Of a DNA stretch of 64,000 nt, positions 1 through 64,000 are shown piece by piece. How positions within the stretch are numbered: position 1 is the first letter of the stretch; every line of letters begins with the position of its first letter. The translations under genes were made by a program, and so were the position numbers. The notes below the pieces were generated by a model. It saw only the letters and a program-made list of their open reading frames with translations, searched no databases and was not told where the DNA came from. This DNA is from Candidatus Dormiibacterota bacterium (lineage in GTDB: Bacteria > Chloroflexota > Dormibacteria > Aeolococcales > Aeolococcaceae): contig OY970355.1 in the NCBI GenBank assembly GCA_963718525.1, positions 2,048,001 to 2,112,000 of the forward strand, written 5' to 3'.

Positions 1-422
1 GCTACGACATGTCCGAGGTGGAGCAGTCGTGGAGCGATCAGACGGCGATCGTGCAGGCGATCCGCTGCTTCCAGTGCGACTCCGTGCACCACTACGACCA
101 GACCGTCTGCGTGCTCTGCGGTGCGTGTGATGACGTGTGTCCGGAGAAGGCAATCGATGTCGTGGTGTTCGGCGAGGATCGTGAGCGATCGTCCGGCGGC
201 GAGACGCTGGTGTGCAGCACGTCCGGCGGCGTACCGGGCGCGGGCGGTTATGAGGGCGAGATCTACATCAACTACGACCGCTGCACCAACTGCAGGATCT
301 GCGAGGATCACTGCCCGGTGAACTGCATCACGTTCGAGCGTGTGCGTTTCGTCGACGACACCATGCGCGTCGTCGAGCGCCCGGATCTGAAATTCGAACT
401 GCCGCTCGTCGCGGTGGGGTAG
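1..422 (+). CDS. C-terminal part of an oxidoreductase with 4Fe-4S dicluster ferredoxin domains (5' end outside the window)
   Basis: Motifs RCFQC, CVLCGACDDVCP and CTNCRICEDHCP; the frame is open to the window edge. Confidence 0.8.
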   Translation, partial: YDMSEVEQSWSDQTAIVQAIRCFQCDSVHHYDQTVCVLCGACDDVCPEKAIDVVVFGEDRERSSGGETLVCSTSGGVPGAGGYEGEIYINYDRCTNCRICEDHCPVNCITFERVRFVDDTMRVVERPDLKFELPLVAVG

Positions 423-445
423 CGATCGACTCTCAACAACGCTTC

Positions 446-874
446 ATGCGTCATGCGCTCCGGCTGGCTCGCGCTGCCGGTGCGCGCGGGGAGGTACCGG
501 TCGGCGCGATTGCGGTGCGCGGCGGCGCAGTCATTGCAGCGGCGGGGAATGCCATGGAGCGGCGCGGTGACGCGACCGCGCACGCCGAGATGCTGGTGCT
601 GCGGAAGGTTGCCGCAGTGGTTGGGGGCTGGCGGCTCGACGGCGTCACCGTTTATGCGACGTTGGAGCCGTGCCCGATGTGCGCCGGCGCGATGGTGCAG
701 GCGCGCATCGATTCGTGCGTCTACGGCGCCGTCGATCCCAAGAAAGGCGCTGACGGCACCGTGTACGACGTGCTGCGCAATCCACGCAACAACCACCGGA
801 TCACCGTGATCAATGGGGTGGGCGCGAGTGAGGCTGCAGCGCTCCTCCAGGACTTCTTCCGAGCGCGCCGCTGA
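446..874 (+). CDS. tadA: tRNA adenosine(34) deaminase
   Basis: GEVPVGA, TAHAE, TLEPCPMCAGA and DPKKG motifs; C-terminal LQDFFRARR. Confidence 0.9.
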   Translation: MRHALRLARAAGARGEVPVGAIAVRGGAVIAAAGNAMERRGDATAHAEMLVLRKVAAVVGGWRLDGVTVYATLEPCPMCAGAMVQARIDSCVYGAVDPKKGADGTVYDVLRNPRNNHRITVINGVGASEAAALLQDFFRARR

Positions 875-876
875 GC

Positions 877-1206
877 TCAGGAGGCGGTTGTCGCCGCCTT
901 GTGCGTGAGGTCCACCTCGTGCGCTCGGATGACTTCACTCACCTGCGACGAGTACCACGAGTAGAACTCCTCGCGCGCCCAGCGCTGCGTCTCGCGGTGC
1001 TCGGGGTTGTCGCGCCACGCCTTCGCCAACTCGTCATTCTCGAACAGCTCGAGGGACACCTCTTCGCCGTCGGGGCCTTCGAACGTCTCGATCGAGATGA
1101 AGCCCGGGTGCTGCTGCACCAGCTCGTGCATCCGCCTGCTGCGTCGCGCATATTCTTCGAGGTCGCCGTCGGGCCGGTTGCGCGATCGAAACACCACCAG
1201 GATCAC
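877..1206 (-). CDS. Antibiotic biosynthesis monooxygenase (ABM) family protein
   Basis: GTG start giving VILVVFRSR...QHPGFISIETF...AWRDNPEHRETQ...FYSWY. Confidence 0.8.
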   Translation of the reverse strand: MILVVFRSRNRPDGDLEEYARRSRRMHELVQQHPGFISIETFEGPDGEEVSLELFENDELAKAWRDNPEHRETQRWAREEFYSWYSSQVSEVIRAHEVDLTHKAATTAS

Positions 1207-1216
1207 GGCTTCATCT

Positions 1217-2650
1217 TCACACAGAAGCGGTGGCCAGGCGTCGTAGCGCGCTCCGTGCGGCGTGGTAGCCGCACATCCCGTGCACCCCGCCGCCTGGCGG
1301 AGTCGACGCAGAGCAGATGAACATGTCGGGATTGGGCGTGGAGTACGCATCGACGCGCGCCACCGGACGCGTGAAGAGCTGTCCGAGGTCGGTGACACCA
1401 CCGGTGATCGCGCCGCCGACGTAATTGGCGTCGTACCGCTCGAGGTCGGCGGTGTTCATCACATGGCGCGCGAGGATGCGGTCGCGGAAGCCCGGCGCAA
1501 AGCGCTCGACCTGTCGCTCGATCGCCTCGGTGCGGTCGAGTGTGGAGCCCGCGGGAACGTGGCAATACGCCCACCCGGTGTGCTTCCCGTGGGGTGCTCG
1601 CGAGGCGTCGAAGAGGCTCGGCTGAACGAGGAGGATGAAGGGCTGGTCGGGGTGCTCGCCCCGCCATACGGCCCGCTCTGAGGCTGCGATCTCGTCGAGC
1701 GTGCCGCCAACATGAACGGTCGACGCCTCGAGGCAGGCCTGATCGGCCCAGGGTATGGGGCCGTCCAACGCCCAGTCGACCTTGAACACGCCCGGGCCGT
1801 AACGGTATGCGCGCAGACGCCGCACGTACTTGGCGGGCAAGACGGGGGATGCGATGGTCGCGAGCTGGTTCGGGCTGGTGTCGAACAGCACGACGCGCGA
1901 CGGCGGCAGGTCGGCGAGCGAATCGACGGGGTGGCTCGTCTCGATCCGGCCGCCGAGGGACAGGAGGTAGGCGGCGAGGGCGTTCGTGATGGCGGCGGAT
2001 CCGCCTTTCGCGATCGGCCATGTCTCGACGTGGCCGGCGAGCAGAAAGAGCAGGCCGACGGCGCCGGTGACCGGTCGCGTCAAGGGCAGGATCGCGTGAG
2101 CGGCGCAGCCCGCGAGCAGGGCTCGGGCGCGCTGGCCTCGAAACCAGGTGCGCCCGAGAGCGGTTGCCGGCAACAGCCCTGGGATGCCGAAGCGAGCCAG
2201 CACCAGCGGGTGCCGCGGCGCCCGTGCAGGGCCGAGGATCTCCGCGAACAGCTCGGACGCGTGAGGGAGGAGCGGGGCGATGAGCCTGCGGTATGCGCCG
2301 GCGTCCGGTCCGAGCGACCGGGTCGTCGCGTCCATCGACGTTCGGAGGATGACCGCCGGCTCCCCGTCGAGCGGGTGCGCTACTGACGCCGGGGGCTGGA
2401 TCCAGGAGAGTCCGTGTTCCGCAAGCGGGAGTGTGGACAGATACGGCGACACGATGCCGAGCGGGTGTGCCGTGGAACAGACGTCGTGGTGATAGCCGGG
2501 GAGCGTGAGCTCGGCGGTGCGCGTCCCGCCCCCGATCGTCGCCGCGGCTTCGAGCACCAGGACCTCGGCGCCGTTGCGAGCCAGCTCGACCGCCGCGGCC
2601 ATGCCGTTAGGACCGCTGCCGATGACGACAGCGTCCAGGCGTGACGGCAC
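1217..2650 (-). CDS. Phytoene dehydrogenase-like NAD(P)/FAD-dependent oxidoreductase
   Basis: VIGSGPNG Rossmann motif, IGGGTRT, HDVCSTAHP and C-terminal STPPGGGVHGMCG. Confidence 0.85.
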   Translation of the reverse strand: MPSRLDAVVIGSGPNGMAAAVELARNGAEVLVLEAAATIGGGTRTAELTLPGYHHDVCSTAHPLGIVSPYLSTLPLAEHGLSWIQPPASVAHPLDGEPAVILRTSMDATTRSLGPDAGAYRRLIAPLLPHASELFAEILGPARAPRHPLVLARFGIPGLLPATALGRTWFRGQRARALLAGCAAHAILPLTRPVTGAVGLLFLLAGHVETWPIAKGGSAAITNALAAYLLSLGGRIETSHPVDSLADLPPSRVVLFDTSPNQLATIASPVLPAKYVRRLRAYRYGPGVFKVDWALDGPIPWADQACLEASTVHVGGTLDEIAASERAVWRGEHPDQPFILLVQPSLFDASRAPHGKHTGWAYCHVPAGSTLDRTEAIERQVERFAPGFRDRILARHVMNTADLERYDANYVGGAITGGVTDLGQLFTRPVARVDAYSTPNPDMFICSASTPPGGGVHGMCGYHAARSALRRLATASV

Positions 2651-2657
2651 GCTGGCC

Positions 2658-4691
2658 CTACGCGGCAGGTGTGGCGGCGACGACTTCTCCGCTCGCCAGC
2701 ACCATCCCGTCTTCGCAGACGGCCTCGACCCGGCCGCCCTGGAACTGCTGCTCGTAGACCTTCGCGTAGGCTCCTCCGCGACGGAGGAGTTCCGCGTGGG
2801 TGCCCTGCTCGAGGAGGCGGCCCTGGTCGATGACGAAGATCACGTCTGCGGCCAGGATGGTCGACAGCCGGTGCGCGATGGCGATGGTGGTGCGCCCGGT
2901 CAGCAGCGGCTCGAGCGCAGCCTGGACCAGGCGCTCACTCGTGGTATCGAGCGCGGATGTCGCTTCGTCGAGGATCAGCACGCGGGGCGCTTTCAGGACC
3001 ACTCGCGCGATAGCCAGGCGTTGCTTCTCACCCCCGGACATCCGGTAGCCGCGCTCACCGACCAGGGTGTCGTAGCCGTCGTCGAGGGCGACGATGCGGT
3101 CGTGGATGAAGGCTGCGCGTGCGGCCGCCTCCAGTTCCTCCTGGGTCGCGTCGGGCTTGGCGTACGTGAGGTTGCGCCGCACCGACGCATGGAAGAGGTA
3201 CGTCTCCTGCGTGACCATGCTGATCGCGCCTGCAAGCGACGCGATCGTGTAATCGCGCACGTCCATCCCGTCGAGGAGCACCGCGCCCTTGGTGACATCG
3301 TAGAGACGGGGGATCAGGTAGGAGATGGTGGTCTTGCCGGCACCACTCGGTCCGACGATCGCCGCGAGCTGTCCGGGCTTGACCGCAAAGGTCACGTCCT
3401 CGAGCGCCCAGTCGCGGCGCAGCTCGTTGGGGACTGGGTCGCTCTCCGCGGGGTACCCGGTCGGGATCTTGATTGGCGATGCCGGTCGCTGCGACGGTTC
3501 GGTCATCGGCCCGAAGCTCCCCCGGTCGTACCGGAAGAAGACGTGCTCGAGGCTGACGTCGCCCCTGATGTCGGCCGCCGCAACGGTGCGCGCGTCTGGC
3601 GAGTCGACGATGTCGTGCGGCATCTTCAGGTAGTCGAAGATGCGCTCGAAGAGCGCCAGGCTCGCCTGGATCTCAATGGATACCGAGAGGAGGCTGCCGA
3701 TGGGGAAGAAGAGGCGGCTCTGGAGCGTGGTGAACGCGACGATCGTTCCCGCCGTGATCGGGGCGGGGCCGTGGCTGCCCGCGAGGACGAATCCGGCGAT
3801 GAGATACACCAGCGCGGGCGCGCTGCTGAAGAAGGCACCGATGACCGCGAAGAGGGCTCGACCGATCATCTCCTGCCGGATGGCAAGGTTGGCGAGCCGG
3901 TGATTCTCCTTTCGGAAGCGGGCAACTTCCTCGGGACCGCGGCCGAACACCTTGGCGAGGAGCATGCCCGAGACCGACAGGGTCTCCTCGGTAATCGCGC
4001 TGATCTCGGCCTTCGATTCCTGGGCCTGCATGGTGATCTGGCGGCGGACCTTGCCGGCGCGGTACGTGTAGTAGACGAAGAGCGGCGTGATCGCCAGCGA
4101 GAGGACGGTCAGCTGCCAGGACAGCACCAGCATGGCGATCAGGGTGCTCAGCAGGGTCACGACGTTGGCGAGGAGCGAGGTGGCGGTGTCGGTGACGACC
4201 GACTGGATACCCCCGACATCGTTCGTGAGCCGGGACTGGATCTCGCCGGTCCGAGTGCCCGTGAAGAACCGGAGCGACATCCCCTGCAGGTGTTCGTACA
4301 GACGGTTGCGCAGCTCCTCCATGACACGCTGCCCCACCCGGTTGGTGATGTAGGTCTGGAGGACGCCGATCGCCCCGGTGACGATCGTGATCCCGATCAT
4401 GATCCCCACCAGCAACTCGAGCCGGGGCACGTCGACCGGCAGCGCGACGCTCCCGCGGGTGGGGAAGAGGGCGGTGTCGAAGACGACCTTGATGAGCACC
4501 GGGTTCACGACGCCCGCGCCTGAGGTGATGATCACCAGGAGGGCGATCATCGCCACGCCACCCCGGTGCGCCTTGAAGAGGCCCGCCGTCTGACGGATGA
4601 GCCGTCGATTGGAGACGCGGCCGGAGGGTTTGTCGCGCTTCCCGCCCATGAAGCCGCCTCCGTGCATCACGGCAGCCGGACTCCTGGGCAC
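2658..4691 (-). CDS. ABC exporter, fused permease and ATP-binding domain
   Basis: TM domain, Walker A GPSGAGKT, signature MSGGEKQR, Walker B ILDEATSALD, AHRLST. Confidence 0.92.
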   Translation of the reverse strand: MPRSPAAVMHGGGFMGGKRDKPSGRVSNRRLIRQTAGLFKAHRGGVAMIALLVIITSGAGVVNPVLIKVVFDTALFPTRGSVALPVDVPRLELLVGIMIGITIVTGAIGVLQTYITNRVGQRVMEELRNRLYEHLQGMSLRFFTGTRTGEIQSRLTNDVGGIQSVVTDTATSLLANVVTLLSTLIAMLVLSWQLTVLSLAITPLFVYYTYRAGKVRRQITMQAQESKAEISAITEETLSVSGMLLAKVFGRGPEEVARFRKENHRLANLAIRQEMIGRALFAVIGAFFSSAPALVYLIAGFVLAGSHGPAPITAGTIVAFTTLQSRLFFPIGSLLSVSIEIQASLALFERIFDYLKMPHDIVDSPDARTVAAADIRGDVSLEHVFFRYDRGSFGPMTEPSQRPASPIKIPTGYPAESDPVPNELRRDWALEDVTFAVKPGQLAAIVGPSGAGKTTISYLIPRLYDVTKGAVLLDGMDVRDYTIASLAGAISMVTQETYLFHASVRRNLTYAKPDATQEELEAAARAAFIHDRIVALDDGYDTLVGERGYRMSGGEKQRLAIARVVLKAPRVLILDEATSALDTTSERLVQAALEPLLTGRTTIAIAHRLSTILAADVIFVIDQGRLLEQGTHAELLRRGGAYAKVYEQQFQGGRVEAVCEDGMVLASGEVVAATPAA

Positions 4692-4837
4692 GGGTGGGAG
4701 AGGAGTGTCATTGCTTCGACTGTACCAACCTCGAAACGTTTTCCCGATCTATCGTCTCGGGTCGATTGGCCATCGCGGCGGCTATCATCTGCCACACCGG
4801 CGCGGAGACCGCCGGCGCGGGGCTCGGAGGAAATCGG

Positions 4838-5413
4838 ATGAGCATCAAGCGGCTCCTGATAGGGGCGCTGGCCGCGGGCGCGACCATCGCAATCGGCGGA
4901 TGTGGCGGCGCAGGCAGCGGGGCGACGCCGACGCCGTCGTCGGGTGGCTTGACCATTCCGGGGCTTGGTGGTGGGACGACCGGGTCGGCTCCTGCCGCGA
5001 ACACGCTCCTGAGCGCGGCCGCCGTGCAGACCATCAGTGGCGACCCGAACGTGGCTGCCATCGCCGGTACGTGCTCGACGACGACGTGCGTTTACGGGGA
5101 CACCTCTGGATCGGGTGGCGGCGGTGGGGTGATCTTTGTCGAGCCGTTCCCGGGGGTCTTCGGCCAGGCGGCACTGCAGGCGGCGATCGCGGCGGCGTTG
5201 AGCGGCCAGGCCGCAGGCAGCGGTGGCACCGCCCAATCGGTGTCCGGTCTGGGAAGCGGCGCGATCAAGGAGGTCGACGCGAACTCGGTCACGTATGCGT
5301 TCGTGAAGAACAACTACCTGGCTGTGATCAGCGTGTCCTCCGGGACGAAGTCCGGGGCGGACATGGATTCGCAGGTCGGGGCGGCTGCGCAATCGGTCGC
5401 GGGGTCGCTGTAG
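4838..5413 (+). CDS. Putative lipoprotein
   Basis: GGAGG RBS; MSIKRLLIGALAAGATIAIGGC lipobox-like signal followed by a G/S/T-rich linker. Confidence 0.7.
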   Translation: MSIKRLLIGALAAGATIAIGGCGGAGSGATPTPSSGGLTIPGLGGGTTGSAPAANTLLSAAAVQTISGDPNVAAIAGTCSTTTCVYGDTSGSGGGGGVIFVEPFPGVFGQAALQAAIAAALSGQAAGSGGTAQSVSGLGSGAIKEVDANSVTYAFVKNNYLAVISVSSGTKSGADMDSQVGAAAQSVAGSL

Positions 5414-5415
5414 GG

Positions 5416-5505
<90 letters not shown>

Positions 5506-5566
5506 GGGAGCGTCGAGTATAGGGGCGAGCCCTGACGACCTCGATCGACTGAGCGAGTTCGGTCGT

Positions 5567-5722
5567 CTACCAGTAGTACCAGCGGCCCCCGCGCGGCCGA
5601 ACGGCCAGGCCGATCAGCCAGAAGATCAGAAAGATGAATGCGATCCACCACAGGACGTGGAGCGCGAACCCAAACCCGAATAGCAGGGCCGTGAACAGGA
5701 GGAAGGCGAACAGGACGCACAT
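5567..5722 (-). CDS. Small hydrophobic membrane protein (51 aa), absent from the ORF track
   Basis: MCVLFAFLLFTALLFGFGFALHVLWWIAFIFLIFWLIGLAVRPRGGRWYYW with a GGGGAG RBS; resembles actinobacterial small 'hydrophobic proteins' ending in RWYxW. Confidence 0.7.
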   Translation of the reverse strand: MCVLFAFLLFTALLFGFGFALHVLWWIAFIFLIFWLIGLAVRPRGGRWYYW

Positions 5723-5841
5723 GGTCGAGGATCTCCCCTGAGGCGATATGAAGCTCAGATGGTAGATACCCGGGGGGTGGGCCGGGTGAAACCGGCCACG
5801 GTGCGGTCAGGGTGGCGGTAGGTCGCGGATACAATCGCGGA

Positions 5842-5932
5842 GGAGCGATCGCCTAGTTGGCCGAGGGCGCCGCACTGGAAATGCGGTATACCGCGTCAAG
5901 CGGTATCGAGGGTTCGAATCCCTCTCGCTCCG
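5842..5932 (+). tRNA. tRNA-Ser(GGA), CCA not encoded
   Basis: GGAGCGA/TCGCTCC acceptor stem, CCGCA-CTGGAAA-TGCGG anticodon arm, long variable arm, GGTTCGAATCC; TACAAT -10 box just upstream. Confidence 0.95.
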
Positions 5933-6159
5933 GTTTCCTGTTGCAATTCAAGGCACTTCGCCTTATCCATGAGCGCGAATTTCGCGCCCACTGGCGGCTG
6001 CGTCCCAATAGAGGCCCAACGGGGTGGGCCATCGGCACCGCGTTACGCTTGGTCAGGACTGCGTCCCTGTTTGGAAACCGCGTCGGCCCTGACGGAAACG
6101 ATAGGCGCCGATAGAAGTCTCCCCTATGCAGGCGCTGCCCGCTCTGATTGAATGGACGC

Positions 6160-6765
6160 GTGGAGCTCCGCGACATCGTTCGAAGGCGGCGGATGGTTCA
6201 CCGATTCACACGCGAGCCCGTCGCTGACGAGGCGCTCCTACGCATCCTGGAGATCGCGCGGCACGCACCCTCGGCCGGCTTCAGCCAAGGCTTCAGGCTC
6301 GTCGTCCTCGACGATCCTGGGCAGCTAGAGTGGTTCTGGCGCGTGACGACGCCCCCGGACGAGCTCCCGGAACTGGACGAACGAATCGCGACCGGGCCGC
6401 CAGTCATTGTCCTGCCTTTTACCTCCAAGGCCGTCTATCTGGACCGATACTCCGCGCCTGACAAGGCCGCGTTCGGCCTGCAGAGCGAGGAAGCCTGGCC
6501 GGTCCCGTTCTGGCATGTCGACGCCGGGATGGCAATCATGCTGATCTTGCTCGCCACAATCGACGAGGGTCTTGGCGGCTGGTACTTCGGCATAGTCCAA
6601 GGCGAGACCGACTTGCTGTCTGAGCTCGGCGTCCCCGACCAATACGCACTGCTTGGAGGAGTTGCAATCGGCAACCGATCGCCCGACGACGTTAAGACGA
6701 AGGGATCAGCCTACAGCCGGACGCGCATTTCGGCGGATGATCTCGTCCACCACAGCCACTGGTGA
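6160..6765 (+). CDS. Nitroreductase family protein
   Basis: RRRRMVHRF, APSAGFSQG and DAGMA...DEGLG motifs. Confidence 0.88.
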   Translation: MELRDIVRRRRMVHRFTREPVADEALLRILEIARHAPSAGFSQGFRLVVLDDPGQLEWFWRVTTPPDELPELDERIATGPPVIVLPFTSKAVYLDRYSAPDKAAFGLQSEEAWPVPFWHVDAGMAIMLILLATIDEGLGGWYFGIVQGETDLLSELGVPDQYALLGGVAIGNRSPDDVKTKGSAYSRTRISADDLVHHSHW

Positions 6766-6865
6766 CCCATCGCTGAGGTTGAAGTCGGCACGACGTCGGG
6801 TTCTTCCGTGCATGGCGAGTTACGCGCGGGCGACTGGGCGCTGCCGAGCGTGCAACCTACCCGCT

Positions 6866-7084
6866 GGTCACTACGCCAGCTGCGCAGGAACTGCCCCGAT
6901 CAAAGCCTCCAGCGGCGACGTCCGCCGTCACCGGTTGTGTCGTTCGGGGAATCGCTCGTTGAATAACGCGCTCCATCTCGCTGCGCGCGTGCAAGCGATG
7001 CACACGAGTCTCGGCCACGAGCACTACCAGCGCAAGCTCGGACGACGAATCATTGGGAAGGCAATGCGCCGGTACCTAAATTAG
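6866..7084 (+). mobile_element. IS110-family transposase C-terminal remnant
   Basis: YASCAGTAPIKASSGDVRRHRLCRSGNRSLNNALHLAA...YQRK matches the IS110/Transposase_20 pattern (GxAPxxxSSG...GNRxLxxALH). Confidence 0.7.
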
Positions 7085-7089
7085 AAGGG

Positions 7090-7707
7090 TCAGACCGTGC
7101 CCGAGAGGTCCTCGGCGACATCATCCGAGTACCTAGACCTTCTTCTAGGCGCCCCTCGCCTGCGGAAGCAGCAGTTGGGCAGAGAGAGTGACGGTCCCTC
7201 GCCGACCGGGAACGTGTCCGTCGCGACCCGATCATGGGTCATGAGCAGCCAACGGGAGAGCCGTTGCTCGGTGGCGTGGAGGCGATTACACGCGGCCAAT
7301 TGAGAGATCTGCGCGAAGAGTGCGAGCAGGTAGCGTTCGACGAGCCGGCGGAAGGCGTCCAAGCGTTCAATCTCGGCTAGGAATGTCGCTGCGCCCAACT
7401 GCAGCGTCTGAGCACCCACCGGCGATACGGCTCGGACGCAGCTAAGGCCGGCGGTGATGAGAGGCACCCCGACAATCGCCTCATTCCCAATGGTCGCCAC
7501 CTCGACGCTGCCGTCGGCGGATGGAGTGGCCAGGGAAATGACGCCGTCGAGCGGAAAGTGGACCTTCTCGATCGCTTCGCCAGGCTCGAAGAGCACCGTT
7601 TTTGCGGACAGAGCAGTCGGGCGAAGATGGGCAAGCAACGTATCCCGTTCCACGGGGGGCAGTGCCTGAAGGAGAAGGTTCCTGGACGGTGCGTAGAGGA
7701 CGCTCAT
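7090..7707 (-). pseudogene. Crp/Fnr family regulator with the HTH apparently lost
   Basis: RNLLLQALP, VHFPLDGVISL, VEVATIGNE and ACNRLHATEQRLSRWLLMTHDR are present; the sequence diverges where the LTQExLAxMLG HTH should start. Confidence 0.7.
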
Positions 7708-7769
7708 CACGTTCAACTCGGGGGGTGTGGTCAGGAGCGCGCAGCGTCGCGCTGGCGCTCCTGCCGGAA

Positions 7770-8057
7770 TCAGTTGGAGGTGGGGGCGAAGGCCCCGAGC
7801 TGATTGAGAGCGGCGACCCCAAACTCGTACTGCCACTCGACAAACTTGGTGACAATGTCGAAGTTGCGATCCACCACGGTGTCGATGGCCGGGATGAGCT
7901 TCTCAGAGTTTGGAAGCATGAACACGGTCAGCGGAACCAGGACGGAGGTGATGCCCTTGAGGACCTCGGTGGCCGCGAGCTTGATCTCCGTTGTCCGCTG
8001 GAGGCCTTCTGCGATTGCGGCGTTGGCGGTGCGGGTCTTGTCGGCGTAGTCGGTCAT
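7770..8057 (-). CDS. Small helical protein, possibly phasin-like
   Basis: Strong GGAGG/GAGGA RBS; amphipathic helical sequence (IDTVVDRNFDIVTKFVEWQYEF). Confidence 0.5.
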   Translation of the reverse strand: MTDYADKTRTANAAIAEGLQRTTEIKLAATEVLKGITSVLVPLTVFMLPNSEKLIPAIDTVVDRNFDIVTKFVEWQYEFGVAALNQLGAFAPTSN

Positions 8058-8310
8058 GACTGTTTCCTCGTCACCTCCAGGTCCCGTTGGGGGTCCTGCT
8101 TGAGAGGCTTTGCTAAGTATACCAAGCAGATGCTAGGTTGTCAAACCAAACTTGCTCTGGGCCGCAGCGCCACCGCTGACTCCTCGCAAGAGGTCGACTG
8201 GTCTCCGGCTAACCGTCGCCGAGCTCCGGTGTTGCTGCGATTGTTATGGCGGTCGGGCGAGCCTCAGCACGGGCATTGTTGGAAGCCCCCGACACATCAG
8301 TGAGGAGAGC

Positions 8311-9448
8311 ATGCTCGTCACCGCCGAAACGAATCAGCATATGACGGCGCCCAAGCAGGCAACGTCGGCCCGAGAGGCCGTCCGGCTGATCAAGAGCGGA
8401 GACCGTGTCTACCTCCACGCCGGCAGCGCTGTGCCAGGCGCGCTCCTCGGCGCCCTCCTGGACCGCAGGTCGGAACTTCATGACGTGGAGCTGGTCCATC
8501 TCCACGTCAATGGTGACGTCGCCAGGGCGGCCTCGGCCGCGGCTCCGAACATCCGTCGTTGCGTTCTGTTCGTTGATTCGACCACGCGCGATGCGGTGGC
8601 GACCGGGGCGGCGACGTACGTGCCCGTGTTCCTCTCAGACGTGCCTCGCCTGTTCAGCACGGGCAGACTGCCGCTAGATGTGGCGCTCCTCCATGTCTCG
8701 CCTCCGGACCTGCACGGCTACTGCTCTCTGGGTGTGTCGGTGGACTGCACGCTCGCTGCCGCGCGCGGCGCGACTGCGCATCGTCCAGATCAACCCAAGG
8801 ATGCCGCGAACGCACGGCGATTCGTTTATCCACCTCAACGACTTCGACGCTGTGATCGAGGTGGACGAACCGCTGCCCGAAGCCTCCGCGCCTGTGATCA
8901 GTGCGGAGCATCTTGCCGTCGGTCGAAATGTGGCAGAGCTGATTGAGGACGGGGCAACACTTCAACTTGGGATTGGCGCGATCCCCAACGCCGTCCTGGG
9001 ACTGCTCGGCGACCGTCGCGAGCTTGGAGTGCATAGCGAGGTGGTATCGGACGGCGTGCTCGAGTTGGTTAGCGCGGGTGTGATCACCGGCAGTCGCAAG
9101 ACCATCAACCGAGGCAAGCTCGTCGTGGCGTTCCTCAATGGCAGCCGACGCCTCTACGATTTCGCGGACGACAACCCGATGCTGGAGATGCGCTCTTTCG
9201 AGTACACCAACGACACAAGGACCATCCTTCGTCTCGACAACATGGTGGCGATCACGCTTGCGGACGGTGCTGGCGTGACAACTTCCCGTGCACACGTGCA
9301 CTGGGTTGCCACCGAACACGGTCGCATCGACCGCCACGGAATGGACTTGGCCCATCGTGCTCATGCTCTCATTGCCCTCGCAGCACCGCGCTTTCAGGAC
9401 GAGTTGACGGCGGCGGCGCTGCGCCGCGGGTTGTTCCGAGACGGCTGA
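8311..9448 (+). pseudogene. Acetyl-CoA hydrolase / 4-hydroxybutyrate CoA-transferase, frameshifted with an internal deletion
   Basis: VSPPDLHGYCSLGVSVD, QLGIGAIPNAV, GVHSE and VTTSRAHVHWVATEHG; frameshift near 8770; the NSAIEVDLTGQ...GxGGQ segment is missing after DNMVAI. Confidence 0.8.
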
Positions 9449-9668
9449 CCGCCGCGAGATGTGACATTCGGCCCCGTGCAGATGGCGTGCCGTACCGGTC
9501 GCAAATGGCGGGGATGACAGGCATGATCGTGAGGGAGTCCACCTCTGCCAATCGCTCTGACGCGTGCAGGGAGGACACGTCCCGTGCTGGGCCGCCTCAT
9601 AGAGAGCAATCTGCGCGGCGTGAGTGCTACCATCATGAGAGAGTTACAATCAACTGGAGGTGACCGTC

Positions 9669-11222
9669 ATGAAGACGCAAGGCGCACGGAGGTGGTGGGC
9701 ACTCGCAGCGGTCAGCCTTGGTGTCCTCGCGGTGGGGCTCGACGGCACGGTGCTTACCGTGGCGCTGCCGACGCTCGCGAACGCGCTGCACGCCTCGGAA
9801 TCCGATCTCCAGTGGTTCACGTCCGGATACTTCCTGGTCCTGGCTGCGTCGATGTTGCCGGCCGGCCTGCTCGGCGACCGCTTCGGCCACAAGAAGGTGC
9901 TGGTGATCGCGCTCGCCCTGTTCGGTGTCGGGTCGGTCGCCTGCGCGTATTCCGCGTCGGTGGGGGAGTTCCTTGCAGCGCGGGTGCTCCTCGGTCTCGC
10001 GGGTGCCGGTGTCGTGGTCATGGCCATCTCAGCCCTCACCGTCCTCTTCAGCAAGGAAGAGCGGCCCAAGGCGGTTGGGATCTGGGCGGCCGCGAACTTC
10101 CTGTCGCTGCCGGTTGGGCCGATCCTCGGCGGGTGGATGCTCTCCCACTTCTGGTGGGGATGGGTGTTCCTCATTAACGCGCCAGTCGCCGCGCTCGGCG
10201 TGTTCGCCCTGGTCACGCTGGTGCCGGAGTCGCGCTCTCCGGAACGCCCGGGGTTCGAGTTTCTAGGCATTGCGCTCTCCGTCGCTGGGCTGGTATCGCT
10301 GACCTACGGTTTCATCGAGGCCGGTGAGAAAGGATGGAGCGACCCGACCGCCCTCGTTTCGATGCTCATCGGTGTGGTGGTGCTGGTGGGCTTCGGCGCC
10401 TGGGAGCGCTTGCTCTACCGGCGCCCCAGTGGGCAGCCGCTCCTCGACCTCAGCCTGTTCCCCTCGGCGTCGTTCACCTGGGGGGTGATCCTGGCTGCGT
10501 TCGCCGTGCTTGCCATGATCGGCGTGCTCTTCACCATGCCCCAGTACTTCCAGGGCGTGTTGGGCACCGACGCCATGGGCTCCGGACTCCGGCTGCTGCC
10601 GGTGATCTTCGGCCTGGTGCTGGGAGCGGTCCCTGCCGAGCGGATCGTGCGTGTCGTCGGGGCCAAGCTCGTCGCCGCGGCTGGATTCCTGCTCCTGGCG
10701 ATCGGATTGTTCATCGGCTCGACGACCGGCGTCGGCTCGAGCACGGTGTTCGTCGCCGTTTGGATGGCGGTCGCCGGCATGGGCCTCGGCCTGGCGCTCT
10801 CCACGTCGACCTCGGCGGCTCTCGTCGAGCTGTCCGAGGAGCGCAGCGGCGTCGGGTCCGCGGTGCTGCAGGCCGTAAACAAGGTCGGCGGGCCTTTCGG
10901 TACCGCCATCCTCGGCAGCGCGTTGAGCTCCGTGTATCTCTCGAGGCTCGTCCTGACAGGACTGCCCAACGCCGCCGCCACAGCCGTCCGGCAAAGCGTG
11001 TTCGCGGGCGTCGCGGTCGCGCAGCAGACCGGCTCCGCGTCATTGCTCCAGTCGGTGCGCAGCGCGTTCACCGGCGGCATGGATGTCGCGCTGGTCGTCT
11101 CCGCCGGGATCGCCGTCGCAGGGCTTCTGCTCACACTGCTCTTCCTCCCGCGCAGCAACGCGTTGCAGGACAATCAGGCTGTGCAACCGGACATGGGGCG
11201 TGAGCTTGCAGGCATCCGCTAA
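9669..11222 (+). CDS. DHA2-family MFS drug efflux permease
   Basis: LDGTVLTVALP, GLLGDRFGHKK, GPILGG and WVFLINAP; about 14 TM segments; GGAGG RBS. Confidence 0.9.
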   Translation: MKTQGARRWWALAAVSLGVLAVGLDGTVLTVALPTLANALHASESDLQWFTSGYFLVLAASMLPAGLLGDRFGHKKVLVIALALFGVGSVACAYSASVGEFLAARVLLGLAGAGVVVMAISALTVLFSKEERPKAVGIWAAANFLSLPVGPILGGWMLSHFWWGWVFLINAPVAALGVFALVTLVPESRSPERPGFEFLGIALSVAGLVSLTYGFIEAGEKGWSDPTALVSMLIGVVVLVGFGAWERLLYRRPSGQPLLDLSLFPSASFTWGVILAAFAVLAMIGVLFTMPQYFQGVLGTDAMGSGLRLLPVIFGLVLGAVPAERIVRVVGAKLVAAAGFLLLAIGLFIGSTTGVGSSTVFVAVWMAVAGMGLGLALSTSTSAALVELSEERSGVGSAVLQAVNKVGGPFGTAILGSALSSVYLSRLVLTGLPNAAATAVRQSVFAGVAVAQQTGSASLLQSVRSAFTGGMDVALVVSAGIAVAGLLLTLLFLPRSNALQDNQAVQPDMGRELAGIR

Positions 11223-11808
11223 CGTCCGCGCGCCGGGTCTTCGCGAGCGTAAGAAGGAACGCACCCGCGAGATGATCCGTGCACACGCGATGCGCCTCTT
11301 CCGGACCCAGGGCTACGAGGCCACGACCGTGCAGCAGATCATCGATGAGGTCGAGATCTCGGAGAGCACGTTCTTTCGATATTTCCCGACGAAGGGCGAC
11401 GTCGTGCTCTCCGACGACTTCGACCCGATCATCGTTGCCGCGTTTCAGCGCCAACCTTCGGAGTTGACGCCGATCCAGGCGCTGCGCGGCGCTTTTCACG
11501 AGGCATTCGGCGCTCTCCAACCCGATCAGATCGCTGAGCAGTCGGACCGCATGGACATGATGCTCGCTGTCCCCGAGCTGCGGGCCGCGATGCTTGAGCA
11601 GTTCGCGGCGGCGTGGCGGCTGCTCTGCACCCTGTTCGCTGACCGCGCTAGGCGGAGCCCCAACGACATTGCGGTGCAGACGCTCTCCGGGGCGGTGGTC
11701 GGCGCCGCCATGGCGGTGATGTTCGCGATGATGGGCGATCCGAAGGCCAACCTCGCGGCACTACTGGACGAGGCGATGGCGCACCTCGAAGGTGACCTGA
11801 CACTCTGA
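11200..11808 (+). CDS. TetR family transcriptional regulator
   Basis: GLRERKKERTR...GYEATTVQQI...STFFRYFPTK. Confidence 0.9.
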   Translation: MSLQASANVRAPGLRERKKERTREMIRAHAMRLFRTQGYEATTVQQIIDEVEISESTFFRYFPTKGDVVLSDDFDPIIVAAFQRQPSELTPIQALRGAFHEAFGALQPDQIAEQSDRMDMMLAVPELRAAMLEQFAAAWRLLCTLFADRARRSPNDIAVQTLSGAVVGAAMAVMFAMMGDPKANLAALLDEAMAHLEGDLTL

Positions 11809-12092
11809 CCGGTTTGCGCGTACCCACGGCTGGCCGCCCCCTTTTCGCCATTGCGGCCTCAGCCAGAAGGCCGCCTGCCATCGACGGTGAACTTCAACGT
11901 CGAGGAGTTGTAGCTGCAGATCAGAGCGGGGCCGAGCCGACCGCGGCCGTCGCACGCTTCCGCGTATGTGTCGAGCCGCCTTTGCACCCGTCCTGAGCCC
12001 AGGCCACTCGGGCTGAGTTTGGTCGACTAGCTGTCTTGGCGGCGCGTGCATCATCTCGCAGGCATCCGTCTACCTATTCACCTTCCACCGCA

Positions 12093-14069
12093 CTAGGTGA
12101 GATGGACCGGTGTGCTCGCGTAGTTGACGACGAGCGTGAAGGTATCGGTAGCCGTGCCGCCGGTCACGCTGTAGTTCATGTTCCACCACCCGCCGTTGCC
12201 AGCCGCGTAGTTCGACGGAATCTGCAGCTTGAAGAGCAGCCAGCGGGCATTGAAGAAGTCGGTTGAGGACCGGCCGCTGCACCCCGTGATGACTGCGGTA
12301 TTGACCAACGCTTGGTTGGTGTTGGGTTGAATCGCCGTGCTGGCACACGAGTCGGCGCTGTTGACCAGCAAACTGGACGTCGGAGTTGTGTTCAAGCTGT
12401 ACCCGAGGTCGTAGACTGGGACTCCCGCCGCCGACGTGAACAAGCATGGCGCCGGGGTGACACCGCAGCTCTGCTGGTCAGGGTTCAGGATGGAAATCTG
12501 GTTGCTGCCGCTCACGTCGCCCACATCGAAGACGTAGAAGTTAATGGTCTGACCCGCGTAGTCGGCAGGAACGTTGAAGAGCGGGAGGGAAAACCCTGAC
12601 GAGCCGGACGACTGAATGGGCGTATAGACCGCAAGCTCGTCGAGCGCCGACACCTGGCACCCCGGATCCGTGCACTCCGTGTATGAGCCGCCACCGGGGA
12701 CTGCCAGCTGCACAGAGTAGCCCTTATGCGCCATTGAGCACGGCGACGCGGCAGCGTCATCGCCGGGGCGAAGACCCTGATAGTCGAGCATGTCGACGCG
12801 GAGCCGATACGAGCCGGGGGCGAGAGATCCGCCCGAGAGAGAGTTGGCCACATGCAAGACGTTGTACGTGGTGCCGCCGGAGGTCCATTGGGTAAGGGCC
12901 GCTGGAGGTGTCCCAACATCCACCCACCCGTGGTAGATGTTGTTCAGCACGTAGTTGAAGACCGCGGCGTGCGACGACGATGAGAGAGTCTGCCCATTGC
13001 GAACGTCGACGAAGGAGGTGACGGCACCGCTCGTGATGGTCACGTTTAGCGGATCAACGATGACCTGGCTGACGGGGGTGTCCTTGCTGTGATCGAAGAT
13101 GTCGTTGACCTTGAATATCGTGTACTCCATCGCGGAATACTGATCCGTATAGGAGTTACCCATGAAGTCTCCGTCCTGCTCGTGCATGTTGTAGCTGCTC
13201 CCGGAGGGGTTGAACCCACCATCGGGAGCGAAGGCAGGGTTGTAAACTCGCACGTACCCCGATGGGACAGTGCTGGGTACCACGACGGAGAAGTTGTACC
13301 CGCCGCGCTCAGGCAGCAGATTGTAGCCAGCGCTCGTTAGTGTGGCGTCGGAAACGTCTGTTCCAAGGTTGGCGCTCAGCGCATGCACGTCGGTGGACGA
13401 GCCTTCAGGCGCCGAGTTCTCGGTAACCCCTTGCTGGCAAGAGAAGTTGGCGTTTACGTTGTTGGGGTCGTACGCATCACCCTCCCCACGGTCGGTCCCA
13501 TAGCCCTCGGAACGGAGGAAGTAGTAATTCCCCGCGGTGCCGAGCTGACCTTCCGAGCTTCCAATTTGCGCGCCTGGCTGGCCAAGCGAGATCGGGGGCA
13601 GATAGAACGCCGTGTCGGTTGCGACCACGGGATGGGCTCCGAATCCAAGAATACGGAGGAATGTCGGCTGTACGTATGTTCTGACGGAAACGGTGAGCTT
13701 ATTCGCAGAGCATGAGGATCCGCTACAACCGGCGGGGTAACGAGCAACGGTCACGGTGACCGGGTTGCCATCCAGGGTGCTTCCGTTGGCGTATCCATCG
13801 CGAGCCGTAGCGGCACACGCCGCCGCGTCGGCCGGTCCGCTGCTGCAGCCTGTGCCTCCGAATCCGCCTGGCATGTAGGGGACGCCCGCAAGTGCCCCCG
13901 CGGCAGCCGCGCGTTCAGCCCCGTTGTAGGATAGATATGACAGTCCTGCGTCGACGGCGAGGCCAGTGACCGCGAAAAGGAGGACGGCAATGAGCGCGAA
14001 GATCACCATGACCTGGCCCTTCGAAGAGCGGCGTCCGACGCGCGCTACATCATGATGTCGTCCGCTCAT
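12093..14069 (-). CDS. Tad-domain (TadG-like) pilus-associated protein
   Basis: GGAGG RBS; GQVMVIFALIAVLLFAVTGLAVDAG pilin-like N-terminus, AAAAGALAG and a large Cys/Ser/Gly-rich extracellular domain. Confidence 0.75.
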   Translation of the reverse strand: MSGRHHDVARVGRRSSKGQVMVIFALIAVLLFAVTGLAVDAGLSYLSYNGAERAAAAGALAGVPYMPGGFGGTGCSSGPADAAACAATARDGYANGSTLDGNPVTVTVARYPAGCSGSSCSANKLTVSVRTYVQPTFLRILGFGAHPVVATDTAFYLPPISLGQPGAQIGSSEGQLGTAGNYYFLRSEGYGTDRGEGDAYDPNNVNANFSCQQGVTENSAPEGSSTDVHALSANLGTDVSDATLTSAGYNLLPERGGYNFSVVVPSTVPSGYVRVYNPAFAPDGGFNPSGSSYNMHEQDGDFMGNSYTDQYSAMEYTIFKVNDIFDHSKDTPVSQVIVDPLNVTITSGAVTSFVDVRNGQTLSSSSHAAVFNYVLNNIYHGWVDVGTPPAALTQWTSGGTTYNVLHVANSLSGGSLAPGSYRLRVDMLDYQGLRPGDDAAASPCSMAHKGYSVQLAVPGGGSYTECTDPGCQVSALDELAVYTPIQSSGSSGFSLPLFNVPADYAGQTINFYVFDVGDVSGSNQISILNPDQQSCGVTPAPCLFTSAAGVPVYDLGYSLNTTPTSSLLVNSADSCASTAIQPNTNQALVNTAVITGCSGRSSTDFFNARWLLFKLQIPSNYAAGNGGWWNMNYSVTGGTATDTFTLVVNYASTPVHLT

Positions 14070-14071
14070 CG

Positions 14072-14708
14072 CTAGCCTCCTGACTCGTACGGCGCGAAGC
14101 ACATGGTTTCGTCCTGCGAAGCCTGCGCATTGATCGCGTCGAATGAGCTCTGCCCGTTGGTTACGCCCCGAGCTGACGGCGGCCACGGTGGACACTCGCT
14201 GGGATCTCCCGTTGACGATGCGCAACTTTGCCATTTGTTCGACACCACTTCGATTGCGGAGGGGCCGGTTCCACTGAACGTGTATTCGTCGATGCACTTA
14301 TTGGACCCGTTGACGCCTGACGGCCCGCAAGCGCATCCCGTCTGGATCACCGGAGTGCCGTCAGAGTGTGTTGAGAAACCGTAGCTCGTCGAGTTGGTGA
14401 CGAGCTCTTCGAGGTCCACTCGCTGACGTGTATGAGAGCGGATGCCTCCAAGCCTCCTGCCGTCATCCTTTGCTCTGCCGTGATGTCAGCGTTCGAGGCG
14501 GGCCCAACGCCCGCGATCGAGTTACTGCCGATCGTGGTCAAATGAACCACGGCGTTGATGCTGTAGAGGAGCAGGCCACCGTCCATCATCGCGAAGACGG
14601 CGAAGAAGAAGACGCGCGCGACGGCATGAACTCGACCAGCCCCTGGCCGCCTTCGCGCCCGCGACGGAACAGGGACCAGCCTCGATTGCGGCCTGGATCG
14701 ACACTCAT
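14072..14708 (-). pseudogene. TadE-like pseudopilin, frameshifted
   Basis: MSVDPG...GGQGLVEF (TadE GQxxVEF motif) continues in other frames as FFFAVFAMMDGGLLLY and DLEELVTN; at least two frameshifts. Confidence 0.65.
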
Positions 14709-14757
14709 GGCGAGATCATCGCGGGTGGGCGAGGAGCCAGAGTGGGCGTCGACGACT

Positions 14758-14773
14758 TGTGACAAAAATCACA
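14758..14773. promoter_or_regulatory. CRP-family binding site
   Basis: TGTGA-CAAAAA-TCACA, perfect consensus, about 50 bp upstream of the tadE-like start. Confidence 0.7.
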
Positions 14774-15138
14774 CCACCCCGTGAAGGATCGATCGGAAGT
14801 AAGTGTCCCGATCTACGGATCAACCCGAGCGTCGCAGCTAGGCGCAGCCGGGTCGCCATCCTCATCGCGAGGCCATACGGGCTACCGGTCAACGGGCAGA
14901 TCGACTAGGCGCGAGCGCGCACTGAGCTCTGGCGTCCATCTGTCATCGTCTCCAATACGGCACAAGGAAGGACAACTCGTCCCACCTTCAAGATGCCGGA
15001 TGCGACCGCCCGGGGGGAACGCGTTCGCCCAGTCAGTTTTGCCCACCCCGCGATCAACGGCCGAACCGTAAGCGTCGGAGCGTTGAGCTGTGAACGTGCC
15101 CCAACGGCCCGTGTCTGCGGGGTGTCATGGCGAACGCC

Positions 15139-15154
15139 TGTGAGCGAAGTCACA
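15139..15154. promoter_or_regulatory. CRP-family binding site
   Basis: TGTGA-GCGAAG-TCACA, perfect consensus, upstream of the lipoprotein gene. Confidence 0.7.
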
Positions 15155-15259
15155 CCGCCAATACACATGCCCTGACAATCCGATGGCAGAGCGTCTCACG
15201 TATGTGACGGAAGCGTGGCAGCGACGCCGAGCGTCACGAACGAGCGCACCCTTGGGGGC

Positions 15260-15937
15260 ATGCGAGCCCGAACCGGATGGGGATCGTTCCGTGTGGTACG
15301 AGCCAAGACGGGTATTAGTACGCTCGCCATGGTGGTCGCGGCAAGCGCATGGTCGCTAGTCGCGTGCGGTGCAAGTCATCGCGCGACAGCCCTCGCCGCC
15401 CCCAAGATCCCCGTTGCAACTCCGACAGCGACCGCCTTGGTGACCGCGACGCCGTCAACCGTACCCACCGCCTTTCCTATCGAGCCGACCGCCCCGCCGT
15501 TGCCGACGAGCGCCCAGGTCGCAGCGGTAGGCAGTGCACTGTTTCCGTACGTTCCAAGCGCGGGCGGGTACACAGAGTGCAACAGTTCCTATGACGTTGC
15601 TCATTGCCCCTTGAGTGCTCGCTTGCGATCGCAGATCGCCACATACGCCGGCGACGCTGCCAAAGCCTGTCCAAAGGGTTGTGTCGGCGGTGGGCTCATC
15701 AGTCGCCTTCATTGCTCCTCATGGCCACATGAAGCTGTCACGGCCGAGCCAGATCTTGTCGCTGACGTGGAATTGTCAGGAGGCCGCTGTACGGCGATCA
15801 CCTATTACATCCCCGTGATCGTCGAAAACAACCGCCCCGTCGCCGACGATGTCTGGTGCGGCCAGAAAGCAATTGCTTTCGGCATGTACAACAACGGCTT
15901 CGACGCCGTGAGCGGAGGGTCCTGCGCGTTTCCTTAA
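15260..15937 (+). CDS. Cys-rich putative lipoprotein
   Basis: Lipobox SLVAC, P/T-rich linker and multiple Cys in the mature domain. Confidence 0.6.
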   Translation: MRARTGWGSFRVVRAKTGISTLAMVVAASAWSLVACGASHRATALAAPKIPVATPTATALVTATPSTVPTAFPIEPTAPPLPTSAQVAAVGSALFPYVPSAGGYTECNSSYDVAHCPLSARLRSQIATYAGDAAKACPKGCVGGGLISRLHCSSWPHEAVTAEPDLVADVELSGGRCTAITYYIPVIVENNRPVADDVWCGQKAIAFGMYNNGFDAVSGGSCAFP

Positions 15938-15975
15938 CCCGTTGGCGTGCGAGCGTTCATGGAGGCACCGCGCCA

Positions 15976-17258
15976 ATGCTGAAGCCCGCTTCCTTGCTCT
16001 GGGTCTTGGTGTGCGTCGCAGCGTGCGGCTCGAATGTGATCGTGGGTCCCACACGTTCAACGACTGCCGTGCCCGGGAGCCCCACGGGTGCGACATCGTC
16101 GCCAACCAAGTGCTGGCGTTGCAACGCTGAGCCCATCACCCAGCGCGACCCCGACCGCGGCCTTTCCTCCGGGTTCATTCCTGCTAGCAAGCTGAGCTCC
16201 CGTTTCTCGGTCGCACTCAGTGGCGGCGGCGCCACTCTCGTTGGTGTTGACTTCGCGAAGGATACGAAGGGGCCGCGTACCTCTTCAGTAGCGGCGAGGC
16301 TGTGGACAGCGGAGACAACAACCCACCGTGGATCCTCGAGGAATCCTGGCGGCGAGTGACGCTGCGATCTCTTCGGCAGCGCGATTGCCCTGAGCACTGA
16401 TGGGGCCACAGCGCTGGTCGGCGCGCCGGGGAAACGCGGCGGCCTACGTCTTCACACGTGGCGGCGGAGGTGTCGGGTCGTTCTGGCTTGCGACGTGGAC
16501 ACAACAGAAGTCGATGGGCACCGACCCGGCCACGGGCGACCTCTTCGGCAGCTCAGTCGCCTTGAGTGGTGACGGTAACGACGCGCTGATCGGCGCGCCA
16601 GGCGCCAACGGTGGTCGCGGCGCCACCTTCTACTTTACGCTGGGGGTCGCCGGCTGGAGCTTGGTACAAGAGCTCACGTCGAGCGACGCAGTGGCGGGCG
16701 ACCGGTTTGGCTGCTCCATCTCGCTCAGTCCGGACGGGAGCACGGTGGTAGTCGGGGCAGACGGAAAGGGCAATGCACCTGGGCAGCCTATGTCTTCGCG
16801 CTCGTTGGTGACGGGTCTCAACAGCAGGAGCTGCGCTCAGGGTGCCGGGTGGGGAGTTTGGATACTCCGTCGCGGCAGGCCCCGGAGCGATCCTGATCGG
16901 CGCCAAGGATGCGACCTACGCATTCTCCGAGGACACCATCTCGGCGCAAGCACAGAGGTGCCCGCTCACCGCGAGCGTAGGAGATGGGTATTCACTTGGA
17001 CTGAGCGCGCATGGCAGTACTGCGCTGGTGGGCGCTCTTAGCATGGAAGCGGCATCCCTCTTCAGCTGGGGTGGCGCGACGTCGGGCAGCGAACAGCTTC
17101 TGCGACAGTCCCGCAACTCGTCGGGTAGCGCTGGTTTTGGGTATTCGGTTTGCCTCAGCTCCAACGGCAGCATCGCCACAATCGGCGATAAGGGTATGGG
17201 TGTCCTCGACGGCGCCCACGTTTTCGCGCCAGGACCGGTGAGGCTCGCGATTCCTTAG
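15976..17258 (+). pseudogene. FG-GAP repeat (integrin-like beta-propeller) lipoprotein, multiply frameshifted
   Basis: Lipobox VAAC; repeats GDLFGSSVALSGDGNDALIGAPG, GDRFGCSISLSPDGSTVVVGA and FGYSVCLSSNG spread across different frames. Confidence 0.75.
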
Positions 17259-18037
17259 GGGTGAGGATCTCCGGCGGCTATACGCGAAAGGGTCGCCTCA
17301 TCGATGACGGTGACGGATCCCGCCGTCGAATCGATCACAGCCTGTCCTTTCAGCCCGCTCAGTTCTCGACAAACGACCTCACGCGCGGTCCCCAGGGAGG
17401 TCGCAAAACGCTGCTGGCTGATGTGCGCGACCAGACGCCCGTCCGGCCCGCGGAGTGACGCTTCGCGGAGATGGCGGGCAACTCTTGTCCGCATCGGGTG
17501 CCCGACGTCATGCGCAATATTGCGCATGGCCTCCGTGGTCCATTTCGCCACGTCTTCAGCAATTCGCCAGGGCAGCTCTGGATTCAGTGCTGCCGCGCGG
17601 AGGAGGTCGTTGAACGTAAATATGGACACATCGGCTTCGGTGACCGCCTCGGCGTTCCACTCGTTGGTGCGCGCGAGATATGGCGCTATGCCGATGAGGT
17701 CGCCCGACCGAGCGTATTGCATCGTCAGGTCCCTGCCGGGCCGTGTGGCAATGAATACACGCACCACCCCGGCGTGCACCAAAGCGATCTGCGCGTTCCG
17801 ACCATCGCGGAAGACGAACTCGCCCTCAGCCAAGTGGATCTGGCCGATGCCGGCACCGAGCTGTGCCTGCCATGATGCGGCAGCGGCGTCGTGGTCGCTG
17901 CCGTCAGGACGCCGAGGTCGGCCTGAGGACGAAATGATGGGCTGATGGCCGTTTGGACGAGGGCGCGACCTGCCCTTGACCAATGCGCCGTCCCTTGAGG
18001 TGGGCGTGGTAGCCGCACCCAAGGGCTTGGCAGCCAA
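17255..18037 (-). CDS. Crp/Fnr family transcriptional regulator (start uncertain)
   Basis: cNMP-binding-like domain (GVVRVF...YARSGDLIG) and HTH ISQQRFATSLGTAREVVCRELS. Confidence 0.8.
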   Translation of the reverse strand: MAAKPLGAATTPTSRDGALVKGRSRPRPNGHQPIISSSGRPRRPDGSDHDAAAASWQAQLGAGIGQIHLAEGEFVFRDGRNAQIALVHAGVVRVFIATRPGRDLTMQYARSGDLIGIAPYLARTNEWNAEAVTEADVSIFTFNDLLRAAALNPELPWRIAEDVAKWTTEAMRNIAHDVGHPMRTRVARHLREASLRGPDGRLVAHISQQRFATSLGTAREVVCRELSGLKGQAVIDSTAGSVTVIDEATLSRIAAGDPHP

Positions 18038-18121
18038 AATGAGCCTCCGTGATCAGCCTGTGCGGACGCGGCGTCCGTTGCTCATGATCTATTCAGACCC
18101 CACACGACGCATCCGTAAGAG

Positions 18122-18769
18122 TTACGGATTCAGGGTGTTTTGGGGCGTCTGGGAGGTGGATCGCGGCTCGGCGCCTGCATCGAACGCCCAAGCGATGAGC
18201 TCACGTTTCGTTCGGACCCCGAGCTTGCCGCAAGCCCGCTCCAAGTGCGTCTCCACAGTGCGTCGGCCGATGAAGAGGCGCTCGCCGATCTGTGTCGCCG
18301 TCAGCCCATGGATTGTCATGTCTACCACCTGGCGCTCTCGGTCGGTGAGGCCCGACGCTTCCAGCGAAGCTGGAGACGGGATCGGCGGGGAAGGGAGTGG
18401 AGCTATGTCTGCGACCGGTGCTGGGGCGGGGATGCGCACGGCGCGGCGTGCGTACGCGCGCGCAACAGCATAGGACCCGACATAACTCGCAGCCTCGACC
18501 ACCGCCAACTCACTCGGCGTGTCACCAACGATCGCTTCCGCTACGCGCGTGAGCACCGCGAGAGCCAGGATGGCAACTGACCAACGCTTGTCGAGATAGA
18601 AGCACGCGATCAGAACTGGCACGATCACTATGACCCCGGTCGGCATGTCCTCTGGTAGAGGCAGCTCGACGAGAAAGAGGAGACCGATTGCGGCCACCAG
18701 TAGGACAACCAGCACCGGCTTCCTGCGGCCGCTCGCCCTATCGCGAGGGGTAGGAATGAACGCGCGCAT
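18122..18769 (-). CDS. Membrane-anchored LuxR-type HTH regulator
   Basis: About 4 TM segments followed by GLTDRERQVV...IGERLFIGRRTVETHLERACGKLGV. Confidence 0.8.
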   Translation of the reverse strand: MRAFIPTPRDRASGRRKPVLVVLLVAAIGLLFLVELPLPEDMPTGVIVIVPVLIACFYLDKRWSVAILALAVLTRVAEAIVGDTPSELAVVEAASYVGSYAVARAYARRAVRIPAPAPVADIAPLPSPPIPSPASLEASGLTDRERQVVDMTIHGLTATQIGERLFIGRRTVETHLERACGKLGVRTKRELIAWAFDAGAEPRSTSQTPQNTLNP

Positions 18770-19230
18770 GACGCACTCCAGATTATTCGAAGGCGACAAG
18801 ACGACCGCTTCCGGCCACCGGGCCGTCGATTTGCGACGACGAGCCGAGCAGGTTTGCGGCCGACGAACCAAGTCTTGAACCGGCTACGAACTGGCCAGCG
18901 GCCTCGGCATCACCATCCGACCGCTGCTCCCGGACGGGGCAAAATGGAGGTCGGGAACGTTGGGGGCCGCGGGACACCGAAGCGGCGGTCGCCGATTGGA
19001 GCGATGCACGAGGCTCGACCTCAAGTGTGAAGGCTAGCGGGCGGAGAGGTGGACCTGCCCCCGTTTGGGGGACACGACCGGTGGAGGGTTTACAACGTCC
19101 GTGAGCTACTTGACGCGGTGCCCTGTCAGTGGGTGGGTGAGCACGGTGGACTGTCGGCGCGAAGGAGCCGAGTGATCGAAGTTCAGATGGCTATAGCGAG
19201 TCAGAGTGTCCTCTGCTCAAAGCGCGAACC

Positions 19231-19460
19231 GTGGGTCGTCCCGTGACCGCCAGTGACGATGCGTTCACGCGCAAGGACGGCTCCATCCTGCCGGTTGCGT
19301 ACTCGGCGTCTCCGCTGGTGTATGCCGGCGCTGTCGATGGTGTCGTGGTTGTGTTTCGCGACATTACCGAAGAGAAATCGGAGTTGCAGCGCGCGCACGG
19401 CGAGCTCGCGGCGCTGGGGCGGGGCGGTTGCGTGATGCGCTCGACGAAGGGCGGATCGTC
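19231..19460 (+). pseudogene. Fragment of a PAS/PAC-EAL protein
   Basis: FTRKDGSILPVAYSASPL...VVVFRDITEEK (PAC motif), then in a shifted frame RDALDEGRIVL, typical of the start of an EAL domain. Confidence 0.6.
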
Positions 19461-19550
19461 CTCGGACATTCGACGGTCGCGATCACCCTCGACACCCACA
19501 GTCACGTGCTGCCAACCATGCATCGGGAAGCGGCACAGGTTATGGACGAC
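19461..19550 (+). mobile_element. Tyrosine integrase C-terminal remnant
   Basis: LGHSTVAITLDTHSHVLPTMHREAAQVMD matches LGHSxxxITLDTYSHVLP, with the catalytic Tyr replaced by His. Confidence 0.75.
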
Positions 19551-19813
19551 TTTTGGGCTCCAGACCCTCTCGCAACGGCAGCTAAGCGGGGCCTTGCCGG
19601 TCCTGGATACTCAAGGCCACGCGACCGAAGCCGTTGAGACACCGCCACCGCTATTGGTTGGGGCAGTGCTTCGTCTCGTTCTTCCCCTGCGCGCCTCTCG
19701 CACGCCATCCTCGCCAGATCGTCTAGGGGCCCTTCTCGGGCGACAACGCCGCGATATACCAAGTCAAAGTGGTGGACCAACCAACTAGGAAAGGAAATAG
19801 CAGAGACGCAACG

Positions 19814-19838
19814 AAAAGGCGGCACGCAATGCGCCGCC
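19814..19838 (-). terminator. Rho-independent terminator of the sipW/TasA-like operon
   Basis: Minus strand GGCGGCGC-ATTGC-GTGCCGCC-TTTT, about 20 bp after the stop at 19861. Confidence 0.6.
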
Positions 19839-19860
19839 CTCCGTTGTTCCTGCGAGCTTA

Positions 19861-21249
19861 CTAGCTGCTCAGCAACTCGACCGCCCACTCATCGCCCGTA
19901 GCCACGGGACCACCCGTTGCACCAGGCCATGTGCTGACACCCTTGTTGGTGTCGTAGATGCCATCGCGGAGGCCCACGAACGAGCCCGACCGCGAGGTCA
20001 TGCCGGTGAGCGTCATCGCGTCCACATTGGCGCTCGCGCTACCGAACAGACCGATCACCCACGACGAACCCGACGTGTTGGTCAGCGTGAGTGCCGGACA
20101 CGCCAGCGCCACGCTGCCGGGATCCCCGGCGTAGCCCAACTCGGGCGCAATACCAGCGACGCCACGGTAGACGGCGACCGCAAGGCTGGCACCCTGGTTG
20201 GCAGGAACAGTGATGCTCCCGTCGCCAGATCCCAGGACCTTGTAACCGATCTTCGACTTGCCGTAGTTGCCGAACGCGCCTCCGATGGCGGTATACCCGG
20301 GTGCCTGTGCCGCACCCGTGCCGACGTTGATCACCAGGGCTGTGTCACCAACGTGCCAGCCAGAGGGCAAGGACAGCGTGGTGGACGAAATCACCTGATG
20401 GACGTTGGAGCTTCCTGGTGTCACGCTGCCGGTGGCTGACGACGTGTTCGTCAGGCCGGTGAAGGCGTTGTACGGGCTGCTCTGGACGCCTGTGTAGGTG
20501 ACCGTGGCCGTGCCGCCGCTCGCCAAGACGGTGAACGAACCACTGGTGGGCCATGTCGAGAGGCTTGCGCTCGCCGGGAAGGTGTTGTTACCGCACCACT
20601 GCGCGGTATTGGCGCTCACCCACGGGTAGTAGCCCGCTGCCGGTGATCCTGCGGGACAGGCGATCGAACTCGCTGTCTTGGCCGTGCCGCCAGCCACCAA
20701 CGTGTCGGCGCTCCCGACGAAGCTGATGGCGGATACGGGTGCCTCACCGCACGTTGCGTGGTAAGACACGGAACCCGAAGTTCCAAGGTCGGCGTTGATC
20801 AGCGTTGCCCACGAGAACCCGACGTTCGTGTAGGTCTGCGCTGCGCCGCTTGCGAGCAGGACCGAAGCAGGGGCGGTGTTCCCCGCGTTCGACGGCGTTC
20901 CTGCCGTGTACCCGATGCGTCCGACCGGCTCCCATACGATGGTGCCACTGGTCGTCACGTTCCACGACACGAATGTCGGGATCGTCCCCGAATTGTGGAT
21001 CGTGAAGTTCGAGTACGGGAAGCTGCTGCTCGCTGAACTCAGGATGGGTCCCTGCGTCACGGTCACCGAATGGCCATCAGGACTGATGACCGCATTCGGA
21101 TCGGTGGATGTCAGGGTGCAGGCGAAGGTGCCGACGTGCTGGGTCTCAGTCGCGGTGCCACTGTCAGAGTACGAAGCTCCAACTCCTGCACCGATCAGAG
21201 CCAGCGCGCCCAGCGCACTCAGCCCGACACCCCATCTACGAAGGTTCAT
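19861..21249 (-). CDS. SipW-dependent secreted protein: TasA/CalY-like N-domain plus extra beta-rich C-terminal domains (putative minor or tip subunit)
   Basis: Signal peptide ending GVGA|SYSDSGTATETQHVGTF, a SipW-cognate pattern; S/T/G-rich beta sequence. Confidence 0.7.
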   Translation of the reverse strand: MNLRRWGVGLSALGALALIGAGVGASYSDSGTATETQHVGTFACTLTSTDPNAVISPDGHSVTVTQGPILSSASSSFPYSNFTIHNSGTIPTFVSWNVTTSGTIVWEPVGRIGYTAGTPSNAGNTAPASVLLASGAAQTYTNVGFSWATLINADLGTSGSVSYHATCGEAPVSAISFVGSADTLVAGGTAKTASSIACPAGSPAAGYYPWVSANTAQWCGNNTFPASASLSTWPTSGSFTVLASGGTATVTYTGVQSSPYNAFTGLTNTSSATGSVTPGSSNVHQVISSTTLSLPSGWHVGDTALVINVGTGAAQAPGYTAIGGAFGNYGKSKIGYKVLGSGDGSITVPANQGASLAVAVYRGVAGIAPELGYAGDPGSVALACPALTLTNTSGSSWVIGLFGSASANVDAMTLTGMTSRSGSFVGLRDGIYDTNKGVSTWPGATGGPVATGDEWAVELLSS

Positions 21250-21269
21250 GATCGTGAATCCTTCGTCGA

Positions 21270-21734
21270 TCAGCCAACGGCACTGATCGTGTAAACCACC
21301 GTGGCGCTCGCACCAAGATCAGCATTGCTCAGCACTGGCCACGACAGACCCACGCTGACGTTCGCCGAGGTCGCACTACCGTTGACCACGAAGGCCGTAG
21401 GCCCAGCGATCGCGGTGAAGTTGCTGTCGCCACTCACGGCACCCGCTGTGACCGTGATGGTTGCCGGGATTGTCCCGGTGTTGGTGACCGTGAACACCAT
21501 GGGCGCACTGCCAGCCGCCGACGATTGCAGCGCCGGGATGGTGAGCGCGATGTGATGGCTGTCGATGACGGTCATGCCCGCCGTGACGGGGTTCAACTGA
21601 ATCCCGAAGGTGCCAACGCTGATGTTCTCGGTCGCGGTTGCCGAATCAGTGAACGAGGCGCCGACGCCAACGCCGACGAGTGTGAGTGCGGCGCCGCCCA
21701 TAGCAAGCGTCACCGCTGCCTTACGAAGGTTCAT
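21270..21734 (-). CDS. SipW-dependent TasA/CalY-like fibre subunit (putative major subunit)
   Basis: GVGVGA|SFTDSATATENISVGTFGI, FTVTNTGTIP and LSNADLG motifs shared with the downstream paralog. Confidence 0.75.
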   Translation of the reverse strand: MNLRKAAVTLAMGGAALTLVGVGVGASFTDSATATENISVGTFGIQLNPVTAGMTVIDSHHIALTIPALQSSAAGSAPMVFTVTNTGTIPATITVTAGAVSGDSNFTAIAGPTAFVVNGSATSANVSVGLSWPVLSNADLGASATVVYTISAVG

Positions 21735-21814
21735 GGTTCCCCCGATGCCGCCTGAAGCGGCTGTTGTTGTTGACCGGCCTTATGCCGGGTTGCGTGAAAC
21801 GGCCAGATGACGAT

Positions 21815-22351
21815 TCAAACGGCACCCCCTCCCTGTATCGCCGGATTCGGCTGTTTGCTGGCCGGCCTGCGCCGGAGGTCTTGCAGGGTTGCAATGCCCA
21901 AGAGCACACCTGCGGCGATGAGCACCAGAGGAATCCACCAGCGCCCGAGCGCGGCTGTCCACCCGAGAAGGGGGACGACGGCGACCATGCGGTAGGCGGT
22001 TGTGCCCTTCAGCACAACCTTTCCCCACGGGTCGGCGATCCGATTCGCGTCGCCCTTGGTTGTGATGGTGGTCTTGTCGCCGGCACGCGCCAGCACGACG
22101 ATGCGGTGCATCTTCGCGACCGACGTGTCCCCTGGCGGATAGAAGGTGACGACGTCGCCGACCTTGAGACTCGATGTCGGCACTTGCCAGAGGACAGCTA
22201 GGTCGCCGGTGGGTGCCGTCGGCGCCATCGAACCCGAGAGCACGGGCATCAGGCTCAGGTGACCGGTGCGGACCGTGATGCCCAGCCCAACCAGGGCGAG
22301 GATAAGGATGGTTCCGATGGCCGTGATCGACTTCCTGATGCGACCATGCAT
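21815..22351 (-). CDS. sipW: ER/archaeal-type signal peptidase I (SipW-like)
   Basis: VLSGSMAP (catalytic Ser), KVGDVVTF, MHRIV (His in place of Lys), TKGDAN...DPW; N- and C-terminal TM segments. Confidence 0.85.
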   Translation of the reverse strand: MHGRIRKSITAIGTILILALVGLGITVRTGHLSLMPVLSGSMAPTAPTGDLAVLWQVPTSSLKVGDVVTFYPPGDTSVAKMHRIVVLARAGDKTTITTKGDANRIADPWGKVVLKGTTAYRMVAVVPLLGWTAALGRWWIPLVLIAAGVLLGIATLQDLRRRPASKQPNPAIQGGGAV

Positions 22352-22842
22352 TGATCAAGGCCCCCCTTGCGATCGGTCCGTTTGCGTTGTACGGTGAGCT
22401 TGCCAATTGACCGGACGGCGCAAACAGAGCAGGAAGGCCCTTCTTCGGGGGCCAAAGGTCATCACGCGACCGCTACCAACCCGTGACCAGTTCGCGAGAA
22501 CGCCATTGGCGCGTCACGGACGCTCTACCCGTGGTGGCCCGGAACTTCAGGGTCCCATGTGACCCACCGGCTCCTAAGCCGGAGGGTCATGCGTTATCTC
22601 GGCCAGCGCTTCCGCGATGCCAGAGGCGGTGATCAGGAACACGACGTCGGGTTCGTCTACCGATTCACCTGGTATCGGAGCTTTGAATCTTGCGTGTGAC
22701 GAACATCAGGGACGCCATCGCTAGACCGCGGAAGCCCTGAGGCGATGGCCCTCGATGACCCCAGCGCGCAATCAACACACCTGAGCCGATCTTGGATTGG
22801 GCGTCTCCGGGTGGCGCGGTTGTCTATGTGGTCGTGGCCAAC

Positions 22843-22957
22843 ATCCATCGCCGAGCATTCGACCGCTACTCGGTAGCCGTCACGCCTCAAGGCGGCTGAC
22901 GGGTTGGCAGGGCTCGGTCATCCGGACATCACGGCCGCCGAACGGCACGCGCATATC
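22843..22957 (+). mobile_element. Degraded tyrosine recombinase remnant
   Basis: IHR(R)/HSTATR followed by LGHPDITAAERHAH, resembling HxxRHSxAT...LGHxxIxTTxRYAH; interrupted by frameshifts and a stop. Confidence 0.5.
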
Positions 22958-23196
22958 ACCGCCGAGTCCGGCAACCCTGCCACCAAGGGGCCATCTCGAT
23001 CTCCTAGACCGAAAGCAGGGCTGCAGCATCGACTGCCGGCGTCGCGAGGAACTGGCTCGAATACAGGTCGTGACATACGCGAATGAACGCGACGGCCCGT
23101 GGTGTTACGCAACCGTGACGTAGTGATTGCACAGAGGGCATCCTCGGCACACTGGTCGAGGAAGGCCCTCTATCGAGGCGCCCGTTTACGGAGGCT

Positions 23197-24816
23197 TTGG
23201 TGGCCGTGCAGAGCCGGGTGATGCAGCAGAGTGCTCGTCTCGGCTTGGTCGTCTTCGCCTCGGCGTCCGCCATCGGCTTCGGTGCAGCGATTGTCGCTGC
23301 GCCCTACGCTCGTCCCGACCTGACAATGGCCGGAGCGATCGTCGCCGCGATCACCGTCGCGATGGCGCTCCCGGTGTTGCGTCGTCCGCATCGGGTGCCC
23401 CTCGCTGTCGTGGTCGTCCTGTACTACACGGCTCTGACACTTGTCCTCCTCGGGGAATCCGGGCAGAACGAAGGCCTGCTCGTCCTGACCGCCATCCCGG
23501 TCATCGCAAGTGCGCTCTACGGACCGCGTAGCCTCACCGCGGTCGCGCTGGTCGCTGCCAGTGCCACACTCGTGTTCGACGGCCTCAACAGCGCCCTTAG
23601 TGTTCCGGATTATGCCCAACTCCTTGTCGTCTGGCCGGTGACCGGAATGGGTGTTGCCTACGCAGTGCAGCAACTGCGATCACGGCTGGAACAGACGATT
23701 GTGGCGCGCGAGACGGCCATCGAGCATGATGCGACCTTGGCCTTGATCGCCGACGAGTTGTATTCGATGTATGACGGCGATCAGGTTCTCAACCTTGGAC
23801 TGCAGAGCGCGGCTCGTCTCACGGATGTCCCCGGGAGGCCGCCATCGAGCGCAGTGTTCTTTCTGGTGGAGGGTGATCGCGCGACACTCGTCGCCTCGTA
23901 CTCGCCCGACGAGAGCGCCGGCAGCGAGCGCGACCCGCGCATTGGGCGTCTCTCGGTTCCGCTTGCGCTGACACGCAAGCTGCGTGTGGCCGTGGCCAAT
24001 CATGAGGACCGGTTGTTCGTGCTCAGCCAGAGGACGCCGGTACCGCCCGGGATCGCTGCGGTGCTCGCCGAGCTTAAGATCGAAAACGCCATCGTGCAGC
24101 TGCTGAGGGTGGGCGATGCTGCCAGCGGACTTCTGGCGGTCTTCAACACCGACCCGGCGGCTACCGAATATGACCTCGCGCAGCGTGACTGGCTCCAGGG
24201 CTTGGCGCCGTTGCTCGAACTTGCCCTGTCGAGAGCCTTTGTCTTTGAGGCTCAAACAACCACCGACCCCCTAACCGGGATCGCCAATCGCCGCGAGGTC
24301 GACCTCCGCCTCGAGCGAATGCCACGGACCGCGACCTACTCGTTGCTCGCGGTCGACATTGACAAACTCAAGTCCATGAATGATACCTATGGCCATCAGG
24401 CCGGTGACGAACTTATCCGACTGGTCGCAGATGCACTCAAGCGTGCGGTCCGACGCGGCGATGTCGCGGCGCGGGTCGGCGGCGACGAGTTCTGCGTCAT
24501 CATCGCGGACGCGGACGGCCAGCGCGCTGAGGTCGTCGCCAACCGAATCCTGGCTGACCTCGGGGAGCGGACCGTTCGTGGCGAGCGGCCGCGCATCAGC
24601 ATCGGCATCGCGCCCTTTGCTAGTGGACGTGACGCCGGAGCGCGACGAGTGGCCGCAGACCTGGCTCTGTACCAGGCGAAACGTGCTGGCGGCAATCGTG
24701 TTGCTCATGCCTCGATTACCGACGCTGTCGGCGATGACGAGCCGGACCAAGGTCCCGTAGACCCGACACCATCCCGCTCGTCGGCACAGGTTCCAGAAGG
24801 CTCAGTTCTCGTGTGA
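23197..24816 (+). CDS. Membrane-bound diguanylate cyclase (TM-GAF-like-GGDEF)
   Basis: TDPLTGIANRR, DIDKLKSMNDTYGHQAGD, RRGD I-site and ARVGGDEF. Confidence 0.9.
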   Translation: MVAVQSRVMQQSARLGLVVFASASAIGFGAAIVAAPYARPDLTMAGAIVAAITVAMALPVLRRPHRVPLAVVVVLYYTALTLVLLGESGQNEGLLVLTAIPVIASALYGPRSLTAVALVAASATLVFDGLNSALSVPDYAQLLVVWPVTGMGVAYAVQQLRSRLEQTIVARETAIEHDATLALIADELYSMYDGDQVLNLGLQSAARLTDVPGRPPSSAVFFLVEGDRATLVASYSPDESAGSERDPRIGRLSVPLALTRKLRVAVANHEDRLFVLSQRTPVPPGIAAVLAELKIENAIVQLLRVGDAASGLLAVFNTDPAATEYDLAQRDWLQGLAPLLELALSRAFVFEAQTTTDPLTGIANRREVDLRLERMPRTATYSLLAVDIDKLKSMNDTYGHQAGDELIRLVADALKRAVRRGDVAARVGGDEFCVIIADADGQRAEVVANRILADLGERTVRGERPRISIGIAPFASGRDAGARRVAADLALYQAKRAGGNRVAHASITDAVGDDEPDQGPVDPTPSRSSAQVPEGSVLV

Positions 24817-25317
24817 TCAGGCCCCCGCCCTCGGCGCTTGACGATTTGAGTTTCAGGTCCTACAAGCGGCCCTGTTCCAATCGCAAGAATCGTTCGGCCG
24901 GTTCATCAGTTGCGCCGAGGCCCGGCGTTCTTTGGTACTGGCCGCCATTGACGGCGAGCTCGCGACCCTGGCAGCTGCAGCGACGCATTCCGCAGTCGTG
25001 GAGCGCATAGTCGACCAGTTGCAGACTGCCGCGCACGCGCACCCGTGTTGCGACGACGACTGAGCATCTCAGCAGGCACCGGTCGGGAGTGATGGCGGGC
25101 TAACGGCAACGACAGCTCTTGGGCGACGGTCTGGATGAACGCGGACGCTCTCCGATGCCGGCACGAAAGCGGCCTTTCAATGGCGATCAGATCCGAATCA
25201 GGACCTTTGACACTGGGGACGTCGCTTCGTTTGGCGACCTTTGACCCTAGGCGATCGGAGCACCCGACGCGGACCATCTGGGGTATGGAGAAACCACCGA
25301 CCGGAGGTGCGGATCCG

Positions 25318-25689
25318 ATGAGCGACGATCTCTTTGGCCTGGCCGAAGTTCACGGTTGTCGCAGTTACACGAGGCGGACGATCGCTTCCCTCCGTGACGC
25401 GGGACGAATCCCGGACGCCGGGCCTGTGGCGGCACTCGCCGACGACTTGCTGGCGCTGGCGTCGCTTCTCGACCGCGCGTACACCGGCCCAACACCTGCG
25501 TGGCACGGAGCGCGCACAAACATCCAGGCGACCACGCTTGTACAGCGCGCATACGACGCGATCAGCGGCGAGTTGAGGGGCCTCGATACCTACGACTGGA
25601 GAAATGATTCCGAGGTAACCGCATTGCTAGGCTACCTTCGCTCGCGCGACGGGGTGCCAACGGCATCGGCCAGAACCTCGGACCGCTGA
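25318..25689 (+). CDS. Hypothetical helical protein
   Basis: GGAGG RBS and a 123-aa Ala/Leu-rich ORF with plausible codon usage. Confidence 0.45.
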   Translation: MSDDLFGLAEVHGCRSYTRRTIASLRDAGRIPDAGPVAALADDLLALASLLDRAYTGPTPAWHGARTNIQATTLVQRAYDAISGELRGLDTYDWRNDSEVTALLGYLRSRDGVPTASARTSDR

Positions 25690-26172
25690 TCTCCTCGGAA
25701 GGCGATCGGCTGTCCGCCGCACCATCCGATAAGAGAGCAGAGCCACCCGCACCCGGCAACCCAGCGCGTGACAGGTGTTGCCGGCCCCCGCTATTAACCT
25801 TCTAGTGGATGACTAGGTCGAGCGAGACGGCTAACCGAAGGACTCAGAATCGACAACCCTGGCCGACCGAGCTCTATCGGTAACTTTCGGCACACTCGCC
25901 CACCCGAGCGTACACCGTTGTTGCTTGAGTGCAAGGCCACCACCGGCACTACTTTACGCCGAGCCGGAGACGGTCCCGCGTTTGTCTGTATCAATTGTGA
26001 CTTTCGGCTCTCGACGTACACGTCCAGTGGCGAGATGATCGAAACCGCAGGCCGAGCATGGCCGATCTCTCCTGGGCGAACTCCACGGCCCCCTCCGCGT
26101 CCGCTTGGAACCGTGCTCGGTCTTCCCTGCTAGCGCAGCTTGCCAAGGAGATCGTTCGGCGGGCCGTCTAGG

Positions 26173-27174
26173 TGTGCAACTGACGGTGGCCGATTACACA
26201 AGGGCCCCGGTCTTTTGGCGTAGTCGCTCGTAGGGAGTTTGGCCGCCCAAGCCTCCATGCGGGCGGTCGAAATTGTAGAAGTCCTCCCACTCCTGGAGCT
26301 TGGTGGTGAAGAGCCGGGCGTCGTCGAGCACCACGCCATCGAGGAGCCGGTAGAACTCGTCGGCGTCGATCCGGTGTGACCGCTCCACCTTGCCGTTGAG
26401 CCGGGGCGTGGCCGGCTTGATGTACAGGTGCTGGACGCCACGGTCGAGGACGTTGCCAGTGGAAGGCGGACTGGAACTCCGCGCCGTTGTCGGTCTGGAT
26501 CACCTCGACCCGGAAGGGCAGCTTCTCGAACACGTAGTCGATGAACTGGATCGCGGTCTTCTGGTTGAGGTGGTCGTAGACGCGCAGCACGCGGAGCCGG
26601 GTGCAGTCGTCGATGGCGGTGAACTGGTAGTGCTTCCTGCGCGTGCCCCCGATCGGCGCCACGAACTTCACGTCGACCTGGACGCGATGCCCGGGCTGAG
26701 GCTTCTCGTAGCGCTTCCAGCGCTCCTTGTGGCGCTTGTAGCGCTGCGACGCCGGCAGACGGCTCATGTCGAGGCGCTTGAGGATCCGCCAGATGCCGGA
26801 GGGGCTGACCTTGATCTCGTGGTACCGCTCGAAGTACATGGCGATCTTGTGCGGCCCGAAGTGGTAGTTCTGGCGCAGGTAGATGATCTTGCCGACGACC
26901 TCCTCCCGAGTGGTTTTGGGGCTCACATGCGGCCGTGAGGAGCGATCCCGAAGGCCCTCGACCCCGAACTCCTCATAGCGCCGGAACCAGACGTAGTAGC
27001 ACTGCCGGGTGATCCCGTAGTAGCGGCATGTCAGAGCGACATTGCCGGTGACTTCCTGGACGTGGCGAATGATCGTAAGGCGTCGAGCAGCTCCCCTGGC
27101 CAGTTCTCTCTCGGTCACGGGTGCCTCCTCGTGAATTGGAGGCCCAAGTGTCAACAGACTCCGTCAGTTTTATA
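26173..27174 (-). mobile_element. IS481-family insertion sequence (about 1002 bp)
   Basis: 26-bp imperfect terminal IRs TGTGCAACTGACGGTGGCCGATTACA and TATAAAACTGACGGAGTCTGTTGACA flank the transposase. Confidence 0.85.
26194..27118 (-). CDS. IS481-family DDE transposase with a +1 frameshift near 26453 (possibly a sequencing error)
   Basis: HTH, QVDVK, AIDDCTR and TDNGAEF, then NGKVERSHR...YNFDRPHGGL in the shifted frame; GAGGAGG RBS. Confidence 0.85.
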
Positions 27175-27437
27175 TCGATGACGGCGCGCTGGCGATCGTC
27201 GCCATCCTCGCCATCTTCGGAGTCGCGCTCTTCGCGGCTCATTATGGCGATGGCCACTCGATCGGCGGCGCACTGCTGATTGTCGGCGTCCTCCTTGCGG
27301 TGTGGGCGGGGTTACACGACGCCTCCAAGTCCAGCCGCAAAGCTCCCTCGACCTCTGCCTCGTCACCCCTCGTTGCGGCATCGTCGTCGACGCCTGTCAA
27401 CGACGGGGCGCTGGTGGCGCCCGCAGCCGATCACTGA
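27175..27437 (+). pseudogene. Small membrane protein with its N-terminus cut off by IS481
   Basis: DDGALAIVAILAIFGVALFAAHYG...ALLIVGVLLAVWAG begins at the IS end with no start codon. Confidence 0.5.
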
Positions 27438-27542
27438 CCACCGCGCGCCCGGCGCCACGACGCTCCAGGCTGTGAGGCTTGTCGCAATCCCTCCTGCGCA
27501 TACAGACCCCCAAGCGCCGCACCACGAGAGGACAATGTACCC

Positions 27543-28016
27543 GTGGCAGATCGCGTACCCGATACGAAACCCCGACACACCTTCAACGTGGAGCCGATCC
27601 GCGACGCGAATGTCGTTGCGACGATCGACTTCCACCGGACGCTGATCTACCCGCTCGGCGAAGCCGGAGCTGAGACCCCAGAGCGCATCGAGGACGTGGA
27701 CGCACGGGGCCACGTCCACGAGATCGCCCACAAGGCCGGCAATCCCAGGGGGTCGTATGAGGCCGGGAATCCTGACTACTGGCGGGAGATCAGCGAGGCC
27801 CTTGCCCCAGCCCGGGCGATCCTTTTACTTGGCCACGGAAATGGGAAGGCAAACGCCTCTCACCAATGGGTCGCCTGGGCGGAGCGGCATCGCAAGGACG
27901 TGGCGGCAAAGGTCATCGCCGACGTTCGCGCGGATATCGATGACCTCACCCCCCACCAGGTCGTCGAACTTGCACGTCACTACTTCGAGATCCATCGACT
28001 CTGGAGCGGGGGCTGA
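27543..28016 (+). CDS. Bacterial eRF1-like (baeRF / 'translational machinery') protein
   Basis: HEIAHKAG...YWREISEALAPARAILLLGHGNGKANA...LTPHQVVELARHYF pattern. Confidence 0.55.
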   Translation: MADRVPDTKPRHTFNVEPIRDANVVATIDFHRTLIYPLGEAGAETPERIEDVDARGHVHEIAHKAGNPRGSYEAGNPDYWREISEALAPARAILLLGHGNGKANASHQWVAWAERHRKDVAAKVIADVRADIDDLTPHQVVELARHYFEIHRLWSGG

Positions 28017-29322
28017 CGCCTGCTGCTGCCTCGACAAACGCCGCGGGATCTGCGTCGAACGACGACTGACAGCCGCTGGAACAGAACACGTAGTCGGTAC
28101 CTTGGTAGACGGAGCGGTGCTTGGTGGATTCGGGATCGACGCTCATGCCACACACGGGATCCTTCGTCGTTGACTGCTGATCGGGTGGCATTTCCATCTC
28201 TCGAAGCATCGCCACCCCGCCCGTGCGCAGGAATCGCACGCCGAGTCCGGTGATCAGCACCAGAAACGCGATGTTCAGACACGTGTCGTAGTTCCAGCTG
28301 ATCGTGGTGTCGAAGATGAAGATGTTGCGGTTGGTGGGCACGACTCCCGCGACGTTGAACACGAGTCCAACAATCAGGCCGGCGAGCGCCATGGTGGCGT
28401 AGGAAACGACGAAGAGGTAGACGGTGACACTGGCGCCGTAGTACTTGCGGTAGATGTTGAGGATCGGAAGGATGATGAGATCGGCGAAGATGAAGGCGAT
28501 CACGCCGCCGAAGCTGATTCCCCCTCGCCACAGCACCGCGGCCAGGGGGACGTTGCCCACCGAGCACACGAAGCTGATCACCGCGATGAGCGGACCGATG
28601 AACGCTCCCCAAATCTCAGTCAGTCCGCCGTGCCCGGTGAGGAAGAGCGCCGACCAGACGGAGTTGGGAATCCAGGCACCGAGCGCACCGGCGATCAGAA
28701 AACCGAGCAGCAGATCCGTCCACAGACTGACGATATTCATGAAGAAGTAGTGACTGATGGAGGTAAAGGCGCGTGCCGAGAACAGGCGGCGCGCGAACGA
28801 GCCGCCCGTCACGGACATGTCCATCGCCCCGTGTCCCTCCATCCTGCCAAGCAGGCCGCGATCCGCTTGCGTGCGCGCTTGCTCGACGAGGCTTCCCCGC
28901 AAGGTGAATCGGAAGATGACGGCGATCAGGACAATCATTACGAGCCCGCCGCTGAACTCCGCCACGACGAACTGCCATCCGAGAAGGATCAGCAGGACGA
29001 GCCCAAGCTCGAAGACCAGATTGGTCGAGGCGAACTCGAAGATGACCGCATTGCCGAGAGTTGAGCCCTTGCGAAACAAGGTCCGAGCGACCGCCACCGC
29101 CGCATATGAACACGACGACGATGCCGCGCCGAATCCGGTTGCCAGAGCCACAGACCTGGGCGTGTCCCGCCCGAGAAGACGAGAGACTACCTGTTTGGAA
29201 ACGAGGGTCTCCACAATGGCCGAGAGCAGGAAACCAAGGGCGAGCGGCCAGAGCACCTGCCAGAACATCGTGAACGAGAGGCGCAGTGCTGACCCGATGT
29301 GTTCAAGCACGAACACGACCAC
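27946..29322 (-). CDS. DUF318/ArsP-type permease with C-terminal YHS domain
   Basis: ASSSCSYAA, FASTNLV, FVCSVGNVP and KDPVCGMSVD...YVFCSSGC. Confidence 0.85.
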   Translation of the reverse strand: MVVFVLEHIGSALRLSFTMFWQVLWPLALGFLLSAIVETLVSKQVVSRLLGRDTPRSVALATGFGAASSSCSYAAVAVARTLFRKGSTLGNAVIFEFASTNLVFELGLVLLILLGWQFVVAEFSGGLVMIVLIAVIFRFTLRGSLVEQARTQADRGLLGRMEGHGAMDMSVTGGSFARRLFSARAFTSISHYFFMNIVSLWTDLLLGFLIAGALGAWIPNSVWSALFLTGHGGLTEIWGAFIGPLIAVISFVCSVGNVPLAAVLWRGGISFGGVIAFIFADLIILPILNIYRKYYGASVTVYLFVVSYATMALAGLIVGLVFNVAGVVPTNRNIFIFDTTISWNYDTCLNIAFLVLITGLGVRFLRTGGVAMLREMEMPPDQQSTTKDPVCGMSVDPESTKHRSVYQGTDYVFCSSGCQSSFDADPAAFVEAAAGVSPRSRVDGSRSSDVQVRRPGGG

Positions 29323-29324
29323 GA

Positions 29325-29600
29325 TCAGCCCTCGACGAAACGGCCGATCGCCTCGCTGAGCTCGTGAAGCTTGTCCGCGCCATCGCCTTGCCTCACCGCA
29401 TCTGCGACGCAATGCTCGACGTGGTCGTCAAGGAGGAGCAGCGCGACGCGATCAAGCGCTGCCTTGATCGACTTCACCTGGGTGAGGATGTCGATGCAGT
29501 AGCGTTCGTCGTCCACCATCCGCTGGAGCCCCCGGGCTTGCCCTTCGATGCGAAGGAGTCGCCTCTGTATATCGTCCTTGTGCGCGATGTAACCTGCCAT
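29325..29600 (-). CDS. csoR: CsoR-family metal-sensing repressor
   Basis: RRLLRIEGQARGLQRMVDDERYCIDILTQ and HVEHCV (C-H-C Cu(I) ligands). Confidence 0.88.
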   Translation of the reverse strand: MAGYIAHKDDIQRRLLRIEGQARGLQRMVDDERYCIDILTQVKSIKAALDRVALLLLDDHVEHCVADAVRQGDGADKLHELSEAIGRFVEG

Positions 29601-29609
29601 GAGAGAGAA

Positions 29610-29630
29610 GGATACCCCTAGCGGGTATCC
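29610..29630. promoter_or_regulatory. CsoR operator
   Basis: GGATACCC-CTAGC-GGGTATCC inverted repeat 10 bp upstream of csoR, matching TACCC-N-GGGTA CsoR boxes. Confidence 0.8.
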
Positions 29631-29674
29631 GTATGTCAGCTAGGGAACCGCGGGCAGGGAGGCGGGGTGGCTGC

Positions 29675-29914
29675 TCATCTGGTCTGCACACCGCGGACGC
29701 TGCCCTTGGTGCGCTTGGACCGCTGGACGCTGACCCGAAGGATGACGATGACAACGAGCGGGATGACCAACCACGTCGGGAACCGCACCTTGTTGAGCAG
29801 GAACGTCGATACGAGGCCGATGGCAACCGCCGCGGCCACCGTCCAATCGTCTCCGATGATGAACCGATACCAGAATCTGCCAAAGGCGACCAGCCACGAC
29901 ACGACCCGCATCAT
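29675..29914 (-). CDS. Small membrane protein
   Basis: FWYRFIIGDDWTVAAAV with 2 TM segments; translationally coupled to the upstream gene. Confidence 0.7.
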   Translation of the reverse strand: MMRVVSWLVAFGRFWYRFIIGDDWTVAAAVAIGLVSTFLLNKVRFPTWLVIPLVVIVILRVSVQRSKRTKGSVRGVQTR

Positions 29915-30657
29915 CGCGCCACCTTGTTCAGATTCAGGGTTGCTCTGCCGCGGCGCGCGCCACGGCGCTCGACGGCGATGTTGATCGCGGCGGTGACCGC
30001 GTAGAGGGCCAGCAGAACGAGGATGGCCGCGTCACCTCCAGGCCAACTCACCCCGAGACCCTCGGTCGCCCAGAACGAGCCGAAGGTGGTGAGGAGGAGG
30101 CCAACGACGAGTTGCAGGAAGCTGCGCGGAATTCGTGCCACGAGACTTGAGAGGATCGCCCCGACCGCGCCAACCACGAGGAGCGCGGCGGCACCACCGA
30201 CGACGGAGACTCCCAGCTGCCCGGCGGTAGCCCCAACCGAGACGACGATGAACGCGACCTCCAGTCCCTCGAGCAACACGCCCTTGAAGGACAGGACGAA
30301 TGCGGTCCAGTCGACACCCGTTCCTGTCCACACCTCGGCGTCCTGATTCGCGTCGACGTGCATGCCTGCGAATCCACGCGCCGCTACCCGGACGACGCCT
30401 TTGCGAAGCCACTGCAACCCGAAGACCAGCAGCAGCGCGCCGATGATGAGCCTGAGCGGAGCGATCGGAATCGCGCTGAGTGCCAGGCCGAAGACTGCGA
30501 CGATCACCACCAGCACAGCGAATCCGGCCGACGCCCCCAACAACGTGGAGCGCCAGCCACGGGTCGCCCCGACCCCGACCACGATCGTGACCATCTCGAT
30601 CGCCTCGACCGCCGATGCCAGGAAGGCAGTGATCAGAACGGGCACGAATCCGGTCAT
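29911..30657 (-). CDS. COG4280 / FTR1-GDT1-like membrane protein
   Basis: Duplicated ExxE motifs (VEAIEMVTIV, LEGLEVAFIV); ATGA overlap with the aldo-keto reductase gene. Confidence 0.75.
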   Translation of the reverse strand: MTGFVPVLITAFLASAVEAIEMVTIVVGVGATRGWRSTLLGASAGFAVLVVIVAVFGLALSAIPIAPLRLIIGALLLVFGLQWLRKGVVRVAARGFAGMHVDANQDAEVWTGTGVDWTAFVLSFKGVLLEGLEVAFIVVSVGATAGQLGVSVVGGAAALLVVGAVGAILSSLVARIPRSFLQLVVGLLLTTFGSFWATEGLGVSWPGGDAAILVLLALYAVTAAINIAVERRGARRGRATLNLNKVAR

Positions 30658-31721
30658 GCCGGCATCCGCGCTCCGTGCCATGCACCTGGACCGGTGATAA
30701 CCGCAGGTTCGACCAGCCCTGACCCGGCGCCGACCGTGTTGAGCGCCCGGACGATCTCTCCGAGATCCTCCGCCGACAACCGGAGCCTTGCGGCGTCGAT
30801 CCAGCCATCGACCTGCGCCGCGTCGCGAGCGCCAACGATGGCACCCGTCACCCCCGGCCACGCCAGCGTCCAGGCCACCGCCACCGCCGACACGGAGGTG
30901 CCATTGCGATACGCCACCGGCCGCAGCGCGTCGCGGAGGGCGAGGTTGCGGGACAACCTCGGCTCCAGGAACTCCGCAGAGCGGCGACGCCAGTCGTTGT
31001 CCGCCATCGCCGCAACGCGGTTCACCGAGAAGGTGTCAGTGAGGATGCCTGACTGCATCGGGCTATACACGATAACTCCAGTGCCGTGCGCGGCCGCCCA
31101 GGGGATGACGTCAGCTCCGGAGGCGCGGCGGATCAACGAGAAAGGAGGCTGCACCGAATCCACGTGGCGCACCGCCTCGGCGCGCTCCAGGAGCGCGACG
31201 TCAAAGTTCGAGACGCCGGCGGCACGGACCTTCCCCTCGTCGACGAGCTGCGCCATCTCGCCCCAGGACTCTTCGATCGGCGTGCCGGTCTCGTCGGGCC
31301 AGTGAAACTGATACAGGTCAATTCGCTCGACGCCGAGGCGATGGAGCGACGCCTCGACCTCACGTCGAATGGACGCAGGCTTGAGGTTGCGCTGGGGCTC
31401 CTCGAACGGCCTGGCGAGATCGCGAATCATGCCGCCCTTGGTGAAGACGAACGGTCGCTCCGCTGCCGGGATCTCCCGAAGGGCGCGGCCAACGACCTCC
31501 TCGGAATGACCAAGACCGTAGATCGCTGCGGTGTCGATCCAATTCACGCCGCGATCGACCGCGTGGAGGATGGCTGCGACCGAATCCGCATCGTCCTGGG
31601 GTCCCCAGCCATACGCCCAACGTCCGCCGCCGATCGCCCACGCCCCGAAGCCGACGGTGGTGAGTACGAGATCGGTCGATCCGAACCGCCGAGTGGTGAG
31701 TGTCTGATTTGCTGTTGGCAT
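30654..31721 (-). CDS. Aldo/keto reductase
   Basis: GFGAWAIGG, WIDTAAIYGLGHSEE, IDLYQFHWPD, GVSNF and YSPMQSG. Confidence 0.92.
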   Translation of the reverse strand: MPTANQTLTTRRFGSTDLVLTTVGFGAWAIGGGRWAYGWGPQDDADSVAAILHAVDRGVNWIDTAAIYGLGHSEEVVGRALREIPAAERPFVFTKGGMIRDLARPFEEPQRNLKPASIRREVEASLHRLGVERIDLYQFHWPDETGTPIEESWGEMAQLVDEGKVRAAGVSNFDVALLERAEAVRHVDSVQPPFSLIRRASGADVIPWAAAHGTGVIVYSPMQSGILTDTFSVNRVAAMADNDWRRRSAEFLEPRLSRNLALRDALRPVAYRNGTSVSAVAVAWTLAWPGVTGAIVGARDAAQVDGWIDAARLRLSAEDLGEIVRALNTVGAGSGLVEPAVITGPGAWHGARMPA

Positions 31722-31748
31722 GGCACCTGCTCCATGAACGTAAGTACT

Positions 31749-31801
31749 TCGATATGAAGATACTTGACGGCGTACTATGCTGTCAAGTATCTTCATATCG
31801 A
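31749..31801. promoter_or_regulatory. MarR operator region: perfect 20-bp inverted repeat
   Basis: TCGATATGAAGATACTTGAC-N13-GTCAAGTATCTTCATATCGA between the divergent akr and marR genes. Confidence 0.75.
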
Positions 31802-31815
31802 GATATAATCTGCAT

Positions 31816-32421
31816 ATGCAAGAGGATGCCATCGATCGGATCGTGCACCAGTGGAATCGCGAGCGGCCCCTCCTTGACGTGTCCGTGACTCACGTCCTGC
31901 AACGCATCTCGCGGCTGTACCTGCTCCAGTCGGCGACCTTCGCGGAAGTCTTCGATCGCTACGACATCAGCTTCGGCGAATTCGAGGTGCTGGCCGCGCT
32001 TCTCCGATCAGGGCCTCCATACCAGATGACTCCCACCCAACTGGTTGACTCCGTCGTGCTCTCGTCGGGAGCGATGACCAACCGGATCGATCGAGTCGAA
32101 GCGCTTGGGCTGGTCGAGCGTCTTCCGGATCCCCACGACCGGCGGGGCACGCTCGTCGCTCTCACCAGGGAAGGACTCAAGACCGTCGATGCGGCAGTGG
32201 TCGCCCACCTGGCGAACGAGGAGCGCCTTCTCGGCGCGCTCTCGCCGGCCGAGCGCGGAACGCTTGCCCGCCTGCTGCGCAAGTTGCTCCTGTCGGATCC
32301 GTTTGCTGCGCACGACACTCCCCGGACCGTCGACGATGGCGCCCGGTCGGCGCGCCGGCGGCGCGGCAACAACAGGCTCAAAACGGCATCGGCGGTTCGG
32401 GTCGGCAAGGCCCCCAGGTGA
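31816..32421 (+). CDS. MarR family regulator (UrtR/TamR/PecS-like)
   Basis: DAIDRIVHQWNRERP N-terminal helix, FEVLAALLRSG, SSGAMTNRIDRVE and DRRG. Confidence 0.88.
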   Translation: MQEDAIDRIVHQWNRERPLLDVSVTHVLQRISRLYLLQSATFAEVFDRYDISFGEFEVLAALLRSGPPYQMTPTQLVDSVVLSSGAMTNRIDRVEALGLVERLPDPHDRRGTLVALTREGLKTVDAAVVAHLANEERLLGALSPAERGTLARLLRKLLLSDPFAAHDTPRTVDDGARSARRRRGNNRLKTASAVRVGKAPR

Positions 32422-32473
32422 CCTCACCGACACCGCCGCCTACAACGCCGCTACGCGTCCCTCGCGTAAAGGG

Positions 32474-32674
32474 TCACGAGTAGCGTCGAATCGGCCTGAT
32501 CGTGTGGCCTGTGACCTCGGTACTAGGCTGCCATTGTCGACCACACTCGACGCACTCATAGCTGGCGACGAACGTCCGGCCCGTGGTACCGGACGCTGCG
32601 ACCTCGCGCGTATGCACGACCACTTCCTCAGATCTGCACTCGATACACTCCGGGAGATCGTGATCACGCATCAT
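32474..32674 (-). CDS. Small zinc-ribbon protein
   Basis: CIEC...YECVECGRQW, two CxxC motifs in 66 aa. Confidence 0.5.
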   Translation of the reverse strand: MMRDHDLPECIECRSEEVVVHTREVAASGTTGRTFVASYECVECGRQWQPSTEVTGHTIRPIRRYS

Positions 32675-32799
32675 GGCCACCTTGCGCTGACGTGCCGGGA
32701 AATGCCCGCAACCTACACCTCGACCTCCGTTCGGATGTTGCATCTGTGTCACGGCTGCTGCCGCTTCACCTAATCGATTTGACCAAAAGGAGATCCACC

Positions 32800-33294
32800 A
32801 TGGCCTGGCAACACCAGTGGGGCAAGCATCCGACGGTTCGTGGTAGCGACCAACTCTCACTTGGCGAAAGAGCCGCCGACAAGATGCGCAACGGCATGGG
32901 GTCATGGCCCTTTGTGTTCGTCTTCTTCGGCGTCATGATCGTCTGGGCGGTCATCAACGGCGTCCTGCACGTGGGTGGTGGCTCAGGCTTTGATCCGTAC
33001 CCATTCATCCTGCTCAACTTGTTTCTCTCGATGCTGGCAGGAATTCAGGCCGCCGCCCTGTTGATCGCCGCGAAACGCGCCGACGCGGTTGCGTCCGAGG
33101 TGGCACTGCATACCGAAAACAACACCGACGATATCAAGACGTTGCTCGCAGAGAACACAGCCCTGACCGCGCAGGTGAAGAAGGCCACCGACCTCCTCGA
33201 TGAGATTCACCTCCACGTTGCCAACATCGGCAAGAAGGTAGGTGCTGAGATGGGTCGCTTCGCTCCCGGCGAGATACCGCCCACGGATACATGA
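32800..33294 (+). CDS. DUF1003 family membrane protein
   Basis: GERAAD...GSWPF...FDPYPFILLNLFLSMLA; AGGAG RBS. Confidence 0.85.
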   Translation: MAWQHQWGKHPTVRGSDQLSLGERAADKMRNGMGSWPFVFVFFGVMIVWAVINGVLHVGGGSGFDPYPFILLNLFLSMLAGIQAAALLIAAKRADAVASEVALHTENNTDDIKTLLAENTALTAQVKKATDLLDEIHLHVANIGKKVGAEMGRFAPGEIPPTDT

Positions 33295-33406
33295 TCGACG
33301 AGACCCGCCACACGCTGGTCCCCGCCAACGACAGCGCCGGACCTGACGGCGTTCCGGTGGATCAGGCGGCGGTGCCAAAGGGCGCGGCGACGGTCAGGCC
33401 GGATGC

Positions 33407-34807
33407 TCAGGCGCCGAGCGCGACGCCGGCGATGGCGAGTTGTGCCGTCGTCGGCTCGGCGCAGCAGAACCAGGGCTCACTCAGACGAGGCGGAGCGTCA
33501 CGTTCCGGAAGCAGCGGCATTTCGGCGTCGGGCCAGGGGAGCCCTTCGTCGAGTGCAGCTTTCGCGGTGAGCCGGCGGATGGCAGTATGCGTCGACCGCG
33601 GCGATACCCCGGCGTCGGCGTCCGCTGCCACGAGCTCGGCAATCGACGTCTGGAGCGCATCCATCAGGGGATCAGGATGCTGCCAGAGATGACTGAAACC
33701 TGCGCTGTCGTAGCCGCACAGGTGTTCGCGCATCTCCGGCAGCGCCAGCAGCAGTGACCCGGGCGGAACCAGGAGCCGGATGCTCAGCTGAACCGGGTCC
33801 ACACTTTCGATGAGATCGTTGGTCGCGATGAGGTCGAGCAGATCGATCTGGTCACGGAGCGTCGTCCACGGCGTGAACGGCAGGAGCGAAGGCCGGAGCT
33901 CGACGCCCAGCGCCCGGCAGAAGCGCAGTGCTACCAGGACGTCCTCAGCCGAATGTCCCTTGTCGAGAAGCTCGAGCACGCGGGGGCTCGTGGACTCCAC
34001 GGCGGAAACGATAAAGAGAAGGCCGAGCCGGCGCAGCTCGGCGATGACGTGAGGGTGCTCGAGAATGTGCTCAACCTTGGTCGTGATGTCGAAGGTGAGA
34101 CTGGGGCAGCGCTCATGAATGGCGCGCACGATTGCGATCGCATGCGGGACGGCGTTCAGGAAGTCTGGATCGCCGAAGGTGAGGTGGCGCATGCCGTCAT
34201 CCCAGAGCTGGACGACGTCGTCGACAAGTACGTCGCGCTGCCAGACGCGAATCCGCCCGTCGTACACCGCGGGCACGGGGCAGTGCCGGCAGCGGTGCAC
34301 GCAACCGCGCGATGCCTCGACATAGCCCGTAACGCGCTCCTCGCCGCCAATCCTGAGGCGTGTGTACCGATCGAGCGAGGGCAGAAGATCACGAGCGGGC
34401 AACGGAAACCGGAGCCGGTCCAGCACGACCGAATGCCGGTCAGGTGAACCGTTGGCCACGCCGACCAGGGCGTCCTCGTACTCGCCGCCGATCGTGGTGT
34501 CCACGAGCCCGGGTTCAAGGGCTGGGCCGCAGAGCGGGGCATAGAGCCCGAACAGCACGATGCGAACGTCTGCCCCGCGGCGGGATCGAACGGCTCGGGC
34601 AACCGGGACCGCCATGCGCATTGCCGTGTGCATTGGAACAGCGATGGCGACCAGGTCGGGGGTGTCGAGATCTGCCTCGTCGAGGGGTTGAACCGAGAGG
34701 TCAACAGCGGTGACGAGATGACCCGCGCCACGCAGAAAGGCAGCGGCCGAGGCAACGTGGAGTGGTTGATGGCCGAGCTCGTAGCAGGAGACGAGCAGAA
34801 CCCTCAT
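33407..34807 (-). CDS. B12-binding radical SAM protein, CUAEP/CCAEP-tail family (Cys form)
   Basis: CYELGHQP N-terminus, CVHRCRHC (CxxxCxxC) and C-terminal SEPWFCCAEPT. Confidence 0.85.
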   Translation of the reverse strand: MRVLLVSCYELGHQPLHVASAAAFLRGAGHLVTAVDLSVQPLDEADLDTPDLVAIAVPMHTAMRMAVPVARAVRSRRGADVRIVLFGLYAPLCGPALEPGLVDTTIGGEYEDALVGVANGSPDRHSVVLDRLRFPLPARDLLPSLDRYTRLRIGGEERVTGYVEASRGCVHRCRHCPVPAVYDGRIRVWQRDVLVDDVVQLWDDGMRHLTFGDPDFLNAVPHAIAIVRAIHERCPSLTFDITTKVEHILEHPHVIAELRRLGLLFIVSAVESTSPRVLELLDKGHSAEDVLVALRFCRALGVELRPSLLPFTPWTTLRDQIDLLDLIATNDLIESVDPVQLSIRLLVPPGSLLLALPEMREHLCGYDSAGFSHLWQHPDPLMDALQTSIAELVAADADAGVSPRSTHTAIRRLTAKAALDEGLPWPDAEMPLLPERDAPPRLSEPWFCCAEPTTAQLAIAGVALGA

Positions 34808-34879
34808 TGAACCGAGGATACGGGAACGCGCAAAGTGGAGCGCAGCCCTTCGTGGCGGCCGCCGTCTAAGCTAGGAGCG

Positions 34880-35530
34880 ATGAGTTGATTCATCGACCTC
34901 AGCCACCCCGTGGTTGAGGGAATGGAGACGTATCGACCGCTGCCCACACCGACGGTCGAGGTCCTCAACGACTTTGACGCGTCCCGCTATGACGGCAAGT
35001 CGGAGTTTCTCATCGCGTCCCTGCATCTGTGCGGGAACACTGGAACCTACGTCGACTCGCCCCGACACCGGTATCGAGCCGGCCTTGATCTTGCGGGACT
35101 TCCACTTGAGAGCCTCGCGAACCTTCCAGTAGTTGTCGCCGACGCCACCGACGCGGGTCGCGCGATCGGGCCTGATGCACTGCCCGCTGGCGACCTCCAT
35201 GGCAAAGCGTTGCTTGTCCGCACGGATTTTTCACGCCACTGGGGCACCGACGCGTATTTCTCCGACAACCCGTTCTTGACCGCCGAATCATGCGAGCGGC
35301 TGGTCGCGGCGGGCGTTGCGTTCGTCGGCATCGACTCACTGAACATCGACGACATCGCCGACATGGCGCGACCCGCCTACTCGGCGCTGCTCGGCGCCGG
35401 CGTGCCGATATGCGAGCACATGGCAAACCTGACCGCGATCAGCTCGGGCGGCCGCCTCCATGCGGTTCCCATCCCCTCGGTCGGCGGGGCGACCTTTCCG
35501 GTGCGGGCGTACGTCATCGCAGACGACTGA
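34880..35530 (+). pseudogene. Cyclase (kynurenine formamidase-like) family protein with an in-frame TGA at codon 3
   Basis: AGGAG RBS, then ATG AGT TGA TTC ATC GAC CTC AGC CAC (MS*FIDLSH); NTGTYVDSPRH, VGIDSLNIDD and ICEH motifs. Confidence 0.7.
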
Positions 35531-35753
35531 CTGAGACGCGATTGACCACGCCCGCGTCATGAACGTCCTTATGAAGTGATTAAGAAGCAGCGTGCTCGCT
35601 GGCGTTCAACGCTCGCTTTCCGATGGTGCTTACCGGTTCACAACCGTGTCCGAGCGAGTTGTTAACTGTGGACTTCTTAGGATTCGTGATGCCGCACGGA
35701 CCGGCTCCGGCCGGTACCGGCCAGTGTTCCCGGTGTCACAGGGAGAGGTCGAC

Positions 35754-38030
35754 ATGGAGAGACATCGCGTTCGTGCAGCGGCGGGAGCCGTTCACAGACT
35801 CCGTGGAGGATTCATCGGGGCGGCCGCGGTGCTCGCTGCCATTCCCGCATCGACCGTGCTCCCCATCGGCGGGACGGTGGCTGCAGCTGCGAGTGCACAC
35901 GTCTCCGCTGGAGGCTGCGTGCTCAACTCGCCGTCGGGAACGATCAAGCATGTGATCAGCCTCGTCTTCGACAACCTGCACTTCTCTCAAGACAACCCGA
36001 ACGTGCCGTCAGATCTCGCGCAGATGCCCAATCTGCTCAACTTCATGGAGAGCAACGGCGAGGTGCTGTCGAACGAGCACACGCCGCTCATCGCTCACAC
36101 CGCGGATGACATCCTCACGACGCTCACCGGCGTCTACGGGGACAAGCATGGCCAGCCGGTCGCCAACAGCTACGGAGTGTTCAACACGAACGGCACGAGC
36201 AGCTTCGCGAGTTCGTTCGCGTACTGGACCGACCCGGTGGCCACAACCACAACGGACACATCGCCAACGATGGTGGATCCGAAGGGAACGATCGCGCCGG
36301 CCCCGTGGGTACCGTTCACCCGAGCCGGCTGCGATGTGGGCGCGATCGCCACCGCGAACATCGAGGTCGAGAACTCGGACCCGGATCTGAAATCGATCTA
36401 CGGCGCGAACAGCCCGCAGTGGAAGGAGGTCCTGGCCGAGGAGAGCAAGTACGGGTATGCCGATCTCTCCGACGCGAATTACCAGGGCATCGTCGTGCAC
36501 TGCGCGCGCACCTCGTCGTCGGTCTGCGCGCAGAATCCGTCACTCGCAGCACCGGACAGGCTGCCCAATGAGCCTGGCGGCTACAAGGGATACCAGGCGC
36601 TGTACGGCAATGTGAACGTCGGCAGGCTGATCGGGGGAACGCCGGTCGCGGGACAGGGCGTCGAGGTCAGTGACCTCAACGGTCAGCCGCTCACGAGCTT
36701 CTACGCCGGCGGAGACATCGGTAAGACGTACTACGGGTTCCCCGGATTCGATGTCAGCGCCGCCCAGACGCTCGGGTACATCGCGGACATGCAGGAGCAC
36801 GGGGTCCCGATCACCTACGGGTACATTGAAGACGCGCACGACAATCACACGACCGACTCGGCGGCCGGCCCAGGTGATGCGGCATATGTGGCACAGCTCA
36901 AGGCCGACGACGCCGCGTTTGGCACGTTCTTCCAGCGGCTGCAGCACAACGGGATCACCACGGCAAACACGCTCTTCGTCATCAGCTCGGATGAAGGCGA
37001 TCACTTCGCGGGGACGCAGCATCCAGCACCTGCCGGCTGCAATGGCGTGACCGTCCCTTGCACGTATGCGAAGGGGACGATCGGCGAGGTGGATGTCGAC
37101 CTCACGGGCCTGCTCAAGGAGCAGTTCCCCAAGCAGATCACAGCCTTCTCGGTTCATGCCGACAGCGCGCCGAACTTTTACGTCAACGGCAAACCTGGTG
37201 CCGGCGCTGCCGTCGCCCGACAGCTGGAGCGCGACATGGGCGCGATCGTTGCTCCTGATCCGTACGCGAACAACGGCGCCGGCGCGACCGTTCCGCTCAC
37301 CCACTATCTGGCCGACCAGGTGGAGGAGACGGTGCTCCACATGAACACGGGCGATCCGAATCGCCTGCCGACGTTCACCGACTTCGCCAATCCCGCGTTC
37401 TACATCAGCACCGGACCGTCCACATGCCCGGCGCCGACAGCGTCGGAGACGGCGACGAGCGATCCGTGCGTCGTGATCAATCCGCAATATGCCTGGAACC
37501 ACGGCGATATTGCGCCCGAGATCAACACCAACTGGCTGGGTCTGGTGGGGCCCGGCGTCACGGCACGCGGCGTTGACGCGAAGACCTGGGCCGACGAGAC
37601 CGACGTCCGGCCGACCATGATGGCCCTGCTCGGGTTGCACGACGACTACGTGAGCGACGGGCGCGTCCTCGTTGGGGATGTCAGCCGCGCGCTCCTACCG
37701 GGCGCCTACAGCAGCGGCAAGCAGTTCGGGCAACTGCTCGAGCTCGAGAACGCCTACAAGCAGGTGAATGCGGACGTTGGCGCATTCACCGTCGCCACGC
37801 TCACGGCATCGACGCAGGCGCTTGAAAGCAGGTCGCACGGCGACGAGGTCTACCGCGCGATCGAGCGCGGGATCGCCCGCCTCGGGAGCGAGCGAGACGC
37901 GCTGGCAGCGAGGATCAGTGGGGCGCTGTACGACCTGGAGTTCGAGCATCAGGCCATCGCGTCGGATGCTGCCCAGCAGTGGACCAACCAGGCCGATGCG
38001 CTCATCGCTCAGGCGTGGGCACTCGCGTAG
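35754..38030 (+). CDS. Secreted alkaline-phosphatase-superfamily / phosphoesterase-like protein
   Basis: Signal peptide, IKHVISLVFDN, ISSDEGDHF and WNHGD...DVRPT metal-site-like motifs. Confidence 0.65.
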   Translation: MERHRVRAAAGAVHRLRGGFIGAAAVLAAIPASTVLPIGGTVAAAASAHVSAGGCVLNSPSGTIKHVISLVFDNLHFSQDNPNVPSDLAQMPNLLNFMESNGEVLSNEHTPLIAHTADDILTTLTGVYGDKHGQPVANSYGVFNTNGTSSFASSFAYWTDPVATTTTDTSPTMVDPKGTIAPAPWVPFTRAGCDVGAIATANIEVENSDPDLKSIYGANSPQWKEVLAEESKYGYADLSDANYQGIVVHCARTSSSVCAQNPSLAAPDRLPNEPGGYKGYQALYGNVNVGRLIGGTPVAGQGVEVSDLNGQPLTSFYAGGDIGKTYYGFPGFDVSAAQTLGYIADMQEHGVPITYGYIEDAHDNHTTDSAAGPGDAAYVAQLKADDAAFGTFFQRLQHNGITTANTLFVISSDEGDHFAGTQHPAPAGCNGVTVPCTYAKGTIGEVDVDLTGLLKEQFPKQITAFSVHADSAPNFYVNGKPGAGAAVARQLERDMGAIVAPDPYANNGAGATVPLTHYLADQVEETVLHMNTGDPNRLPTFTDFANPAFYISTGPSTCPAPTASETATSDPCVVINPQYAWNHGDIAPEINTNWLGLVGPGVTARGVDAKTWADETDVRPTMMALLGLHDDYVSDGRVLVGDVSRALLPGAYSSGKQFGQLLELENAYKQVNADVGAFTVATLTASTQALESRSHGDEVYRAIERGIARLGSERDALAARISGALYDLEFEHQAIASDAAQQWTNQADALIAQAWALA

Positions 38031-38054
38031 ACTCGGGCAGAAAGGAGGAGACGA

Positions 38055-38805
38055 ATGCCTGAGATGACGAGCTACGAACACGGCGTGCCGTCCTGGGTCG
38101 ATATCGGGACATCGGACCCACAAGCCAGCGTGGCCTTCTACAGCGAACTGTTCGGCTGGGAGGGTCAGGACCAGGGCGAGGAGGCGGGGCACTACACGAT
38201 CGCGTCGAAGGGAGGCAAGCAGGTTGCCGCGATCAGCCCGTCACAGGACCCAGGACCGCCGCGCTGGACCACGTATATCAATGTCGACGACATCGACGCG
38301 GCCGCGAGCAGAGCCCAAGCAGCAGGCGGGACAGTGATCGTCAGCCCCATGGACGTGATGACCGCCGGCCGCATGGCAATTTTCGCAGACACGACGGGAG
38401 CCGTCATCGCTGCATGGCAGCCGGGGAGCATGCGTGGCGCCGACCTCGTCAACGAAGCCGGTGCGTTCATCTGGAGCGAGCTGACAACTTCGGACCTGGC
38501 GAAGTCCAAGGCGTTCTACACGGCGGTGTTCGGCTGGGGATGGGGCGGCGTCGACGAGTATGCCGAGGGCCAGGTGCAGGGACGAACCATCGCCGGCGTC
38601 ATGCCGCGGCCTCCCGACGCGCCTGCTGAGGTGCCCGAACTCGTGGCTGGTGTACTTCGGCGCGGCCGACGTGGACGCAGCCGTCAAGAAGGCGACTGAG
38701 CTCGGAGCCGGCATCATCGTCGAGCCGCGCGATATTCCGGGGACGGGACGGTTCGCAGTCCTCATCGACCCTCAGGGCGCGGCGTTCGGGCTCTTCGCGG
38801 CGTAG
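38055..38805 (+). CDS. Two-domain VOC/glyoxalase protein (apparent +1 frameshift near 38639)
   Basis: GVPSWVD...FYSELFGW and WSELTT...FYTAVFGW; continues as WLVYFGAADVD...GRFAVLIDPQGA. Confidence 0.85.
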
Positions 38806-38906
38806 ACGGCGGCATCGCCGCATCAGGCGCGACGGCCCCGAGAAGAGGAACCGCGGGCTGCTACCCCTTGCAGACTGCCGTGCCTAGGTCTATCATCCCG
38901 GCCCAG

Positions 38907-38938
38907 CCTGTAAGCGCTTACTGGTAAGCGCTTACAGG
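38907..38938. promoter_or_regulatory. Tandem LacI-family operators
   Basis: CCT-GTAAGCGCTTAC-TG-GTAAGCGCTTAC-AGG: two perfect CG-centred palindromes upstream of the LacI gene. Confidence 0.85.
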
Positions 38939-38975
38939 GCCGGTCAGCATCCAGGCTGGAGGCGCCAGGCGCTGC

Positions 38976-40070
38976 ATGACGGAGGCGAAGCGGTCGAAGG
39001 GGACGCTGACCATCTATGACGTGGCCCGCTTGGCGGGCGTCTCGATCGCCTCCGTCTCGCGCGTCCTCAATGGACAGGGCACGCAGCGACCAGAGACCAG
39101 GGAGCGGGTCATGCGCGCGGTCGGTGAACTGAGCTTCGTGCCCGACGGCGCCGCCCGCGCACTGTCGAACGGCCTCAAGGAGGTGGTCGGCATCGTCTTC
39201 CGGCGTGGGGGAGAGGCGACCTTCGAGGACGAGGACGAGAGCCTGCTCTTCATCGACGGCATCAACCGAGGCGTCGAGGTGGCTGCGCAACGCCGGAGCT
39301 ACGACGTGCTGGTCAGCTCGGTGGGAGTCCACGACTCGCACGCGGCCGCGCGAATCGCCGGCGTGGCCGGCAAGTCGGACGGCATCATCCTCCACGACCG
39401 GATGCTCTCGGCGGTCGGCATCGCCCGCCTGGCGGAGATGATCCCGATCGTGACGCTCGCGGGAAGCCCGACGCGGGCTTCCGTGAACGTCGGCTGTGAC
39501 AACGACGCAGGGATGCGTGCGCTGGTCAATCACCTCACCTCCGACCACGGGTACCGTCATCTCGCGTACCTGTCGGGACATGCCGACAGCCCTGACAACC
39601 GGGCGCGAGCGCGTGTCTTCGAAGCTGCGACGACTGCGGTCGGCGCTCGGATCCAGACCGGCGCCGGGTGGCAGGGGAACTACAGCGCGGCGGGTGGCGC
39701 GCAGGTGATCGCGTCGCTCCTCGACCGGGGCGGGGAGTTGCCGCGCGCGATTGTGTGCGCCAACGATCAGACCGCCCTCGGCGTCATGCACGCGCTCGCG
39801 CGGCGTGGCTTCAGCGTCCCGGGTGATGTCGCCGTCACCGGCTTCGATGACGTCCCCGTGGCGCGTCATCTCCATCCTTCACTCACCACGATCCGACAGC
39901 CCATCGAGCAGATGGGAGCGACGGCCTTCGACGTTCTCTACTCGAGGATCAACAGGAACAACGGCGAATCCAACATCATTCTGCCGGTTCGGCTGGTGCT
40001 TCGCGAGAGCTGCGGCTGCGCCCCGGCTCCGACGCCGGCGAATCTCGCGTCACTCGGCGGCGGGTCCTAG
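38976..40070 (+). CDS. LacI family transcriptional regulator
   Basis: TIYDVARLAGVSIASVSRVLNG HTH, CANDQTALG and VTGFDD. Confidence 0.93.
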   Translation: MTEAKRSKGTLTIYDVARLAGVSIASVSRVLNGQGTQRPETRERVMRAVGELSFVPDGAARALSNGLKEVVGIVFRRGGEATFEDEDESLLFIDGINRGVEVAAQRRSYDVLVSSVGVHDSHAAARIAGVAGKSDGIILHDRMLSAVGIARLAEMIPIVTLAGSPTRASVNVGCDNDAGMRALVNHLTSDHGYRHLAYLSGHADSPDNRARARVFEAATTAVGARIQTGAGWQGNYSAAGGAQVIASLLDRGGELPRAIVCANDQTALGVMHALARRGFSVPGDVAVTGFDDVPVARHLHPSLTTIRQPIEQMGATAFDVLYSRINRNNGESNIILPVRLVLRESCGCAPAPTPANLASLGGGS

Positions 40071-40072
40071 CC

Positions 40073-41065
40073 GTGCGCGCCCTGATGCGTCGTCTTGCCG
40101 TCTATCTGCTTGCAGCGTGGGTTGCGGTGACCGTCAGCTTCCTGCTGCCTCGAGTTGTGCCAGGCAATCCGGTGGCCGGTGCCATAGCGCGGGCTCAGTC
40201 GTCGGGCATCTGCAACTCCTATTGCGTCAAGGCGATCGAGGCGCAGCTGGGTTTCAACGTCCACACCAGCATCTGGGTGCAGTACGGGCAGTACCTGGGA
40301 AACCTCGTGCACGGGAACCTCGGGTTCTCGTGGTCGGAGAACGCGCCGGTGACCAGCCTGATCGCCTCGTATCTGCCGTGGACGCTGGGACTCCTCGGGG
40401 TGGCCACGATCCTGAGCTTCGTCGCCGGTACGGTCATCGGCGTGGTCATGGCCTGGCGACGGGGGTCCTTCCTGGACTGGTTGCTGCCTGCCGCGACATT
40501 CTTTCAGGCGATCCCATATTTCTTTCTCGCCCTGGTCCTGGTGCTGATCTTCGGGGAAACAGGGAGCCTGCTCAAATGGTTCCCGAGCCTGTATGGCTTC
40601 GACATCTATGGCGTCGACCCGGGCATGAATCTGCCCTACATCGCCAGCATTCTCGGGCACGCTGTGCTGCCGGCGTTGACCGTGATCCTCGCATCGATGG
40701 GCGGCTTCATCCTCTCGATGCGCAACCAGATGATCACCACCATGGATGAGGACTTCGTCCTGGTCGCGCGAGCCAAAGGCCTGCGCACCGGCAAGGTCGT
40801 CTGGTACGCAGCGCGCAACGCGCTGCTGCCGTGCGTGTCGAACTTCTCGGTGGCGATCAGCCTTGTCGTTGCGGGCCAGATTTTAGTCGAGATTGTCTTC
40901 AACTACCCGGGTATCGGCTACCACCTTTACGGCGCGCTCGGGGCACTCGACTACACACTGGTGCAGGGGATCTTCGTGGTGATCACGCTGGTCGTGCTCG
41001 CAGCGAACCTCCTCGCGGATGTCGTCTACGTGCTGATCGATCCGCGGGCTCGACAGGACGCGTGA
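40073..41065 (+). CDS. Opp/Dpp-family ABC transporter permease
   Basis: LPRVVPGNP, LPWTL and the EAA-loop DFVLVARAKGL. Confidence 0.9.
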   Translation: MRALMRRLAVYLLAAWVAVTVSFLLPRVVPGNPVAGAIARAQSSGICNSYCVKAIEAQLGFNVHTSIWVQYGQYLGNLVHGNLGFSWSENAPVTSLIASYLPWTLGLLGVATILSFVAGTVIGVVMAWRRGSFLDWLLPAATFFQAIPYFFLALVLVLIFGETGSLLKWFPSLYGFDIYGVDPGMNLPYIASILGHAVLPALTVILASMGGFILSMRNQMITTMDEDFVLVARAKGLRTGKVVWYAARNALLPCVSNFSVAISLVVAGQILVEIVFNYPGIGYHLYGALGALDYTLVQGIFVVITLVVLAANLLADVVYVLIDPRARQDA

Positions 41066-41069
41066 GCGT

Positions 41070-42179
41070 ATGACCATCAACACGACCATCCTCACCGAGC
41101 CGGCCTCGACCGAGTTTGCGGCTGCGCCGACGGCGCGGATGCTGCGCCTGCCGCGCTCTCCAAAGGTGATTGCGGGACTGGTGATCCTGGGAGTGTTCGC
41201 GGTGATCGCCATCATCGGCGCGTGGCTCGCTCCGTACTCGCCGAATCTCACGAACGAAAGCTGGGTACAGCACGTGCTGGTCGCGGGCACCGGTCCGGGC
41301 ACGCACATCAAGGCTGACTACTACCCACTCCCGCTGCCGCCCTCAGGCGCCCACTGGCTGGGCACCACCGTCTTCGCACAGGACGTCTGGTCACAGCTCC
41401 TGGTTTCAACACAGGCCACGGTCGCGGTCGGATTGCTCGCTGCGGCGATCTCGACGGTGCTCTCGATCATCGTCGGTGTCACCGCCGGGTACCTCGGCGG
41501 CGGCGCCGACGAGGGCCTGTCGCTGATTGGCAACGTCTTTCTTGCCATCCCCGGCCTTCCCCTGCTCATCGTGCTCGCGGACTACGTACCTGCCGCAGGG
41601 ACGAGCATCTTCCTGGTCAGCCTCATCATCGCGATCACCGCCTGGGCGTACAGCTCTCGGGTGCTGCGGGCGCAGACCCTCTCGTTGCGCAATCGGGATT
41701 TCGTTGAGGCGGCACGCGTTTCGGGCGAGGGGAGAGTCCGCATCATCCTCGTGGAGATCCTGCCCAACCTCATCCCGATCGTCGCCGCATCGTTTCTTTT
41801 CACGACGCTCTACGCGATCGGCGCTTACGTCGCGATCTCGTTCCTTGGACTCGCCGGGTCACCAACGTCGTCGCCACCAGGTCTCTGGAACTGGGGATAC
41901 ATGCTCCGAGAAACCTTCGCGAACGACGCTGTGCGCGGCGGCTGGTGGTGGTGGTGGGCCCCTCCCGGCGTTTGTATCGCCCTGCTCGGCACCGGCCTGG
42001 CGCTCCTCAACTTCGGTATCGACGAATTCATCAATCCCCGGCTTCGCGTCGCCTGGCTATCACGGAAAGCTGCCGGCAAGCTCGGCATCAGTCGCCGCCC
42101 GAAGCTCGGTCTCACCCATGTGGTACGCCGGAACGTGATCAACGTCGACGTCACGGACGCCGAGCCGGTGACGCCATGA
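41070..42179 (+). CDS. Opp/Dpp-family ABC transporter permease
   Basis: HWLGTT..QDV, DFVEAARVSGE and WWWWAPPG. Confidence 0.9.
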   Translation: MTINTTILTEPASTEFAAAPTARMLRLPRSPKVIAGLVILGVFAVIAIIGAWLAPYSPNLTNESWVQHVLVAGTGPGTHIKADYYPLPLPPSGAHWLGTTVFAQDVWSQLLVSTQATVAVGLLAAAISTVLSIIVGVTAGYLGGGADEGLSLIGNVFLAIPGLPLLIVLADYVPAAGTSIFLVSLIIAITAWAYSSRVLRAQTLSLRNRDFVEAARVSGEGRVRIILVEILPNLIPIVAASFLFTTLYAIGAYVAISFLGLAGSPTSSPPGLWNWGYMLRETFANDAVRGGWWWWWAPPGVCIALLGTGLALLNFGIDEFINPRLRVAWLSRKAAGKLGISRRPKLGLTHVVRRNVINVDVTDAEPVTP

Positions 42180-43345
42180 GCGTTCCAGGCTCGAGCGCCG
42201 TGACCAGTCCGGGAACTGCTGCCGCAACCGGACACGCACTTGATCGGGACGGGGATCCGGTGCTCGAGATCAGAGGGCTCTCCGTCGACTACGGATTCGG
42301 CGACGACGCGGTGCACGCGGTGGCCGATTGCGATCTGACGCTCGGCCGTGGCCGGGTCGTCGGTCTTGCCGGGGAGAGCGGTAGCGGCAAGTCGACGCTG
42401 GCGATGGCGGCGATCCGTCTGCTCCGCTCGCCCGGGGTCATCACAAGCGGCGAAGTCCTCTTCCATTCCCAGCGCGCGTCGGCGGGCGAGCCGGCGCCGA
42501 CCCTGGATCTCCTGACCGCAGGCGAGAAGGAGCTCCGAGCGGTCCGATGGTCCGAGATCGCAATCGTTCTGCAGAGTGCTCTGAACGCGCTCAATCCGGT
42601 GAGCACGATCGGCGTGCAGTTTGATGAATTGCTCGCCGCACACCGTCCTGAGCTCGGCCGGGCCTCCAGACGAGATCGGGCCGGGGATCTGCTCGAGCTG
42701 GTCGGCATGACCGCGGACCAACTCCGCAGCTATCCCCACGAGATGTCAGGCGGGATGCGCCAGCGGGCGATGATCGCCATGGCGCTCGCGCTGGATCCCC
42801 AGGTCATGATCCTCGACGAGCCAACGACCGCTCTTGACGTGGTGACCCAGCGCGAGATCCTCGAGGAGTTGATGGGGTTGCGCGACCGGCTGGGGTTCGC
42901 CGCTCTCTTCATCACGCACGACCTCTCGCTGCTGGTCGAGTTTGCGGACGACATCGCGGTGATGTACGCCGGTCGGCTGATGGAACGGGCGCCAGCGGCG
43001 TCGCTGTTTCGCGCGCCGCGTCTGCCGTATACGTACGGCCTGCTGCACTGCTTCCCGCCGATGCACGGCGAGCGCCATCGAATGGAGGGTATTCCTGGAA
43101 CTCCACCGGACCTGAGGGATCTCCCGCGAGGGTGTGCGTTCCATCCACGCTGCCAGTGGGCGATGCCCCAATGCCGCCAGGATGTGCCAAAACTCGAGCC
43201 GCTGGCGGGATCGCCTCGGGAGGTTGCGTGCTGGCTCCACCGGGGCAAGGCGACGGCGCCACCCGAGTTGATGCTTCAGGATCCCGCCGTCTCTCGCTCC
43301 TGCACCACAACGGTCATCGATACGAGCGGGGAGCGTGCCGTATGA
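42176..43345 (+). CDS. Opp/Dpp-family ABC ATP-binding protein
   Basis: GESGSGKS, YPHEMSGGMRQR, DEPTTALD and the C-terminal GCAFHPRC domain. Confidence 0.92.
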   Translation: MSVPGSSAVTSPGTAAATGHALDRDGDPVLEIRGLSVDYGFGDDAVHAVADCDLTLGRGRVVGLAGESGSGKSTLAMAAIRLLRSPGVITSGEVLFHSQRASAGEPAPTLDLLTAGEKELRAVRWSEIAIVLQSALNALNPVSTIGVQFDELLAAHRPELGRASRRDRAGDLLELVGMTADQLRSYPHEMSGGMRQRAMIAMALALDPQVMILDEPTTALDVVTQREILEELMGLRDRLGFAALFITHDLSLLVEFADDIAVMYAGRLMERAPAASLFRAPRLPYTYGLLHCFPPMHGERHRMEGIPGTPPDLRDLPRGCAFHPRCQWAMPQCRQDVPKLEPLAGSPREVACWLHRGKATAPPELMLQDPAVSRSCTTTVIDTSGERAV

Positions 43346-44428
43346 GCACACCTGCAGTCGTTCCCGACGTCGGAGCGGAGGCGCCCGTGCTCGAGGGCCG
43401 CGGGCTGACAAAGTCGTTCTGGGTCAAGCGGAATACCGGGCTCCTCGCGCGACGCTCCCGACTGCATGCCGTGGATGACGTCTCGGTGCAGCTCATGGCA
43501 GGGGCGGTCACCGCCGTAGTCGGCGAGAGCGGATCCGGGAAGACGACCGTTGCACGGTTGCTCGCCAGGATCGTGAAACCGGACACGGGGGACGTCCTGC
43601 TCGACGGTCACCCTGTCGCCGCCGCACGCACTCGGAAGTTCGCGTCTCAGGTGCAGATGGTGTTCCAGGACCCATTCGCGTCGCTCAATCCGGTACATCG
43701 CGTTCGGCATCACCTGGCCCGTCCGCTGCAGATCCACCACACCGCCGACGGTGAGGTCGAAGCGGCGATATTCCAGTTGCTGCACCGGGTGGCGCTCGAC
43801 CCACCCGCGAAGTATGCCGACAAGTTTCCGCACGAGCTCTCCGGCGGTCAGCGGCAGCGTGTCGCGATCGCCCGAGCGCTGGCGGCGCGTCCCCGAGTTC
43901 CTGCTGGCCGACGAGCCGGTGTCGATGCTCGATGTGTCGATCCGTCTCGGCGTGCTGAACCTGCTCGCCGATCTTCGCGAGCGTGAGCGTCTCGCGATCC
44001 TCTACGTCACGCACGACATTGCCTCTGCGCGTTACCTGGCCGACACCATCGTGGTCATGTACGCGGGTCAACTCGTGGAGGCCGCAACTAGCGTCAGGCT
44101 CACCAACTCGCCGGCGCATCCGTACACGCAACTCTTGCTGTCCGCAGCTCCCGATCCCGAGCGGCTCGAGCGACCGGCGCTCGCCGCTCGAGGAGCACCG
44201 CCGAGCCTGCTCGCACCGCCGCCCGGATGCCGTTTTCACCCCCGCTGTCCGCACGTCATGGAGATCTGCAAACGCATGGCACCACCAACTGTCACCGTCG
44301 CGCCCGGCCACGCAGCAGCCTGCTGGCTGCATGTTGATTCCGCAAACGGCGTCGACGACGGCGTCAGCTTGACGCCGGCAACGTCGCCCAGCCCTCAGCG
44401 CGAAGCTGAGGTTCAACGCCCTCCCTAA
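43342..44428 (+). CDS. Opp/Dpp-family ABC ATP-binding protein (apparent +1 frameshift near 43897)
   Basis: GESGSGKT and [12 protein letters not shown]; [15 protein letters not shown] and HPYT follow in the shifted frame. Confidence 0.88.
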
Positions 44429-44518
44429 CTCGCTCATCCAGTTCAGCGAAGGCGCATCCGCACTGCCAATCAGCGCGGTGCTTCACGGAAATCACGAAAA
44501 GAATGGAGGAATCACAAC

Positions 44519-46313
44519 ATGAGCCGGAGAGCATTCGTCGGAGTTCTCGGCGTCACGGCGCTCGTCGTCGCGGCGTGCTCGAGTTCCGGGCCAGCGTCGT
44601 CGCACACGAGTTCAGGGCAAGCCGCTCATCTATGAACCGACGACCGGGGTCACGTTCTCGGACGACTTCAACCCGTACGATCCCAACTCGGTCGCGTCCA
44701 GCGTCGGGATGAAGAGCATCCTGTATGAGCCGCTCGTGGAATTCGATCAGCTCGATCCGACCTCCGCCGGAACGCACTACTGGTTGGCGACGGCGTACGC
44801 CTTCCAGAACGGCGGCAAGGACCTGCAGATCACCATACGCACGGGCGTGAAGTTCAGTGACGGCTCGAGCTTCGGTCCGAACGACGTCGCCGCCACCTTC
44901 ACCGCGATGAACAACCCGAAGGCTGACATCCCCGGAGTTGCGCCGCAGGCGTCCGCGCCCACGATCTCCGGAAACAACGTGACCCTGCACTTCAGCACGC
45001 CCCAGTACACCGGTCTCTGGGCAATCCTGGGAACGACCTACATCATGCAGGCATCGGTGGCGAACCAGATCGCGCAAAACCCGACGATGCAGATCACGCA
45101 TCCCGTCGGGACCGGACCCTTCGAGCTGGAAAGCTATACGACCTCGCTCATCAAGTTCAAGCCCAATCCTCACTACTGGGGCGGCACGCCGCCGGAATCG
45201 GAGGTCGAGGTCCCTTCCATCGCGACCAACGCGGCAGCGAGCGATGCGCTCGTGAGCGCGCAGCTCGACTGGGCGGGCAATGACATCCCGAATATCTATG
45301 CAAGCTTCGTGAACCTCGATCCGCAGACCAACCACGCCTGGTTCGCTTCCGGGAGCACCGTCGCGCTGCGGTTCAACCTCAACCCGGGCAACGGCGGAGC
45401 CACCGGGATCAACGAGGCCGCTGTGCGCAAGGCGGTGAGCTACGGCATCGATCGCAACGCCCTCGCATTGCTCGGCGAGTTGGGTTACGAGGAGCCGGCG
45501 ACGTCGTCAGGCGGACTGATCCTGCCCGCCCAGAAGGCGTTCCTCCCCGCGGACGGCAGTCTCGCCAATGATCTGTCGACAACGGGAAATGTTCCTGATG
45601 CTGCCACGGCCAAGACAGACAAACTGCCGTCGGGCGATGACGTGTACGACATCCTTACTTCCGGAGGGTGGAGGGCGCCCGCGAGTTCCAGCTACAACAG
45701 CGGCAGCGGCACCTACAAGTCCGGCGGCAACTGCGACGGCAGCAACCCGGCAAACTGCTGGACCAAGGGCGGCGAGATCATCAAGTTCTCCGTATACGAC
45801 CCGGTTCCATTCTCCGATTACTGGGAGGATGCGTCTCTCATCTCGCAGGAGCTCCAGGCCCTCGGGATGGACGTGACCACCAAGCCGGCGCAGGGGTACT
45901 CGGACTGGAACGCCAATATCACCGGCACCCCGACCGCGTGGCAGACCGCGATCCACTGGGGCCAAGGTGGGCAGATCCCATACACCCAGTACGAGGACTG
46001 GCTCGACGGCTCGAGCTCCACCACCGCGGCGCATGACGAGGGATATTCGAACGCGGCCGCGGAGTCGGCCCTGCAGACGTATGCGGGCACCGATCCCTCC
46101 GACACCGCGACGCTCTACCCAGCCGTCCAGCAGCTCGAGAAGATCATGTCGACAGACGTTCCTGAGGCCCCGCTACTGTACGGAGCGGATTGGAACGTCT
46201 ACAGCAGTGCCAAGTACGTCGGATGGCCCGATCAGTCGCAGCCATATATGGATCCGTCGCCGAGCGACCCGCAAATGCCCTACATCCTGATGCAGCTCAA
46301 GCCCGCTTCCTGA
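44519..46313 (+). CDS. Family 5 substrate-binding lipoprotein (apparent +1 frameshift near 44616)
   Basis: GGAGG RBS, MSRRAFVGVLGVTALVVAAC lipobox; continues as DDFNPY, LYEPL, VKFSDG and PVGTGPF. Confidence 0.85.
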
Positions 46314-46418
46314 GCTCGCATACGCGAAACGAGTCGTCATCAGATTGATGGCCGGGTGTCGGCCGGCACGCGTGCCGGCCGGCATCCAGGCCCGCCTCCA
46401 ACAAAGGAAGCCCAACCA

Positions 46419-48947
46419 ATGAACGCCACCGCATCCGCCACAAGGGATGACGAGTCCAGCCTGGTGGCACAGCTCACCCTCGAGCAGAAGGTGCGTCTGC
46501 TGACCGGCGAAGACGCCTGGTCGCTCTACGCGATCAGCATCGTGGGACTGCGCTCGATGGTTGTCTCCGACGGCCCCTCGGGCGTTCGTGGACGGCGTTT
46601 TGAGCCGGGCAATCCCTCGTCCTCGCTGCCGTGCCCGGTGGCACTCGGCGCCACGTGGGATGAAGGCCTCGTCGCCGAGGTGGCGCTGGCGCTCGGGGAG
46701 GAAGCGCGCGCACGTGGCGTCGACGTGCTGCTCGCTCCGACCGTCAACATCGTCCGGACGCCGCTCAGCGGGCGCGGGTTCGAATGCTTCTCCGAGGATC
46801 CCCTGCTCACGTCGCGCATCGCCGTGGCATACGTGCGGGGCGTCCAGGAGGCAGGAGTGGGCGCAACCGCCAAGCACTACGTTGCCAACGATTCGGAGAC
46901 CGACCGCCGAACCTACGACGCGCAGATCACCGAGCAGGTGCTTCGAGAACTCTACCTGGCGCCTTTTGAAGCCTGCGTGTTCGAGGCCGACGTGGCGATG
47001 GTGATGGCCGCGTACAACTCGGTCAACGGGCACACCATGACAGCCAATCAGGCGCTGCTTCGTGATCTGCTCAAGGGCGAGTGGGGATTCCAGGGCGTGG
47101 TCGTATCCGACTGGTCGGCCACGAGGACCACGGGGCCGAGTGCACTGGCGGGACTGGATCTCGTCATGCCGGGACCACGCGGACCCTGGGGTGACCAGCT
47201 CGTCGCCGCCGTCCGGGACGGCGCTGTCCCCGAAGCGGTGATCGACGACAAGGTGTCGAGGCTGCTTCGGCTCGCTCGCCGTGTTGGCGCACTCGATGGA
47301 ATGTCCGACAGCAAGTCGCCCGGCGACGCCAACGGCCGCCACCGACCCGCGCCGGCGGCGCACTTCCTCATCGAGCCCGAACTGCTTCGGGAGGTGACAG
47401 CGCAATCATTTGTCCTGCTTCGCAATGAGGGGGGGTTGCTGCCCCTGAGCAGCGCTGATGTACGTCGCGTGGCGCTCATCGGACCGAATGTGATCGATCC
47501 GCAGACGCAAGGTGGCGGAAGCGTGCGCGTCCTCCCGGTCGTCCGCCCCGACATCGTCGAGTCGCTGCGCACGTTGGGCGAGTTCGATCCCGTGGAGGTT
47601 TTGCAGGGTTGCCTGACCTGGGCGACCATTCCGCCACCTCGCGACGGCAGCCTGCGTGACCCGGTCAGCGGCGAGGTCGGCGTTCGCGTCGAGGTACGCA
47701 ACTCCACGGGGACGTTGCAGCATGAAGCACTTTCCTCGAACAGTGTCCTCACGTGGTGGGACGGACTGCCCCAGACCGTGCATCAGGCAGGTGCAGAGCT
47801 GGTCATGCGCGCGCGATATCGGGCCGCGGTTGGCGGTCCCCACGTGGTCGGCGTCGCCGGCGTCGGGCTCCTGAGTGTGGCCATCGACGGCACGGTGCTT
47901 GCGGAGGCGACGACGTTGCATCCCACCGAGGTGGTTGAGGCCTTCTCCCGTCCACCCGAACTTCGTGTCCCGATCGACCTCGCAGCCGGCGCCGAAGTGG
48001 ACATCCGAGCCGCCTACCGGCCAAACGTTCGCGGCCCGCAGGCTGGCTTTGTCACGATGCGTCTTGGTGTGACGCCGCGTCTCGATGAGGAGCGCCTGCT
48101 CGACGAGGCGGTGGCTGCCGCAGCAAGGGCGGACGTGGCTGTGGTCGTCGTCGGGTCGGCCGAGGGCACGGAGAGTGAGGGCTACGACCGCGACACCCTG
48201 CTCCTGCCGGGGCGCCAGGACGAACTGGTGCAGCGCGTTGCCGCGGCGCAACCGAACACGGTGGTGATCGTCAACTCAGGGATGCCCGTGCTCATGCCAT
48301 GGGCCGAGGACGTTGCAACCATCATGCAGGTGTGGCTCCCCGGGCAGGCTTTCGGTGAGGCGCTCGCAGATTGCGTTCTCGGGGTCGTCGAGCCCGGAGG
48401 CAGGCTCCCGATCTCGATACCTCGGGCGGCTGCCGATTCGCCGGTGCTCGAGGCGACGCCGAAGGGAGGGGAGCTCGCATACGCCGAAGGCCTCCTGGTG
48501 GGCTACCGGGGCTACGACCGGAGTGAGCGCGAGCCCCTGTTCTGCTTCGGCCACGGACTTGGTTTTACCGAGTGGACCTACGAGTCCGTGGTCACGGAAG
48601 TCGAGACCCTGAGGCAAAAGACGGATCTTCCGCTGGTGGTGTCAGTGCGCAACACCGGCACCCGAGCCGGCCGCGAGGTACTCCAGGTGTATCTCGAGCC
48701 GCCCGATACCGATCCGAGCCGGCCAATTCGCACCTTGGCGGCGTTTTCCGCAGTCGAAGCCGGAGCGGGAGAGCGGGTCGAGGCACAACTCAGCATTCCG
48801 GCGCGCGCGTTCGCCCGTTTCGACCCCGAACTGCGCGACTGGATCTGGGATCCCGGGGCATACACGGTGCATGTCGGCCGCTCGTCCCGTGATCTCAGGC
48901 TCAGTGTGCCCATCGAGTTACGAGTTGGCGTCCTGTCTGCGGAGTAG
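46419..48947 (+). CDS. GH3 beta-glucosidase with PA14-like insert and Fn3-like C-domain
   Basis: SDGPSGVRG, GRGFECFSEDP, KHYVAND, VVSDW (nucleophile Asp), ESEGYDR and FGHGL. Confidence 0.92.
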   Translation: MNATASATRDDESSLVAQLTLEQKVRLLTGEDAWSLYAISIVGLRSMVVSDGPSGVRGRRFEPGNPSSSLPCPVALGATWDEGLVAEVALALGEEARARGVDVLLAPTVNIVRTPLSGRGFECFSEDPLLTSRIAVAYVRGVQEAGVGATAKHYVANDSETDRRTYDAQITEQVLRELYLAPFEACVFEADVAMVMAAYNSVNGHTMTANQALLRDLLKGEWGFQGVVVSDWSATRTTGPSALAGLDLVMPGPRGPWGDQLVAAVRDGAVPEAVIDDKVSRLLRLARRVGALDGMSDSKSPGDANGRHRPAPAAHFLIEPELLREVTAQSFVLLRNEGGLLPLSSADVRRVALIGPNVIDPQTQGGGSVRVLPVVRPDIVESLRTLGEFDPVEVLQGCLTWATIPPPRDGSLRDPVSGEVGVRVEVRNSTGTLQHEALSSNSVLTWWDGLPQTVHQAGAELVMRARYRAAVGGPHVVGVAGVGLLSVAIDGTVLAEATTLHPTEVVEAFSRPPELRVPIDLAAGAEVDIRAAYRPNVRGPQAGFVTMRLGVTPRLDEERLLDEAVAAAARADVAVVVVGSAEGTESEGYDRDTLLLPGRQDELVQRVAAAQPNTVVIVNSGMPVLMPWAEDVATIMQVWLPGQAFGEALADCVLGVVEPGGRLPISIPRAAADSPVLEATPKGGELAYAEGLLVGYRGYDRSEREPLFCFGHGLGFTEWTYESVVTEVETLRQKTDLPLVVSVRNTGTRAGREVLQVYLEPPDTDPSRPIRTLAAFSAVEAGAGERVEAQLSIPARAFARFDPELRDWIWDPGAYTVHVGRSSRDLRLSVPIELRVGVLSAE

Positions 48948-48976
48948 CTGATGGCCGGTCTGGCACACTGGTTGCC

Positions 48977-50263
48977 ATGGCTGAGAGTTTGACGATCACC
49001 GACAACCGGACCGGGAAAACCTACGACGTGGCGATCGAGAACGGCGCGGTGCGCGCCACGGACTTCGAGCGGATCTCGATCTCGCCGGACGACCACGGGC
49101 TGCTCGTGTACGACCCCGCGTTCATGAATACGGCGTCGTGCAGGAGCGCCATCACGTACATCGACGGTGACCGGGGAATCCTGCTGCATCGGGGTTATCC
49201 GATCGAGCAACTTGCGGAGCACAGCACCTACCTGGAGACCGCGTACCTGCTCGTTCACGGGGAGCTGCCGACCGTGCAACAGGCGAGCGAATGGCAGAAG
49301 GAGATCACCCACCACACACTCGTCCACGAGAACATCAAGAAGTTCATCGACGGGTTTCATCACGACGCCCACCCGATGGGCATTCTGATATCCACCGTCG
49401 GCGGGCTCTCGACGTTCTACCCGCAGGCCACCGACATCTACGACGAGGAACAGCGGCGCATCTCGATCTACCGGCTGATCGCCAAGATGCCGACTCTGGC
49501 GGCGCTCGCGTATCGCCACTCGCTCGGATTGCCGTACAACTACCCGGACAACGACCTGTCATTTGCCGGGAATTTCCTGAACATGATGTTCAAGATGGTC
49601 GAGCTGAAATACGAGCCGGTCCCCGAGATCGAGCACGCACTCGACGTGCTGTTCATCCTCCACGCCGACCACGAACAGAACTGCTCGACCAACGCGATGC
49701 GCGCCGTGGGCTCATCGCATCCCGACCCCTACTCGACAACGGCCGCCGCCATCGCGGCGCTGTATGGTCCGCTTCACGGTGGTGCCAACGAGGCGGTCAT
49801 CCGCATGATAGAGCGCGTCGGATCGGTCGACCGCGTGCCTGAGTTCATCGCCGGCGTGAAGGCGGGCAAAGAGCGGCTGATGGGGTTCGGTCACCGGATC
49901 TACAAGAACTACGATCCGCGTGCCAAGGTGATCAAGAGGATGGCGGACCAGGTCCTCGGCGTCACCGGGTCCTCGCCGATGCTCGACGTGGCGCGAGAGT
50001 TGGAGAAGATTGCGCTCGAGGATGAGTACTTCGTCTCTCGCAAGCTGTACCCGAACGTCGACTTCTACAGCGGGTTCATCTACCAGGCGCTCGGCATTCC
50101 CGTATCGATGTTCCCGGTCCTGTTTGCGATGAGCCGGACAGCAGGGTGGTTGTCGCAATGGGAGGAGTCGCTGCTCGACAAGGAGCAGAAGATCGCCCGC
50201 CCGCGGCAGATCTATGTCGGCGAACGGCGGCGCGACTATGTGTCCCTGGAGCAGCGAGCCTAG
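48977..50263 (+). CDS. gltA: Citrate synthase (type II-like)
   Basis: YDPAFMNTASCRSAITYIDG, HADHEQNCST, GPLHGGANE, MGFGHRIYKNYDPR and YPNVDFYSG. Confidence 0.93.
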   Translation: MAESLTITDNRTGKTYDVAIENGAVRATDFERISISPDDHGLLVYDPAFMNTASCRSAITYIDGDRGILLHRGYPIEQLAEHSTYLETAYLLVHGELPTVQQASEWQKEITHHTLVHENIKKFIDGFHHDAHPMGILISTVGGLSTFYPQATDIYDEEQRRISIYRLIAKMPTLAALAYRHSLGLPYNYPDNDLSFAGNFLNMMFKMVELKYEPVPEIEHALDVLFILHADHEQNCSTNAMRAVGSSHPDPYSTTAAAIAALYGPLHGGANEAVIRMIERVGSVDRVPEFIAGVKAGKERLMGFGHRIYKNYDPRAKVIKRMADQVLGVTGSSPMLDVARELEKIALEDEYFVSRKLYPNVDFYSGFIYQALGIPVSMFPVLFAMSRTAGWLSQWEESLLDKEQKIARPRQIYVGERRRDYVSLEQRA

Positions 50264-50266
50264 GTC

Positions 50267-50785
50267 TCAGCGGTAGATCAGCACACCGGCCACCGCGCCG
50301 AGTGCCACCACGACAATGTTGGGAACCCGTCGGCTCAACACCATGACGAACGACACCGCGGCGATGACCGCCGTCCAGTCGTCGAATCCGCTGCCCTGCA
50401 ACACCTGCGCCAGGACGAGCGGTGAGACCCCGATGACCGCCAGCCCGATCCCCCGGACGAATCCCTCGACACCGGGCAATGAGCCGAAGCGCCGATACAG
50501 CGCGTCGATCGGCAGCACGAGCATCGGCGGAATCGTGGCGGCACACAGCGCAAGGATCGCCCCGAGCGGTCCCGCCACGATATACCCGAGGCTGACGACC
50601 CACAGCCCGTTGGGCCCAGGGGTCAACTGACCGACCACCAACGCTCCTGCGAACTGTGAGTCGGTCGCCCATCCCTGACCGATCAGGTCGGCATGCAAGC
50701 TCGGCAGTGAGGCGATACCGTTGTTCGAGATGACCTGAGCCTTGAGCACGAAAAGAAAGAGCAGCACGTAACTGACGCGGCTCAT
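50267..50785 (-). CDS. Short-chain CHR (chromate transporter family) subunit
   Basis: VGQLTPGPNG motif, multiple TM segments; coupled to the upstream paralog. Confidence 0.8.
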   Translation of the reverse strand: MSRVSYVLLFLFVLKAQVISNNGIASLPSLHADLIGQGWATDSQFAGALVVGQLTPGPNGLWVVSLGYIVAGPLGAILALCAATIPPMLVLPIDALYRRFGSLPGVEGFVRGIGLAVIGVSPLVLAQVLQGSGFDDWTAVIAAVSFVMVLSRRVPNIVVVALGAVAGVLIYR

Positions 50786-51408
50786 GCCAGCCGCGCCCGC
50801 AGCACCGAACACAACGCGAAGACCACCGCGGAGGGCAGGAGCAGTGCAAGCACCGGCGGATTCACCACCACAAAGACGATCGCGTCGGTGAAGATCAACA
50901 CGATGGCGAGTACCAGCATGCCGAGGCCTTTCTCCAGGCTCACCGCGAGCAGGGGCCGAGCATTGAAGATGACATTCGCTATGGCCAGTCCCAGCACCGC
51001 CGCCACGACCCCGTGCAATGCCGACTTGGTGAGGGGGTATTCGTCAAGCCGCAGGTACAGGATGGTGATGGCCACCGTGATCAGGCCGCTCGGGATCAGG
51101 AGTCCCAGCAGCGCCGCGGCGGCGCCTGCCGCACGTGAGAAGCGATAGCCGATCAGAGCTGAGAGGGCGATGAGACTCATGCCTGGGCCGATCTGGCAGA
51201 CGGCCCACGCTTCGGCGAATTCAAGAGAGGACATCCAACCGCCCTGCTCGACAACAGCGCGATACACGTTGAGCCGCGTGCCCTGGCCGCCACCGAAGCT
51301 CGCCGTGCCGATGCGCAGCCAGAGGAGGAGTTGCGTCCGCACGGGCGGTGGAGCCTTGACGACGTCACCTGCCGGGGTCACACGCCCGGTTGCATGCGTC
51401 GGGCTCAC
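50782..51408 (-). CDS. Short-chain CHR (chromate transporter family) subunit
   Basis: IGTASFGGG, EFAEAWAVCQIGPG and LIPS motifs. Confidence 0.85.
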   Translation of the reverse strand: MSPTHATGRVTPAGDVVKAPPPVRTQLLLWLRIGTASFGGGQGTRLNVYRAVVEQGGWMSSLEFAEAWAVCQIGPGMSLIALSALIGYRFSRAAGAAAALLGLLIPSGLITVAITILYLRLDEYPLTKSALHGVVAAVLGLAIANVIFNARPLLAVSLEKGLGMLVLAIVLIFTDAIVFVVVNPPVLALLLPSAVVFALCSVLRARLA

Positions 51409-51546
51409 CTGCCGCCACCAGTCGCGCGCCGGGACCGACAGGGTGATGCGCGATCAACACGTTGCACAGTGGCGGGGTCGATATCATGGTGCCGTGCCGT
51501 ACTGCGGTCTCCGCCATGCCCGAACACGCGGCATCGCCTAACTGAC

Positions 51547-52491
51547 ATGAACGTCGCCGTCCTCGATGACTACCAGGGCGTCGCGCATTCCATCGTTGAT
51601 TGGAGCGTCCTTGGCGATGAGCTGCGCGTCGACTTCATCGCGGAGCATCTTGACGAAGAGGCGCTCATCGAGCGCATCTCCGGGTACGAGATCGTGGTGG
51701 CGATGCGCGAGCGGACCGCGTTTCCCGCCCGAGTCCTGCAGCGACTTCCCGACCTTCGTCTCCTCGTGACCACCGGGATGCGCAATGCCGCCATCGACCT
51801 TGACGCTGCCCGTGGAGCGGGGGTGGTCGTCTGCGGCACGGGGGGGTTGACGTGGTCGACGGCGGAATTGACCTGGGGACTGATCATCGCCGCCTTCCGC
51901 AACCTCATCGTGGAACACGAGTCGATGCGGGCGGGCGGGTGGCAGCGCACTGTGGGAAGCGACATGGCCGGCCATACGCTCGGGCTGGTGGGTCTGGGAC
52001 ATCTGGGAGCGCGACTTGCGCGATATGGTCGCGCGTTCGATATGCAGGTCGTCGCGTGGAGTCCCAACCTCACCGTGGAGCGAGCAGCCGAGCACGATGT
52101 CACCTACCTTCCGCGAGACGAATTCTTCGAGCAGGCGGATGTCGTTTCGATCCACCTGGTGCTCGGCACGCGGACTCGCGGTCTGATCACCGCCGCGGAT
52201 CTGCGCAGGATGAAGCCGACCAGCTACCTCGTCAACACGTCGCGTGGTCCGCTGGTCGAGGAGGACGGGCTGCTCCGGGCGCTCCGCGAGGGCTGGATCG
52301 CCGGAGCGGCGATCGACGTCTACGACATCGAGCCACTGCCACCAGGTCACGAACTCCGCCGCCTCGACAACGTCATCCTGACCCCCCACATCGGGTACGT
52401 GTCCCGCGACACCTACGGTCACTTCTTTGCCGGCGTTGTCGAGGACATCCAGGCGTTTCTCGCCGGCGCTCCGATCAGGGTGCTCACGTAG
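51547..52491 (+). CDS. D-2-hydroxyacid dehydrogenase family protein
   Basis: AVLDDYQ, MRERT, GLVGLGHLG, VNTSRG and TPHIGY. Confidence 0.9.
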   Translation: MNVAVLDDYQGVAHSIVDWSVLGDELRVDFIAEHLDEEALIERISGYEIVVAMRERTAFPARVLQRLPDLRLLVTTGMRNAAIDLDAARGAGVVVCGTGGLTWSTAELTWGLIIAAFRNLIVEHESMRAGGWQRTVGSDMAGHTLGLVGLGHLGARLARYGRAFDMQVVAWSPNLTVERAAEHDVTYLPRDEFFEQADVVSIHLVLGTRTRGLITAADLRRMKPTSYLVNTSRGPLVEEDGLLRALREGWIAGAAIDVYDIEPLPPGHELRRLDNVILTPHIGYVSRDTYGHFFAGVVEDIQAFLAGAPIRVLT

Positions 52492-52536
52492 CGGCTGCGG
52501 CCGCATGCCTTCGCTACCAACCGACTGGGCGCGCTT

Positions 52537-53628
52537 TCAGGCTGAGCGTCCGAGTGCCTCGACAACCGCGTCCGCCACCTCAGCGGTCCCCACTGCGCTT
52601 GGGTCGTCCCGTTCGGCCTTCATATCGTAGGTCACGCTGCGTCCTTCGGCGATGACCTGCGCCAGTGCCCGCTCGAGCCGGTCGGCCGCGTCCTTCTCGC
52701 CGATGTAGCGGAGCATGAGGACGCCGCTGAACATCATGGCCATCGGATTCGCCTTGTTCTGTCCCGCATATTTCGGCGCGCTGCCGTGGGTGGCCTCGAA
52801 CATGGCCACACCGTCGCCGAAGTTTGCCCCGGCCGCGATACCGAGGCCGCCGATCATCCCTGCCCCGAGATCGGTGAGGATATCGCCATAGAGGTTGGGC
52901 ATGACCATGACGTCGTATATCTCGGGCTTTTGCACGAGCTGCATCGCCATGTTGTCGACGATGCGATCGTTGAACTCGATCTGCGGGAACTCGGTGCTCA
53001 CCTCCCTGGCAGTGCGCAGCCACAGCCCGTCGGTGTGCTTCATGATATTCGCTTTGTGAACGGCGGTGACCATATGACGCCCGTTGTCGATGGCCCACTG
53101 GAACGCGAAGCGGAACACGCGCTGTGTCCCGAAGATCGAGATCGGCTTGATGCTGATGCCCGCATCGGAGCGGATCTTCCTTCCGTTGAGACGTTCGATG
53201 TCCGCGATGAGCTCGAGCGTCTCGGGCTCACCGACGGCGAACTCGATACCCGCATAGAGGTCCTCGGTGTTCTCCCGCACCACGACAAGGTCGATGTCCT
53301 CGAAGCGACTGCGTACCCCGGGGTACGACTTCAGCGGGCGTACCAGGGCGAAGAGATCGAGCTCGCGGCGAAGCGCCACGTTGACGGACCGGATGCCCGA
53401 CCCGATCGGCGTTGTGAGCGGGCCCTTGAGCGCAACCTTGTTCCGCCGGATGGAGTCGACCACCGCCGGGGGCAGCGGGTCACCGGTTGCTTCCATGACG
53501 GCGAGGCCGGCGTTGTGGACCTCCCACGAGATCTCGACACCGGTCGCATCGATGGCCCGGCATGCCGCAGCGCTTAATTCGGGGCCGACCCCGTCGCCCG
53601 GAATGATGGTGATTGTGTGTCGCGCCAT
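52537..53628 (-). CDS. Isocitrate/isopropylmalate dehydrogenase family (NAD-IDH-like)
   Basis: PGDGVGPE, KGPLTTP...RSVNVALRR, RENTEDLY, HKANIMK, PNLYGDI and EATHGSAP. Confidence 0.88.
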   Translation of the reverse strand: MARHTITIIPGDGVGPELSAAACRAIDATGVEISWEVHNAGLAVMEATGDPLPPAVVDSIRRNKVALKGPLTTPIGSGIRSVNVALRRELDLFALVRPLKSYPGVRSRFEDIDLVVVRENTEDLYAGIEFAVGEPETLELIADIERLNGRKIRSDAGISIKPISIFGTQRVFRFAFQWAIDNGRHMVTAVHKANIMKHTDGLWLRTAREVSTEFPQIEFNDRIVDNMAMQLVQKPEIYDVMVMPNLYGDILTDLGAGMIGGLGIAAGANFGDGVAMFEATHGSAPKYAGQNKANPMAMMFSGVLMLRYIGEKDAADRLERALAQVIAEGRSVTYDMKAERDDPSAVGTAEVADAVVEALGRSA

Positions 53629-53759
53629 GCTGTTGCGGTCCTCCAGATTGAGTGGCAGGGAATCGAACGACGGCGCGGATGCGAGCTTCTGTTCCGATCA
53701 GCGCCTGTCAACGGGCATTGGATGTCTCTCGTGCGGCTGTGCCGGGACTACCCACCACT

Positions 53760-54653
53760 TTATCGACCGGCGGCAAGCCTGGCGTCGAGCACTTCGTAGG
53801 CAGGGTAGTTCAGCGAGGCCTCCATGTCCTCTCGGGTGGACATGCGATCGAGCAGCGAGGCCGTGGTGCCAGTATCGCGGATTGCGATGTACGCGTCCAT
53901 CTGGGCACGTGCGGCAAGTCGCATCGACGTGGTCGGCCAGATCACCATCTTGTAGCCCATCTCCTCCACCTGGGCAGCCGTGAAGGCGGGAGTCTGCCCG
54001 AACTCCGTGAGGTTCGCAAGGAGCGGTGCAGCAACACGTGTAGCGAACTCACGGAACATGGACTCACTCGTCAGCGCCTCGGGAAAGACCGCATCGGCGC
54101 CTGCGTCGAGGTAGCGAAGACTGCGTGCGATGGCTCCGTCGAGCCCCTCGCTCTCGAGAGCATCCGTACGGGCGACGATGACCATGTCCCGCCGTGCCAT
54201 CACGGCCGCCCTGATCCGGATCACCATGTCCTCCACCGTGGCCATGCGCTTGTCGCGCAGATGTCCGCACTTCTTGGGCAGGATCTGGTCTTCGATGTGC
54301 ACGGCAGCAGCGCCGGCATCCTCGAAGGCGCGAACCATGTAGGCGACGTTGAGCGCTTCGCCGTGCCCGGTATCACCGTCCACGAGCACCGGCAGATTGG
54401 TGGCGTGGACAACCTGCCGGATGAAGAAGCACACGTCGTCAATGGTGATCACCCCGACATCGGGCAGCCCCATCGACGCCGACATGGCGGCGCCGGACAG
54501 GTAGAGGGCTTCGAAGCCGGCATTCCTCGCCTGAATAGCGGCAAGGCCGTTGTGCGCACCCGGCATGAGCACGGCGCCGGGCCGCTCCAGCAACTGCCTC
54601 AAGCGGAGACCCAGCGAGCCCGTGGGCGTGACGAGACCGATGGAGTCGACCAT
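53760..54653 (-). CDS. prpB: Methylisocitrate lyase (ICL/PEP mutase family)
   Basis: YLSGAA, GLPD, VDGDTG, IEDQILPKKCGHL, ARTDA and ANLTEFG. Confidence 0.82.
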   Translation of the reverse strand: MVDSIGLVTPTGSLGLRLRQLLERPGAVLMPGAHNGLAAIQARNAGFEALYLSGAAMSASMGLPDVGVITIDDVCFFIRQVVHATNLPVLVDGDTGHGEALNVAYMVRAFEDAGAAAVHIEDQILPKKCGHLRDKRMATVEDMVIRIRAAVMARRDMVIVARTDALESEGLDGAIARSLRYLDAGADAVFPEALTSESMFREFATRVAAPLLANLTEFGQTPAFTAAQVEEMGYKMVIWPTTSMRLAARAQMDAYIAIRDTGTTASLLDRMSTREDMEASLNYPAYEVLDARLAAGR

Positions 54654-54658
54654 GGGTC

Positions 54659-54671
54659 ATATATCATATAT
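54659..54671. promoter_or_regulatory. Conserved AT-rich operator-like motif, copy 1
   Basis: ATATATCATATAT in the divergent prpB / tartrate-DH intergenic region; near-identical to 60737-60749. Confidence 0.55.
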
Positions 54672-54761
54672 AAATCGAGTCCTGAGCTTCGTCCCCGACG
54701 AGCCGGGGTCATTGCGGCCGCCGAGATCCCTCGGCGCATCAGCACAGGGGTGATCTGAGGC

Positions 54762-55802
54762 ATGCAGCGGATTGCAGTCATCGCCGGAGACGGGATCGGC
54801 AGAGAGGTCGTGCCTGCCGGGATACGCGTGCTCTCGAGCGTGTGTGACCTCGATTTTCACGAGCTCGACTGGGGCTCTGATCTCTACCTGCGGACCGGCG
54901 CGATGATGCCTGACGACGGCCTCGAGGTACTCGATGACTTCGACGCCATCTACCTCGGTGCCGTGGGCGTCCCTCAAGTCCCTGACCACGTGACCTTGTG
55001 GGGGCTGCTGCTGCCGATTCGCAAAGCATTCGAGCTGTACGTCAACGTCCGGCCCGTCAACCTGCTGCGCGGAGTGCGGGGGCCACTGGCCGATCGCGGG
55101 CCCGAGGACATCGACATGCTCTTCATCCGTGAGAACACGGAGGGTGAGTACTCGGGCGCCGGTGGACGCGTCCATACCGGCACATCGCTGGAAGTCGCCG
55201 TGGAGGTGCCGGTATTTACGCGAGCCGCCATCGAGCGGACCGTGCGGTACGCATTCGACCGTGCGCGGGAGCGTTCCGGTTCGCTCACCAGTGTGACCAA
55301 GTCCAACGCGAGCCGGTACACCTATGTGCTCTGGGACCAGGTCGTCGAGGAGGTGCACCAGGAATACGCGGACGTCGTGCTGGATCGTGTCCTCGTGGAC
55401 GCGATGGCGGCGCGTATGGTGCTCCGACCCGACGCGGTGGACGTCGTGGTGGGCTCGAACCTGTTCGCCGACATCCTCACCGACCTCGGTGCTGCGCTGC
55501 AGGGCGGGCTCGGGCTCGCCGCGAGCGGGAACATCGATCCGAGCGGCCGCCATCCGTCGCTGTTCGAGCCCGTTCACGGGTCGGCACCGGACATCGCCGG
55601 ACAGGGAGTTGCCAATCCGATGGGCGCCGTCCTCAGCGGGGCGATGATGCTCCGTCACCTCGGCGAGGTCAACGCCGCGCAGCGTGTCGAAGCTGCCGTC
55701 GCCCTGGTCGTCGAACGCGGGGAGACGCTCACGCCGGATCTCGGCGGCACCGCGGGCACCTCCGAGGTCACCGAGGCGCTCATCGCCGCCCTCGCCACCT
55801 GA
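54762..55802 (+). CDS. Tartrate / D-malate dehydrogenase-like beta-decarboxylating dehydrogenase
   Basis: GDGIGREV, VPDHVTLWGLLLPIR, RENTEGEYS, TSVTKSNA and EPVHGSAPDI. Confidence 0.85.
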   Translation: MQRIAVIAGDGIGREVVPAGIRVLSSVCDLDFHELDWGSDLYLRTGAMMPDDGLEVLDDFDAIYLGAVGVPQVPDHVTLWGLLLPIRKAFELYVNVRPVNLLRGVRGPLADRGPEDIDMLFIRENTEGEYSGAGGRVHTGTSLEVAVEVPVFTRAAIERTVRYAFDRARERSGSLTSVTKSNASRYTYVLWDQVVEEVHQEYADVVLDRVLVDAMAARMVLRPDAVDVVVGSNLFADILTDLGAALQGGLGLAASGNIDPSGRHPSLFEPVHGSAPDIAGQGVANPMGAVLSGAMMLRHLGEVNAAQRVEAAVALVVERGETLTPDLGGTAGTSEVTEALIAALAT

Positions 55803-55836
55803 GCCTATCGTCGACGTGCGATAGTCGAACGAGACG

Positions 55837-57189
55837 CTAGGCCACCGCGACCCGGGTGCAGATCGCGCGGATCTCGTCGTCGGTCAAGGAGCGGCGGCGC
55901 ACGGTGGCGTCATCAACGATTGCCTGCCAGATGAGGGGAATCTTCTCCCGGTCGACGGTGATCCCAAGCTGATCCAGCTTGTCCTGGACCGTCCACATGC
56001 CGCTGGTTCTGTTGACGATCCACTCCTTCTCTGCGCCGACGAGTGACGGCTCGTAGGCCCAGTGGAGGAGGGGCTCAACCTTGAGCTCCTGGACGACGAT
56101 CTCGGTCCCTCCCCAGTTGTGCGCCCCGCGACCGGTGACGGCATGTGCGGCAGCGAGCTGCACACCGCTGATGTCCTCGACAAGGCGCGCGAGCGAATTC
56201 ATCTGATCGAGGTGAATGCCGGTGTGCACCCCATACAGCACCTCGAGGGCCGTCGCCATCTGGGCAAGGTCCACCTGACCGGCGGTCGCCGAGATTCCGT
56301 TGACCGAGACCTCGGTGACCTCCGCGCCGGCGTGTACGGCGGCGAGCGCGCACGCCACTCCCAGGCCGAACGCATTTCGGATGTACGTACCGATTCGACA
56401 TCCCGGTGCATACCGGCGAACCATGGACACGATGTGATTCCAGCCCTCGGGAGCGATCCCCGCGGCACCGTCCGAGAGCCAGATCTCGTCGACGCCTGCA
56501 GCATGCATCGCGGTGCAGTAGCGCTCGAGATGGTTGTCGTCCACAAGGGTGAGGAGGTTGATGCCGGTGCTCGCGCGCAGGCCGTGGAACCGGATGCGTG
56601 CGATCAACTGCACCCCGCGCTCGATCTCCTGGTCGAGTGTGGTGGGCACGCCCAGCGTGCGCCAGTCACCCCCCGCCCATGAGGTGCGATACGCCTCGGA
56701 CCAGTAGATCGGCGTTGCCTCGGGCAGCGCAGGCATCCAGAACTCGGCGAGGGTCACGCCCACCTCGGCGGCGATGTCGACCATAGCTTCGGTCTGGGTC
56801 GCGCCCATCTTGACGCCGAGATCCGGCCGTATCGATTTGAGATGGGTCACCTCATCACGCAGCGCCGCCGCCGACATGCCCCAGCCATGCGCGGACACCT
56901 CGATCTCGGGAACGCCCGCTTCGAGAAGCGCCTCGCCGAGGCGCCGGCGTTGCGCGCGGTCCACGGTGACGCCTGGCGTCTGCTCGATGACCCGCAACGT
57001 GATGTCGCGCAACGTCGTCGAGTGGGGATAGTGGTCCGGGAATGGTGCTCCGAGGACCGACGGATCCCGGTTGTATGGGCTCACCGCCCAGCGACCGGGT
57101 TCGAAGCTCCCCGGGCGCCGCCTGCGCGCGAATGCCTCCTGGATGTGTCGAACTTCGTCAGGCGTCAGATGCGGCGACGGTGCGGCCAC
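55837..57189 (-). CDS. LeuA/homocitrate-synthase-like DRE-TIM protein with a degenerate active site
   Basis: DITLRVIEQTPGV (vs DTTLRDGEQ), GTYIRNAFGLG (vs HxHNDxG), EVSVNGI, LEVLYG and YEPSLVG. Confidence 0.75.
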   Translation of the reverse strand: MAAPSPHLTPDEVRHIQEAFARRRRPGSFEPGRWAVSPYNRDPSVLGAPFPDHYPHSTTLRDITLRVIEQTPGVTVDRAQRRRLGEALLEAGVPEIEVSAHGWGMSAAALRDEVTHLKSIRPDLGVKMGATQTEAMVDIAAEVGVTLAEFWMPALPEATPIYWSEAYRTSWAGGDWRTLGVPTTLDQEIERGVQLIARIRFHGLRASTGINLLTLVDDNHLERYCTAMHAAGVDEIWLSDGAAGIAPEGWNHIVSMVRRYAPGCRIGTYIRNAFGLGVACALAAVHAGAEVTEVSVNGISATAGQVDLAQMATALEVLYGVHTGIHLDQMNSLARLVEDISGVQLAAAHAVTGRGAHNWGGTEIVVQELKVEPLLHWAYEPSLVGAEKEWIVNRTSGMWTVQDKLDQLGITVDREKIPLIWQAIVDDATVRRRSLTDDEIRAICTRVAVA

Positions 57190-57230
57190 AGGCTCCTCCT
57201 GTCGTGGTGCGCGGGTCCGACGTACGATCC

Positions 57231-58322
57231 TCAGCCGGCATCGAGTGCAGCCAGGACGGCTTTCGTCAGGCCTTCGGTGGTCGCGGTCCCGCCTAGGTCA
57301 GGCGTGCGTGTGTCGCCCGACGCGAGCGTTCGCGCAATTGCCGAGTCGACATCGTCTGCCACGGCTATCAGGTCGGGCTCTCCGTGCACTCTGCTGAGCC
57401 AGCGCAGCAGCAGCGAACCGGAAAGGATCTCGGCGATGGGATTGGCGATGCCCATGCCGGCGATGTCGGGTGCGGATCCATGCACGGCCTGCGCCATGGC
57501 GTGATCATCACCAATGTTCAACCCCGGGGCGAGACCCAGGCCGCCGACGAGTCCGGCCGCCTCGTCGGAGAGGATGTCGCCGAACATGTTCGTGGTCACC
57601 ACCACGTCGGCGACCTCGGGGCGGAGGATGAGGCGCATCGCGAAGGCATCGACCAGAAAATCATCGAACGCGATGTCTGGATTCTCGGCCGCGACATCAC
57701 GGCAGCACTCGAGGAAGAGGCCGTCGCCGCGGCGGAGCACGTTGGCTTTGTGCACGCACGTGACCTTTCGAAGTCCGTCACGCTCGCGAGCAAGTGCGAA
57801 CGCCTGGCGCGCGACCCGCATGCTCGCGCGCCGCGTGACCAGACGCACCGAGATCACCGTGTCCAGGTCGGGGCGGAGCTCGCCGTTGCCGTCGAGCATG
57901 TTGCGATCGGCGTAGAAGCCCTCGGTGTTCTCGCGGACGATCACCACATTCATATCGGGGTGCACGCATTCGACGCCGGGCCAGCCGCGCGCCGGGCGTA
58001 CGTTGGCGTACAGCTCGAAGTTCTTGCGCAGGTACCCGCTGGGGTTCACATAGCGCGCGTCACCCATGGGGTAATCACGATGAGAGACCGGCCCGAGAAT
58101 CCACCCCGGGATATCGGGAAGGGCTTCCCGCGTGCGGATCGGCAGCGTGCTCCCCTCGCTGTCAACCGAAGCCACCCCGGCCGGCAGCGGCACCCACGCG
58201 ATGTCGACGGCGTGCCGCTTCGCGGCGTGGTCGAGGATGCGAGTCGTCGACCGGACGATCTCCGGGCCGATGTCATCGCCCTCCATCACGGCGATCCTCA
58301 CCGGCGAGGTCTCGCCATTCAT
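57231..58322 (-). CDS. Isocitrate/isopropylmalate dehydrogenase family protein (third paralog)
   Basis: GDDIGPEI, NPSGYLRK, RENTEGFYADRN, HKANVL, NMFGDILSD and QAVHGSAPDI. Confidence 0.88.
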   Translation of the reverse strand: MNGETSPVRIAVMEGDDIGPEIVRSTTRILDHAAKRHAVDIAWVPLPAGVASVDSEGSTLPIRTREALPDIPGWILGPVSHRDYPMGDARYVNPSGYLRKNFELYANVRPARGWPGVECVHPDMNVVIVRENTEGFYADRNMLDGNGELRPDLDTVISVRLVTRRASMRVARQAFALARERDGLRKVTCVHKANVLRRGDGLFLECCRDVAAENPDIAFDDFLVDAFAMRLILRPEVADVVVTTNMFGDILSDEAAGLVGGLGLAPGLNIGDDHAMAQAVHGSAPDIAGMGIANPIAEILSGSLLLRWLSRVHGEPDLIAVADDVDSAIARTLASGDTRTPDLGGTATTEGLTKAVLAALDAG

Positions 58323-59263
58323 CCGCGTGGTGCGGCCGCCGGCACGACCCGGCGAGAGTTGGTCACTGCCATCGTGCACACCTCGCTTTCGGTGAAGCCC
58401 GCCTCGAGAAAACGATCTGCCATCAGCGCCATCCCATCTTCAACCGGCGGATTGTGCGGCTGGCCGAGATCGCTGGAGAACAGCGAGTGTTCAGTCCCGG
58501 CCGCGCGCACGTTCGCAAACAGCGCCTCCCAGCTGATGCGCCCGCCGTGCGGCGTTCCGAAGCATCGCTCCAGAAGACACCCGCGGTCGCCGAGCGCGCG
58601 CTGCTGCTCGGGCGCAAGTTGCTGCGAAGGGAAATCAGGGTGGGTGATGACGATTCGCTCCACGCCGGCCTCCTGTGCCGCGATGACCACGGGCAGGATT
58701 TCGTCACCGCCGAGATGCCCCGTGCAGAGCACGAGGTCGTGCTCCGCGACGAGCTCGAGGACGGTGTGCACCTCGGGGAGAACCTTTCCACCGGCATCAA
58801 TCATCCTGATCGGGGGCGGGCTGATGCCCTTCGCCTGCAGGTGATTCTTGAGCGCGAGCCAGCCCGGGGGGGTTCCCTGGCCGGCCGCTTCAGCGGCGTG
58901 CGCCTCGTTGATGGAATCGAAGGTCGGGAGCCACACGAACTTCCCGCCGCTGCGCGCGCAGATCTCCACTGCAACGGGGTTCACACCGCCCACAGGCCAG
59001 TTCAACGTGACCGCTCCGATCACCTCGACACCGGACGTGGCCTGCACGAGTGCGGCACGCTCCGCGGTCATCGTGTAGTGGGATTTGAGGACAAAACCGC
59101 CCAGCCCGAGTTGACTGAAACGCGCCGCCAGGCTGACGTCGTCGATGCGACGCTGCAGCACATCGGGAAGCACGTGAACGTGGAGGTCGTAGGCGCCCTG
59201 AAGGAGTTCTCGTGCTCGGTTTGAGGGGACCGGATGTGACTGCGCCTCCGCCTCACCCGCCAT
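58319..59263 (-). CDS. DUF6282-like amidohydrolase/PHP-fold metalloprotein
   Basis: DLHVHVLPD, VLKSH, VWLPT, TGH, ITHP and SSDLGQ metal-ligand pattern. Confidence 0.75.
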   Translation of the reverse strand: MAGEAEAQSHPVPSNRARELLQGAYDLHVHVLPDVLQRRIDDVSLAARFSQLGLGGFVLKSHYTMTAERAALVQATSGVEVIGAVTLNWPVGGVNPVAVEICARSGGKFVWLPTFDSINEAHAAEAAGQGTPPGWLALKNHLQAKGISPPPIRMIDAGGKVLPEVHTVLELVAEHDLVLCTGHLGGDEILPVVIAAQEAGVERIVITHPDFPSQQLAPEQQRALGDRGCLLERCFGTPHGGRISWEALFANVRAAGTEHSLFSSDLGQPHNPPVEDGMALMADRFLEAGFTESEVCTMAVTNSRRVVPAAAPRG

Positions 59264-60737
59264 CGGCGGTGGCCTTCGATGCAGCACTGGCCTCGCCAAC
59301 GGCACCGGCTTGTGGCACGGTCAGCGCCATGAGCGCGCGTACATCGGGCGCATCCCAGGCACCCTCGAGCGCCGTCAGCAATTCGCCGGTCTGTTCGTCA
59401 CCAAGGCTCGGACGGACATTGCCACGGAACTTGCGCCGATGGTCCGCCGGCAGCATGGGATTGAGCCTGGTGCCGCGCTGGGCGGGCACGTCTTCCTCAA
59501 AGACCCGGCCGTCCACCGTCGTCAGGCGTACGCGAGCGGGGAAGGTGTCCGGAAGCATCGATGGATCCGCGTGGCAGAACACACGCGCAGCGAAATCGCG
59601 GATCTCCTGGTTGGCGAGCGTGGTCTCGTTGTAATCGTCGACCTCCACCGAGCCGAGCACCACAAGCATGGCCACGGAGTACTGGAGGCTGAACTTCATG
59701 TGATAGAGCGAGCGAGGGTTCAGCTTTGCGTCTCGAGGTTCGCAGACGAGCGGGATGCAGATCGGCGGCACGTAGCAGTCGATTCGGTCGACATCGCTGG
59801 TGGACAGGCCCTCGCGCTCGAGGATGGCCACGGTGCCGTCCATCGAGGCGTGATTCCACACGCCGTTTGGCCAGGGCTTGTAGGTCGTGTCCGGCAGGAT
59901 CCACCGCACTCCGAGACCGTCCGTGATCTGATCGAACTGGAAGGTCTCCTCGTCACCGTGCAGGAGTGCATTGAAGAACCCGAACTTCCCCTCGATCACC
60001 TCATGCGGGCCGGTGAACCCCTCGGCCGCGAGTTGCGCACACGTGATGCCGCCCTGCACCCCCCAGCCGGGATGGAGCTGCTTGACCCAGCTTCCGTCAA
60101 TCAAGGTCTGCATGAGGCCGGAGGACCTGCTGCCGGCCATCCCGAGCGCATTGGTCGTGGCCTCCTCGTCGAGGTTCATGAGCTTCGCGGCAATCGCAGC
60201 CGCGGCGAACGGGCCGGCGACACCGGTGCCATGGAGTCCACGATGGTGAAACTGGTGTGGGGGAGCCCCTGTGTTGATGCGCAGCGCGAGTTCCGCACCC
60301 GTCGCCATCGCCACGAGGCATTGGGCTCCGGTGGAGCCGGCAGCCTCAGCTGCAGCTAGAGCTGCCGGCACGGCGACGGAGCTGATGTGGACGGCTGCGA
60401 CGCCGTGCATGTCGTCGTAGTCGGCGCCGTGGCCCACAGCACCATTCACCCAACCCGTGAGCGGCGCGGGGAATCGACTCCCGAACACCATGCTGGTGGA
60501 TTCCGGCGTGCCACCTGACTTAATTGCCACTTTGTGGATGATGCCGGCCGATGCCGAGCGTGACCCGGCAATGCACACGCCGACCTGGTCGACGAGTCGC
60601 CAGCGGATATCGTCGGCCACGTCCGCGGGAAGGTCGGTGGCATCGACACCGACCGACCAGCGCGCGAGCTGTTCGGAGATGGTGCTCGTCGGTCGCGGAA
60701 CCCCGTTCGAGGGAGAGGCGTCTTGGCTCACCGGCAA
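59253..60737 (-). CDS. MmgE/PrpD family protein (start uncertain)
   Basis: NGAVGHGADYDDMH, KQLHPG, EGKFG, KPWP and KFSLQY. Confidence 0.88.
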   Translation of the reverse strand: MPVSQDASPSNGVPRPTSTISEQLARWSVGVDATDLPADVADDIRWRLVDQVGVCIAGSRSASAGIIHKVAIKSGGTPESTSMVFGSRFPAPLTGWVNGAVGHGADYDDMHGVAAVHISSVAVPAALAAAEAAGSTGAQCLVAMATGAELALRINTGAPPHQFHHRGLHGTGVAGPFAAAAIAAKLMNLDEEATTNALGMAGSRSSGLMQTLIDGSWVKQLHPGWGVQGGITCAQLAAEGFTGPHEVIEGKFGFFNALLHGDEETFQFDQITDGLGVRWILPDTTYKPWPNGVWNHASMDGTVAILEREGLSTSDVDRIDCYVPPICIPLVCEPRDAKLNPRSLYHMKFSLQYSVAMLVVLGSVEVDDYNETTLANQEIRDFAARVFCHADPSMLPDTFPARVRLTTVDGRVFEEDVPAQRGTRLNPMLPADHRRKFRGNVRPSLGDEQTGELLTALEGAWDAPDVRALMALTVPQAGAVGEASAASKATADGG

Positions 60738-60749
60738 TATATCCTATAT
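60737..60749. promoter_or_regulatory. Conserved AT-rich operator-like motif, copy 2
   Basis: ATATATCCTATAT between the divergent MmgE/PrpD genes. Confidence 0.55.
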
Positions 60750-60872
60750 TAAACGCTGCGGCGATCGCCCCGGGAAGCACCCCGGTCGTACCATGTCCAC
60801 GGCGGCGCGGAGGGAGTTTGCGTGACCCAGGAGTTTATGAGCGCGAGACGACAACGAGTGGAGGACGGCCCT

Positions 60873-62273
60873 GTGACTGATGCCACCGAGCACGCCGCTG
60901 TATTCATCACCGGGACGCGTCTTGCCGACGTGCCACCCACGGTGCTCGCGGCTGCGAAGCATTCCATGCTCGACGGATTCGGTCTCGCCGTCGCAGGATC
61001 GCGGACGGAGGCTGCGCGGATTGCGCGCGACGAGGTGGGCTCGTATCGGTGCGCAGCCGTTGATGCTGCAGCCCTGGGAACGACGCTGCGCGTTCCACCC
61101 CGATTTGCCGCGTTCCTCAATGGTCTGGCGGTTCATGCGGATGACTACGACGACACACAGCTCGCCACCTTGCCCGATCGCGTGTATGGCCTCCTGACGC
61201 ATCCGACGGCTCCCGTGTTGCCGGCGGCGCTTGCGCTCGGGGAGGCGGGTGGACGGACCGGCGCCGACGTGCTCCTCGCCTACGTGGTCGGAGTCGAGGT
61301 CGAAACCAAGGTCTCCGAAGCGATCAACCCGCGTCACTACGACGAGGGCTTCCATTCGACCGGGACCGTCGGCACGATCGGGTCGGGCGCCGCAGCCGCG
61401 TCCATCCTGGGGTTGACGCCCGAACTCACGCGGACCGCGCTGAGCATCGCGGCGTCACAGGCGGCGGGGCTGCGCGAGAACTTCGGCACCATGACCAAGC
61501 CGTTCCACGCGGGCCGTGCGGCGGAGAGCGGTCTGCTCGCCGCGTCGATGGCACAGCGTGGGTTCACTGCGGCGAACAACATCCTCGAGTCGCGACGAGG
61601 CTTCTTCAGCGCCGCCGGCGGAGGGTACGAGCCGTCAGCGTTCACTCCCGGATCGCCCTGGACGTTCGATGCTCCGGGTGTGTCGATCAAGCCACATCCG
61701 TCGGGCTCCCTGACGCATCCGGCGATGTTCGCGCTCATGGAGCTCCTCACCGAGCACGACATTCAAACCGCCGACATCGAGCAGGTGTCCGTCGGGACGA
61801 ACCGGCACATGCCCAACGCGCTGATCCACCATGACCCGCACGATCACCTGGCGGCGAAGTTCAGCATGGAGTTCTGCATGGCCATCCTGTGCATCGAGCG
61901 GCGTGCGGGCCTGGCCGAGTTCACCGATGCGGTCGTGATGCGGCCCGATGTCAAGGACATGATGCGGCGCGTCAGATTCGAGGTCGACCCCGAGGCCGAA
62001 GGCGCCGGTTACAACAACATGACCAGCATCGTGCGGATTCGCCTGCGCAATGGCACGACGCACGAGGGCAGAGCAGCCTTCGGGAAGGGAAGCCCGCAGA
62101 ACCCCATGTCCGAAGCCGAGGTCCGTGCGAAGTTCATGGAGTGCATCGATGCGGGTGGGATCGGCGCCGAGGCGGGATCGCGTGCCGCCGACCTGATCCT
62201 CGACATCGAGCATCAGCGTGACGTCCGACAGGTGATCAGCCTGCTTACCAGCGCTCCGGGCTCAACGCCCTAG
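60873..62273 (+). CDS. MmgE/PrpD family protein
   Basis: GGAGG RBS; HADDYDDT, THPTAP, GFHSTG, NFGTMTKPFHAG, KPHPSG and AKFSME. Confidence 0.9.
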   Translation: MTDATEHAAVFITGTRLADVPPTVLAAAKHSMLDGFGLAVAGSRTEAARIARDEVGSYRCAAVDAAALGTTLRVPPRFAAFLNGLAVHADDYDDTQLATLPDRVYGLLTHPTAPVLPAALALGEAGGRTGADVLLAYVVGVEVETKVSEAINPRHYDEGFHSTGTVGTIGSGAAAASILGLTPELTRTALSIAASQAAGLRENFGTMTKPFHAGRAAESGLLAASMAQRGFTAANNILESRRGFFSAAGGGYEPSAFTPGSPWTFDAPGVSIKPHPSGSLTHPAMFALMELLTEHDIQTADIEQVSVGTNRHMPNALIHHDPHDHLAAKFSMEFCMAILCIERRAGLAEFTDAVVMRPDVKDMMRRVRFEVDPEAEGAGYNNMTSIVRIRLRNGTTHEGRAAFGKGSPQNPMSEAEVRAKFMECIDAGGIGAEAGSRAADLILDIEHQRDVRQVISLLTSAPGSTP

Positions 62274-63018
62274 TCACGTCCGCCGGCGCGGCACCGCTCT
62301 TGATCAGGTTCGTGACGGCCTCCTCGGCGCCCTCGGCAGCCTCGCAGTGGGCGATCACAGCGTCCACGCTTTCGAACGGGACGATGCACACGCCGCTGTC
62401 GTCGGCGGCGATGAGGTCCCCGGGACGCACCTGAGCGCCGCAGATCGCGACCGTGCCGTTGATCTCGACGGCTTCGACTCGATGGCGGCCGGTGATCGGC
62501 GTCCGGCCGCGGCTCCAGACGTGCGGACCCGTGGTGCGTATCGACGCGATGTCGCGCACCCCACCGTCGACGATGCAGCCCGCGATGCCGAGGCGGACAG
62601 CCCAGAGCGCAGAGAGGTTGCCCATCACCGACGTTCCAGCGGCTCCGCCGGCGTCGAACACCGCCACGTCGCCGGCCTGACCGACACCGTAGAGATCACG
62701 GTCGGCGAGCAGCGGGCGGCTGTCGCGCGCGTAGTGCGCGCCGGGAGTGCCGCCGCGGCCCGCGTATCGGATCGTCACGGCAGGTCCGCAGATGCGCTGA
62801 CCCGGTGCCAGCGGAACCAGGACATGGCCAGGAATCGCTGATCCGACGCCGAGCGCATCCAACGCGTCCGACACGGTCGACGTCAGGTCGGTGATCCGGC
62901 TGAATCTGGCGATAACCTCGGGCGCTGGTCGTGCAATGCGCACGGCGCGAATGCGACTCTCGTCGATCAGCCCGAGCAGCCGGTCGCGAACTGCATCCAA
63001 CTCTTCAGGAGTTGCCAT
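62245..63018 (-). CDS. RraA family / HMG-aldolase-like protein
   Basis: STVSDALD, CGPAVTI, MGNLSA, VDGGVRD and PGDLIAADDSGV. Confidence 0.85.
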   Translation of the reverse strand: MATPEELDAVRDRLLGLIDESRIRAVRIARPAPEVIARFSRITDLTSTVSDALDALGVGSAIPGHVLVPLAPGQRICGPAVTIRYAGRGGTPGAHYARDSRPLLADRDLYGVGQAGDVAVFDAGGAAGTSVMGNLSALWAVRLGIAGCIVDGGVRDIASIRTTGPHVWSRGRTPITGRHRVEAVEINGTVAICGAQVRPGDLIAADDSGVCIVPFESVDAVIAHCEAAEGAEEAVTNLIKSGAAPADVTRALSPERW

Positions 63019-64000
63019 TCAGACCCCGATGTGTTGACGGCGCTGCGGCTGTGCACGCCGATGTCAGCAGTTCGAGGGCGGTGATGTCCGGCGCCGTGGG
63101 CATCCCCATGACCTCATCGAGAAGACGCTGCACCGAGTTGTCATCATATTCGCCGGAAACGTTGTCGCGGAATTTCGCGATCACGTCGTCGCGTGTCAGC
63201 GGTGCGGAGCGGCTTCCGCGTGGTGCCTCGACGGTGATCGCGCGCTCACGTCCGTCCGCCAGCAGCAGGCTGATGCCCGCGGCCAGCGGCGGTGCCGCCG
63301 GGTCGGTACGCACATGCACCTTGCTCACCCACGTCTCGAACGACCCCGCGTCGTCGACCAGACGCTGCTGCGTCGCGACGCTGAAGGTATCGACGTTCAC
63401 CCGTCCATCCGTGAGTGCGGCGAGCGCGCAGTAACGAAGACTGAACTTGGCATTCTCGGCGCCGAGCGAGGTCTTGTCAGCGATCTGCGCCGCCAGCGGA
63501 TGCACTTCAACGCTCATGCGCGCGACGTCGGCAGCCCCGAGGAGATCCAATGACCCGTGCAGCGAGAGTGTTGCGTCGATGGTGGAGTGGGTCAGGAAGC
63601 ACGACGGATATGGCTTGATGGCGACGAGTTCAGCGGCTCCGGCGCATTCGTCGCCCCAGCGCACCGTCGTCGGTGCATCGACTCCGAGCCAGAGAGCCAG
63701 CACTCCGTGATCGCCGAAGGCCGCACCGTGCGGCGCGTTCAATCCGGCCGCCACGAACGTTGCGGCGCGGACGCCGATCTCTGACGCTCGCGCCGCCTGG
63801 AGGGGCTTGCCGTCACTGCCGAACGCTGCCCCAAGGCCGGCTGCGAGTAACGCCGCAACTTCCACGGCGTCGGCGGTCATCTCAGCGTCATGGGTCAGCA
63901 GCCAGCCGCAGGCGGCACCCGACCCGAGGCTGCCGAGGATTGCAGTGGAATGTGCTCCGGCGGTGTTGAGGGCCGGACCGCAGGCCGATGCGAAGTCGAT
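63005..64000 (-). CDS. MmgE/PrpD family protein (5' end outside the window)
   Basis: Frame open to the edge (GAHSTAILG); KPLQAA, KPYPSCFLTH, AKFSLRY and PRGS..PL...KF. Confidence 0.85.
   Translation of the reverse strand: MDFASACGPALNTAGAHSTAILGSLGSGAACGWLLTHDAEMTADAVEVAALLAAGLGAAFGSDGKPLQAARASEIGVRAATFVAAGLNAPHGAAFGDHGVLALWLGVDAPTTVRWGDECAGAAELVAIKPYPSCFLTHSTIDATLSLHGSLDLLGAADVARMSVEVHPLAAQIADKTSLGAENAKFSLRYCALAALTDGRVNVDTFSVATQQRLVDDAGSFETWVSKVHVRTDPAAPPLAAGISLLLADGRERAITVEAPRGSRSAPLTRDDVIAKFRDNVSGEYDDNSVQRLLDEVMGMPTAPDITALELLTSACTAAAPSTHRGLNGNS

Follow-up and report, generated by a model that had tools for sequence, protein, structure and literature searches.

A homocitrate/isopropylmalate synthase-fold protein of a soil Dormibacterota lineage with a replaced metal site under strong purifying selection

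Descriptions of the DRE-TIM superfamily put its metal site at the center (PMC11532901). In the BjMAMS structure 6e1j, the metal ligands are Asp90, His288, and His290, and the substrate and catalytic residues comprise Arg89, Gln93, Glu227, Thr257, His388, and Tyr399 (PMC11532901). Arg89, the active-site arginine after strand β1, is described as essential, His388 as the general base, Glu227 as part of a Glu-Tyr-His network and Thr257 as a substrate residue (PMC11532901). Modules of 2-oxo-acid chain elongation combine a synthase, an isomerase and a dehydrogenase of the IPMDH/HICDH type, as in the leucine, lysine-AAA, coenzyme B, and glucosinolate pathways (PMC8468904). Roles of the residues discussed below as lost follow these two sources. 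Titles and abstracts of the DRE-TIM literature mention no ligand-less members; the subgroup surveys of Casey et al. (2014) and Kumar et al. (2016) might mention such clusters. Among the matches listed for DRE-TIM metallolyases and pseudoenzymes, no paper deals with this fold.

The window analyzed here is the whole 64,000-nucleotide stretch of contig OY970355.1. On its minus strand, which holds all features given below, an HMGL-like ORF of 450 aa (P0001; 55837..57189) starts with GTG and runs uninterrupted. An AGGAGGA Shine-Dalgarno box (57194..57200), read from the sequence, lies 4 nt 5' of the start. The preliminary description of this DNA had reported the intact 450-aa frame, with its strand unstated, and had assigned the product to the LeuA/homocitrate synthase fold. 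Both points hold. The protein matches Pfam HMGL-like (PF00682) at 2.8e-25 (89.7 bits, cut-off 29), its best PDB sequence matches are homocitrate synthase (HCS) 6ktq and MAMS/IPMS 6e1j, and its profile match to 6ktq reaches 2e-80. Foldseek places SaHCS 6ktq (TMt 0.83) and MAMS 6e1j (TMt 0.80) at the top for the AF2 model (pLDDT 94.6, pTM 0.92), with HCS, IPMS, HMG-CoA lyase, and DmpG among the matches. The protein is a member of an uncharacterized subfamily in the homocitrate/isopropylmalate synthase branch of DRE-TIM barrels. The NCBIfam synthase models are all far under their cut-offs, the best reaching 145.3 bits against 517 (NF002085) and nifV 127 bits against 463, and a search of the ESM Atlas returned generic HMGL-like clusters only. 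The name 2-isopropylmalate/homocitrate synthase that automatic annotation assigns to this family is incorrect. Intact LeuA-type paralogues with DTTLRDGEQ, HCHND, and GERAGN are present elsewhere in the same genome, and the ORF without the canonical metal site is therefore an extra copy.

The protein shares with HCS, IPMS, and MAMS (6ktq, 6e1j, 3rmj) the TIM barrel and probably the helical post-barrel subdomain. The latter scores only 18.5 bits with Pfam HCS_D2 (cut-off 27), and the structural alignment to 6ktq (~410 columns) spans it. Unlike these enzymes, it has a 55-residue N-terminal cap with a W-x-VSPYNR motif and, after strand β4, a 22-residue insertion rich in Trp, Tyr, and Arg (residues 156–177; 56659..56724), which alignments show to be absent from solved HCS and IPMS. 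In 31 close relatives with 44–98% identity, here called clade A, eight positions of this insertion are invariant (P156, Y162, W163, Y167, R168, W171, W176, and R177). The cap motif and the domain layout recur in an HMGL-like "W-x-VSPYN" subfamily of ~400 aa (P0046, P0047, and P0051; loci L005–L080), and hhalign of the two families gives a probability of 100% over 395 columns, but identity to the ORF protein is only 22–31%. In contrast to the ORF protein, members of that subfamily keep R-D/E, HxHND, and GERAGN (81–89 of 90). Their genes lie in clusters of catabolic genes together with GntR/FCD regulators and transporters, three times with DUF6282 as a neighbor. No characterized member of the W-x-VSPYN subfamily was found.

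When the protein is mapped onto BjMAMS 6e1j, Arg66 and Gln70 correspond to Arg89 and Gln93, and the metal triad Asp90, His288, and His290 becomes Val67, Tyr269, and Arg271, a replacement on which four alignment methods agree. Asn211 takes the place of Glu227 and Gly241 that of Thr257. Thr64, Arg66, Glu69, Gln70, Asp240, Asn272, and Asn297 are kept; Thr64, Arg66, Gln70, Asp240, Asn272, and Asn297 stand in columns matching those of HCS, IPMS, and MAMS. Three motif replacements named in the preliminary description are present in the alignments: DTTLRDGEQ is DITLRVIEQ (residues 62–70; 56980..57006), where the metal Asp has become Val67 and the following Gly Ile68; HxHND is YIRNA (residues 269–273; 56371..56385); and GERAGN is SATAGQ (residues 300–305; 56275..56292). 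The fourth motif, NWGGTE for HESGIH, is likewise in the sequence (HNWGGTE, residues 357–363), and only its register needs correction. The HxSGIH loop is replaced by HNWGGTEIV (residues 357–365; 56095..56121) and the catalytic His is absent in all alignments, but the exact register is ambiguous: the counterpart of His388 is Thr362 with phmmer, Glu363 with MAFFT (the register of the preliminary description) and Val365 with the profile HMM and hhalign. In 90 canonical relatives the triad columns are nearly fixed (D/E in 81, H in 88, and H in 89), and the replacements are therefore no chance pattern. By its sequence the protein would count as a pseudoenzyme in the operational sense, i.e., an enzyme homologue without the catalytic motifs. 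The known metal-dependent acetyl-CoA Claisen condensation is probably beyond it.

The replacements are shared by all of clade A. Tyr269 is present in all 31 sequences, position 271 is Arg in 30 and Lys in one, position 67 is Val in 29 and Thr in two, and N211, D240, G241, E368, and H376 are found in 31/31 each. The ratio dN/dS is 0.055 against the L095 homologue (dS 0.26) and 0.042–0.047 against that of L001 (dS 0.9). Its operon neighbors PrpD, DUF6282, and IsoDH have 0.06–0.14, and the HMGL-like ORF thus has the lowest value in the operon. The preliminary description had argued against decay, and had proposed to look at close orthologs and at dN/dS; the orthologs do not keep D and HxH, the substitutions being clade-wide (V/T67, Y269, and R/K271 in 31/31), and dN/dS (0.04–0.06) is below 1 and below that of PrpD, DUF6282, and IsoDH. 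A decaying copy, a pseudogene in the making, or an alignment artefact has as its sole support the loss of the canonical motifs itself. Against it stand the intact frame of 450 codons with a strong ribosome-binding site, the omega of 0.04–0.06, the same replacements in 31/31 relatives down to 44% identity, and the agreement of four alignment methods with a high-confidence AF2 model. This explanation is extremely improbable and is rejected. A survey of 201 genomes of the phylum gave a close match only in the window's own genome, and the matches in four other genomes are canonical-type proteins with 27–31% identity. The taxonomic range of clade A is known from a few source names (Dormibacteraeota) and from locus titles.

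The preliminary description spoke of a concerted loss. The tree instead shows step-by-step change. In it, the clade A sequences form a monophyletic group (SH-aLRT 100) inside clade B (99 for A+B); group I branches outside both, and the canonical sequences form the outgroup, with the root on a weakly supported branch (79). The triad is D/H/H in canonical sequences, V/H/H in group I, which has GERAGQ, T/H/H in clade B, where HxH is kept in 28–30 of 30 sequences, and V/Y/R in clade A. Loss thus appears to have begun with the Asp and with the Asn of GERAGN, to have continued with the Glu-Arg of this motif, and to have reached the His pair last, in a single event. Arg66 is invariant across clades A, B, and I. 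N211, Q305, D307, E368, and H376 occur in I, B, and A and are absent from the 90 canonical sequences; judged from these alignments, the five residues appear to have arisen together with the loss of Asp. Glu368 and His376 delimit the segment of residues 368–376 (56062..56088), and His376 aligns beside the position of MAMS Tyr399. Later gains in clade A are Glu97 (31/31), His101 (30/31), His220 (29/31), and Trp237. The "E" of D-R-E is a conserved Glu at the end of strand β2 in DRE-TIM metallolyases; Glu97 holds this place in clade A, and clade B has Q or V.

These gains bear on the possibility that the protein is still a metalloenzyme. The clade-A site would then have moved to new ligands (candidates are Glu97, His101, and His220, plus Asp62 or Asp240), the metal of clade B would be held by its two remaining His and the substrate, and the chemistry would be of aldol or Claisen type. 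Glu97, His101, and His220 are fixed or nearly so in clade A and not in clade B, clade B keeps its HxH, and the pair 220/269, Tyr/His in clade B and His/Tyr in clade A, looks as if two contacting residues close to the old site had been exchanged. However, DSSP of the AF2 model places 97 and 101 after strand β2, and 220 at the opening of helix α5 after β5; these are non-neighboring elements of the barrel, and a joint metal site is thus not evident. Arg or Lys at 271 would put a positive charge within the old site, and the general-base His is absent in every alignment. A relocated metal site is improbable.

The HMGL-like ORF is the last gene of an operon that starts with an MmgE/PrpD-family protein (59253..60737) and continues with a DUF6282 protein (58319..59305) and an Iso_dh-family dehydrogenase (57231..58379). 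The dehydrogenase is closest to homoisocitrate/isopropylmalate dehydrogenases, falls below all NCBIfam cut-offs, and has its stop 41 nt upstream of the HMGL-like ORF start. The same order of four genes is found in the window and in L001, L095, L096, and L097, and L098 is consistent with it up to the contig end that cuts the locus. The operon is conserved in a lineage at 74% identity, which agrees with the "intact operon gene" of the preliminary description; two operon lineages have flanks, amounting to about two independent observations. Two sequencing runs, one labeled RNA-Seq and probably DNA, have across the operon only contigs of relatives. The DUF6282 protein has an amidohydrolase-superfamily fold, with the LigI structures 4d8l and 4di8 among the fold matches, and invariant HxH, K, H, H, and D. 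Members of this large family probably have a binuclear metal-hydrolase site. Searches of the literature on DUF6282, on HMGL-like together with PrpD, and on Dormibacterota together with isopropylmalate found nothing.

The operon lies in a polycarboxylate-catabolism island. Both in the genome of the window and in L097, the island includes genes for a GntR regulator, an ABC transporter of the LIV type, a CoA-transferase III, and additional PrpD paralogues. The HpcH/HpaI-like, PrpB, and RraA-like proteins of the island are plausible enzymes for C–C cleavage. Uptake systems, GntR, CoA-transferase, and lyases around the operon indicate catabolism rather than biosynthesis. As in the chain-elongation modules, the operon has a synthase-fold gene next to that of an Iso_dh-family dehydrogenase, with a PrpD-family protein of dehydratase type in the place of the isomerase. 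Unlike in these modules, the "synthase" is devoid of the catalytic apparatus, the aconitase-family isomerase is absent, with PrpD-like and amidohydrolase-fold proteins instead, and the context is catabolic. The neighborhoods of 13 canonical relatives are too varied for one common pathway.

The most conserved portion of the protein is the catalytic face of the barrel. Invariant positions make up 19/48 of the C-terminal, catalytic face, compared to 5/48 of the N-terminal face (Fisher p 0.0018) and 71/402 elsewhere (p 0.0009), in sequences that are related by descent. Judged from alignment only, His376, Glu368, and the insertion 156–177 probably line the pocket. A conserved pocket together with gained invariant residues makes us lean to a working ligand site. 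Our best explanation, to which we give a probability of about one half, is that the ORF encodes a neofunctionalized, probably metal-independent, carboxylate-binding enzyme for a different step in polycarboxylate breakdown.

The preliminary description had named both a pseudoenzyme and new metal-independent chemistry as options. A true pseudoenzyme is a serious rival: a subunit devoid of catalysis would use the old barrel to bind either a metabolite or a partner, acting as regulator, stabilizer, or scaffold of the IsoDH-like, DUF6282, or PrpD-like protein or as a sensor of keto- or hydroxy-acids. Of the known catalytic residues, only Arg66 and Gln70 remain; the metal triad and the equivalents of His388, Thr257, and Glu227 (PMC11532901) are replaced, and this near-total loss, typical of a pseudoenzyme, also speaks against the enzyme. 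The gene is always last in a tight operon of real enzymes, the occurrence of DUF6282 beside distant canonical relatives (L017, L020, and L080) hints at a functional pairing, and the very low omega suits a protein constrained by several interfaces as well. An invariant pocket would fit a non-catalytic ligand sensor equally, and with HpcH/HpaI-like, PrpB, and RraA-like proteins in the island, there is no obviously missing step for a new enzyme to perform. On the other hand, the conserved residues gather on the catalytic face of the barrel and not on its outer surface, and the five new polar residues that became fixed around the putative pocket when Asp was lost resemble rebuilding and not abandonment. 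Complex prediction for the ORF protein with DUF6282 (residues 28–328) gave a score of 0.00 and a mark of 0.32, values that carry no verdict on binding either way. We consider the non-catalytic subunit possible and less probable than the carboxylate-binding enzyme.

In the carboxylate-binding enzyme, the old pocket would still bind a carboxylate ligand, such as a 2-oxo- or 2-hydroxy-di- or tricarboxylate. Arg271 (Lys in a single member), as placed by alignment only, would stand in with its guanidinium for the lost cation, in position and in charge, and Val67 would take away a negative charge left unpaired. Asn211, Gln305, Asp307, Glu368, and His376 would catalyze a different, probably metal-independent step, to which the clade-A gains Glu97, His101, His220, and Trp237 may contribute further. 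Candidate reactions are hydration, isomerization, and C–C cleavage, and the step would serve to degrade a polycarboxylic acid taken up by the cell. The more specific proposal, that the side-chain cation of Arg271 (or Lys) now acts in place of the divalent metal, and that a new acid/base set of His376, Glu368, and Tyr269 replaced the old one, is tentative and is held with clearly less confidence than the carboxylate-binding enzyme as such. If true, the entire path from D/H/H through I and B to A is alive in extant clades, and the transition from metal to arginine would be experimentally traceable. Lactonase LigI is a metal-independent member of the amidohydrolase superfamily. The concept of a metal-dependent fold that works metal-free after ligand replacement may be common to both proteins, and for the ORF protein this analogy is a lead only.

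A clade without the DRE-TIM metal site is thus under purifying selection stronger than that on the bona fide enzymes alongside. With the metal-binding and catalytic residues replaced under strong selection, the protein must have a different job in an organic-acid-breakdown operon of a soil bacterium. The annotation as a synthase would mislead the metabolic reconstruction of Dormibacterota and of other soil MAGs, and for DUF6282 the present analysis provides a fold, along with a site that is probably that of a binuclear metal hydrolase. If catalytic, the protein would be a metalloenzyme scaffold rebuilt around an arginine, with living intermediates available for each step; if non-catalytic, it would be a clean bacterial case of a pseudoenzyme fixed in a metabolic operon.

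The gene at 55837–57189 (-) encodes a 450-aa protein (P0001) in a window of 65% G+C. Its frame is open on the minus strand only, starts with GTG at 57189, 41 nt after the upstream gene ends in TGA, and has an AGGAGGA box, read from the sequence, 4 nt ahead of the start. In codon-position G+C (0.69/0.49/0.82) it matches the surrounding real genes. Pfam places P0001 in HMGL-like (2.8e-25), with HCS_D2 sub-threshold, and all NCBIfam synthase models score far under their cut-offs (top, 145 bits vs. 517). Proteins of this type are publicly annotated as isopropylmalate, homocitrate or citramalate synthases, and the closest solved sequences are homocitrate synthase (SaHCS, PDB 6ktq) and MAMS/IPMS (BjMAMS, PDB 6e1j). 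AF2 modeling from an alignment of 40 sequences gives eight barrel strands (mean pLDDT 94.6, pTM 0.92). Foldseek ranks SaHCS first (E 8e-24, TMt 0.83) and MAMS second; IPMS, HCS, and citramalate synthase come next, ahead of aldolase DmpG and HMG-CoA lyase. Compared with solved structures, P0001 alone has a 55-residue N-terminal cap (…PG-x-EPG-x-W-x-VSPYNR…) and, after strand beta-4, a 22-residue Trp/Tyr/Arg-rich insertion (residues 156–177).

According to two papers, the essential metal of MAMS is bound by Asp90, His288 and His290, the 2-oxo acid is held by Arg89 and Thr257, and Gln93 and His388 form the bridge to CoA, with His388 acting as general base and being stacked on by Tyr399, which is held by Glu227; the active-site Arg (Arg89) is described there as invariant and essential superfamily-wide (PMC11532901, PMC8468904). 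The four altered motifs quoted in the preliminary description are all present in P0001 (residues 62–70, 269–273, 300–305, and 357–363). Pairwise, profile-HMM and profile-profile alignments to MAMS show Arg66 (Arg89) and Gln70 (Gln93) as kept, and Val67 (Asp90), Asn211 (Glu227), Gly241 (Thr257), Tyr269 (His288), and Arg271 (His290) as replacements. The register of the His388 loop is ambiguous, its equivalent being Thr362 in the pairwise alignment, Glu363 in the multiple alignment, and Val365 in both the profile-HMM and the profile-profile alignments, and none of the alignments made has a His at this position. Of the known Claisen machinery, P0001 thus retains only the Arg and the Gln. Judged from the sequence, canonical synthase activity as currently understood would be excluded. 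No paper on this family or on ligand-less DRE-TIM proteins was found in a literature search whose scope excluded two key superfamily surveys.

Word-indexed search with P0001 gave 55 matches and exhaustive search 2315 at E ≤ 1e-3, including 50 at E ≤ 1e-30. From 204 collected proteins, 158 of 380–520 aa were aligned and grouped by motif state and tree position, three odd sequences (I2) being kept separate. Clade A (n = 31, 44–98% identity to P0001) has Val (29) or Thr (2) at position 67, Tyr at 269 in all, Arg (30) or Lys (1) at 271, and a motif of the S-A-T-A-G-Q type. Clade B (n = 30, 30–47%) has Thr (24), Val (2) or other residues (4) at 67 and His at 269 (28) and 271 (30), and has lost the Glu-Arg of GERAGN and kept Gln305. 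Group I (n = 4, about 30%) has Val (3) or Leu (1) at 67, HxHND with both His in all four, and GE[RK]AGQ. Canonical relatives (n = 90, 22–31%) have Asp/Glu at 67 in 81, His at 269 and 271 in 88 and 89, Arg/Lys at 302 in 85, and Asn at 305 in 65.

In the maximum-likelihood tree, made from 68 chosen rows (14 A, 28 B, 6 I/I2, and 20 canonical) with the remaining rows omitted, clade A is a single branch (SH-aLRT 100) within clade B (A+B, 99), and group I lies outside A+B. Read on this tree, rooted on the canonical sequences by a weak branch (79), the metal-binding Asp was lost first, together with the GERAGN Asn, then the Glu-Arg of GERAGN and the Thr257 equivalent, and last, in a single loss, the His pair, giving Tyr and a cationic residue. 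By this order the loss was stepwise and not, as proposed earlier, concerted. Losses are paired with gains: none of the 90 canonical sequences has Asn211, Gln305, Asp307, Glu368 or His376, all of which are fixed across groups I, B, and A. The consensus of clade A (≥90%) differs from that of clade B (≥60%) at only 14 positions, two of which are the former metal His positions; among the differences, Tyr220/His269 of clade B becomes His220/Tyr269 in clade A (codons 56528–56530 and 56383–56385), which looks like the swap of a contacting pair beside the former metal site. One clade-B homologue (L100:2218–4281 (+)), 47% identical, is part of a 687-aa open frame in which roughly 288 residues precede the HMGL-like domain, and could be a fusion or merely an over-long ORF in G+C-rich DNA.

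By Nei-Gojobori estimates on codon alignments, the P0001 gene has omega 0.055 against L095 (97% aa identity; dS 0.256, dN 0.014), 0.042–0.047 against L001 (93%; dS 0.90, dN 0.04), and about 0.15 against L097 (74%), where dS is saturated. With L095 and L001, the PrpD-like, DUF6282, and IsoDH-like neighbors have omega 0.083/0.061, 0.118/0.102, and 0.136/0.129, so the P0001 gene is the most constrained of the four. The earlier view that the gene is not decaying holds: the frame is intact, omega is 0.04–0.06 against both close loci, well below 1, and V/T67, Y269, and R/K271 are conserved in 31/31 clade-A sequences. Decay is excluded by this conservation and by omega.

Invariant columns in clade A number 90/450. 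They occupy 19/48 positions on the C-terminal (catalytic) barrel face vs. 5/48 on the N-terminal face (Fisher p 0.0018) and 71/402 at all other positions (p 0.0009), with rows related to each other and faces assigned by the DSSP string of the AF2 model. Conservation is highest on the old active-site face, which would have gained polar residues in step with each loss. Furthermore, the second metal His became a cation (Arg 30, Lys 1) and the paired Asp an uncharged residue, by which the net charge of the site would be conserved. These features argue for a rebuilt ligand pocket catalyzing another reaction, to which we give a probability of about one half, in preference to a non-catalytic ligand- or partner-binding subunit, which is a weaker, tentative candidate. 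Invariants confined to clade A are Glu97, His101, Trp103, His220, Trp237, and Ser239; that Glu97, His101, and His220 form a relocated metal site is improbable.

The P0001 gene is the last of a four-gene operon on the minus strand, after a PrpD-like gene (59253–60737), a DUF6282 gene (58319–59305), and an Iso_dh family gene (57231–58379; nearest to homoisocitrate/isopropylmalate DH, below cut-offs). The identical order is found in L001, L095, and L096 (93–97% relatives) and in L097 (74%), which amounts to about two independent lineages. In L098 (73%) the order is consistent up to the contig end inside DUF6282, and the L099 locus (59%) starts at the P0001 homologue itself, with no upstream sequence. 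DUF6282 is a large family (3254 matches among candidates scored; about 60% identity in Actinomycetes) that carries no annotation and on which no paper was found. Asp40, His42, His44, Lys74, His197, His222, and Asp279 are invariant in a 26-sequence alignment, a pattern that is the binuclear-metal signature of the amidohydrolase superfamily. The AF2 model (pLDDT 90.6) has the fold of this superfamily and matches its structures at TM 0.5–0.6, including renal dipeptidase, lactonases, LigI, phosphotriesterase-homology protein, and decarboxylases, and DUF6282 is probably a binuclear-metal hydrolase of the lactonase, amidase or dipeptidase type. DUF6282 genes also adjoin canonical W-x-VSPYN relatives (about 400 aa, with the cap motif) in three distant genomes (L017, overlapping; L020; L080).

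Near the operon, the window encodes tartrate dehydrogenase and methylisocitrate lyase PrpB, each above its own cut-off, a further Iso_dh paralogue, type-I citrate synthase, D-2-hydroxyacid dehydrogenase, two additional PrpD-family proteins, and an RraA-like aldolase. At 52537–55802 and 60822–64000 paralogues are unusually piled up within 12 kb, with three Iso_dh-family genes (one being the tartrate dehydrogenase), three MmgE/PrpD genes, and a fourth that crosses the window's end; PrpB, the aldolase, and citrate synthase lie here too. The island extends past the right end (L114:1–14431), where a GntR/FCD regulator and CoA-transferase III accompany a fourth PrpD paralogue. Farther along it encodes an HpcH/HpaI-like lyase having a DUF6986/malate-synthase-like part, hydantoinase B and A, FAA-hydrolase, and an ABC transporter of the LIV type. 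The plus-strand PrpD gene (60822–62273) is preceded by a sigma-70-like match (60723–60750 (+)), and its start is overlapped by a 203-aa ORF without family match (60744–61355 (-)) that is probably not a gene. In a Chloroflexi MAG with two clade-B paralogues, a single in-frame TGA, placed exactly at GVGA-U-GAC, interrupts a UGSC-family ORF (L002:4411–6114 (+)), which probably encodes a selenocysteine-containing protein.

L097 has CoA-transferase III, GntR, PrpD, PrpD, the operon, and a binding protein of the LIV-type ABC kind that occurs past the window's right end. Clade-B genes neighbor TctC or ABC uptake systems, PrpD paralogues, CoA-transferase III, and acyl-CoA dehydrogenases. The source genome has intact LeuA-type paralogues at other sites. 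The operon combines a dehydratase-type PrpD, a hydrolase-type DUF6282, and a beta-decarboxylating dehydrogenase, a composition suggesting as substrate a malate or citrate that carries a substituent, or the lactone or amide of such an acid. The gene contexts of clades A and B read as a pathway that breaks down a polycarboxylic acid after import, and not as amino-acid biosynthesis.
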